From Octopus sinensis (taxonomy: Eukaryota), in contig NW_021830461.1 in NCBI RefSeq assembly GCF_006345805.1, positions 263 to 64,262 of the forward strand: 64,000 bases of DNA. Reading direction: 5' to 3'. Made by a program: the position numbers and the translations under genes. Positions within the stretch are counted from its first letter, which is position 1, and each line of letters begins with the position of its first letter. The notes under the pieces are model-generated. The model was not told where the DNA came from and ran no database searches. It was given only the letters and a program-made list of their open reading frames with translations. Below are positions 1 through 64,000 of this stretch, one piece after another.

Positions 1-542
1 TGTGGTTTTTTGATTCCATCGAACGGTTTACACGCATTGTCCTGTAGGAGGAGTGCTGGCCGATTTCCCCGCCACGTCCTCCTCAATGAAGTGGTGAAAA
101 GGGCTTTGGATTCTGCGGGATTCCCATCGACCCTTGAACCTATTGGGCTCTGCCGCAGTGACGGAAAGCGTCCTGACGGGATGACTATATTCCCCTTTAG
201 AGGAGGAAGGTCTCTTGTTTGGGATGTAACTTGCGTCGACTCCTTTCAGATACTGTGCTCACAGGAACAGCCAGTACACCAGGCTACGCATGTGCGCTGG
301 CAGAAGAAAGGAAGTTGACGAAGTACGCTGTGCTTCCGAACGTCGTTGAGTTTGTCCCCCTAGCCTTTGAGACCTCCGGTGTGGTTGGAAAGAAGGTAGA
401 AAATCTGTTACGGGTTGTGGGAGGAAGAATCTCACAGAATACAAATGACCGGAGGGAGACGAGCTGGCTTTTCCAGCGCATCTCGGTTGCAATTCTTCGC
501 GGGAACTGCCTCTCTATCCGCAGTGCTTCGTCGTCGGACTAA
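1..542 (+). mobile_element. CRE-clade non-LTR retrotransposon, 3' end (Zn-knuckle plus REL endonuclease), frameshifted and cut by the window edge
   Basis: ORFs 10..318 and 219..542 give [56 protein letters not shown], the CRE/SLACS-type REL C-terminus. Confidence 0.85.
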
Positions 543-913
543 CCCTCAAGTTCACGACATTAATTCTCTATTAATTAATTTGACTGTAAAAAAAGTTTGT
601 TTAATATCATTTTCCCATTAGATAGATTGAACTAATAGATTTTAATAACGTTATTTCAAAATAAATCAATCAAGAAACTTTTAAAATGCATCTTTACCAA
701 AATATAAATCAGGAAACAATCCTCACTGAATGTTTTATGATAGCTTAACAGTGTGAAGAGATACGAAGTGGTATATTTGAGAGTAATCGAAAAGGCAGAA
801 TATTGGTAATCAATAATTCCACACCTAAATTATCTTATTCAAAATATTGTTTTAATTATGATGCATCGTAATACGTTAAACTAGATAATTCATAAAATGA
901 AATCATAAAGAAA

Positions 914-1973
914 TTAATCACTATTAAAAAACTCCGTTCTGAAATTCTCACAAAAACTACAAAGATTTGAATACATCTTTGATGCGTTATCCGTAAAAGT
1001 AATTAAAGAATCGATAGTCATGAAAGCATAAATATGGCCATAGGCAATCGCATCCAATTCACACGGAATTCTAAAACAGTAAAGTCCATATAAAACACGT
1101 TTTTGACAAAAAATATCTATTTTCCCCCAATAGTCGGGATAAATAGTCAAACGAATTTAATACACAATCAAAAACCTAAATCAATAAAAAACAATAAAAA
1201 CTTCTTTTTAGTTTTTGGAGTTACTTTTGAGGAAAAATAACGATACCTATTTTTCTGGCATTGAATCCACGGAATAATTAAATTTAGTGGAAAAGGATAA
1301 CACAAAGCAATACGGGGACGAGTTACCTTTAATAAAAATTCAAGTAAATATGAAATGCCCTCACTTTTGAGGTAGCATCCCATTATTAGAAAATATAATT
1401 AAATTAAACAACCTTTTTATAAATATTATCATCACACCACGTTATATATGTCTATATTTTTAAGGAAAATAATAAACTTCACAGTCAGCCAAATCTCCAA
1501 TGATAATGTACATAATTGTAGAGGCCAGATCACGTTTTTGTATTCCGAATGATAAAGTAGGAGAAAGTCCCTGAATTTTTTATTATGAATATCACTTTGA
1601 TCTCAATGAATTTAAATACAGATTCAATTCCAGATAGAAGAAGAGGGCCGACCTTAATAAAAGGAATCTCCCCTAATATGTTACATTTTGTTAGATTTTT
1701 AACCGTTTGGAGAAATTTCTTCTGCATTTTTATAATATTCTACATTATATGGTATTTTGATAATCTTAAAAAGTGCTTGCATTGCTTGACAGTTTGCATA
1801 CTGATCGGGTAATATCTGAGAACCTGTTTTAAGTTTATTGAAAAAAAGTTTAATACTTTCATTAACCTGATATAACGTAATTGTCTCCGGCAGGGGTAAT
1901 GATTCTACGGAGAAATTAAAAACATTTTCGAACTGTATTTAAGGAAATTGGTTAAGTTGCACACTAGACTCAT
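914..1973 (-). CDS. MTX2: Metaxin-2, copy 1; tiny introns; one apparent 1-nt frameshift near 1205
   Basis: Spliced translation MSLVCNLTNFLKYKSLPLPETITLYQ..NAEEISPNGEIPFIKVG..TWCDD..YPFPLN..CELDAIAYGHIY..YSNLCSFC matches metaxin-2 motifs; GT-AG introns of 25-33 nt plus one of 86 nt. Confidence 0.9.
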
Positions 1974-2029
1974 TAATAGTAATAGGGAATTTAATGATTG
2001 ATTCGAAAAGTTTTTTAATTTTAAAATAT

Positions 2030-2770
2030 AAACTTTATCAACAGAAATTTTGAACGGATCGCTTTGGAACGGGAATGTTTCCCCCAGAAGTGAGGCATTA
2101 TATTGCCTATTGCAGGATTGAGAATCTGTTTTTTTAACCAAGGGAGCTTTGTTTAACTATTTTATAAGAAGCAAAAAAACCGTTGATCATTTGGCAACCC
2201 AATGTGGGAAAATGCTCAACAGTAATTACGTCAGAAAACATAACGAAGTCGTGAAATGTATTCACTTGTATGTCTGTAGGAAGTATAGAATCCGCAAAGT
2301 TAAAAAATTTAAAGAATATTCACTTCAGTCAATCATATTCACATAAAATGTTGAAATATGTGAAGATTCTTTAATAATTACAGACACAAAAATTTAATGT
2401 AACAAGACTGATATATTCATGTACGACAAAATAAAAAAACGAAATTACTATCATCGAAGTGGGACGTCCCCTCTCGAAGTAGGACAGGACCTGCCTGAAG
2501 CAGGCCGAAGTTGAGAAATGCCATAAATGCAATCCTTTGGGCATGGATTTATCCAGCCTCTACGACGCTCAAATCAAAATAATTTTACTGGATATGACAT
2601 GTGACGGTGTCGTTTTTAAGTTTTTCAAGAATTACATTGAAAAGTTGGCAATTGAAGACGTTTCTGTGTTTCAGCAAACACTTCTTTAGAATTTACAATT
2701 TATCCAAAACCAAGCATGTGTTTCTTAAATCTATGCGAGGAATTTAACACACTTTAGAGACATGGAATAC
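2030..2770 (+). mobile_element. R4/Dong-type (RLE) non-LTR retrotransposon remnant
   Basis: SEALYCLLQD..KTVDHLATQCGKMLNSNYVRKHNEVVKCIHL Zn-knuckle region followed by a degenerate PD-type endonuclease; contains stops. Confidence 0.75.
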
Positions 2771-3129
2771 TAAAAAAATCCCTTTAAACAAAAAATTCGA
2801 ATTTGATTTAAATCTGTTTGATAAAACTTAGTGTACTACAAGGAAATAAATAGAAATAAATAGAAAAATGAATGTATACAACAGTAAATACGAATTTATC
2901 TGCGGAGATAAAGTATACCTAAAAAAATTACGGATACTCAAGTTAAAAAAGATTATGGAACAAAACTTTCGTCACGGCTAAATAAATTAGAGTCTCCATT
3001 CTATTCAGGGGTCAAAACAATTAACATTTTGTCAAACAATCAAGTCGAGATTAAGAACCATTTTTATTTAATAGATAAAATATGCTAAAGAAGGTGTATA
3101 AAGGATTCCGACTTTTCTTTTCCAAAGGG

Positions 3130-3440
3130 GAAAATGTCTGCTCTTGGACGTCAAGGGTATAAACTCGTTTTTGGCTAGAACATAGTAGCATCAATCGAAA
3201 GCCCTGGAGCCCCAACAGAACGGGCCGAAAAGATGAAACATGCGAAACATGATGATGTCAGGAATTGCAGAGTGTTTGGCCTCCTGACGCCTAAAATACG
3301 AGGACCTTCCGCTCGGAGCCTGCTCTGACATATCGGGTTACTTCTGGATAAGGTTACTGACGATCAATCCGAGAACTGGTATCTCCCAACAAGATTTCCT
3401 GCTTTAGTCAAAAATAATGCCCTGTCTGTCCGACAATAAC
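3130..3440 (+). mobile_element. Degenerate CRE-clade LINE 3' remnant
   Basis: Residual similarity to the SPG..AE..K and RE..W..Q.IS segments of the other CRE copies. Confidence 0.5.
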
Positions 3441-3514
3441 CATTTTTTTTCTTTTAAACAATTTTTTTCTAATAAACATATTCTAATCAAAAAAATAAAA
3501 CTAAAAGAATAAAA

Positions 3515-5094
3515 TCAGGTATTTTTATTGATAAAACTTTCCAATATATTTATTGTATTTTTCACATTCTTAGCTTTTGCCTTTATTGCTGCTTTGTGAC
3601 GTTTAGTCTTGTTATGTAGATTCCAGGTTTTCTCATCAACATAAAACGTCATTTCACAGATTTTACAAGTTCGCATGGATACGCCCCTCGATCTTTGCTC
3701 GACTTCAGTAATAAAATTAATCTTCTCTTTGGGAAATTGGCATTCACGTTTCTGAATTATAATCACCAGAGACAATACAGCCAAATAGTCAGCAACAATG
3801 GTAATTGCCATTGGAATTACGTCTGTCGACAGATCCTTGGATCCTGTGGCATCTAATTTATATACACAATAGCATTCAGGTCTACTACACCCCTCATAGG
3901 TCTCTGAAATAATACAAATAGTCATTAATTTTTACGAGTTAAAAAACGTTTTCTTATCCAGCCAAGTTGTTGTCTGGCATAGCGCTTAGTTGAATTTTTC
4001 AACCTTTCAACGCCTGAAAATAGTTTTAAAAAAAATAACTTTTTTCAAGTAATTTTTTTCCTTCTATCGAGTCTTCGCACACATTTTCGTTAAGCATCAA
4101 ATATTCGTGAAACTCCTTAAAGCCTATAGACTGGAAAATTCCCCGTTGATAGTCATAATGTCTATAAATATTATTCATATACAACAACCCTTTCTGGGTT
4201 TTACGATTTTCACTATAACGATGATGAAAATCGACAAGTTCATCAACCAGACCATTTTCCAGCATTTTATCAACTCTTTCATCAATTAACTTATCAAGCT
4301 CTGAAAATAAATATTTAAAAAATCCAGACCTTTCAAATCCCGATAAACAAAAACGATACAAAAATCATCAATTCGGAGTCTATATTTTGTCCCTTGTCTT
4401 TGTGCAGAGTATAGTTCAGTGATAGACTTGCCAGTTCGTTTATAAACTTCAATCGCTCTAAAAAATGTTAAAAAAAAACTTTTTTATTTTCCGAGAATCG
4501 TTTGGATGAAATTTGGAGGCATGAACAGAATCAATTTCCATTAACAATTTGTGGTTGTCCTCGTTCTCTTGGTCCATCACAATATCTTTAAAATAATTTA
4601 GAAAAATCACCATTTGAATTATAATTGTGAGAAAAACTAATAAATTTTAGTAAATTATTTTTACTACTTAACTTCCAAAAGTGATTCCCAAAGAATCGAT
4701 TCCAAATAATAATTTGTACCTCCCTCGATGATTGGAAGTCCACTGCCATTTTTGTATAGATTTTCAATGTAAAATAGTTAAGTGAAAATGCATGAAAATA
4801 TTAAATGATAATAAAGGATATAATTTGTAATGCAGAATCACTGTACATCTTGACATTATAATTTTCATATAAAGGGTCCAAAAAGTCAATTAAATGATGA
4901 GGACACGCGTTTAACTCAGAAGGAGTGGGTTTATTGGTAATAATATTTAATCCTTTGTACATCTGCATAGCATCAGCATTTATAATGCTTCCATTAAATT
5001 TTTTGGCCAATGCAAATGCTATTTGTGATTTTCCAGAACCAGTTGGGCCAAGTACAGCTACAAGTGGACGCAATCGGCCACCACTAGTCTTCAT
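3515..5094 (-). CDS. TRIT1: tRNA dimethylallyltransferase (TRIT1/MiaA family), copy 1
   Basis: GPTGSGKS P-loop, [42 protein letters not shown] and a C-terminal C2H2 finger CKICE..HNKTKRH; tiny introns. Confidence 0.95.
4769..4821 (-). other. U12-type (minor spliceosome) AT-AC intron, 53 nt, in TRIT1
   Basis: Starts ATATCCTTT, has a CACTTAAC branch-like motif and ends TTTTAC; removal joins SALQI to [21 protein letters not shown] in frame. Confidence 0.85.
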
Positions 5095-5289
5095 ATGGTT
5101 TTTAATTTTTTAATTAAATATAAATTAATAAAAAACATTTAATTAAAAAAATATTTAGGAATATATTTTTCTATTTTATTGAGATTGTTTACATCCCATA
5201 AACTGGCTTATGTGCTAGCCGTCGTGTAATTTAAAAATTGATAAAACCAAATAGTCTATTTCGAAATGAAAATTAGGTACTAAGGGAGT

Positions 5290-5930
5290 GAAAAAGGATA
5301 CCCTAATATTCTTCCCAAAGAAGTAGTAAGATAATGTTTAGAGAAATTGCTGCCACTGAGCTAGGTTTAATTCCTATTTCAAATACTTCTGTGAGCAGAC
5401 TGATCAAGGATATGTTTGATGACATCGAAACCCTTTTGGTTCGGCGAATAAAAAAATCTGAATTTTTTCCATTTCAAGTAGATAAAAGCTCAGATATTAC
5501 AAGAATGCAATTTTCTGTTTTATTTCGTTATATGGACGATGAATCCATTATTGAAGATTTTTTTCCTCAAAGAGTCGTCGAAACAACAAAGGGATATGAC
5601 ATTTTCAATCTTATAAATTCATATTTCGAGCATTTAAAGTTAGATTGGAATGAATGCATAGGTATCTGCACTGATGGTGCTCTATCAGTGACGGGGGATG
5701 ATAGAGACTTTGTTTCTGTTGCAAAAAATAAAAATCCAGACTTAATTCACAAGCATTATTTTATTCATCATGAGGCATGCTTTGGACAGGGTCGTAAAAA
5801 TTATCAATTATATCAAAATGAGTCCGTTGTAATTACGATAGCTCTCGGAACTTTATGAAAATACAGAACATTCAATTTTGATTTACCGCACTGAACTAAA
5901 ATGGCTTCGAATTGTTTCTATGAACTATAC
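5290..5930 (+). mobile_element. Degenerate hAT (Buster/ZBED5-like) transposase remnant
   Basis: ORF 5334..5858 contains FQVDKSSD, GICTDGA and HYFIHHEA, decayed versions of the DE/D, CTDGA and HCxxH motifs. Confidence 0.8.
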
Positions 5931-6093
5931 AAAAAAAGTTGGATAACTTTATTGAATGCTTTAATAATGAATGTTAGTGTTGCAAGATAGCACACCTTGC
6001 CGATATTTTTAATGAACTTAATGTTCTCAATAGCAGCATACAAATCTGTCGAGTTGTACAAACAAATTTTTTTTGCTATGTACAAAACAAAAA

Positions 6094-6153
6094 CTCCCCG
6101 ACCGGGAATCGAACCCGGGCAACGCGGCATACTAACCATTATACTATCGGGGA
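6094..6153 (-). pseudogene. tRNA-Asp-like gene lacking the anticodon loop (60 nt)
   Basis: TCCCCGATAGTATAATGGTTAGTATGCCGCGTTGCCCGGGTTCGATTCCCGGTCGGGGAG: acceptor stem, D arm (A box) and T arm (B box) intact, followed by TTTT; about 12 nt of the anticodon arm missing. The Asp assignment rests on body similarity only. Confidence 0.75.
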
Positions 6154-6199
6154 CGTACTTCCTATTTTTGTTTTTTAATAACGGGACACTAATTTTGCT

Positions 6200-6440
6200 G
6201 TAACCTTTAATTCATCCATCACTTCTTTTAGAGTTATTCTTGGTTTTGTACTGGCTATTCTTTTTATTTATGAAGAAGAGGATTTAGTTATTTTACTCTG
6301 AGCAGCTGATCTTGGTGTATTAATAACAGTTTTGTGTTGTTTCCGCTGGGTAGTAATATTCCAACCAGTAGTTTTTGGCAACGTCAGCTATTTAGAAATC
6401 TCTTCACCACTTTTAGCTCTTTTGTATGACGTTATAACTT
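6200..6440 (-). mobile_element. Tc1-like transposase N-terminal remnant
   Basis: KKQVITSYKRAKSGEEISK*LTLPKTT..INTPRS resembles the Tc1 paired-HTH region. Confidence 0.45.
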
Positions 6441-6479
6441 GTTTTTTTAGATCAGTAATTCTCAAATTTGGGTACGCGA

Positions 6480-7400
6480 GATTCAGTAGTTTGTACGCGT
6501 AGAGGATTTGTTTTTTTCCAATTACATATTACTGCAAACAAGGATTTTCTTTATTGTTCAATTTAAAATCAGTTTATCGTGCAAGACTGAATGTCCGAAT
6601 GTGTCTTTCGATCAACTCCTTCATATTTTTTTGGGCAGCCTCCAGACAATTCTTAGCCAACACTTTATGGTACTAAGATGTGTATCACGCGGTTTTTCAA
6701 CAGCCTTCCTTTGGGATATACGTGACCCACTCCACACGATTTTGTTTATCTTATTAAGAAATCGCTCACTTAAGTGGACGATGTTTCTCAGTCCACGTCC
6801 TAGTTGCCCTCGAGACAAGTATAATTTCTCCTTATTCCTAGCCAACACGTTGACGTGATTCTCCCCGTGTACTCTTCTAACAATAAGGTCTATTTTATCG
6901 TACTCACATTCGATCAGGGCAACGTAGATGTCTAGGTAGTGAGATCGCGTACTCGTTCAAAGCATGAAATCAGTTCCGTGCATTGAGGACGGTTTTGCAT
7001 AACATTGCTACCCTACTACCTACACACTCCATTACACACTTTCTCACGGGTAACTGCCCCATCGAACTTTTTGCGGATGTCAGAGACACCACAAGACTTT
7101 GTCATCAAGGGAGCATCGGATCCACAACACGGAAACAACACACCCTTGCGAGAACGTGCTGTCCACATACTCTCCCATGTGTCAAGTATTTCGGGCATTT
7201 GCTGGATACACTCCTCCGATAAAACAACATGCGATTAAACTCAAACAGTTTGTTCTTTTGCCTGCGCTGACACTGAGACACAAGAGTTGTGAGCTTCTTC
7301 TGATAAACGAAAATCAGCTCTTCCCTCTCACAATTGAACTTTACACAATTGAACTTTTTCGGTGTTTAGCTTGGGAATTCACAATAGTTCCCAAGCTGTT
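6480..7400 (-). mobile_element. R4/Dong-type LINE RT-thumb remnant
   Basis: LCKTVLNARN*FHALNEYAIS and NKEKLYLSRGQLGRGL, homologous to ORF 10193..10483. Confidence 0.7.
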
Positions 7401-7796
7401 TGTATAAAAATGTTAGAGAACTGATTTTTCTTATAAGCATGCTTTAGAGTGACAGCCTTTTTTCAGAGTTAGCTAGGAATACATCTTGCGTTTCATGAAA
7501 ATGAGTTGAACTTGAATATCTTTGATTACTTCAAGTTCATCTTTGGTAAGGTTGAGTAAAACCATTTCTGAAATATAGATTTGATCAATTATACTTATTA
7601 TTTTTTCAAATTGGAAAACTTAGATAACCAAAATAAATTTGCATGGTAGATTAATTTGAAAAAAAACTTTGATAAATTACTAAAATAATTAAGAAAATCA
7701 AAAAATCTAATCATAATTAATTTGAAAAAATATTTATTTTTTTAAAATAACGTTGACGGGGCATTATCCAACCGAGGGCATTATCCAGCCGGTGAC

Positions 7797-9510
7797 AATG
7801 AATCGATTAAAATTAGTTTTATCTATTTTATAATTTGTTAGTTAGCCTCATCGTTAACAGGCAAAAAATAATCATCAGAACCAAACATATTTTGTTGCGC
7901 CCCACGCTGTCGACCAAAGCGACCTTCGTTGATGACAGGGTTGACAGGATGACCTAATATTCAGTCTTGCGCGATGATTATTTTTTATATTGAGAAGTGC
8001 TGAGAAGCCATGTTTGCATAAATATGTTGTCGGGAATATAAGCAACAAATTTAATGCATTTGCGCTTACGAAAGGATAATGCTTACACATTTCGCACCAA
8101 AATCTTGATAAAGCAAGTTTTTCATACAAATCTTTTGCGTTTGAATTATTGATCATGTCAATTAGAGCCTCTTCGATATTTTCATCGACCAAACGTGGAT
8201 CAACACTGAATGGTGTACGAATGAATTTCAAATCAATTTCGTTCAATTCTGGAAAGTATTTATTTACTTCTTGTTGAAGATATGTTAAATGTGCATAAAT
8301 AAGTTCGGTTATTTTTTTGATTTCAAATGCATCTATATTTACAGATTGTTCTTCAAAAGATTCAAACATAGTAAAATTATTTAGTTTTACTTTTTCTTTC
8401 CACAGTGTTAACTTCATCAAAAAAGCACTAATAATTAATATGAGACAGTTAACAAACTTAATTTTATCCACAAAATCAATTATTGTTTCATGTCTTCCCT
8501 GAAGCGATTTGTTGAGTGAATTTATACGAAAGAAGACATCTCTCAAGTAAGCAAGTTTAGATAGCCATGAACTATCCATTAATTTCGAAATAAATTCCGA
8601 TGATTTGGAATTGTTTTCGCGAATAAAATATTCAGATAATTCATTCCTCAAAGAAAAAACTCTGGCAAGAATGTTTCCCCGAGATAACCATCTCACCTCA
8701 GTGTGGAATACCAAAGCCTTTCCATCCTTTTCAAATTCTTCGCAAATAAGTCTGAAAATGCGCAAATTTAAAGCACTCTTTTTAATATAATTTATGATAT
8801 GTACGACATCATCGAGAACATATCTTAAATCTGAAGGTAATGTTTTTGCAGCAAGTGCATATCGATGTAGCATACAATGCATATGTTTCGTTTCCTGGTT
8901 AGCAAGTCTGACTTGGCCTCTAAAGCCAGAATGAAAGCCAAGCATTGCTGGAGCTCCATCGGTTGCGCAACAACATACATTATTCCAAGATAACCCAACA
9001 CTGTCAAAAAACATAGAAATTGCTTGAAAAATATCTTTTCCTTTAGTGGTCGATTCAAGCGAATAGGAAAATAAAAATTCCTCTTTAAAATCTCCGTCAT
9101 AGACATAACGAGCAAATATTATTAATTGAGCACAGTTCGCTACATCGGTGGATTCATCAACTTGTATAGCGAAATTTTGATGGCATAAAGTTTTTATTTG
9201 TTCTACCACCTGTTAAAATAAATAATATAATATCAATAACCTGACACTTAATATTTTCTGACATTTCAGAAATTCGTCGATGAACAGTATCATTCGATAA
9301 TGATATTTCCGAAATCATATTTTCAGCGTGAGTGCCAATAAGAGTACGTATATGTCTTTACAACAAGGAAGAATCAGTTTTTCGGCAATATTATGAGGTT
9401 TCTTTTCTTTCGCTATACGTAATGAAATTATGTAAGATGCTAATAGCATGGAATTATGAGAAGGCAAAGTTTGTATGAAACGAGTCAATACTTGATTTTT
9501 CATAAAAAAC
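7797..9510 (-). mobile_element. hAT Buster/Charlie-type transposase copy A, with two tiny introns and a chimeric 3' end
   Basis: IQVDESTD, CATDGAPAM, HCMLHRYALA, HTEVRWLSRG, PTTYLCKHGFS; introns at 9210-9240 and 8428-8457; frameshift near 9355. Confidence 0.92.
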
Positions 9511-9714
9511 TAAGTGATCCCAGAATACTAAAGTATACTTGATTTTTCTCAACCACACTTATACCCTACTTCTCTTCCAAGACTTTGACTAGGTCAAATA
9601 AGTGACCCCAGTACATATACACCCTGGAATCGAGCTAGGGTCAAGTGTTAAATGTTCGATTGCTCGCACTTGCAATCATGGATTGGTTTGCAATTTTTTT
9701 ATAAAGAAATTATA

Positions 9715-10003
9715 CACCTCATTGATTTCAGGTGTCTTCCAGTCAGAGAGACGGGTAACTGCAAAACGTTCTGAAGAGTTGAAGAAAAAAAAATACTCTT
9801 TCCTGGCAGACAGATATCTTTTCCAGCCGATCGCTGTGGAGACTTCTGGAGTCTTTGGAACAGAGAGTTTTTCGTTCATTCGAAGATTGGGTGGTCTAAT
9901 CTCAAAAAAAACAGGTGATCCGCGGGAGACGTCGTGGCTCTTCCAGAGGATTTCGTGTGCAATTGTCCGCGGAAATTCACACGCTATCCGAGGCTCATAC
10001 TAA
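9715..10003 (+). mobile_element. CRE-clade LINE, 5'-truncated 3' end
   Basis: YLFQPIAVETSGVFG..TGDPRETSWLFQRISCAIVRGN. Confidence 0.85.
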
Positions 10004-10089
10004 TTAATTAAAACTTTATTTGGTCTAAAAAACAATTTGTAATTAAAGTATTGGTTTAGAAATGAATTCCGAAAAATCAGCATCTAATG

Positions 10090-10925
10090 TGGGATCATTA
10101 TCATGCTGTGAGACTGTGGATGGAATCAACGGATATCGGTACTTGGGTGTACGTGAAGACGGGGGAAGTATAATGCTCTCAAGAAAAAAGTTATGGACTC
10201 CATACTGAAGAATGTCAAGAAAAGGATAACCATGTTATCAAAAACAAAGCTGAATGCTGTGAATTTGTTTCGTAGCATCAATGAATATGCATTATCTTTA
10301 TATAATTATTATATCGGGCTAATTAATATCGAACCGCACGAATTTGACGAAATTGACCAACAAATACGCCGATTGCTTACGACTCTCAAGTTACATCTCC
10401 AGCTTGCAAATAAGGAGAGGTTGTATTTGGATCGCAAAACGCTTGGAAGAGGACTTACCTCAATTTTTTTAAAAACGAATTAATAATCCTCCAGTTTCTT
10501 ACAAGTTTGGAAAAAAGTCGACTATCTGTCTAAGGAAATCGGGTATTCTGCGAGTAATCAAAACAAGAAAATGGCACTTAGCCACAATCGCAGAATTTCT
10601 TGCTTTTAAATTTCTTGTCGGTGGGGAAAATCTGAACATTGATTCACTCAAGGACGCTCAAAGAAAACTTTTGCTTAACCGAATCAGCTGTAAATCACTA
10701 CATTCGGCGATTTTAAATGTATGGAAGAATCAAATATCGACCTATCTACTTTTTCGCAATGGCTATCAAAAGGTAACAATGGTTTACGGTGCGAAGCATT
10801 TTACTGTCTTTTACAAGAGAGGAATTTGTTTTTTGCATACGCGGGATCACTGCGCGTCTATTGCAAAAAAGCAAGCAGACTGTTGACCATCTAGCCACGC
10901 GGTGTGGTAGAATGCTAAACAGAAA
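10090..10925 (+). mobile_element. R4/Dong-type LINE remnant
   Basis: YRYLG, TKLNAVNLFRSINEYALS, ANKERLYL..GRGL, TVDHLATRCGRML. Confidence 0.8.
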
Positions 10926-11340
10926 AATTGCGGGTATTAAATGGCAACAGACCATCAAAAACGACACACTCTACAAATTATGTAAATGCAAGCTGATTAG
11001 CAAGAAAGTTACTACTTCACGCTGGAAACTTTTCGGACATTTCCTGAAAATTGACGAAATGATTCCTTGCAATCAAATCATGGAAGAATACTTCTCTAGT
11101 CACGGAATTGGATTTCGGGGTCGGCCAAGACACACGCTTCCTCTCTGCCTGAGGGATGATTACGCGAGAATTAGCTTCCGACTTAAAACTGGTGACGATC
11201 TTGAGAACATTTGCAAACGTGCAAGGAACAAGGCTGGATGGAAAAGACTGAGTGGGAAGATATTTGAAAGTACGTCATGAGCGAAACCTTAGGCTCTTAC
11301 GTGCTTATGACAACGCGGAAGTGCTATTAACTAACAATTA
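10926..11340 (+). mobile_element. RTE-like LINE 3' end, fused to the preceding R4 remnant
   Basis: IAGIKWQQTIKNDTLY..RWKLFGH..RGRPRHTL..W is the typical RTE C-terminal region. Confidence 0.7.
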
Positions 11341-11415
11341 CAGTTTTTCTTCTTAGTCATCTATCTTTTTTGAAAATATCACTGATTAGTATTAATGTAA
11401 AGAAGGTTAGTTAGT

Positions 11416-12928
11416 TTAGACAAACGGAGATAAAAATAAAATGAGCAAAAACAATAAATTTCCAGCAGTCGAAATAAGCCCGAGAACATACATTTCAGCT
11501 CTAAAATTAAATAAACAATTGATACGCTAAGCTCGAACATAGATTGCATCTCAGCTCTTGGAACTTAGATGGAAGTCCTTTGCAGCTTAAAAGTAATTTA
11601 ACGTTGCTTATAAATTGTGATGCTGTTTGGTTAAGATTAGTAGCTGAACTTTTCATTGAATTCTAATATTTATGTTTATGCAACCGACCAATAATTTTGT
11701 TTTAATATTTAAACAGTCTGCGTAAACAGTTGTCTGTGGAGAGCATGTAATGTTTAACGGTGGAAAATATTTATTTGTATCAAAGTTCATCGCCGATTTA
11801 ATCTAAAATAAAAATATAATTATAACTATTGGGTTAGGGTTAGCCGGATCACATTTTATAATATTAGTGATTTCGCTTACATCTAGATTTAATATTATAA
11901 AAAGTACTAAATGACTTTACAATTGAATCTATTTGAGGGCAACCACGTGTTAAAATCTATAAATGATTTAGAAAATGCAACCATTGGAATTGCTAGAAAT
12001 AATATAGTGATAAGAAGCGATAGTAGTGAAACTGTTGACATTAAACTGGAAAGTCTGCAATAAAATCCACTTATTCTGTACATTTTAAAAACAGTTTTAT
12101 TCAAGCTCCACGAGAATATTGCAATTAAAAATGTTAGGACTGAAGAAAGACCGAATATCGTCAAAATTGAGGGAATTCTTACCAATAATCACACATTTCT
12201 TACATGTATTTTTTAATGTATAGATTAGCCAATTCTCTCTTATCCTCATATTTTGTCAAGTCAAATTGGTCTATAAATATTCCAGAGATAGGATTTTTAA
12301 AATTTTGAATATTGTTTTTAATGTCTTGTATAAAGTCACTTTGGTTAGTTATTGCAAGCATTCTGACATAATTGGGATCATTTTTCAGACTCGTAAGGTT
12401 ACTGTCAAAACCAATGAGATTTTTATTTATTTCATTAATCGTTCGTGTCTTAATAGTAGTATTAAATTTACCATATTGTTTTTAAAATTATTCAGACTGC
12501 TGACCGCAGATGTGTATGGTTTTTGGTAATTTATAATTTCTTTCTGAAAAAATACAACGAGTACAGTCGCGTAAATGAACAATGCTCTATAATTCAAATA
12601 ACTACCATTAACTACGTTGTTCCTAAAAATAGCATCGGAGTCAAACAACGCCGAAATTTATTGTCCTTTTTCCCCACCTTGTTTCCAAAGCAAGAAAATA
12701 TTGTTGTTAACAGGATAATTATCATCCCAGTCAAAAAAGGGATAACTCCCCATACTCCAACAGTCTATAGCAATTTAACGCTCCAAAATGAAATACGATT
12801 ATTTCAGGGAGTGAGTAGTTGTTCAGCCCTATTTTTTGTAAACCTTTTCCAATTTGATCCGAAGGTATGATATCTGGAAATTTCAATGTTGTGTCAAGAA
12901 TTGTTTGTCGAGAACAGTTTTGAGCCAT
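11416..12928 (-). CDS. Tweety/prominin-superfamily 5-TM protein (Tweety-like), 9 introns of 23-38 nt
   Basis: Manual splicing gives one continuous ORF with five hydrophobic segments, ending LSCKGLPSKFQELRCNLCSSLAAEMYVLGLIS, which resembles the Tweety C-x-GL..LC pre-TM5 motif. Confidence 0.75.
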
Positions 12929-13129
12929 TATTAAAAAATCCGGCTTTCAAAATTTTAAATATTAACTACCGCAAAAAAGCTGAAACCAAACAATTATATG
13001 GTAAATTAATTAATCAATAATTTAAAAATTGGTTTCGTCAATCTCAAAAAAAATTTTAAATAAAAATATTAACTTACAAAAATCTATATTAGTAAGACGA
13101 GTATATTTCTAAAAAATAAATTTTTAAGA

Positions 13130-13352
13130 ATTTGGCGAAATTGCTTGAAAAAGTGACGGAATTGCTTGGAAAAGTAGCGAATTTGCTTGAAACAATAAAC
13201 CGATAATCTTCTAATGCACGAAATTGCTTGAAAAAGTGGCAGAATTGCTTGAAACGAAAAGCCAATAATCTACTTTACACGAAATTGCGTGAAAAAGTTG
13301 CGAAATTGCTTGCAAAAGTGGCGAAAAAGTGTGGAAAACCCGATAATAATTG
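13130..13352. repeat. Degenerate 21-nt minisatellite (consensus GCGAAATTGCTTGAAAAAGTG)
   Basis: About 8 imperfect units interspersed with a CGATAATC-type subunit. Confidence 0.8.
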
Positions 13353-13374
13353 ATTATTGAGAAAAAAAATTAAG

Positions 13375-13820
13375 TTAGGAATGGGCAGAGGGGAAGCTCC
13401 GGGGGGCTAAAGCACGCACCCTCCTGCGGAAAGTACCGCATGCGTGTTGCCACGGAGAATGGCGATGGATATCCGCTGCAATAGCCACGAAACCTCGCGT
13501 GGCTCTTTCATCCTGTGGGCCAATTTCCTCCCGATGTCGCTGATGAAGGCCGAGGTTAGAGACCCTGCGACGCCCGATGTCTCCAAAGCGATTGGTACGA
13601 ATATAAAACGGCATCCAAGTTCCTGGTATTTTTTAATTTTGGCCGTCTCAGCCTTTTCCGCAGCGGACCCGGGGGAAGTGACAGATGACATGATTGTTGA
13701 TGGAGAGAAAGAATCGATGCACGTAGCATCCCAGACGATGCACTTGCCGTCCCGAAAAGGAAAGATTGTCATTCCGTCTGGGCGTTTGCCGTCACCACGG
13801 TCCAATCCGACAGGCTCAAG
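13375..13820 (-). mobile_element. CRE-clade LINE 3' end
   Basis: ORF 13407..13805: [40 protein letters not shown]. Confidence 0.9.
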
Positions 13821-13829
13821 TTGTGAATA

Positions 13830-14450
13830 TAAACATAAATCCAGTTTTTATCAAAAAATTGTCGAACCGATTGGTTCTCCATTATCCATATGATTGTAAT
13901 TTTCAAATACCCATCTTGAAATACCTTAAATTACGATACTTTAAAATAATCGAAGGCTCTTTTATCCCGTATAAATGCATCTGAGCAAGACGCAATTGAA
14001 GATGTTTTGTTTTCCATATTCGTCAATTTTATTATTCAATTGAATTAAAAACTCATTAATCATAGATCTGCACATGAAACTTTTTCTCTCTCGCCAAATT
14101 TTTGAACTTAAGTTCAGGTCTTAATTAAAAATTTTGCAGCTATCTATTTAAAGCTTTAAAATTTTGAAGTAAGATTATAAATGCAACTTTCAGTCATAAT
14201 AAAATGTTTTTAAAAATTACAATAATACCGATTTTTTGGATTAAAAGTCCGGAAATTAAAAAATTTTGTTTTCTTAGGTGTTGAAATACATCCAAGAGTT
14301 TTGAATCCAACAGTTTATGCTTTTCATTATTGACTGACTCTGAAGTTTCTGCATTTGAATTAATTTGTCTGTTTTTTATCAATGGAATAATGTTTCTCTA
14401 AATTCAAGAGATTGTTCCGATACTTGTGTGAAACATTCTAGCGAGTTATC
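13830..14450 (-). mobile_element. pogo/Tigger-type transposase remnant
   Basis: CENP-B-like HTH (LLDVFQHLRKQNFLISGLLIQ) and a YGKQNIFNC segment. Confidence 0.55.
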
Positions 14451-15063
14451 GAATTGAATGCTCCTTTTTTGGAAGAAGTTTAGCAATTTCAATTTTTCAT
14501 TGTAGTTTAAGCCCATAGAAGGTAAAAACTGTGAAATTCACTTTTAAATTAAAATAATCAAAAGCGTTCCAAAGCGAGATCCTTTTTTCTAAGGATTTTA
14601 TAAATTTTCTAACAAAAGTCTCTGAGTGTTCCGAATCCCGAGAATGTATCAAAAACAGAAGTTTTCCATCCCGAGGTCCGTTCCAAAAAGAGGTACGATT
14701 GTGCTTTGTTATTAGCCGACCCGGAAAGTATATGATTTCAGCTGAAAAACTAACAAATTTGTATTTTAACATGTTTCACGTAGCATGTATTAAATCGCAA
14801 CATGCACATTTGATTCGAAATTGTGCTTTAAAAATAAAATTAAATTGCACTGAGTGGCTAACTTAGTGGGCTTCATAAAAGGACTTGTTCTTAAACACAG
14901 TAGTCGAAGACAACTATTTGCTAAAATAGGACTACCTAATAAATGGGGAAGCTAGCTCCGGGCGACCAAGTATTATGCTAAACATTGAATTATGATTTTT
15001 CGTTGACCAATATTCATTTCTTTAATCCAAAAAAGTGTGAAATGAGGTTGTGATTTCTGATTA

Positions 15064-16440
15064 ATGAATCGATTAAAATTAGTTTTATCTATTTTATAAT
15101 TTGTTAGTTAGCCTCATCGTTAACAGGCAAAAAATAATCATCAGAACCAAACATATTTTGTCGCGCCCCACGCTGGCGACCAAAGCGACCTTCGTCGATG
15201 ACAGGGTTGACAGGATGACCTAATATTCAGTCTTGCGCGATGATTATTTTTTATATTGAGAAGTGCTGAGAAGCCATGTTCGCATAAATATGTTGTCGGG
15301 AATATAAGCAACAAATTTAATGCATTTGCGCTTACGGAAGGATAATGCTTACACATTTCGCACCAAAATCTTGATAAAGCAAGTTTTTCATACAAATCTT
15401 TTGCGTTTGAATTATTGATCATGTCAATAAAAGCCTCTTCGATATTTTCATCGACCAAACGTGGATCAACACTGAATGGTGTACGAATGAATTTCAAATC
15501 AATTTCGTTCAATTCTGGAAAGTATTTATTTACTTCTTGTTGAAGATATGTTAAATGTGCATAAATAAGTTCGGTTATTTTTTTGATTTCAAATGCATCT
15601 ATATTTACAGATTGTTCTTCAAAAGATTCAAACATAGTAAAATTATTTAGTTTTAATTTTTCTTTCCACAGTGTTAACTTAATCAAAAAAGCACTATAAT
15701 TAATATGAAACAGTTAACAAACTTATTTTATCCACAAAATCAATTATTGTTTCATGTCTTCCCTGAAGCGATTTGTTGAGTGAATTTATACGAAAGAAGA
15801 CATCTCTCAAGTAAGCAAGTTTAGATAGCCATGAACTATCCATTAATTTCGAAATAAATTCCGATGATTTGGAATTGTTTTCGCGAATAAAATATTCAGA
15901 TAATTCATTCCTCAAAGAAAAAACTCTGGCAAGAATGTTTCCCCGAGATAACCATCTCACCTCAGTGTGGAATAACAAAGCCTTTCCATCCTTTTTAAAT
16001 TCTTCGCAAATAAGTCTGAAAATGCGCAAATTTAAAGCACTCTTTTTAATATAATTTATGATATGTACGACATCATCGAGAACATATCTTAAATCTGAAG
16101 GTAATGTTTTTGCAGCAAGTGCATATCGATGTAGCATACAATGCATATGTTTCGTTTCCTGGTTAGCAAGTCTGACTTGGCCTCTAAAGCCAGAATGAAA
16201 GCCAAGCATTGCTGGAGCTACATCGGTTGCGCAACAACATACATTATTCCAAGATAACCCAACACTGTCAAAAAACATAGAAATTGCTTGAAAAATATCT
16301 TCTCCTTTAGTGGTCGATTCAAGCGAATAGGAAAATAAAAATTCCTCTTTAAAATCTCCGTCATAGACATAACGAGCAAATATTATTAATTGAGCACAGT
16401 TCGCTAAATCGGTGAATTCATCAACTTGTATAGCGAAATT
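15064..16440 (-). mobile_element. hAT Buster transposase copy B (near-identical to copy A)
   Basis: ORFs 15141..15686 and 15700..16278 match copy A, including the chimeric 3' end and the intron (15694-15722, 29 nt). Confidence 0.92.
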
Positions 16441-16540
16441 GTTGACAGTGTTAGGTTATCTTGGAATAATGTATGTTGTTGACAGTGTTGGGTTATCTTG
16501 GAATAATGTATGTTGTTGACAGTGTTGGGTTATCTTGGAA
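16441..16540 (+). repeat. Tandem 37-nt repeat (2.7 units) templated from the transposase ORF
   Basis: The unit GTTGACAGTGTTGGGTTATCTTGGAATAATGTATGTT is the reverse complement of about 16234-16271. Confidence 0.92.
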
Positions 16541-17131
16541 AAAATAACCGAACTTATTTATGCACATTTAACATATCTTCAACCAGAAGTAAATAAATAC
16601 TTTCCAGAATTGAACGAAATTGATTTGAAATTCATTCGTACACCATTCAGTGTTGATCCACGTTTGGTCGATGAAAATATCGAAGAGGCTTTTATTGACA
16701 TGATCAATAATTCAAACGCAAAAGATTTGTATGAAAAACTTGCTTTATCAAGATTTTGGTGCGAAATGTGTAAGCATTATCCTTCCGTAAGCGCAAATGC
16801 ATTAAATTTGTTGCTTATATTCCCAACAACATATTTATGCGAACATGGCTTCTCAGCACTTCTCAATATAAAAAATAATCATCGCGCAAGACTGAATATT
16901 GAAGATGACATCAGGGTATGCTTGTCGACAACCGAGACTCTTATTGAAAAAATTGCCTCGAAAAAACAATATCAACCTTCTAACTAATTTTCTCTATTGA
17001 TTTAATAATAAATTTTGTTTTTAGATAAGTAAAATTTTTTTGACAAAAAACTTAATAAATATGTAGGGGGTCCGCGAAATTTTTCATTTACTCACAAGGG
17101 GTCCGCGGAGAAAAAAGGTTGAGAACCACTG
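16541..17131 (+). mobile_element. hAT Buster copy C: native transposase 3' end and right TIR
   Basis: ORF ends IEDDIRVCLSTTETLIEKIASKKQYQPSN*; subterminal GGGGTCCGCG repeats and terminal AAAGGTTGAGAACCACTG (reverse complement CAGTGGTTCTCAACC, Buster/Charlie type). Confidence 0.9.
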
Positions 17132-17183
17132 ATCAAAAGGTACATTATAAAAATTAACTGAGGTATATATGATTTAATAATAT

Positions 17184-17800
17184 TTATTTTAAAATTAAAT
17201 TTACTATTAAACAAAATATATTAATAAATAACAATTTTGTAAAGTTTTCATTCTTTTTCGACAATCTGATTACTTTTGAACATTTAATTTTTAAAATCAG
17301 TAATTTAATGTATTTTTCATAAAGATTGTTATTGAAACCTTGTTGGATAATTATAAATAAATACTTGCAAAAAGATATGTTTTTTGGCATTCAAAGTTTG
17401 GTAATTCTAAAATAGGAGATTTAGATAGGATATAAATTAGTGCTCGTGAATCTCTGGAGCAATTGGCTAAAAGAGAAACTATAGATTGGTTAAATTCTTT
17501 ATTCAAGCATCTATTTTGGAGGCAATTCCCAATCTTCATTATATATAAATTATAAAAAATACGAACATAAAATATAGAAGAAAAGTTATTTTTGCAAGTT
17601 ATCTGTACGGCGTCTTCGTGCGTGACTATTAACTCAGATCTATAAAAAATATATATTCATTTACTTGTTGATCATTTTATCCCAGTCAATATTATGAATT
17701 TTTTTACATAAAATTAATTTGTATATTGAAATGAGAAGTAGAAACATTGAACTCAAGATAGACTTATCGTATTCTTAATTAATATATACGATTGTACGAT
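17184..17800 (-). CDS. Hypothetical intron-containing orphan gene (5' end unresolved)
   Basis: Four GT-AG introns of 25-33 nt join short exons in frame (..IDWDKMINKSELIV..IGNCLQNRC..SFNNNLYEKY..); no family recognised. Confidence 0.45.
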
Positions 17801-18215
17801 ACTTAAGTGTTTATTTCTAAAAAGTTATCCTTTAATGTTTAGTACATTGATTGTTTTCACTCATTTCATTAAAGCAGTTTAAAATACATTACTGTCAATC
17901 ATTCAGTTGCATAAAATCATTTAGACACTTAGATTCATCTTATTAGATTTAGCAGGTGATTAAAATCGAATTTTAAATAGACTCAAGTGGGTTGATTGTG
18001 TTTTTATCGATAAACTTAATGGAATTATGGATTTATAGTTTATTTAAAATTTTAATAAAGTTCAAAATTTTTATGGAAAAATAATTCAACTTATTCTCCC
18101 GATTTGCAAAAATAAACTTAGCTTTCAAAAATATAAGAAATTAGTACATAGTTTAAAACCTAATTAAAATCAACAAATTCTTATTTTATTAAACATTTTC
18201 AAAAATTATTAAATG

Positions 18216-19156
18216 TTATTCAAGTGGAGGTGGTTCAGAATTGTTGTTATAATCGTTTTTTTCAACTTTTTTGGTGTTTGGAGTTGAATGCGACGTTATG
18301 CTAACAATGTCATTCAATGAAACAGATTGAGATTTGTATGTCGTGATATTTTTTGGCTCAATTTTTCTATTTTCATAGTTAATACTTTAATTTAAATATT
18401 TATTTTTAAAACTAAATTCTTACTTTGTGATATTATTCAACTTGTTATTGTTTTCTCTTGAACTTTTAGTTATGATATTTTCGCACTTAGGAAATATTTA
18501 GAATTGAAAATTACTTTGGGCATAGTTATACTAAGATACCCGGATGTTTTCGAACGCTGACATGTTGATCGAGTTGGAGAAATTTCCATTCCCAAAGAAA
18601 GCTGAAATACCTATTCAAAAATATAAGAATACAATATCATCAAAAACCTTTCCTTTAATTAAAACACGAACATATTTTGGCTGGATGTCCACATTAATTA
18701 ATGAACTATCCAGATACCTTTTTGTTCGATTAGTCATTAAAAATATTACTTGTATAATTTCATATCAAGGATTAAACAATTGTCATCATCTGTCAGTTTA
18801 AAGTCAATTCTTAAAATAATATTGATACAATTTGTTTACTTGGATTCGTTTATGTTCATAGGTCGACCGTCAGGCATAAAATATGAGCGGGGTCGTTTTT
18901 CCTTTATTTTATGTTCTAAATCTTAATCACAGATATTCAATGTACATTACCATTTGCTTTTTCTTTATCTTTTTGAATTTGTTGATGAATCCGAATTCGA
19001 GATTCCGGTGTATATTCTTCTTTTTCTTCATTACTTATAAAATTTTTTTTTATTATAAATTACTCTGAATTTAGAATTGGCCTCACTTCTTTGCAATCAG
19101 ATTTACTATTTGAATTAGACTCCAGATTTTTTTACCTTTTCTCTTTCTCTTTTTGC
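18216..19156 (-). CDS. DNAAF11: LRRC6/DNAAF11 (dynein axonemal assembly factor), 3' part only; LRR N-terminus absent
   Basis: [63 protein letters not shown]..PPPLE*; introns of about 29-39 nt. Confidence 0.9.
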
Positions 19157-28698
<9,542 letters not shown>

Positions 28699-29299
28699 TT
28701 AACCACTAACATTTCTAATATTTTAACATCTACTAAATTTTTAATTCCACTTCAAGAAATACTCTATATTGCACTAGAACGCAAGGATTTTACTCAAATC
28801 CATATTCTCAGTATTTTAACAATAGCTTGCTTCTAAATGTTGATAAAATTGGTTACATTTTTTGTGCATTTCGCTCACGTAGTTTATATTTCAATAAGTC
28901 GAAAACCGGAAGAACAATTTATTAAACAAAAATTAGTATTTCTGTATAGTGAATTCAACTCAAGTATTGAATAAAAAAATTGTTTTGAATCTAAGTTTTA
29001 GAACTTACCAATGAGAATGATTATGTTTCTGTCAATTTAGGGCTAATTTTTATTTAAATCTTAAGAAAATAACAGCTAAGAGTTAATATAGCTCGAAGCA
29101 TGAACATCAGACACAATTTCTAAAATGGTCTCAAACTTTGAATATAATAAATCGTCTAGAAACGATCCTTTCTTAAGATTATACTAAGATAATAGCAAAA
29201 TTAAGATTTAATAAAATTAAAGTAATAATATTTTACAATCGAGAACGTTTTGAAGGAGCTTCATCGTTGATAAAAGAATTATATTCTCTTAAATAATCC

Positions 29300-29995
29300 G
29301 GTACTTTTGTCGAAGTGGTCGCAGTTTTTTAGGCCTTTTAAAAAATCTAATAATTTTTGAGGTGGAATATATTATATTTTATTTAAGTCGCTCTATCAAT
29401 AATTTAAAATATTATTAACAGAAAATGCACTGCATCCTCCTTACTTATTGGGAGCTGTCGGAATTTGATGTTGCATAAGTCCACAACAGAATTTTCCATG
29501 TGACCTATAGTGCCAGTTTATATCAATATTAGGTACATGCTCGCCATAATATTAAACAAAATTAGAAAATAAATTAGTAAAAAATTTAATAATATTTTAA
29601 ATTATTGATAGAGCGACTTAAATAAAATATAATATATTCCACCTCAAAAATTATTAGATTTTTTAAAAGGCCTAAAAAAACTGCGACCACTTCGACAAAA
29701 GTACCGGTTTTTTTAGTTAGTTATTTTTTCAGAATTTATGTGGCGAAAACAAATACAGAACTATAAGGAATCTTTTGCACAGATTGTAAAAGACATAAAT
29801 TCCTTCTACAGTCCTGGAATTTGGATGCCGCGTACTAAAAATGACTAAATTGGTTAAATAAATTTTTAAATAATTTTAATAACCATTTAAATTATTGATA
29901 GAGGGTTATAAATTAAATAATCTATTTTTCACTAAAAAAATTAATTAATTTTAATTATCTTCAAAAAAAACTGCGACCACTTCGACAAAAGTACC
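29300..29995 (+). mobile_element. Merlin (IS1595-like) non-autonomous DNA transposon, internally rearranged, 8-bp TSD AATAATCC
   Basis: GGTAC termini (GGNRM consensus); TSD at 29292-29299 and 29996-30003; C-terminal EFMWRKQ..IVKDINSFY remnant; inverted 5' segment 29705->29420 encoding MENSVVDL..SKEDAVHFL. Confidence 0.85.
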
Positions 29996-30011
29996 AATAA
30001 TCCTCATAAGT

Positions 30012-30950
30012 CTAGGACAAAAAACAACAACCAACCCCATTCTGGATTGTTTCTTTGCTCACTCCATATCTATTTTCGGATGAGTTATTATGCATTCTAC
30101 GCCAATGAATTAGGAAAATATACAATGCCTGATGTTTTAATTGTTGTTCATAACATGTATAAAGACGTAAAATTGACTTTTTGGAATCTCTCGTGGTTTC
30201 ATCGAGTTTGACCGAACGATCAATTGGGAAAAGGCAACACAGAGCGATTCCAACTGAAGGTTCTACCTCCTGAATAATTTATAATGAAAATACTGACTTG
30301 TCCATCTCTAGCATATTTGACTGGGCGGTTCTCATTCCACGGATTGCGGAGATGCATTGTATCGTGGAATGGAATTTCAAGTCTGCAAATCCAATCTATT
30401 TTAAAAACTCCGTTCAAAGATTTTGCAGGCATGTGAGGAGGAAGTAGCCAGTCAACTGGAGGCACATCAAATCGAGCCACTGAGCCCAATCTGGCAAATC
30501 CATGGAAACGTCCGCTTTCTGTAACAGAGAACAAGAGAATAACGTTCGGACATTCCTAGTATTCAAGTAATCTAGAAAAAATATAACCATAAAAGCGTTC
30601 GAAAGCCGTGTCTGATTAGCAGGCATCGTAGACCAGACGTTCAGCTCTTTTGCCAATTCGACGTTTTTACTGTTGCAGCTTTTCATTATAAAAAATCTGG
30701 CGCCCGTAAATACAAACTTTGCGTATTCAAGATAATCTGAATTATTATACATAAATGAAACTCGTGGCTAAAGAACTGTCCATTTCTCTATCTTGATCAA
30801 GCATCTTTTCAAGAGAGATTGACCCTGCTCCAATTGATTCTATTTTATTTTCAGCTACTTTTGTAGCAGAAAAATCAACAATTTCTATTTCTATAATTTA
30901 GTTATTATCAATATATAAAAAGTAATAAGAAGAAGCACACCATCTGACAT
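30012..30950 (-). CDS. YTHDC1: YTH-domain m6A reader, YTHDC1-like (3' end approximate)
   Basis: [55 protein letters not shown]; introns of 50, 25, 32 and 28 nt. Confidence 0.88.
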
Positions 30951-32039
30951 AGACCAGTAGATTTTTAAATTAAATTGATTATTAACAAAATTTATGTAAT
31001 CATAAATTATATAAGGCGATTTATGTTTTAAAAAAATAATTTGTGCTGTCTAAAGCTTTATGAATACGGTATGCTAATGTCAGTTGGCAAAATCCGGTTA
31101 GAAGAAAGCTACGAGATGAAACCTTTTATAGGATTTGGACTGGTTATTTGATATCTAAGATTCGTGGAAAATGTCATACAAGGAAAAAAGTGCAGTACTC
31201 TCACTCTCAGGATTTCGGATATATCGGCTTTTTTTGTAAGAATCAAAACAGATTTCTAATCTGCGGTGGAGCAAATAGGATGTCCAAATGTAAAAATGAT
31301 GATATCTTTTACGTTAACTCTTGATTGGATGACTACAGAGGCAATTGTGGTGGATAGCCAAAATTTACAGACTAACAATATAAAGAAAACTAAAATTAGA
31401 GAAACGAAAAAATTGCTAATTGGAGATAATAAAATGACAAAATTAAAAACTAAAGTTTCACGACGCTTCGTTGATTTGAAATCCAAAGTTGTAAACCGAA
31501 CGGAACCGCGGACGTTTAGGGTTGGAGAATAAAAATATCAACTTCGCTTGAAATTAATTATTCTGCATCAAGCAAAGGAGATAGACTTTGTTTTTTTTCA
31601 TGGCCCAAAACATGAGAAAAATGTGTGAGTTTCCTTATGTTGAGCGCAATATAGTAAAGTACCATATTCCCCAAAATATTGATATAATCGAGCCGAGAGT
31701 AAAACCGAGTCTAGTCTGAAACCATCACAGCTCGCTATAAAATAATCATCGTTAAAATAATTATGTTAGCCTAATGGCCCAAATGAGGATGGTGGGTATT
31801 TCGAAAGCTAGAAAAAGAAAACTTAAAATTTCATTCCTATTGACGGAAAGCTATATCTGCGAAATACTAATCGACTTCACAAGCTTGTTATAGCTTAAAC
31901 AAGCACAGAAGAAATGAAAATAATTGTTCAAGAAATCCACGAAATAAACCATTGTGGGCATAATGCTCTGGATGCACTTTGCAGAAGGAGATATTTTGCA
32001 ATTAAGCGGTGAGTGCAATATGGTTTCATTCTCGACTCG

Positions 32040-32410
32040 CGACATATTATGGATCACCGGTGACTTTTTCCATAAGTGACCCGATGTGTCGGAGCAGACT
32101 ACAAGTGGAAGGCCCTTGTATTTCAGATTTTTCGACTACCAGCAGGACAAATACTCTGTCAATCCCGAAATTAGGCAGGAAAAGGGTCAATCCAGTGATA
32201 CAAATATGTTTTGGGCAGGAAAAGGGTTCACGTACGTGACATCCCAAACCAGACACTGTTCTTTTTGAAAAGGAAAGGTTGTCATCCCGCTAGGCCTTCC
32301 ACCGTTTTCTGAAAAGATCTCGACAGGTTCCAGTTGAGAGTGAAATCCAGAAATACGTAGTGACCGTGGATGATCGAGTTTCGTTTCTATGCCGTGAAAA
32401 GCGTCCAATT
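32040..32410 (-). mobile_element. Degenerate CRE-clade LINE 3' remnant
   Basis: LEPVEI..GGRPSGMTTFPF..LVWDVTYVN..KVTGDP. Confidence 0.75.
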
Positions 32411-32449
32411 ATGTTTAGACATAAGAGAGCATGGTAGCTAAGCTCGTCT

Positions 32450-34330
32450 GTTAGTACGCCACCTCAGCATTGTTGTATGGTCGATTAGGTAATGAGGGAG
32501 AACAAAGTCAATTAATTCTCTGGAAAGAGCACTGCGGAGAAGTATTCTGCGTGGGTTCTGTTAGCTGAGGTAGTCAGACCGATGCTTACAAGATAAACTA
32601 ATATAATAAATTGTCTTCAGGGCTGTGCGTCAAAGCAATTTCATAATGCTTTCTTCGCATCTCTTCATACGTTCAGTGTAAAATTTTTTAGTACGCTGGT
32701 TACTTTATACCGTGGGCAGGATTGAACCTTTCCTAAGGATCTCCGTCGCTTGCAAAGTGCATCGGGGATCATGGGAATTAACTAGTTTACCCTGTTCCTT
32801 TGGTTAATAAATGTCTTAATGTCTTGACTGTTCTCAACATATAGGCAAGCTTTGGGATAGATACGAAATTCATCGGAAAAAGAGTCAAATGTGGATAGCG
32901 ACATAGCGTAACTCTTTGAAAAGGTTGGAAAATTCGGAGACCCTATCATTTATGACAGGCCCCCATCTCAAATATAGGGGATCCAAAAAAGATCAAGCTT
33001 TCCTTAGAGAGACTTGCATATAAGTAGCAGTTTGTCGAATTCTGTACGGCATTTTTCAAGATAAATTCGTTGTGTTGATATTCACAATTTCGCAGTTCCT
33101 GCAGTTGAATTCGAGCCCGAGAGCTCGAAGACTTAACACGGGTGCTTAAACGTTCTCGTGATGGTTTCGGAAGTTTTTCCAATTGCACTGTCGTCCAAAT
33201 ACCATAGGTTAAGATCTGTTTGATAGGATCTTACAGTTTTGTTGACTACAATGGAGATAAAATGGCCTCAGGGCGTCGCCTTGTTGTGGACTCGGTTATT
33301 TTATGTCACAAATCTGCGTGCAGAATGCTTAGAGTATGCTAGGCAAACGATTGGCAGGGTACGTGAAATTCCTTTGGCGCGGTTTCGCGGATAAAATCTC
33401 TTCTCAGGAATTGATTGGGTTCTTCAATTCAATCTTTGCGTTCCAGTCAAAAAAGAAGTGAACTCGGGCAGTTGAAAATTCCTCAAAATTATTATTAGAA
33501 CTTTCACAAGAGTCATAATGTTTATAACCCCGCATGTGCAGCAAAAGATATTATAGAACTAATTAGATTGCTCCGATCTCTGACAGTTGTTGAACCTTCA
33601 TATGAGCATGCGTTTATGAGAAAGCGTTTTTCATTAATCCAGCATATAATCAATTTGGTTGTATGTAGGGACTAGTTTTCCATCTGAGTTTCTTCGTTCA
33701 CCCATCCAAGTGGTTATGTAATATAGAAAATGCGGTGTTGCACAAGAACACTTTGTTTGCTGTGAAGAAATGGCCAAATATAATCCCAGGTAAATTTCTT
33801 TTCGCACGTCCGTGTCTTCCTATTTTCTGAGTTCTTTTTTATTCCGATTTTTACAATTAGATCGCCGGCAATGAATATAAGTGAGGACGGCTCACATTCC
33901 TTGTACGTTTTTGATAATGCTGAGTAGAATTCATCCAGTTCAGTCGGATTTTTTGCCACTCTTCCACAGTGTGGCGCATATACATTTATATTTGTTAGTG
34001 TGTTTTTAGAGGAACTTTGGTTGTTCAGATTGATCTGTATTAGCCAGATCCTATCATTCACCCGCCAAGTGTCAGCTGATAGTTTTCTGTCAATGACAAA
34101 TCCGAGACCATAGTGTTTTGAGTCACTGGGTAAACATAATAGTCAATATTTTCCATATTTTCATCGAGGTAATGCGTAATTTTTGTTTCTTGTATGCATC
34201 CAATAAAAACTTTAAATCTTTCTAGGTCGTCACAAAGAATATTTCTTGACTTAGGCTTAGATATTCAGCATGTATTGGACGTAAGAATCTTTAGGGCAAG
34301 CATATTCTCTGTATCTTCTGCTTTTTACAA
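32450..34330 (-). mobile_element. RTE-type LINE remnant with APE endonuclease
   Basis: GCIQETK, INVYAPH..FYSAL..IAGDL; many stops downstream. Confidence 0.75.
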
Positions 34331-34525
34331 ATTTTTCTTAATCGTTGTACGGAAAAGAAACAAGGCATGTCACCACCTTACCAAAACAAAACTATTGAAT
34401 AAAATCTTCTTAGGATTTTAAAATAAATAATTTAATTTTATTTATATTTTAAATATAATATACATTTTTAATTTGTTAACCTCCACAGAAATAGTATTAA
34501 AAAGGAAGTTAAATATAATTTATTG

Positions 34526-35082
34526 ATGTACGTTTCTGTCTCTTGGAAATTCGTGGAGGTATATCCAAAGAAATCTGCACTAGGTATTTCTTTTTTGTTG
34601 AAATATATTTTAGCGCACTGTCTTATTGTCGATAATGACTTAAACATCCTTTTCGAAAGCTTTATTACACCGAACCAATCAGTCACGAATTATCGAACTC
34701 AGTATGGAGGAGTCCATCCGTATGATCTGGATGACTCAATCTCATTCCGTAGAGCGAGAGCAATTATATTCGATATCCTGAAAGTAATAATATGTTTGGT
34801 CTATAGTTATAGGACACACTCATAATTGGCCACGACCTTAGCCAATTTTTCGCCTGCCTAGAATTTAACATTCATTATTTCGACTGTTTCGACACATATT
34901 TGTGTCCAGAACTTCTTGAAATGATGGAAAAATCTGGCAGCGAAAAAAAGTCATTAAAGGAAATGGCCAGAATCATTCTGGACTTTAAATTCGAAAATTA
35001 TGACTCGTGGTCACGAATTAGAGCTGCGCGTGATCTCTACTTATTAGTCGATTCTATAAAAAACAATAGATTAGACTGGTAA
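34526..35082 (+). CDS. REXO4/ISG20-like DEDDh exonuclease-fold protein, apparently catalytically dead; 2 introns (30, 29 nt)
   Basis: CLIVD..FITPNQSVTNYRTQYGGV..IIGHDL..FDT..SLKEMARIIL..RAARDLY follows the REX4 motif order; acidic catalytic positions are substituted. Confidence 0.72.
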
Positions 35083-35598
35083 ATTATTAAAAATTGTTTG
35101 GATTTTATTTTTTTTATTTAAAAAAGACAATTAGGTGAAGAAATTCGAGCTTTTTTTAGCAGTAATTTTGCAATCGAAAAGTGTTTTGGTAGTTAGGAAG
35201 GAAGAACGTGGAACAGGCATTTTTGGAAATACGATATTTCCTAATTATATTAATTTCCTTTTTTGTAAATTAAAATTTTTAAAACTCTTTTTAAAGTAAT
35301 CTATGTATTTAATTTTCAAAAAATTGAAGATTTAGAAAAACTCAAATAATGAAGTGGACGTTGCAAAATAAAATAAAGTAGACACTATCACTGAAAATAT
35401 TCTTACTTTTAATGGACCATTTGACTAAAATATTGAACACAAAATACCTGAAAGTCGTCGCTTTATCAACGATAGATTCAAAACAATGTCTCAAATTTGT
35501 TTCTCGCTAAATATAGTATTTCGTTGTTTGATTTTCCGTTAGGATTTGACCTGTCATGTCGATTCGTTAATTTTCAATTGTGTGATATTTGTCTAGAC

Positions 35599-37702
35599 CA
35601 GGGGTTTTCAACCTTTTTAGCTCAAGGGCCAAATCGATAATTAAGATTAGCTTCGCGGGCCGCACAAAAAATATTTTATATATTTTTATATTTTTCATTT
35701 TACTAAATATTGATTCGCATAAATATGTAGATTCAACAGAACAAATTTTATTTGGTAAATGAAGCTAGATTAGTTTAATATTATAAATCGTCACGCTCCG
35801 GCAGCCAGTATCGCGTGCGTGTTGCCACGAAGAACTGCAATTCCGATACGTTGGCGAAGCCAATACCCCTCGCGACTGTCCCTCCTTCGTTTAGCCAGCA
35901 TCGCCCCAATTTCCTTGAGAAATTCCGCGGTTTTGGATCCCACTACACCAGACGTCTCCATCGAGATTGGGACAAAACGGAAAAGTTTTCCGATCTCCAA
36001 ATACTTAGATATCTTCGCCTTTTCTGCTGCATTAGCAGCCCAACCGGGCGAATGAATATTCCGAAGAATCATGGACTGGGAGAACGTGTCTACGCACGTC
36101 GCATCCCATGCGAGTGATTTTCCCTGGGAGTACGGGAAAAGAGTTATCCCATCGGGCCTTCTGCCATCTCCCCGGTCAAGCCCGATGGGTTCCAGGTGTG
36201 CTGGAATCCTGCGCTCTCGAGGGCCCGTCGTATTATGTCGTTGAGTGCGGCATGGCGGGGAGCGCGACCTGCACTCCTCTTGCAAGACAAAGGGTGTAGT
36301 CCTTTGGAATCGACTATTCCTCCACACCGGCATCTGTGTTCCTGACAGACGTCAAGACCCAAGCGTTGTGCAACACCGATTCTCACACAATCGTCGTCCA
36401 TAAGCGTACCGAAAGAACTGCATGGAAATGCGTGGAGCCATGCACCACTCCCGTGCTGTGCTCCGGATAGCAAACAGACGAGCCGGTGTTGGTTCAACTC
36501 CCGCTTCAGGTCATCAACGACAGCTTTGCATGATATTGCGTCCCAACAATTCTGTCTCGAGACATCATCTGGGATTGAAAGTCCGGCTTCCTTCCATTGC
36601 AAGCAAGCCTTGTCAAATACTGTGTCCAAGGAGAGTCCAGTAGTGTTACGTAGGATTTCCTGGACGAGATGACTGCAGCTTGAAAGCGATGACAGATATG
36701 CCGGGAATGCGAAATCCAGCGCCGACCTGAGACCCGTTCCTCCGATGCGTGTAGGAAGCTTGCATTGATTCCAACCAGGTTCGTCAAAGTGGATGTTCAA
36801 GAGCGATTCAGCTGAACTTCTCAAGGTCCTATCCAGTGTCTGTAGAATGTCTCGATGTTCCAAGCAGGGAGAACAACGGAGAGCGTATTGGAGTTTAGGC
36901 AAGCCAATGCTATTTTTCAAAAGGAAGAATGCAGTATGAGCATTGAGTAAGGAGAGTTTCTCCGTAACTCTAGAAAGACCCTTGTTTTTTTCCAGCAGAT
37001 GGCACCGCAGTTCCTTTTCGCCAAGTGGCACCCAAGAAAGTATGCCCTCTCCCGAGGTAAGACAGTAATCCCAGGTAATATCGATTTGAAAGACTTGACC
37101 ACGTTGATAAAATCACTTTCCGAGTATGTGATATTTATCAGCTCCGATTTCTTTATATTTATATCAAGTCCGAGTTTTCGTAGTACAGGCACGGCTTGTG
37201 ACAGAACGTCAAAAACTTTTCCCCACGGCCCTCCAATCGTGGCATCATCAAGATACCAGAGGTTCAGTTCCGCGCTGATGGAACGTACAGTTTCGTCATA
37301 GATTCATATATGCATTGTGTGTTATATTTTTGAATTTGTCTTGAGGAAATAATTCGTAAAAATTAATAATGGACGCATTTTTGAATAATGCCGCCAGTTC
37401 TATATCATGTTGTAAATTAATGAGTTCTATTTCAAACTTTGCAGGCGCATCCTTAATTTTCACGCTGAATGGAGTTGCGAATATTTTCATTAAAGGAAGG
37501 AATTCTTTAAAATTCTACAAATTAAATTTATATAAATGTAACCCAAAACGTGCTTCAAATTGATTAATGAAATCACCGATTATGGATATGTTTAACCTTA
37601 AGAATGAATAATTAAATTTAAACATTACTAAAAAATTAAAAAAGTTAGTTACTCTAGAGGGGCCGCAAAAAAAATTCTGGGGGCCGCATTTGAGAACCGC
37701 TG
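35599..37702 (-). mobile_element. Internally deleted hAT (SPIN/Buster-like) element with both TIRs and 8-bp TSD GTCTAGAC; hosts a nested CRE LINE
   Basis: Ends CAGGGGTTTTCAA / TTGAGAACCGCTG; TSD at 35591-35598 and 37703-37710 with central TA; remnant FATPF..ELINLQ..STYLCESIFS. Confidence 0.9.
35780..37290 (-). mobile_element. CRE-clade LINE, 5'-truncated, RT (YLDD) to REL; longest CRE copy in the window
   Basis: LNLWYLDDATIGG; ORFs 36144..37031 and 35791..36333 are joined by 1-nt frameshifts. Confidence 0.92.
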
Positions 37703-38689
37703 GTCTAGACGCTATGATACATAGATTTTTTACACACAAGGACATTTTTTTGCTTAGATAAATTTATATCTAGATTTTCATTTCAATAAAAAAATGCTTC
37801 TCATTTTTCTATCGTGTTTAATGTTTTTTGGTGATTCACAAAATAATTTGTTTAGTGAATTTCTTCATTCTCACCTTGAATAGTGAGAGAATCAGAATTA
37901 TCATTAAGTTAGTCTTTAATCTTGTTTAATTCGGTAAATTCGTGATTGATTATTTGATCGTCATCAACTGGATCAAATATTTGTAAAATATTGAACATTT
38001 CACGATAGCTGTCGATCTAGTCATTTTGTTTATTGTGTTCACTTTCGCATTTAATCAATTTTGAATGACCAAAACAGTTTTTGATTGTTTGCTCTGTTAC
38101 TCTTTTTCAATCATCAAAAATAAGTACGAATAAGACCCTCTTTTAAATTCAATTTTTATAAGCCTCTAATGGATTGTCTCTATTTTCAAATTTTTAGCAC
38201 ATAACCAAATTTTTATTGATTAAAACATTGTTTAAAAAATTTAAATTTTTGATTCGTTGCCTGTAAAATTGTTGTTATCTGCAGATAAATATGATATCAA
38301 TTTTGTCCAAACTGACAAATAGCGACTGAATCAAAATTTTTCTTGTCATCAACTTTTCTGGTAAATGACAATTTAAAAATTTTTAAAACAACGCGGTTTC
38401 TGATACTTTTTAAAATAAGATGTATTTTTTTTTCTCCTAGTCAATCACGCAAAGTAAAAGAATCTTTTTTATAATTGTATTCACAATGAAATAAATTAAT
38501 GCTTCTGCTTTCAGTTGATTTTCTTTCTTTTTGAGCTAGATCAAACTCTTTGTGGTAGGCGTTTTCTTTGTTCGTTCTCAAGTCCTACTTAATAGCCACA
38601 CGCAGAAAAGATTCCTCAGTTTTTTTATTTTTAAAACAAGACTTTTGGTATTCTTCCGGCAAAATTATTCCAAACTTATGTACTGTACG

Positions 38690-39850
38690 CATTCTCTCCA
38701 ATGTTTTCCAGATAATCACCCAGTGTGGGTCTTCTGAGACCGATTGAGCCCCAGTGATATCTATAGAATTTACTCACAACACCTTCCATGTTAGTACCAA
38801 TGGTACTACAGGCAATTTAGCGTTGTAGATTACTCTCAGTTCACTGGCAAGCAAATCGTATTTATGAAGCTTTTCTTTTAGGTTTTTTTGGGAGGTGATC
38901 CCAATCTCTATAAAGGGGGGATTTTTTTCCTTATTTTGTCGAGTACTAAAATGTCCGGCTTGTTATTCTCGACTTTCGTATTTACAGTATACTATCTCGA
39001 ATCTGCCACTTTTGGTTCCTAGGGATTGTTTATCGGTTCGAGAGGGGTTGTTTATCGATCTTTTAATTATTACAAAAAATAATTTTTGTACATGCAGCGG
39101 ATTCGAGAATTTCCCTAAGAAATTTGTATTTTTATTTAAAAAATGGCGGATTTGAGAGAGTTTACGTTATATTTAGTGTCGTGTCAGCACATATCTCTAC
39201 AGAGTTATTTGCAGCCACTGACTGAACAGAGTGGGTTTTAAACCTTCTGAATTTCTTAATACATAATGCATATGTATACACTTTACTATAATGCATACTA
39301 TACACTTTAGTACTTTGTTGTGTCTTCGTAAGTAGTCACTATCTAGCATTCCACTACACCTCGTTTCTAAGCGATCAACTGTCTTCCTGGCTGAGCTATA
39401 GTGACTGCACAATTTTCTAACATTGTCTAAAAATAGATTACATTGGTTTTCGGTGAGTTATTTTAATGTGATAACCACCAGGACGATTCCTTCACATCCA
39501 CGTCCAAATCATCATATCAAGTTGACTACTCTTGCCTGACTTATTCACTACCACATTTGGAAATTTCGCATCCAATATATTACTCAAGGAGTCCAGAAGA
39601 AGCATAAAGATTTGCGCCAATAAAGAATCACCTAGCATGATTTCTCTCACCATTCTCACTTCACCAATCTCTTTTTGGCTGACTATCAGCTTGATCTTCC
39701 ATTTCGTGACAAGTCTTTTTAAAAAATCCACAATCCAACAAGGGAGGCCGGAGTTATAAAGGATTTCGTATAGAAGCTCATGGTCGACAGAGTCAAAGAT
39801 CTTTTTACATTAACCCACGCAGACCGGTCAACTCCACTAGTTTCGCTTTT
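38690..39850 (-). mobile_element. R4/Dong-type LINE remnant
   Basis: GDSLLAQIFML RT motif; TVDRLETRCSGMLDSDYLRRHNKV. Confidence 0.75.
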
Positions 39851-40001
39851 TATTAATTTCAAAATTGTTAGTTCTCTTAACTTGCTTATCCAACTATTGC
39901 TGGCTTAAACTCTTGAATCCCATGAATGTTGGGAATGATTTTTCAGAAATCAAAACTTGATTTAATAAAAATAAGAAAAGAAATTTATTAGATGCAGAGA
40001 A

Positions 40002-41558
40002 TTAAAGATGATTTAAAATGGGTTCATCGTATGAGGAGATAATATCACAAATAGTATAAACAAGCGAATCAAGTTCTTTGAATTCCATTGCACATGAAAC
40101 AGTTATTTTTATGCTGGAAAATAAAGCGAAGTACCAAAACCTTGGCGGAGAAGGCACCATTTGAGGATAATACGGACGACTTTGGTATGCCATTACCAAA
40201 GCAATGCCTTGAAAGATGGCTTGGTTGACAATATGCTTCAACAAATCTACATTTTCATGTCTCAACAGAAGAATCGGAACGTTCTTATCTCCAGCAACTT
40301 CGAATTTTGGGAGTCTAAAATTCAAAAAAAACAAAAGAAACAATTTTTCGAACAAACTCCTTAAATATGCTGTATTTTCAGATAATTTGACAAACCTCCA
40401 TTCCTGAGATAGGAGAGGAAGTTTTGCAATCACATCTGCAACAGTAATCGGAGGAGATGAGGCAGAAAACAAATAGCCGGAGCCGGCAAGTCTTTGATGA
40501 TTAATAATTGATGAGCTGCCAATACAAAGACCACCAAGGGAAGAAAAAGAATTTTCAAGAGAGAGAATAATCATATCAATTTGGGAAATCTGTCAAAGTC
40601 ATAATATAATGATCTACATCACATTCAAAAAGTTGAGTAAGTCCTCTCTGATTTATTACACCAATAGAATAGCTCTCATCCAATATGATCCTTGCTTTGT
40701 ATCTGTATTTCAATCTGATAAGTGTGGGGAGATCAGGAATGTCCATATGTTTTTGATTAACGCCCTCTGCCACTATGAACTTGCCCGGAGAAAGGCTTGC
40801 GGCTAGCAACTGTTCCAAATGGCCCCAATCGTGGTGTCTGTAGAAATGAATGCGACCTCGAGATGTTTTGGCACCAAACGCGATCCATTGAGAACACGAT
40901 TCGTCCAAAAACACATCATCATCACTGTGTATGCACGAGGGAAGCACACTTATAATAACAGAACAAGAGTATGAATAAAGAATAGCTGCCTCTGCTCCCA
41001 TAAATAAAGCAAATTCTTCTTCCAATTGTAAATGGCATTCTATAATGTATTGCGTAGGTATTTTACCTAATGTTCCATAAAATGCTCGAGGTCCACAACT
41101 CCCTACGCCGCATTCTGATAGAATTGATATAGCCTGTTCCTGCGAATTAATAGGAAAATCAATATACTTCTGATTCAGGATTCCCAGCAAGATCAATAAA
41201 ATTATAGGAAGAAAAATTAATACATTTAATCCCATCAACTGTTATATGCTTACCAGGTTTACTAGAACATAAGCTACATTTCGTACCTTGAGATTATGCG
41301 TCTCTTGCGAACAGGTTGCTCAGTAAATAAAGGAGTGGGAGTCCATTCTTCGATTAGTTCCTCTTCTTCCTTTAATTTTTTTGTTAAATAAAATACTTTT
41401 TTGGTTAGAGCACTTTTTATTTTGTAGCTTTTTTGAAAAAATAGAGATATGCAACCGATGATCAAAACTACCTCGAACAGAAGGCGATATAATGGAGCAT
41501 TCAATGCTGCGGCTATATATTCGTGATATTTCCATATGAAAAACGGTTCACCATACAT
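40002..41558 (-). CDS. SPTLC1: Serine palmitoyltransferase subunit 1 (LCB1)
   Basis: APLYRLLFE..EEWTPTPL, INFSSYNF, CGVGSCGPRAFYGT, LDESYSIGV, GSGYLFSASSPP; tiny introns. Confidence 0.93.
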
Positions 41559-41849
41559 ATAAAATTTTAAAATAGTTAGTGATAAGTCTTTATTAATTTA
41601 AATATTTTTTTTAGAAATTCTAAGAAATTTTTTAAAAATTATTTAAAAATTTAATGTTTTTAGCTATCACTTCCAATTATAAAAAAAGAACAAAATTGCT
41701 TTCGTTTATAACTCGACTCTTCTTTGGATATCAAAATTTTGTCATCGTAATTCATAATTGTAACGAATTCTAGTTAGCATAATAAAACAAAAAAGCACAA
41801 TATTTCTTTCTTCAAAGCCGAATTTTAATAAATATCCTCTTTTCCGTGA

Positions 41850-42200
41850 ATTTCAGAAGCAATTGGATATCACTTGTAAATTTTACCACTTTTTTAAGGT
41901 CTATACATCTTTTTTAATCCGGAGAAAGAGTTTGCATTGGCATTTCAAGCTTGTTAAAAAGTTCAAATCATTATATTAAAATGTAAATCTTCCACCCAAT
42001 TTGTTTAAAAATACACCAGACGTTCTCAATAATGTTTAAATCCGGTGACTGACTTCGCCACTTTTTAAGTAATTTAACTTTCTTCTGATCAAGGTGGATG
42101 GTATTGAATGGTGGATCTCGATTTTTGGCACTGCGCCCCATATTTTTGAAACATCATATTTTGAAAATCTCTATTTTCTAATTCTACTTAGAAAATTCTT
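41850..42200 (-). mobile_element. Tc1 transposase C-terminal remnant
   Basis: KWRSQSPDLNIIENVW (the WPxxSPDLNxIE motif). Confidence 0.7.
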
Positions 42201-42799
42201 TGTTATTCACTGGAATTGAATTGCAGTAAAAAAGTAATTAAACAATTATGTCACAAAACTAATCTCACAAAATATATTAATTATCACATCAAACATCCTT
42301 CAACTAGTTGAATATAGTATTGCACAATTCAGAGTCCACCGGAAATGACCCAAGTTGTCTCGAGGTTTGAATAGGCAAACTCTGTCAACTTTTAATTTGG
42401 AATCAAAATCTTCATTTCCTAAAATATAAAAAGTCTGTCTGTTATATGTCAACCAATCATATGAATATCAACCAGCAATTTCCCGAATTAGCAATCTTCA
42501 AAAAATTTAGTCGAAAAATTCAACTAATATTTAGATGGTTTCAAGAACAAGCAAGCTTTTGCTCAATATAATTTCACAATGAATGATTATAATTAAAATT
42601 GTCAATTATTTTTTAATTAAAAACTTGTTTTGGTCAAAATAAATAAAAATTAAATATTTTTACATGCAAGGAAACAGAATAGAATGGATATAGTTAATAA
42701 ATGCGAAATCAACGAGTTTTTTATCTCAAAATTATTAAATTTAGTTAAATTAAACTTTTTAATCAAACAACAAAGTAAATAACTACAAGTTAATTAATA

Positions 42800-43480
42800 A
42801 AAGCTTCATGGTTATTTTATCACTAGTAGCAGAATGGAAGTAGAAATGAGACTTCTTTTTGCCAAAGAATAGGTTCCGAGAGCATTTGTGATAAGACCTT
42901 CTTCAAATGGGAAGTTGAGTCTCTCCATGTTAAGACGTAACATAGCCGTCAAACATTTTAAAAGTTGTACTGTTTACAACAAAAGAGTCGAGAATTATTA
43001 CATAAGAAAATAAGATATTTTCTTTGATAGAACGTTTTGTCAGTAATAAAAGTTGTTACTCGAAAAGATAAAGGATCGCGAGTTTATAGAAAAGGCTAAA
43101 TTCTTCATGAACTGAATCATAAAAAAACCTTATAAAAATACTTTGCCTTAGTTTGGACAAAAATAAAACAAAATTGGTGATGGAGTTTATGAATCAACAA
43201 AAGATAAAGAAAAACCATCAAAGTCAACATTTTAGCACATATGTTTCTACAAGTCGATTTCTTTAGCCTAAATAATGTTTTTGTTATGTCGCAAGTGAAA
43301 TGTATTACATTTATCGGGAGAATTTGGTCCATGGAGATCTAAGAGCAGATAGCGTTCTTATCAACAATGAATTAATATGTAAATTTCCAATTTTGGATTA
43401 GACATAAAAGCAAATTTCAACGTCCCTGAAGGAAAGATTCTATTTGATAAAATTTTCCAGATTCAAATCAGTTTTAAAAT
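42800..43480 (+). pseudogene. Decayed Src-family tyrosine kinase (SH2 plus kinase fragments)
   Basis: SRMEVEMRLL..AFVIRPSS..LSLSM..VKHFK (SH2) and NLVHGDLRADSVLINNELICK..NFGL (HRDLRA-type); stops and frameshifts. Confidence 0.55.
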
Positions 43481-43778
43481 TTTGTCAATCATATTGATAT
43501 ATGTAAGTTGATTTCAACAATCTAAGTTTTTTTATTGCTCTTTTATGTTTGACAACCAGCAGAACTCAACAACTGAAAAGACTTTAGCAACCGACGAAGG
43601 ACTGAATAGCACCACGTAAATTAATTAAGTAAAAGAAATTGGCAATTCTAATGAATTTCACTTTGAGAGTTAGGAATTAACTAGTTAATTAGTTTCTTTT
43701 TATTAATAACTGTAAGAACAAACCAGTCAGAAAAATGTTTTTGTTTTAAAGCAATCTAACAAAGTTTAATTAATTAAC

Positions 43779-43982
43779 TTGCACCGTCATATCTTTGCCC
43801 CGATCGCAGTGGAGACGTCGGGAGTCGTCGGTCCCAGAACTAAAAAATTCCTTATTAAACTGGGGGACCTGGCAAGCAGAAGGAGAAATGATCATCGGGA
43901 ACGGACATGGCTTTTCCAACAAATATCAATAGCCATTTTGCGTGGGAATTGCCATTCCATCTTATCCTCTGCTGCTAATTAA
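43779..43982 (+). mobile_element. CRE-clade LINE short 3' end (same subfamily as 53985-54170)
   Basis: HIFAPIAVETSG..WLFQQISIAILRGN. Confidence 0.88.
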
Positions 43983-44243
43983 ATTGTTGAAATAGTATTA
44001 ACTAGTTAATTAGTGCTAATCAATTGGAATAAAAACTCTTTTTATTAATTAACAAACTTAAAAAACTAAAATCAATAAAAATATATATAATCGATAATCA
44101 ATAAATTCGGGTTAGATCTGAGGAAAAAATCGATGTTTAGGAAATCGATAATCAATCGATAATTACTTATTTAACCGAATATTTGCTATTGTCTGTAATG
44201 TAACAATTAATATATATAAATTTTATTTAAAGAATAAAGAATT

Positions 44244-44711
44244 TTAATAATAGAAGTCAAATTTGGACAGATCTTCATAATATTGGGGAAATAGGGGTTC
44301 ATATTCTTCATAACTCCATCCCAGAAAATTATTATAATTTTTAGGCTGTGGAGTTTCATATTCTTGAAAATAGAGGTCGTCATAAAATTTATTGAGAGTA
44401 GGCTCACATTCATTTGAGAAGCACTCGTAAAATTGACAAGGGGGATATTTTCCCCAAACTTCTTCATAAAAAGTATAGGTATTTTTTTCCCCTTTTTCTC
44501 TTTTTAGGATTCTTGGGTTGTTGTAATACAACCTTAAGACGCGGTTGAACTTGTCAACCGTCATCTTAGGGTTGTTTTTCAACTCCCCCCACATTCGTGC
44601 AAGTTCTGCTGGATTGGTGATTTGAAATGAATTCGACATTCCAATCCATGAGAGATATGGACACTTCTTATTCAAATTTTCAATTAGAAATTCATATAAA
44701 CACGTTCTCAT
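44244..44711 (-). CDS. ETS-domain transcription factor, divergent; no intron seen; 5' end uncertain
   Basis: LYEFL..LSW..FQITNPAELARMWGELKNNPKMTVDKFNRVLRLYY..KNTYTF. Confidence 0.88.
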   Translation of the reverse strand: MRTCLYEFLIENLNKKCPYLSWIGMSNSFQITNPAELARMWGELKNNPKMTVDKFNRVLRLYYNNPRILKREKGEKNTYTFYEEVWGKYPPCQFYECFSNECEPTLNKFYDDLYFQEYETPQPKNYNNFLGWSYEEYEPLFPQYYEDLSKFDFYY

Positions 44712-44767
44712 GTCAAAATAGTATTTATCATCCGCAGAACGCAAAACACGTATTTATATTGTTTGTG

Positions 44768-44806
44768 AAGACGTAAATTACGGCAATTTTTGCGAATTTA
44801 CGTCTT
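44768..44806. promoter_or_regulatory. 12-bp perfect inverted repeat just upstream of the ETS ORF
   Basis: AAGACGTAAATT-N15-AATTTACGTCTT; function unknown. Confidence 0.35.
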
Positions 44807-44879
44807 TTTTTATTAAAACGGCGTCAAGTCCGGTTTGTTTTAAGTGTTAAATCGTAATTATTAAATATAAATGAATTTA

Positions 44880-45460
44880 CACCTGCTCTCTGTGGTATTG
44901 AGTTTGTTTTCCTATCCACCAAAATCTCTTCAGTTGTTTTGGACACCTCAACACAATATTTTTTTAGGGATTATAATTTTTTAGCAACTTGTAATAGTTT
45001 GATTTAGTGGATGTGAGTGGATGTAAAAAGGCAAATGTTGACAATGCCTACTCCGTTGAGTGTTTGCGAAGACTCCTTTGTGGTTTATAAAATTTTTTGT
45101 AACTGTGTTGGACAGAATGTGCATCCACACTACAACAAATGCTAGAGAGGAGCACATTACATAGCGACAGCATATTCCCATTGCTGTTTTTCGTGTGTCT
45201 AGAACTGGTGTGCAGAGTCCTCACTGCCTAATTCGAACAAATGTCGATCGAGCATAATGAAAAGTGTTATAGCACTAACCATCTCATATTCATAGTCGAT
45301 ATTAAACTGTTCCCTCAGTCTTCGGGGTTAGAGTCCTTTCCTGACATATAGTCAGCGAGGAGCGTTAGATTGCATATTCTAGGAGGTCTACAGAACCAGA
45401 GAAGAGGAGGAAGAAGGTGCATGGAGTCCAACTCCCTGTTTACTTCAAAGCTCAGGATTT
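44880..45460 (-). mobile_element. LINE APE-endonuclease 5' remnant
   Basis: NGVGIV-type motif; decayed. Confidence 0.5.
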
Positions 45461-46227
45461 AGTTAAACAATTAATTAGCTAATTAGTTTCTTTTTATTAA
45501 TTAAGTGAGTTTTCATGGAAGCCATAATAAGATTGTGATATTTATTAAAATTTTAATAAAAAAGTCTAACAGATTAAAAACTACTCTGTTTAAAGTAATA
45601 TATCAAATGGTTTTAAGCAAACACCTCAAATCTTCATTACAGTTTTTTCTGTATGCAAAGAGAGGTGGGAGATGGTTCTCCCAGATCCCATTTGTCAACC
45701 TCTTACCGTCGCCGAGAAAAACTTCATTTGTTTCCGGCAAAGATTTTATCATAATGAAGAGTTTTAATTAATAATGTAAGCAGGAAGGTAGAAGGGGGGT
45801 TTGTCAGTGAAAAGAACCGTGAAAAAATCGAAAAAATTCAAGAAAGATTTCGGAAAGCACTACAAGGACCGAATGAACATCTATCCATCGCCTCATTTAA
45901 AGAAATCATTTAAAGAAATTAAAGACAAAAAATTTCTTAAGTTAAAAAATTTTCTATTACTTTAAACAATGCAATTTTTGGCATGCAATTTTTGGCATGT
46001 ATGTGTTAATTAAATTTGCTATTCTTCTCTAAAGTCACTCCAAAATAATTTAGCACTTACTTTACTAGGATTGGTTTCCCATTTAATAATGTCCAAGGTT
46101 TGAAGATATTATACCCTAATCAAAAACGCTAAAGCAAAGCAAAATTTGTCACAACAGCACGTTGGATCTATTTATACTTGAAAAAGTGAATAGAGAAACA
46201 ATAAGGATTAAAATTAATTTGAAATTA

Positions 46228-46617
46228 CTAATTTTTCTTTTTTCTACGTCGATTGTGTGTTCTATAATAAATTTATAGTATTTAAATACCTTGAACAATA
46301 TATCTTTCCTCCATTTCCACTACAAAAAGGTCGTTGTTGATAAAAAGACAACGCGGTTGAATCAATATTTGCAGACGGAGGAGGTAAATTTTGAGGATCC
46401 ATTTCGACTATTAGAATAATTTAGGAAGATTAGATACTTGGGCCTACCCCTGTAAATTTCTTCTTTTTCGTAAAGTGCTCTTCTCGATTAACCCATGTTA
46501 TGGCTTCCTCGTCATACTATATGTACTTTGTGTTAATTATATAACAACCATTGAAGATTTCCGGATCTGTCGACCGGGATTTCTCAGAAATTTAACTGCG
46601 TAGAAACTTCTAACCAT
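46228..46617 (-). CDS. Hypothetical small orphan protein (~100 aa), 3 introns (30, 30, 28 nt)
   Basis: MVRSFYAVKFLRNPGRQIRKSSM|YDEEAITWVNREEHF..GP|IEMDPQNLPPPS..YCS|RTHNRRRKKKN*; all junctions are GT-AG and in frame. Confidence 0.45.
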
Positions 46618-46899
46618 TAAATTCGATCTATGAAAGTTATTAAATCATTTAAATTAATATATTAAAATAGAACGAATCTTAAATCAGTAAATGTATTACT
46701 AACCACAGGGTTGTAAATCAATAAATAATTTATTTAGAATAATTAAAATAATTTTTAAATTTTAATTATAAACTAGAATAAAGTTAAGAAAGAATTATTG
46801 TTGTGCGAAGAGATTTGATTGAGTAGTCCCGCAAAGAATGGCAATCTAAATTGTTTTTCAGAGCCATGACTATTTCTCTGACTTAATTAAACAAAAAAT

Positions 46900-47420
46900 G
46901 ACCAGAACTAAAAAGATGCTAAATTTTTACTTTTTTGGCGGTTCTTCTAAAAGAGGGAAGCTGCCATCAAATAAATCAAATGTAACCAGGATTACCCTGG
47001 TTAAGGCCTGCTCTTTTTGAAAATGAGTAGCAGAGCTGATAGTTTTTTCGGCACACTTCAGATGGATGTATTTATCATTAACAAGACGAAAATGAAGGAA
47101 ACCCGATTTTTGTATTAACACAGGAGTTATCAAATCCGTGGAAAATCTAAAATATCTCGGAATAATTTTGGATGCATCTGGATCATTTAAAATTTATATA
47201 ATAAACAGAAAGAACAGAGCTACCTTAATGTTGAAAGCTCTTATATGATTTTGGTTGAAACCGGAAACCTTCCTATACGTATACTCTGCCTTTATACTGC
47301 CTATCCTGATCTATGGATTTCAAGGATGGTTCAAAAGTTGTGAAGAAAAGAAACACATTTAACTTTTGGAGAAAACGCAGAGATATACCATTAAAATGGG
47401 GCATGGCTGGATTTAAAATC
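46900..47420 (+). mobile_element. LINE RT-thumb remnant (L2/Jockey-like)
   Basis: VENLKYLGIILD..YSAFILPILIYG. Confidence 0.6.
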
Positions 47421-48049
47421 AAAACTAACCCCAAAGTTGGAGAAATTTGTACGATCCATTGAAAAATTGTTGCATCACTTAAATAAATAATGGTTTATTA
47501 ATAAAATACGTCCTAATCGGGTGGTTGCTGGTTTTTGTGCTGTGCTATCGTTATTTAGGAGTGCTAGAAGACAGGTGTAGAGGATGTAATCAAAAATATT
47601 AAAGAGGAAATGCAAAATCGTATCGTTAGATAATCAGAAATTAAACTAAATGCAGGTAATCTACTTAGAACAATTATTGAGCTTGATCTGCAGGTAATCA
47701 CTGTTATATCGGTCTTCTCAATCAGAAACCATTTTTGACGAAATATACAAATTTATAAAATAAGTCAATCTCCTTAAGAAAAACAGTAATCCAGCATCCA
47801 GCATGAACACAAACACAGAATTCGTGCATTTTAAATATAAAACAAGCACATTCGAAGAAATTGCCAAATTTAAAGAGAAGCTGGAATAACGCGTGATTAT
47901 TGGAAGAAAAAGCGGAATTCTATTATTATCGATGAACAAAACAACTCCATGTGGGACCAAATACGGAGAAAAGTACTATGAGAGTAAACGTGCCTGTGAT
48001 ACCAGATTATTATAGAAAGTAAGTAACTCAAAGAATAGTCGAGAGCCTG

Positions 48050-48275
48050 GGGGTCAGCTCAACAACGCCACAGTGCGTATTAAATGGCAGTTTTCGCTGA
48101 GTACGACGACCGAGCTGAAAGAGTCAGCTCGTCTCCCTCCGGTCATTCGTTTTTGAGGAAATTCTCCTACCAATGTCAGTGAGAAGTAGAGTCGCGGTTC
48201 CCAAGGTTTCGAAGGCAGGGGGCAAACTCAAGAGTCTGAAATAAGCAGGTTGATTCGTCCAACTGAAGAGATATA
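48050..48275 (-). mobile_element. Degenerate CRE-clade LINE 3' remnant
   Basis: Nucleotide match to the copy at 340-540 (aatgaccggagggagacgagctg). Confidence 0.7.
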
Positions 48276-48539
48276 AGGAAAAAACTTAATTGGATCTCTG
48301 TAATAATTTAGAACAAAATATCATTGCGTAACTCGCGCACCCTACGGGTTGGGAACCGCTGTATAAGGTGTTAATGAAAAATTGCAGATTAGACAAAAAG
48401 CCTTTTCATTGACCTCAATGACAGAATTTTTCTTCCCATAATGATTGAAAACACCTATTTTTCGTGGAAATTTTTTGAGGACGTTTAAACTCAGGAATTA
48501 CAAAGACAAATATTAAAGTGTGGCAAATAAAAATTACAG

Positions 48540-49790
48540 TACGTTTTTTAATTTAACGAAAACGATTTTTAAATTTCACTTATGTGTGCACGTAAGAATA
48601 CGCAAAAAAATCGAAAACATATAATTTCCAAAGAAACCTCGAAGCTTTTAACTATACAAAATTTAAAAACATTACACAATCTCAATTCAGTAAAGTATTC
48701 AACATGCCATTAGGAACAATAAACAAAATCCCAAGGCTTTGGACAAAATCCCAAGTTTGACAACCACTGTCCTAAGCAATGAATCATATTTTAAAAATAA
48801 GAATTTTAACAAAATTTCCTCGAAGTTTTCCTCAATTCATATGCCGTTATATGAATGGATTCAGAATAAAAGATCATTTGGCAATACTATTACAAATGCA
48901 ATGCTAAAACAAATAAAAATAAAATTGCAAAAAATTTTCATTTCTAAATTTTAAAGCTTCGAGTACACGAATTAATTCTTTTAAGAATAAATTTTGAATA
49001 AAATCTTGTATTATATCAGGAGATGATCAATTAGTCAATCCTGTCTTTTTATATGAAAGCCATGCTGACTTTTTACCGAAAATGTCATCTTATGGTCTCA
49101 AAGATGTGTTTAATTGTGACGAAATCGCATTGTTTTTTAAATGCACGCCACGTAAGACGTTGACACTACAATCCGATGTAAGAGCATTGGGAAAGGTTTA
49201 TAAGGATAGAATTACACTTATGTTGTGTACCAATTATTTGGGGGATAAATTAGACCCATTTATCATCGGAAAATCAAAAAATCCTCGTTAAACAACTTCC
49301 AGTAACATATGGCAACAGCAAAAAACCTTGGATGAATTGTATTTTGTTTGAAATTTGGGCGAAAAATTTTAATGAAAAAATGAAAATCGAAACATTTTTC
49401 TTATGTTAGGCTGCGCATCTGTTCATTGTATTGATAGAAAATACAGTAATATTGATTTTTTCCATTTCCGCAAATACAACCTCGAAAATATAACCTCTTG
49501 ATCAAGGAATCATCAGATCTTTTATAGCGAAGTATAAAAACCTCTTGATGAAAAATATTACGTTAACTGAAAGAGAGGATACATTTTACTTTCATGAAAA
49601 AATCAGAAATTTAAAACTAGTGATGCAATACCATTGATAATTTAAGAGTGGGATGAAATTATAATAACAACAGTAACGAATTGCTTTGAAAAAGCATTTA
49701 ACAATTGGGCAAAGCAGGAACTCCGGATGAAACTAAGGAGGACTCTCCGGTTTCAAATGATAATGAAAATTTTGCGTATCAAATTTGCAA
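48540..49790 (+). mobile_element. pogo/Tigger transposase remnant
   Basis: LYEWIQNKRS..ITNAML (HTH), VFNCDEIALFFK..KDRITLMLCTN..IGKSKNPR, PLDQGIIRSF. Confidence 0.8.
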
Positions 49791-50049
49791 AAACAGTGAT
49801 GAATTTTTGAGAAGAATCGAGTCATGTGTGCACTAAACATTTCTTGTAGCACTCAATAAACATGAAACTTGGAAACAAAATAGACTTTATCTTTAAGAGA
49901 TCGAATAGGAAGACGATTGGTCGCTGTGGTGCATAAAAGCGAGCAAAGCTCCTCCAATTTCTTTAAGATGAAGGCGTCTCATTTTTTAGAAGACTATTAT
50001 AAACAAATTAAGGATTCATAACAAAAGGTAAATAATCACAGACTCAGGA

Positions 50050-50516
50050 CTAACGGGCTCTACCACGACCCCGTACGCGCGCCCTTCCCCGTCCTCTAGG
50101 TCTGACGATATTATTTTCTTGTTTTCTACGCTGACGTTCGTCATCTTTATCCAAAACTACGAAATTGAATATTCATATTAAGACCTTCTCCTCTCTTCCT
50201 AACCTTCGGTCCGTCGTCGATTAGAAGAGAATCAAGCGGCAAACTATCGGGCAAGATAAAATAACGAATGTTGTTTCCACGGACTGAAAGAGTATCCAAT
50301 TGATAGGTGTCTCCACTTTTAGTGGTCATTTTCACCGTCTTTAAATGAGTATTCATGTAAATGTCGACTCCTATTTTAATATTAGATTGATGCTTACCAG
50401 TAATAGTTCCATGAACTTGGGAAGAATTTTTTAATTCAATCGTGACAGTTTCGTGGCTCAACTTCATTAAAAAACTAGGAAAACTTAAAAACAGATCTAA
50501 ACCTGACGAGCTTCAT
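50050..50516 (-). CDS. SNRPD1: Small nuclear ribonucleoprotein Sm D1, 3 introns (28, 27, 28 nt)
   Basis: [46 protein letters not shown]-rich tail. Confidence 0.97.
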
Positions 50517-50619
50517 CACGAGACTTCAAATTAATATTTAACATTTATAAACTGTTATAAATAAAAGTAAATTAAAAAATGATAATTTTTAATAACCTTT
50601 TTAATTTACCTAAGTGAAA

Positions 50620-50900
50620 ATAAAGATTTTATCTGTTTTCTATGAAATGTATTTAAGTCTTGCGTATATGTTTCATTCAGACCGCACTTTTCCAAGTTGA
50701 TTTTTTTGACTATTTTCTTCTGATAAATTCTAATTACATTTGCAAATATCTCAATTTCGCTTCCAAAAGTCATGTAGAAGAGCAAAAGTTTTTAGATATT
50801 TCAAAATTATGTCAGTTTTGCGCAGAGAAAATTGTTTTTTTGTTTCCGCAAAAATCTAAATCGGAATTTTTTGCCAAAATCATAATAATTCCCGACGGTA
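50620..50900 (-). mobile_element. RTE-like LINE remnant
   Basis: FHRKQIK segment similar to the RTE family seen at 10926-11340. Confidence 0.35.
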
Positions 50901-50929
50901 ATTTCTTCAAAGCCAATCCTTCTCCCGTT

Positions 50930-52330
50930 GTTGCGTATAAAAGCCGCGGTTAGATTTCTTGCGTCTACAGAGGTATCAAATTCTACGTAGACAAAAAGTG
51001 ATTTGCCAAGCGATTTTGGTATTTGATACCTTTCATACGCTCGGTTTTGTTCGTAGTGTGCCCGTGAGATATGGCCGGCGATGTTAGCTTTAACATTGAG
51101 AACGTGTCCGTGCAGGTAGCGTCTTAGACAAGTGATCGGCCTTCCCATTATGGGAAAATTGTAAATCCGTCCGGTCTCTTGCTATCATCGCGATCGAGGT
51201 TTGCTGGCTCAACGATTGAGCGGAACTCTAAGATTTGATTGCGCAAGACACTACATTATTTAAAGTCGCGTATCCGAGAAGACGGTCGGCGTTGCGGTGG
51301 CATGAAGAAAGGTGCATTTTCTTTTCATCTACCATGCTTCCACTGCGACAACGCTGCTTTGAACATTAGTTTAGACCGATTCCGAAAGTAACTCCAGTTC
51401 TGATGTAGTTATCGTCGAGGAGAATTCCTGTAGATGCAGAAGGAAATACATTCAGCCAGGCAACATAGCGCTGATGTGCAGCAGAAAGGAGGTAGGCCAG
51501 ATAGTGCTAGGTTGAGCGCGGGCTTTAGCCCTTAAAAAGACTTAGTGGCATACAGTCCATTTCAGTGCGATTGTCTTTATAGGTCAGAAAGAAGTAGGAG
51601 GTTTGAGTTTGTCAAGAATTTCCGACAAAAGATATTGGAAGGCGTTAAAATTTCGTGGATAGGACAACCGCTGTAGGAAATCAAAAGTTTTCCCTGTCTC
51701 CAACCGATATCATTGAATTTGAAGTAGGATCGACTCAGCTAATTATTTTAGGGATTTCTAGAAATTTCAAAAGAGATCGGCACGAAAACAAGACGGAAAG
51801 CAGCGTAGTGTGTATAGTAGTTTAAGAATATGTAACCTGCTCTTCAGCATAAACAATGAGTTGTGAAAGTTAAGACGAATGTTAGCTTGCAAAGTTCTTC
51901 TTTGAAGGACAGTCCACGCCAAAATGCATCAGTTCAAAAAGGAAAACCCAAAAAGGAGGAATTGGCAAGTTCTATGACAAATAAGCCAGAAAGGTTATTC
52001 AAGATCGGCTTGCAGGCCACAAGGAAACCGACCTCAAGGAAGTTGACGTTCACGATTTCGGTTTTCGACGCATTTTCCACTAGCCAGAAGGAATAAATCG
52101 CGGGATTAGCCGTCATAACTTATCGATGATTGAGTCCATAGGGCCGTACTAGGAGTCGTCCATGTAACAGACGCCCCAAGGAAATGGCTTCGTCGATGTT
52201 TTGTCTTCTAAAACAAACGAGCTGGTTGTACCATTAAGAAATGCACCAGATAGGCGATCTTAGTTGAATACATGACTTGAATTAATCTGAAATACTCGTG
52301 AGATAGTGACGCCGTCTTCGATTAAATTGA
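50930..52330 (-). mobile_element. Old, degenerate CRE-clade LINE (RT to REL)
   Basis: YMDD RT motif near 52170; decayed RPDG / FETS / GRRI segments near 50930-51150. Confidence 0.6.
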
Positions 52331-52826
52331 CTCCAGACCTTATTTTTTGAGTGTCCTTTCAAAAAATTCCAAAAATTCTCAGATTTATTCGATAACCTAG
52401 TTATCTTAATTAATGATTTAAATAAAACAATGAAAAATCATATATTTTTTTAAACAGAATCTTTACTGTCTAATCAGCTATAAAATGGGATATACTCCAA
52501 TAGCTCCGGAACATATAACAAAATTAAAAAGATAAAAGTAATATTATTTAAATTATTACTAATGAACGGTAGGCGGACAGCGCAGAAACTTTTAAGCGCA
52601 AAAATTTAAGTACTCGTAGAAAACAAATATGTTTAAAACATCATTTAATTAACAAATTATGTGCATTAATTAATCTTTATTCAGAATACTATTAGATTGG
52701 TGTTAGATAAACAAAAAACTTTGGTAAATAACTAATGTTATGTTTTTTAATAAAAAATCTCTACAAAAAATAGATTTTACATTTATTTTAATAAATTCCC
52801 AACCAAATATATTCAATTAAATTTTT

Positions 52827-53041
52827 TTATTCAATGTTTTTGCAATATGAACATTCTTTTTTAATCCCAGAAAAACACCAAATGAGGCCGCAAGGAAAGC
52901 AAAGTATTGCCAAAACGATTCCCTTAATCGTGAATTTTTCTACCATATATCCGATCTAATAAGAAGCTCAGATTATTATAATACTCCGCAATTCTTACAC
53001 ATTTTTATATCTCCATCCGCTTTAATTGTTTCCCCAGTCAT
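52827..53041 (-). CDS. BRI3-like small membrane protein (needs one A restored in a homopolymer)
   Basis: CKNCG|IGYMVEKFTIKGIVLAILCFPCGLIWCFLGLK-KECSYCK; CxxC-hydrophobic-CxxC layout of the BRI3 family; 26-nt intron. Confidence 0.55.
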
Positions 53042-53319
53042 TAAAAGAAAAATAATTTAATCCAAAATTATGCTATTAAAATAAATATTGAATAAAATAC
53101 AGATAATTATTTGAAAATTTAAGAACTATTCGTTTAAAAGCTTTTTTATAATCGATCTTTATTAAACATTCGAAAAATATTTTACATGCAAATTAAGAAA
53201 AACTGATATTTTAAATAATTTGTGAAATTTCTTAATCACAGCTAAGATTGTTGCTTCTTTAAATAAATCTTTATTTCTTTCAATTTTAAATTAACCTAAA
53301 ACTAGGAATTCCTTTCTTC

Positions 53320-54180
53320 TACACATGCCACGAGCACCCTTGTCCAAGAGATTCTCCAACCCGTTACCGAATCTCCTATGGACTCAGAGTCAGTCGCGGT
53401 AGAAAGTCGCTGGCTTGGGTTGTCTTTTAAGTTTCCGCAGAATAAACACGCACAGGACGAATGGGACAGGATTCTCTGTGATCAGAAGTCAAACAACCTC
53501 AAGCCTAAGCTTAACAAACATAGCTTGGCTTGTTTATTAGCCGCCTCGCAGCCATATTGACCGCCATCCCTATGAGATCGATTTGAACCTTATTGGACGA
53601 TGATTCCCTGAGGATCGGCGTCTCATTGCGCCTGGGGCTAAACGTATGCAGAGAACACCGGTGCCGCTGTGGATCCAGTGTTGACCCCTTTGGATTGCAC
53701 CTATTATCGTGTCAGAAAAGCTCCGGACGCTTTCCCCGACACGCTGCCCTGAACGACATAGTCAAGCGGACTCTTGAAACTGCCGGATTCTCATCACAGT
53801 TGGAATCGGTCGGCCTGGTTCGGGAGGATGGTAAACGTCCTGACGGCCTAACGACTTTCCCCTTCATCTGGGACGCAACTTGCACGGACATTTTCTCCGA
53901 CGGAAACATCTTTACGTCAGCCACAGGACCGGGCTCCGCGGCCAACCTTGCGGAAACATTAAAAGTCAAGAAATACAGTGCATTATCACACCGTCATATC
54001 TTTGCCCCGATCGCAGTGGAGACGTCGAGAGTCCTCGGTCCCAGAACTAAAATATTCCTTATGGGGGAGCTGGCAAGCAGGAGAAATGATCATCGGGAAC
54101 GGACATGGCTTTTCCAACGCATATCAATAGCTATCTTGCGTGGGAATTGCCATTCCATCTCATCTTATCCTCTGATGCTA
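53320..54180 (+). mobile_element. CRE-clade LINE 3' portion
   Basis: ORF 53593..54237: LRLGLNVCREHRCRCG..HLLSCQKSSGRFPRH..RPDG..WDATC. Confidence 0.9.
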
Positions 54181-54699
54181 AAAGTTTCATATAAAAAAAG
54201 ATTTATAAATTGTTTGTTGATGTTGAGTAAAGTATAGAAAAATCTTTATTTTAAAATAATGTAAAATATCAATCTAGAAAAAACAAATAAAATAATCAAG
54301 TAAATGATCAAGTACAATGTAAATTTATAACTCCGAGCGGACTTTCCTATTTTACTAACATTAAGAATAGACTGCTTAAATAAAGAGGTTTGTCTTTCAC
54401 TGGCAAAATGCTTAAAAATGTAATAGAAATATTTCATAATACCAGTTTGTTAGATAGGAGTTTACTGTCTTTAACTGCCTCTTTCATATCTAAAGCTACC
54501 TTGAATTAAACCAACAAAAATACTTGTTTGACATTCATAGCTTTGCGCAGCATGATATCATGTAATGAATTCTCAGAAAAATAAGATTCATTATCTTTTA
54601 AAATTATAAAACACAAGGTAACCATTCATTAGAATATACTATTATATATTTAAACATAATTATATTTTTAAATAGCACTAATTATAAATTTATTAAATG

Positions 54700-55740
54700 T
54701 TATTTATATATGCCAGAGGAAAAAAAGTTTTGGCTGTACAAAAGCCAACGTTCCGGAGGCTTTAGAATTTTTGTAACTTTGTAAGGAATACATTTCAAGA
54801 CCAGCATGGACTGGCTGGCACAATTCAAGGACTTTCAAACAGATTGTTTATAAACGGTTACTAGGCTTTCTTTTGCTCGACCGAACGATTGGCCAGATAT
54901 GGCTTTTAGGGCGACTTTACTGCATGTGAAGTCAATGTCCTGAGAAAAGAAGAAGCAGTGGTCAAAGATGACCCCCAAAATTCTGGAATGTTCGAGGACG
55001 GGTAGTTTTTTAGGGCTGACGTTGAAGTGTTATCGGTCGGGGATGAATAAGGTCACAGATGATTTTGACGGGGAAGGCATCATGTGGTTAGATCTTAGCC
55101 AATTGGTGAGACAGTCTAGGTGTGTTTGGAACCTGACTGTGGCTTCTGTGATTTCCAGATGTTTTGATACGGTCGCAATGTCGTCTACGTAACTTAAGAG
55201 TAGCATTGCGTTGTTGGTGGGGATGTCGCTCAAATGGAGGTTGAAGAGTAAAGAGGAGGGAGAAGAGTCCTGTGGTACGCCATTTGAAAGGTAGCGGAAT
55301 CAAGATTTTTTGTTCGCGTATTCTGTACGACCGTGTCTATCTGATAAAAAGCTGGTCAGCCATATTTTGTGGAGAATGTTAGATTCACAAATTTCGGTGC
55401 TGATGACATTAAACGATGTTCAGTCAAATGCCTTACTGATGTTTATTGATGTTAGAATTGTTCTTTGGGGGTGGATTGTAGTTGTTAAATCTGTCTGCGA
55501 TGCAATCCGTTAGAGTCGTGAAGTAAGTTGTTGTTGAATGTTGTGGGCGGAGGCCATGTTGAATTTTAGATAGGTTCAATATGTGTTTGATTAACTTAAG
55601 AATGAATCTTTTTGTGGCGATATTCGGATGTTATGCTATGCTTAGCAAAAAAAGACGCACCATTTCCGCCCCATAGGACTCCCTTTTCTGAGATGCTCTC
55701 TTGGCAGCAATTGAAAGAGTACAAAGCTCCCGTTCCACGG
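54700..55740 (-). mobile_element. LINE reverse transcriptase remnant (Jockey/CR1-like)
   Basis: LLLSYVDDIA..WLRSN..SKSSVTLF. Confidence 0.7.
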
Positions 55741-56159
55741 AATTATAAATAGTTGTTCATCTTTAGATAAAAAAAGTTAATTTGTTTGACATACATTTAT
55801 TTTATAGTCCTAATAATATCATTATTCTGACAAATTTTAAAAGTTCTTTGATTATAAAATAATTTTTGAATTGAAAACGATCTCGAAACAGTAACGGATA
55901 TGAAAAACAACGAATTTTAGCTTGCGTAAATTATAATTATATCTACACTAGTCTGTAGATTGCGACTAGTTGTGTTTGCTTAGCCATAGATTTTAGAATG
56001 CTTCAGTAATTTCAGTAAAACTTTGATTTCGGCATCAATTTCAATCCCCAAAATTTTCAAAATCTTAGAATGTAGAAGAATGTCGTTTTCTTGACACAAG
56101 TGGAAAAAAAATAATAAAAAATTAGCTCAACAGAAAAATATCCAAGGAATTAGCGCTTA

Positions 56160-57240
56160 AGGGGATTGAAAACCAGAACCACAAAGGTCTCAACTGCAGT
56201 TTTGACCCGTGAGATTTTTCTTATTTCCTTCAACGAATTTCAAGTTTTGAATAGGATCGCGGCTATCGTCTCAATACTCCACTCATGCGAATCCTCCAGC
56301 GAACTGGTAAGTTCCAGGCCGAATGCCAGCTTGATGCAAATCGTCTACTTTCTTTGAGATTGATAATTAGACGTTCCCTCTCGTCCGTTTGATACCAGCC
56401 CTCCAATCCATGTATTAGTAGAGGCTGAAACCAGGTCAGTTTAACGTGAAGAAACGTCTCCGTGTTGAGACGGAGACACCTTAGCTCTTTTAAGATTTTC
56501 GCACATTGTTTACGCTTTGTGTCCACATATAGTTTGTAGAACCCGGTGGTGTCCACTGTTACTCTTAAGGTCTCAACTGCAGTTTTGACCACGATATAAT
56601 TACTTTTCCACAATCTTCGAACGTCGGGTTCTATTTGGCCTAATCGAAACCCAATAAATAGTGCTTTTATCCCCTGCAAGATTCAATCCTTCATCCCTGC
56701 AGCACATTTCTACTTCCTCCACGTACGGTTCAAGTCTGCTCCAAGATAATCTCCTCCTGTGTCGAGGTCCCACATCGAGACATTCGTAACCAAGATTTTG
56801 TCGGCGTGGATAATCAATCTGCTCGTCAAAAAAGGTGGTTTCTCTCGGAGAGAAAACATTCCAGCCATTTTACAGTTTTTTGCCCAGCACCCAATTCTGC
56901 CACTTTCTCCCTCAACATATTATTTTCCTCCGCATGTGTCGAAAAACCATTAAATACGACCCTTTTTATTACCCTCGAAATTGTAGAGATAAGGCTAATT
57001 GGTCTATAGCTTCCCTCTTGCGTACTTTTGGATCATTTGGACAATTGCTCGTTTCCAGTCAGCTAAGATATGACCAATGTCCCAACTGGCATTGAACAGT
57101 TTAACCAAAATTCAAAGCAGGCATCTCGGTGCCTTTTTGAACATCCCCATAGGAATGAAGTCAAATTTTGATACTTAGACTTCGGGAGTCATTAGCTCTA
57201 AAACACCTCCTTCTTTTGTTTTGAAGTCTTAGCTTCCGTT
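56160..57240 (-). mobile_element. RTE-like LINE remnant
   Basis: Decayed RT C-terminal motifs (..LIHGLEGW..). Confidence 0.5.
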
Positions 57241-57373
57241 GTAACTTTAATTCTTTTGTTTAACAATTTACAATGAATCGTAATTTTATTTATTTTAAAT
57301 ATTTATTATTTTTATAAATTATCAAAAATAGATTGTGGTTTACAAAAAATCGTTCCGATGTATTACTAAAATT

Positions 57374-58582
57374 ATGACATTAAACTTGTTACTCATAAGA
57401 AATTTTTCTTCGGAAACTGAAGCTGTATCTAACATTGCTTCTAACTTGTTTTACGGGATTATAAACGGCAACAGAGGCGCACTTTCCCGTTCAGTAACGC
57501 TTGTGGAATCGACAAATATTTATAAAAGGGAAATTGGGCAGAATATTATATCGAAATGCCTTAAATATGCTAAAGAAAACTCAGATCTCCAAAAGACGTT
57601 CCGAATTGGTATACTATGTTTATTTAAAACATCATAAATTAATCAAAACTAAAAATATAGGCATCTCAGGACCGCCTGGGGCCGGAAAAAGTACTTTTAT
57701 AGAGTCGTTCGGTACTTTTCTAATTAAAAAGGAAAACAAAGTGGCTGTCCTTACTGTTGATCCTTCTTCTGTAACTCGAGGAGGTACAATATTATTAAAA
57801 TAATAAAATAAGGTTCACTCTTGGGTGATAAAGTGAGAATGCCTCGACTTTCATTGAACAAAAATGCCTATGTAAGACCGTCTCCAACAAGTGGCATGCT
57901 TGGGGGGGTTGCAAGAGTGACAAATGAAGTTCTTTTCCTTTGTGAAGCCGCCCAATATAACATTATTCTTATTGAGACTGTTGGTGTTGGCCAGTCAGAA
58001 ACGGCTGTTGCTGATATGGTGGATTTATTTTTACTGTTGATTCCTCCGACAGCTGGAGATGAAATGCAAGGTTGCAAAAATTAATAAATAATACTAATTT
58101 AAAATATAAACAAATCAAAGGAATGAAGAGGGGAATTACTGAACTGAGCGATATCATTGCAGTGACCAAAAGTGACTCAGACATGCTGACTCAGTCAAAA
58201 CGTATTCAAGCAGATTACAAAAGCGCTCTTAGATTTTTGTCACAAAAATCCCCAAATTGGAAACCAACTGTACTTTGGGGATTTACAAAATGTATAGGTT
58301 ATAAGGATATCTTCGATGAATCATGATGGATTTGATCAATTATATAGCAAAATATTCGAATTTCGCTCCAAAATGATAGAAAGTGGGGAGTTTATGGAAA
58401 ATCGACAAAAACAAAAGCAAGCTTGGTTTATAAAATCCCTTCAAAACAGTATTTGGGGAGCTGTTCAAGATAAATTTGGTGAAAGAATAACAAGTTTACA
58501 AGAAAAAGTTGCTAAAGATTTACTTACACCTTCTCAAGCAGTCGATCGTCTTCTAGATGAAATTTTAACCCGTAAATTATAA
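57374..58582 (+). CDS. MMAA: Methylmalonic aciduria type A protein (MeaB/MMAA GTPase), 4 introns (52, 29, 50, 28 nt)
   Basis: [66 protein letters not shown]. Confidence 0.96.
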
Positions 58583-59187
58583 CTTAGCTCATAGACATCT
58601 ATAAAATATATTTTGCATAATTTTACTATATGTGTAAGGTACTAGACAATAAATTTTTTTTATTTATTGACGAATTCGTTATATGAATTGGAAAAAAGAT
58701 TATAAAAATTTCCACTTATTGATTTTAATTTTCAAACTCAAATAATATTGAGCAAGCTGGTGTCTATTTCTGGATAAATGAAATTACAAAATAAATGGTA
58801 TTGGAATTTCTTGATCTTAACCTCAGATCAGAATGAATTTTCATCAGTTTTCAAAAATGGTAATTTATTCCAAATATCTAATTTTCCCATTAGATAGATT
58901 GAACTAATAGATTTTAATAACGTTATTTCAAAATAAATCAATCAAGAAACTTTTAAAATGCATCTTTACCAAAATATAAATCAGGAAACAAATCCTCACT
59001 GAATGTTTTATGATAGCTTAGCAGTGTGAAGAGATACGAAGTGGTATATTTGAGAGTAATCGAAAAGGCAGAATATTGGTAATCAATAATTCCACACCTA
59101 AATTATCTTATTCAAAATATTGTTTTAATTATGATGCATCGTAATACGTTAAACTAGATAATTCATAAAAATGAAATCATAAAGAAA

Positions 59188-60248
59188 TTAATCACTATTA
59201 AAAAACTCCGTTCTGAAATTCTCACAAAAACTACAAAGATTTGAATACTTCTTTGATGCGTTATCCGTAAAAGTAATTAAAGAATCGATAGTCATGAAAG
59301 CATAAATATGGCCATAGGCAATCGCATCCAATTCACACGGAATTCTAAAACAGTAAAGTCCATATAAAACACGTTTTTGACAAAAAATATCTATTTTCCC
59401 CCAATAGTCGGGATAAATAGTCAAACGAATTTAATACACAATCAAAAACCTAAATCAATAAAAAACAATAAAAACTTCTTTTTTAGTTTTTGGAGTTACT
59501 TTTGAGGAAAAATAACGATACCTATTTTTCTGGCATTGAATCCACGGAATAATTAAATTTAGTGGAAAAGGATAACACGAAGCAATACGGGGACGAGTTA
59601 CCTTTAATAAAAATTCAAGTAAATATGAAATGCCCTCACTTTTGAGGTAGCATCCCATTATTAGAAAATATAATTAAATTAAACAACCTTTTTATAAATA
59701 TTATCATCACACCACGTTATATATGTCTATATTTTTAAAGAAAATAATAAACTTCACAGTCAGCCAAATCTCCAATGATAATGTACATAATTGTAGAGGC
59801 CAAATCACGTTTTTGTATTCCGAATGATAGGGTAGGAGAAAGTCCCTGAATTTTTTATTATGAATATCACTTTGATCTCAATGAATTTAAATACAGATTC
59901 AATTCCAGATAGAAGAAGAGGGCCGACCTTAATAAAAGGAATCTCCCCTAATATGTTACATTTTGTTAGATTTTTAACCGTTTGGAGAAATTTCTTCTGC
60001 ATTTTTATAATATTCTACATTATATGGTATTTTGATAATCTTAAAAAGTGCTTGCATTGCTTGACAGTTTGCATACTGATCGGGTAATATCTGAGAACCT
60101 GTTTTAAGTTTATTGAAAAAAAGTTTAATACTTTCATTAACCTGATATAACGTAATTGTCTCCGGCAGGGGTAATGATTCTACGGAGAAATTAAAAACAT
60201 TTTCGAACTGTATTTAAGGAAATTGGTTAAGTTGCACACTAGACTCAT
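59188..60248 (-). CDS. MTX2: Metaxin-2, copy 2 (reading frame intact)
   Basis: Same exons as copy 1; the A6 run near 59480 keeps KTKKE|VFDC in frame. Confidence 0.92.
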
Positions 60249-60304
60249 TAATAGTAATAGGGAATTTAATGATTGATTCGAAAAGTTTTTTAATTTTAAA
60301 ATAT

Positions 60305-61045
60305 AAACTTTATCAACAGAAATTTTGAACGGATCGCTTTGGAACGGGAATGTTTCCCCCAGAAGTGAGGCATTATATTGCCTATTGCAGGATTGAGAAT
60401 CTGTTTTTTTAACCAAGGGAGCTTTGTTTAACTATTTTATAAGAAGCAAAAAAACCGTTGATCATTTGGCAACCCAATGTGGGAAAATGCTCAACAGTAA
60501 TTACGTCAGAAAACATAACGAAGTCGTGAAATGTATTCACTTGTATGTCTGTAGGAAGTATAGAATCCGCAAAGTTAAAAAATTTAAAGAATATTCACTT
60601 CAGTCAATCATATTCACATAAAATGTTGAAATATGTGAAGATTCTTTAATAATTACAGACACAAAAATTTAATGTAACAAGACTGATATATTCATGTACG
60701 ACAAAATAAAAAAACGAAATTACTATCATCGAAGTGGGACGTCCCCTCTCGAAGTAGGACAGGACCTGCCTGAAGCAGGCCGAAGTTGAGAAATGCCATA
60801 AATGCAATCCTTTGGGCATGGATTTATCCAGCCTCTACGACGCTCAAATCAAAATAATTTTACTGGATATGACATGTGACGGTGTCGTTTTTAAGTTTTT
60901 CAAGAATTACATTGAAAAGTTGGCAATTGAAGACGTTTCTGTGTTTCAGCAAACACTTCTTTAGAATTTACAATTTATCCAAAACCAAGCATGTGTTTCT
61001 TAAATCTATGCGAGGAATTTAACACACTTTAGAGACATGGAATAC
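60305..61045 (+). mobile_element. R4/Dong-type remnant, duplicate of 2030-2770
   Basis: Part of the segmental duplication. Confidence 0.75.
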
Positions 61046-61404
61046 TAAAAAAATCCCTTTAAACAAAAAATTCGAATTTGATTTAAATCTGTTTGATAAA
61101 ACTTAGTGTACTACAAGGAAATAAATAGAAATAAATAGAAAAATGAATGTATACAACAGTAAATACGAATTTATCTGCGGAGATAAAGTATACCTAAAAA
61201 AATTACGGATACTCAAGTTAAAAAAGATTATGGAACAAAACTTTCGTCACGGCTAAATAAATTAGAGTCTCCATTCTATTCAGGGGTCAAAACAATTAAC
61301 ATTTTGTCAAACAATCAAGTCGAGATTAAGAACCATTTTTATTTAATAGATAAAATATGCTAAAGAAGGTGTATAAAGGATTCCGACTTTTCTTTTCCAA
61401 AGGG

Positions 61405-61715
61405 GAAAATGTCTGCTCTTGGACGTCAAGGGTATAAACTCGTTTTTGGCTAGAACATAGTAGCATCAATCGAAAGCCCTGGAGCCCCAACAGAACGGGC
61501 CGAAAAGATGAAACATGCGAAACATGATGATGTCAGGAATTGCAGAGTGTTTGGCCTCCTGACGCCTAAAATACGAGGACCTTCCGCTCGGAGCCTGCTC
61601 TGACATATCGGGTTACTTCTGGATAAGGTTACTGACGATCAATCCGAGAACTGGTATCTCCCAACAAGATTTCCTGCTTTAGTCAAAAATAATGCCCTGT
61701 CTGTCCGACAATAAC
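61405..61715 (+). mobile_element. CRE remnant, duplicate of 3130-3440
   Basis: Part of the segmental duplication. Confidence 0.5.
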
Positions 61716-61789
61716 CATTTTTTTTCTTTTAAACAATTTTTTTCTAATAAACATATTCTAATCAAAAAAATAAAACTAAAAGAATAAAA

Positions 61790-63369
61790 TCAGGTATTTT
61801 TATTGATAAAACTTTCCAATATATTTATTGTATTTTTCACATTCTTAGCTTTTGCCTTTATTGCTGCTTTGTGACGTTTAGTCTTGTTATGTAGATTCCA
61901 GGTTTTCTCATCAACATAAAACGTCATTTCACAGATTTTACAAGTTCGCATGGATACGCCCCTCGATCTTTGCTCGACTTCAGTAATAAAATTAATCTTC
62001 TCTTTGGGAAATTGGCATTCACGTTTCTGAATTATAATCACCAGAGACAATACAGCCAAATAGTCCGCAACAATGGTAATTGCCATTGGAATTACGTCTG
62101 TCGACAGATCCTTGGATCCTGTGGCATCTAATTTATATACACAATAGCATTCAGGTCTACTACACCCCTCATAGGTCTCTGAAATAATACAAATAGTCAT
62201 TAATTTTTACGAGTTAAAAAACGTTTTCTTATCCAGCCAAGTTGTTGTCTGGCATAGCGCTTAGTTGAATTTTTCAACCTTTCAACGCCTGAAAATAGTT
62301 TTAAAAAAAATAACTTTTTTCAAGTAATTTTTTTCCTTCTATCGAGTCTTCGCACACATTTTCGTTAAGCATCAAATATTCGTGAAACTCCTTAAAGCCT
62401 ATAGACTGGAAAATTCCCCGTTGATAGTCATAATGTCTATAAATATTATTCATATACAACAACCCTTTCTGGGTTTTACGATTTTCACTATAACGATGAT
62501 GAAAATCGACAAGTTCATCAACCAGACCATTTTCCAGCATTTTATCAACTCTTTCATCAATTAACTTATCAAGCTCTGAAAATAAATATTTAAAAAATCC
62601 AGACCTTTCAAATCCCGATAAACAAAAACGATACAAAAATCATCAATTCGGAGTCTATATTTTGTCCCTTGTCTTTGTGCAGAGTATAGTTCAGTGATAG
62701 ACTTGCCAGTTCGTTTATAAACTTCAATCGCTCTAAAAAATGTTAAAAAAAAACTTTTTTATTTTCCGAGAATCGTTTGGATGAAATTTGGAGGCATGAA
62801 CAGAATCAATTTCCATTAACAATTTGTGGTTGTCCTCGTTCTCTTGGTCCATCACAATATCTTTAAAATAATTTAGAAAAATCACCATTTGAATTATAAT
62901 TGTGAGAAAAACTAATAAATTTTAGTAAATTATTTTTACTACTTAACTTCCAAAAGTGATTCCCAAAGAATCGATTCCAAATAATAATTTGTACCTCCCT
63001 CGATGATTGGAAGTCCACTGCCATTTTTGTATAGATTTTCAATGTAAAATAGTTAAGTGAAAATGCATGAAAATATTAAATGATAATAAAGGATATAATT
63101 TGTAATGCAGAATCACTGTACATCTTGACATTATAATTTTCATATAAAGGGTCCAAAAAGTCAATTAAATGATGAGGACACGCGTTTAACTCAGAAGGAG
63201 TGGGTTTATTGGTAATAATATTTAATCCTTTGTACATCTGCATAGCATCAGCATTTATAATGCTTCCATTAAATTTTTTGGCCAATGCAAATGCTATTTG
63301 TGATTTTCCAGAACCAGTTGGGCCAAGTACAGCTACAAGTGGACGCAATCGGCCACCACTAGTCTTCAT
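61790..63369 (-). CDS. TRIT1: tRNA dimethylallyltransferase, copy 2 (U12 AT-AC intron at 63044-63096)
   Basis: Same translation as copy 1. Confidence 0.95.
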
Positions 63370-63564
63370 ATGGTTTTTAATTTTTTAATTAAATATAAAT
63401 TAATAAAAAACATTTAATTAAAAAAATATTTAGGAATATATTTTTCTATTTTATTGAGATTGTTTACATCCCATAAACTGGCTTATGTGCTAGCCGTCGT
63501 GTAATTTAAAAATTGATAAAACCAAATAGTCTATTTCGAAATGAAAATTAGGTACTAAGGGAGT

Positions 63565-64000
63565 GAAAAAGGATACCCTAATATTCTTCCCAAAGAAGTA
63601 GTAAGATAATGTTTAGAGAAATTGCTGCCACTGAGCTAGGTTTAATTCCTATTTCAAATACTTCTGTGAGCAGACTGATCAAGGATATGTTTGATGACAT
63701 CGAAACCCTTTTGGTTCGGCGAATAAAAAAATCTGAATTTTTTCCATTTCAAGTAGATAAAAGCTCAGATATTACAAGAATGCAATTTTCTGTTTTATTT
63801 CGTTATATGGACGATGAATCCATTATTGAAGATTTTTTTCCTCAAAGAGTCGTCGAAACAACAAAGGGATATGACATTTTCAATCTTATAAATTCATATT
63901 TCGAACATTTAAAGTTGGATTGGAATGAATGCATGGGTATCTGCACTGATGGTGTTCTATCAGGGACGGGGGATGATAGAGACTTTGTTTCTGTTGCGAA
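63565..64000 (+). mobile_element. hAT remnant, duplicate of 5290-5725
   Basis: Part of the segmental duplication, with a few substitutions. Confidence 0.8.

Follow-up and report, generated by a model that had tools for sequence, protein, structure and literature searches.

A predicted 53-nt U12-type AT-AC intron in a compact TRIT1 gene, most likely from a dicyemid, in an octopus genome assembly

Introduction

In a compact gene for the tRNA dimethylallyltransferase TRIT1, located on a contig deposited as octopus DNA, we identified a 53-nt segment, hereafter I1, that is very probably an ancestral U12-type intron kept by the lineage from which the contig derives, most likely a dicyemid of Octopus sinensis. 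In U12-type splicing, U11 recognizes the 5' element of the intron, followed later by U6atac, and U12 recognizes the branch element. Features of this type are familiar, and in human the orthologous intron is already catalogued. However, two points appear to be unreported in the literature that we searched: the occurrence of a U12-type intron in a genome of dicyemid type, and the indirect evidence that it gives for retention of the minor spliceosome there. In that literature we found no report on whether dicyemids keep minor splicing. Large minor-intron surveys have excluded introns shorter than 30 nt and leave Dicyema unmentioned (PMC10639083), and the supplement of that study mentions neither Dicyema nor TRIT1.

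The DNA analyzed here, referred to as the window, is a stretch of 64,000 nt corresponding to bases 263-64262 of VCDQ01011650.1, an unplaced contig of assembly GCA_006345805.1 that is annotated by NCBI as Octopus sinensis.

Results

A 53-nt segment with U12-type signals interrupts the TRIT1 reading frame

The gene is encoded on the minus strand (Table 1), where an ATG at 5094 opens a frame whose first 23 residues lead on to …MYSDSALQI and then to …ISFIII*. Exon 1 (frame 0) thus meets a stop 7 codons beyond the I1 junction, and the next conserved TRIT1 block lies in a different frame, such that an excision of length 2 mod 3 is needed to connect the two. The 53 nt from 4821 to 4769 read ATATCCTTTATTATCATTTAATATTTTCATGCATTTTCACTTAACTATTTTAC, in the order ATATCCTTT…TCACTTAAC-TATTTTAC, with both GT and AG dinucleotides absent. 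I1 has the extended 5' splice site /[AG]TATCCTT(T), and its ATATCCTTT agrees with the U12-type consensus RTATCCTTT at 9/9 positions. Its TCCTTAAC-like branch motif lies within the usual distance of the 3' splice site (about 8-20 nt), with no long polypyrimidine tract; the CTTAAC core of this motif, TCACTTAAC, is exact, but the match to the 9-nt consensus TTCCTTAAC is only 7/9. The candidate branch adenosines, 4779 and 4778, stand 10 and 9 nt from the 3' end, approximately 27 nt separate the 5' site from the branch motif, and the AT…AC termini give the correct mRNA. A prior sequence-only reading had proposed a 53-nt intron at 4769-4821 with a U12 5' site, a branch-like motif and an AC end, and both its coordinates and its motifs proved correct.

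Table 1. Coordinates of TRIT1 and its introns within the window. Exon ranges are written in the direction of transcription.
Feature	Position	Strand	Description	Basis
TRIT1 (tRNA dimethylallyltransferase), copy A	3515..5094	-	seven exons, 436 aa	spliced model and homology
Exon E1, copy A	5094-4822	-		
Exon E2, copy A	4768-4673	-		
Exon E3, copy A	4565-4480	-		
Exon E4, copy A	4457-4330	-		
Exon E5, copy A	4300-4040	-		
Exon E6, copy A	4013-3936	-		
Exon E7, copy A	3903-3515	-	TGA stop included	
Predicted U12-type AT-AC intron I1	4769..4821	-	53 nt, phase 0, Ile91/Ile92	top-scoring excision, orthologous introns
I1 5' splice site ATATCCTTT	4813..4821	-		read from sequence
I1 branch-site motif TCACTTAAC	4777..4785	-	core CTTAAC	sequence comparison with orthologues
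I1 3' terminal AC dinucleotide	4769..4770	-		read from sequence
GT-AG intron I2	4566..4672	-	107 nt	boundaries inferred from open frame
GT-AG mini-intron I3	4458..4479	-	22 nt	spliced model
GT-AG mini-intron I4	4301..4329	-	29 nt	spliced model
GT-AG mini-intron I5	4014..4039	-	26 nt	spliced model
GT-AG mini-intron I6	3904..3935	-	32 nt	spliced model
TRIT1, copy B	61790..63369	-	offset +58275	1 synonymous coding difference from copy A
Second AT-AC intron, TRIT1 copy B	63044..63096	-	identical to I1 of copy A	

To compare I1 with other possible excisions, we enumerated all excisions of at most about 220 nt, whatever their termini, that stay in frame and free of stops (n=3509), and scored each of them with a profile built from 10 TRIT1 orthologues only. 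The AT-AC pair 4821/4769 received the top score of 166.4 bits, which was equaled only by slides of 1-3 nt that yield the same protein from non-standard ends. By the same scoring, the best GT-AG pair (4846/4743; 104 nt, in frame) reached 135.9 bits and the best GC-AG pair 129.6 bits. The GT-AG and GC-AG alternatives among in-frame, stop-free pairs up to 200 nt were rejected, each losing at least 17 conserved residues. The earlier assertion that TRIT1 is restored only by removing I1 therefore holds, with I1 the best of the 3509 excisions and no acceptable GT-AG alternative.

In the window as a whole, the ATATCCTT 8-mer alone occurs at a chance rate (5 matches vs 3.7 expected), as does GTATCCTT with 3 occurrences vs 1.9 expected. 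Scanning the window for the 5' motif followed at the correct spacing by CTTRAY and a terminal AC or AG returned the two TRIT1 copies and one chance match; this third candidate, at 49582-49495, lies without coding context and was rejected as a U12-type intron. The weight for I1 comes from the position of its motif, at the boundary predicted by orthology, where the 8-mer has a per-position chance of ~3e-5 by our arithmetic from the window counts, and not from the rarity of the 8-mer.

The spliced model encodes a complete TRIT1 protein

The best matches of the 436-aa model are metazoan TRIT1 proteins (E to 7e-80, 33-40% identity), and its alignment with ten orthologues is collinear through the I1 junction. 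The Pfam IPPT profile is matched over positions 1-242/243 (186 bits) in one stretch that spans this junction. The TRIT1 motifs GPTGSGKS (P-loop), GGTNYY and a 12-residue motif are all kept, and the columns of C387, C390, H404 and H410, which form the C-terminal C2H2 zinc finger, are invariant across the orthologue alignment. Combining a P-loop, a full IPPT domain and a C-terminal zinc finger, the model belongs with the TRIT1/Mod5/MiaA proteins. Within the model, the boundaries of I2 are the sole ones that keep the frame open. The length of this intron is fourfold the local norm and atypical for the gene, and its 3' end, CCAAGAG, is weak and lacks a pyrimidine run. Splitting these 107 nt around a micro-exon was considered and rejected on reading the sequence, as a stop arises in every split.

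Three NCBI models cover the locus (P0123, P0124 and P0125; window 1704-5094, minus strand), encoding 204-208 aa vs the 436 aa supported by homology; P0123 is named 'adenylate isopentenyltransferase 5, chloroplastic-like, partial [Octopus sinensis]'. The long GT-AG introns of these models bypass the GGTNYY core and add unrelated downstream sequence, and only IPPT fragments are matched by their products. Judged from the sequence, the NCBI models of this gene are mis-spliced.

I1 shares its position with U12-type introns of other animals

We retrieved TRIT1 loci of other animals and read the I1 boundary in each (Table 2). A U12-type intron occupies the same phase-0 codon boundary in the window, in the primate Sapajus, in the fish Astyanax and in the ribbon worm Tubulanus (Nemertea), placing I1 in positional orthology with accepted U12-type introns. 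The 5' site of Astyanax is ATATCCTTT, as in the window, while those of Sapajus and Tubulanus are ATATCCTTA and GTATCCTTA. The corresponding branch motifs are TTCCTTAAC in Astyanax, TCTTAAT in Sapajus and CCTTAAC in Tubulanus, whose intron runs GTATCCTT…CAG; the motif lies 7, 8 and 12 nt from the 3' end in the three orthologues, and the second A of the window motif lies 9 nt from it. Human TRIT1 is likewise catalogued among the minor-intron-containing genes (PMC7507305). The sequence-only reading had recommended checking whether the orthologous intron is U12-type in other animals; it is so in a primate, a fish and a nemertean, and the human gene is listed.

Table 2. The I1 boundary in TRIT1 of the window and of three other animals.
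Source	Boundary (exon / intron / exon)	Termini	Length
Window	…SALQI / ATATCCTTTATT…TTTTCACTTAACTATTTTAC / IENLY		53 nt
Sapajus apella	…RASAL / ATATCCTTAGGA…TCTTTCTTAATGTTCAC / IEDIF	AT-AC	3303 nt
Astyanax mexicanus	…RVLSL / ATATCCTTTATT…TTTCCTTAACCCTTCAC / IEDLH	AT-AC	8632 nt
Tubulanus polymorphus	…KALAI / GTATCCTTATTC…GGCCTTAACTTAAGTTTCAG / IDKLI	GT-AG	776 nt

The vertebrate introns resemble I1 in their codon boundary (…A-L-x-[IL] / I-E-[DN]-[LI]…), phase 0 and AT-AC termini, as well as in a ATATCCTT(T/A) 5' site and a CTTAA[CT] motif 7-9 nt from the 3' end. They differ from it above all in size, being thousands of nucleotides long, and I1 further departs from them in its slightly degenerate branch motif (TCACTTAAC vs TTCCTTAAC) and in belonging to a gene whose other introns are mostly 22-32 nt. 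The Tubulanus intron, from a spiralian as dicyemids are, has the position, the phase, an [AG]TATCCTT 5' site and the CCTTAAC branch of the same type, but is far longer and has switched subtype relative to I1, with GT-AG in place of AT-AC termini. At the same site we found no intron in the ostracod Darwinula stevensoni, whose TRIT1 is intron-free for at least its first 220 codons, nor in a copy from Oculina patagonica (labeled 'LOW QUALITY PROTEIN'), which looks intronless over its first 192 codons. The U12-type intron has thus been lost in some lineages, and these two genes read as examples of intron loss by deletion. The orthologous introns indicate that I1 is an ancestral bilaterian minor intron that was retained and drastically shortened.

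TRIT1 copies vary mostly at synonymous sites and in mini-introns

As the sequence-only reading had also stated, I1 is duplicated at 63044-63096, where we found an identical copy. The two TRIT1 copies belong to a direct duplication of at least 4.5 kb, in which window positions 1205-5725 correspond to 59480-64000 with 12 mismatches at an offset of 58,275 bp, and which is either a segmental duplication or assembly redundancy. Besides TRIT1, the duplicated stretch includes an hAT-derived ORF of FAM200/ZBED5-like type in divergent orientation, and the right copy of the duplication continues past the window end.

The same assembly holds four near-identical TRIT1 copies on three contigs: the two in the window and two others, L002 and L003, on VCDQ01009522.1 (29.6 kb) and VCDQ01001615.1 (279 kb). 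Coding differences among the four copies are found at 12 sites, with 10/12 synonymous and 2/12 nonsynonymous. Indels occur only in I3 (+1 nt in L003) and I4 (28 nt in L002 and L003), intron positions vary at ~4x the rate of exon positions, and 6/10 variable intron positions fall in I2. The synonymous bias, together with the restriction of indels to mini-introns, implies that TRIT1 is under constraint, pointing to purifying selection that acts on the reading frame after splicing, with interruptions at the places given by the model. I1 shows no variation among the four copies (0/53 nt vs ~2.5 expected from the rate in the other introns; P ~0.08 by our arithmetic), which is a hint of constraint only, as the copies, the sole relatives found, are too similar.

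The contig most likely derives from a dicyemid parasite

Among animals, introns as short as 22-32 nt have been reported only in Dicyema and in myxobolid myxozoans (PMC13644364). Dicyemid introns measure 24.9 ± 2.5 nt in D. acuticephalum, have a median of 27 nt in Dicyema sp. and a mean of 38 nt in D. japonicum (PMC2483917, PMC6543705, PMC6736024), and the four mini-introns I3-I6 are of the same kind. The renal sac of O. sinensis is inhabited by D. japonicum, whose genome has 36.7% GC and 49% repeats (PMC6736024); in the window, the GC content is ~34% and hAT-like and retroelement-like ORFs abound. Overall, the window presents U2 introns of the dicyemid type, mostly shorter than 30 nt (22, 29, 26, 32 and 28 nt, in two genes), in a cephalopod-associated metazoan.

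The second of these genes, at window 40002-41238 (minus strand), resembles a serine-palmitoyltransferase-type class I/II aminotransferase and consists of two adjacent ORFs, which a putative 28-nt GT-AG mini-intron (40617-40590) joins as …ECD / ISQIDMIILSLENSFSSLGG…. An ORF with an Ets DNA-binding domain lies at window 44244-44744 (minus strand; Pfam E=5e-18). Ets is a transcription-factor family typical of animals, and this domain, together with the affinities of TRIT1, places the source within Metazoa. From the combination of 22-32 nt introns, an Ets-domain gene and a cephalopod host, we infer a dicyemid contaminant: the contig is most likely DNA of a dicyemid kidney parasite that was assembled with its octopus host, and at least two further contigs, VCDQ01009522.1 and VCDQ01001615.1, are most likely of the same parasite origin. 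In the protein collection, no near-identical proteins were found besides 'Octopus sinensis' entries.

Several other features were noted in the window. ORFs of hAT-like or FAM200-ZBED5-like transposases, full or partial and some of them nearly identical, occur at 5334-5858 (+), 7875-9209 (-), 15141-16278 (-), 16535-16987 (+) and 63600-64000 (+), and fit a repeat-rich small genome. The ORFs at 35791-37031 (-) and 53593-54237 (+) are related through a common Cys/His-rich C-terminus (…HRCRCG…VD…GLH.LSC…GR.PRHAALNDI…); they are located in GC-richer segments (0.38-0.42), had no Pfam match and are probably retroelement remnants. At about 6088-6150 (-), a tRNA-like fragment retains acceptor, D-arm and T-arm sequence (…GGTTCGATTCCCGGTCGGGG) with no intact anticodon arm. 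ARAGORN reported no tRNA in the window and Rfam likewise made no call on this fragment, which could represent either a tRNA pseudogene or the head of a SINE derived from a tRNA.

Discussion

The mechanism we propose is that U11, and then U6atac, would pair with ATATCCTTT of I1, and U12 with the CTTAAC branch site, which precedes the terminal AC by 9-10 nt. Removal of I1 would then join …ALQI to IENLYKNG…, giving full-length conserved TRIT1. The neighboring U2-type introns would have shrunk to 22-32 nt and become almost signal-free, and I1 would have shrunk from kilobases to 53 nt with both of its extended recognition elements kept. Dicyemid U2-type introns have the weakest 5' signal known, 0.5 bit, and no branch-point signal (PMC2483917), such that a 9/9 5' motif and a branch motif are unlikely to have been kept without selection. 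Motifs of this quality at the ancestral U12 site would be hard to explain without continued recognition by minor snRNPs, suggesting, on these sequence grounds, that I1 is actually spliced and that minor snRNPs are present in the source organism. At gathering score and E<=1, Rfam returned no U11, U12, U4atac or U6atac in the 64-kb window, which says little on the whole genome, and the protein collection held no spliced product spanning the I1 junction. Short ENA and Logan matches, considered as transcript evidence, were rejected as exon ORFs of unrelated organisms.

An alternative reading, which we consider improbable, is that I1 is a relic whose minor spliceosome has been lost, so that the segment is excised by the major spliceosome in the manner of U2-dependent AT-AC introns, bypassed through GT(4846)…AG(4743), or retained to give a truncated or internally deleted protein. 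Such a loss has precedents in several animal lineages that evolve fast or are parasitic, namely nematodes, myxozoans, oikopleurids and tardigrades (PMC10639083), and the lack of minor snRNA hits in the 64-kb window by Rfam would fit it. Yet U2-dependent removal agrees poorly with the 5' end of I1, which is a perfect U12-type motif and not the ATAAGT-like motif of U2-type AT-AC introns. The 104-nt in-frame GT-AG pair does exist, but its use costs 30 bits and removes 17 residues, among which are an invariant Ile and a helix common to all orthologues; the codons it would delete are clearly conserved coding sequence, and the synonymous bias among copies indicates selection on the full reading frame. 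Moreover, after loss of the minor spliceosome one would expect decay of the motifs or loss of the intron, as in Darwinula. Still less probable is that the segment belongs to a non-functional copy or an assembly artefact, either a pseudogene lesion or a long-read indel error with motifs that are coincidental. Although the contig is unplaced, repeat-rich and derived from long reads, and some of the four near-identical copies, standing beside hAT-like elements, could be dead duplicates, the 53 nt are identical in 4/4 copies on three contigs, and the rest of the gene is intact, with variable coding sites that are mostly synonymous. Nor would an indel error add 53 nt with ATATCCTTT, CTTAAC and AC at an ancestral U12 site.

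A separate question, bearing on the source of the DNA and not on the nature of the intron, is whether the contig might be genuine octopus DNA or come from another octopus-associated eukaryote. We regard the chance of this as very small. The record was deposited and annotated as Octopus sinensis, but Octopus vulgaris has a distinct TRIT1 protein of 583 aa, 33% identical, encoded by a gene of ~350 kb, vs 1.6 kb in the window with introns in the size range of Dicyema and myxobolids (PMC13644364). The presence of D. japonicum in the renal sac of this very host, and the resemblance of its GC content and repeat load to those of the window (PMC6736024), also argue against an octopus origin, and the Ets domain and TRIT1 matches place the source in Metazoa.

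The sequence-only reading had further remarked that I1 is about twice the local U2 mode, and this is supported by 53 nt against 22, 29, 26 and 32 nt, though I2, a GT-AG intron as well, reaches 107 nt. Dicyemid mini-introns are GT-AG with almost no further consensus, whereas I1 is AT-AC, twice as long and has two extended elements. From this comes the idea of a separate size floor for the minor spliceosome, for which there is one intron, and a single intron cannot establish a floor. We hold it possible, but rather doubtful, that dicyemids run a working minor spliceosome and that about 50 nt is the lower limit for its substrates, probably because the U11/U12 di-snRNP must bind the 5' and branch sites simultaneously (~27 nt apart here). 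Lineages with heavy loss of minor introns often keep minor introns that are much longer than their major ones (PMC10639083), in agreement with this idea. In Blastocystis, however, minor introns have a mean of about 42 bp and a median of 39 bp, are 77% AT-AC and are enriched in phase 0 (PMC10639083), so that 53 nt is no eukaryotic record, though I1 may be among the shortest U12-type introns in animals. Blastocystis resembles the window in its compact genome and in miniaturized minor introns that are mostly AT-AC and often phase 0, but this stramenopile protist has such introns by the hundreds, whereas here we have one, longer, animal intron. If the size floor is true, I1 would provide a natural measure of it for the minor spliceosome, as distinct from the floor of the major spliceosome (about 20-25 nt).

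In practical terms, parasite contigs apparently sit inside a public octopus assembly, with their genes mis-modeled and labeled as octopus proteins, and gene finders that bar AT-AC or sub-30-nt introns will break such genes. As the losses of minor splicing listed so far fall in the four groups named above (PMC10639083), retention is the spiralian default and finding it here would be a moderate surprise. Nonetheless, an intact and conserved U12-type intron in an essential housekeeping gene constitutes good indirect evidence for minor splicing in dicyemids. Within this one gene, a signal-rich intron of 53 nt stands against signal-poor introns of 22-32 nt, which makes separate length floors for the two spliceosomes testable genome-wide.
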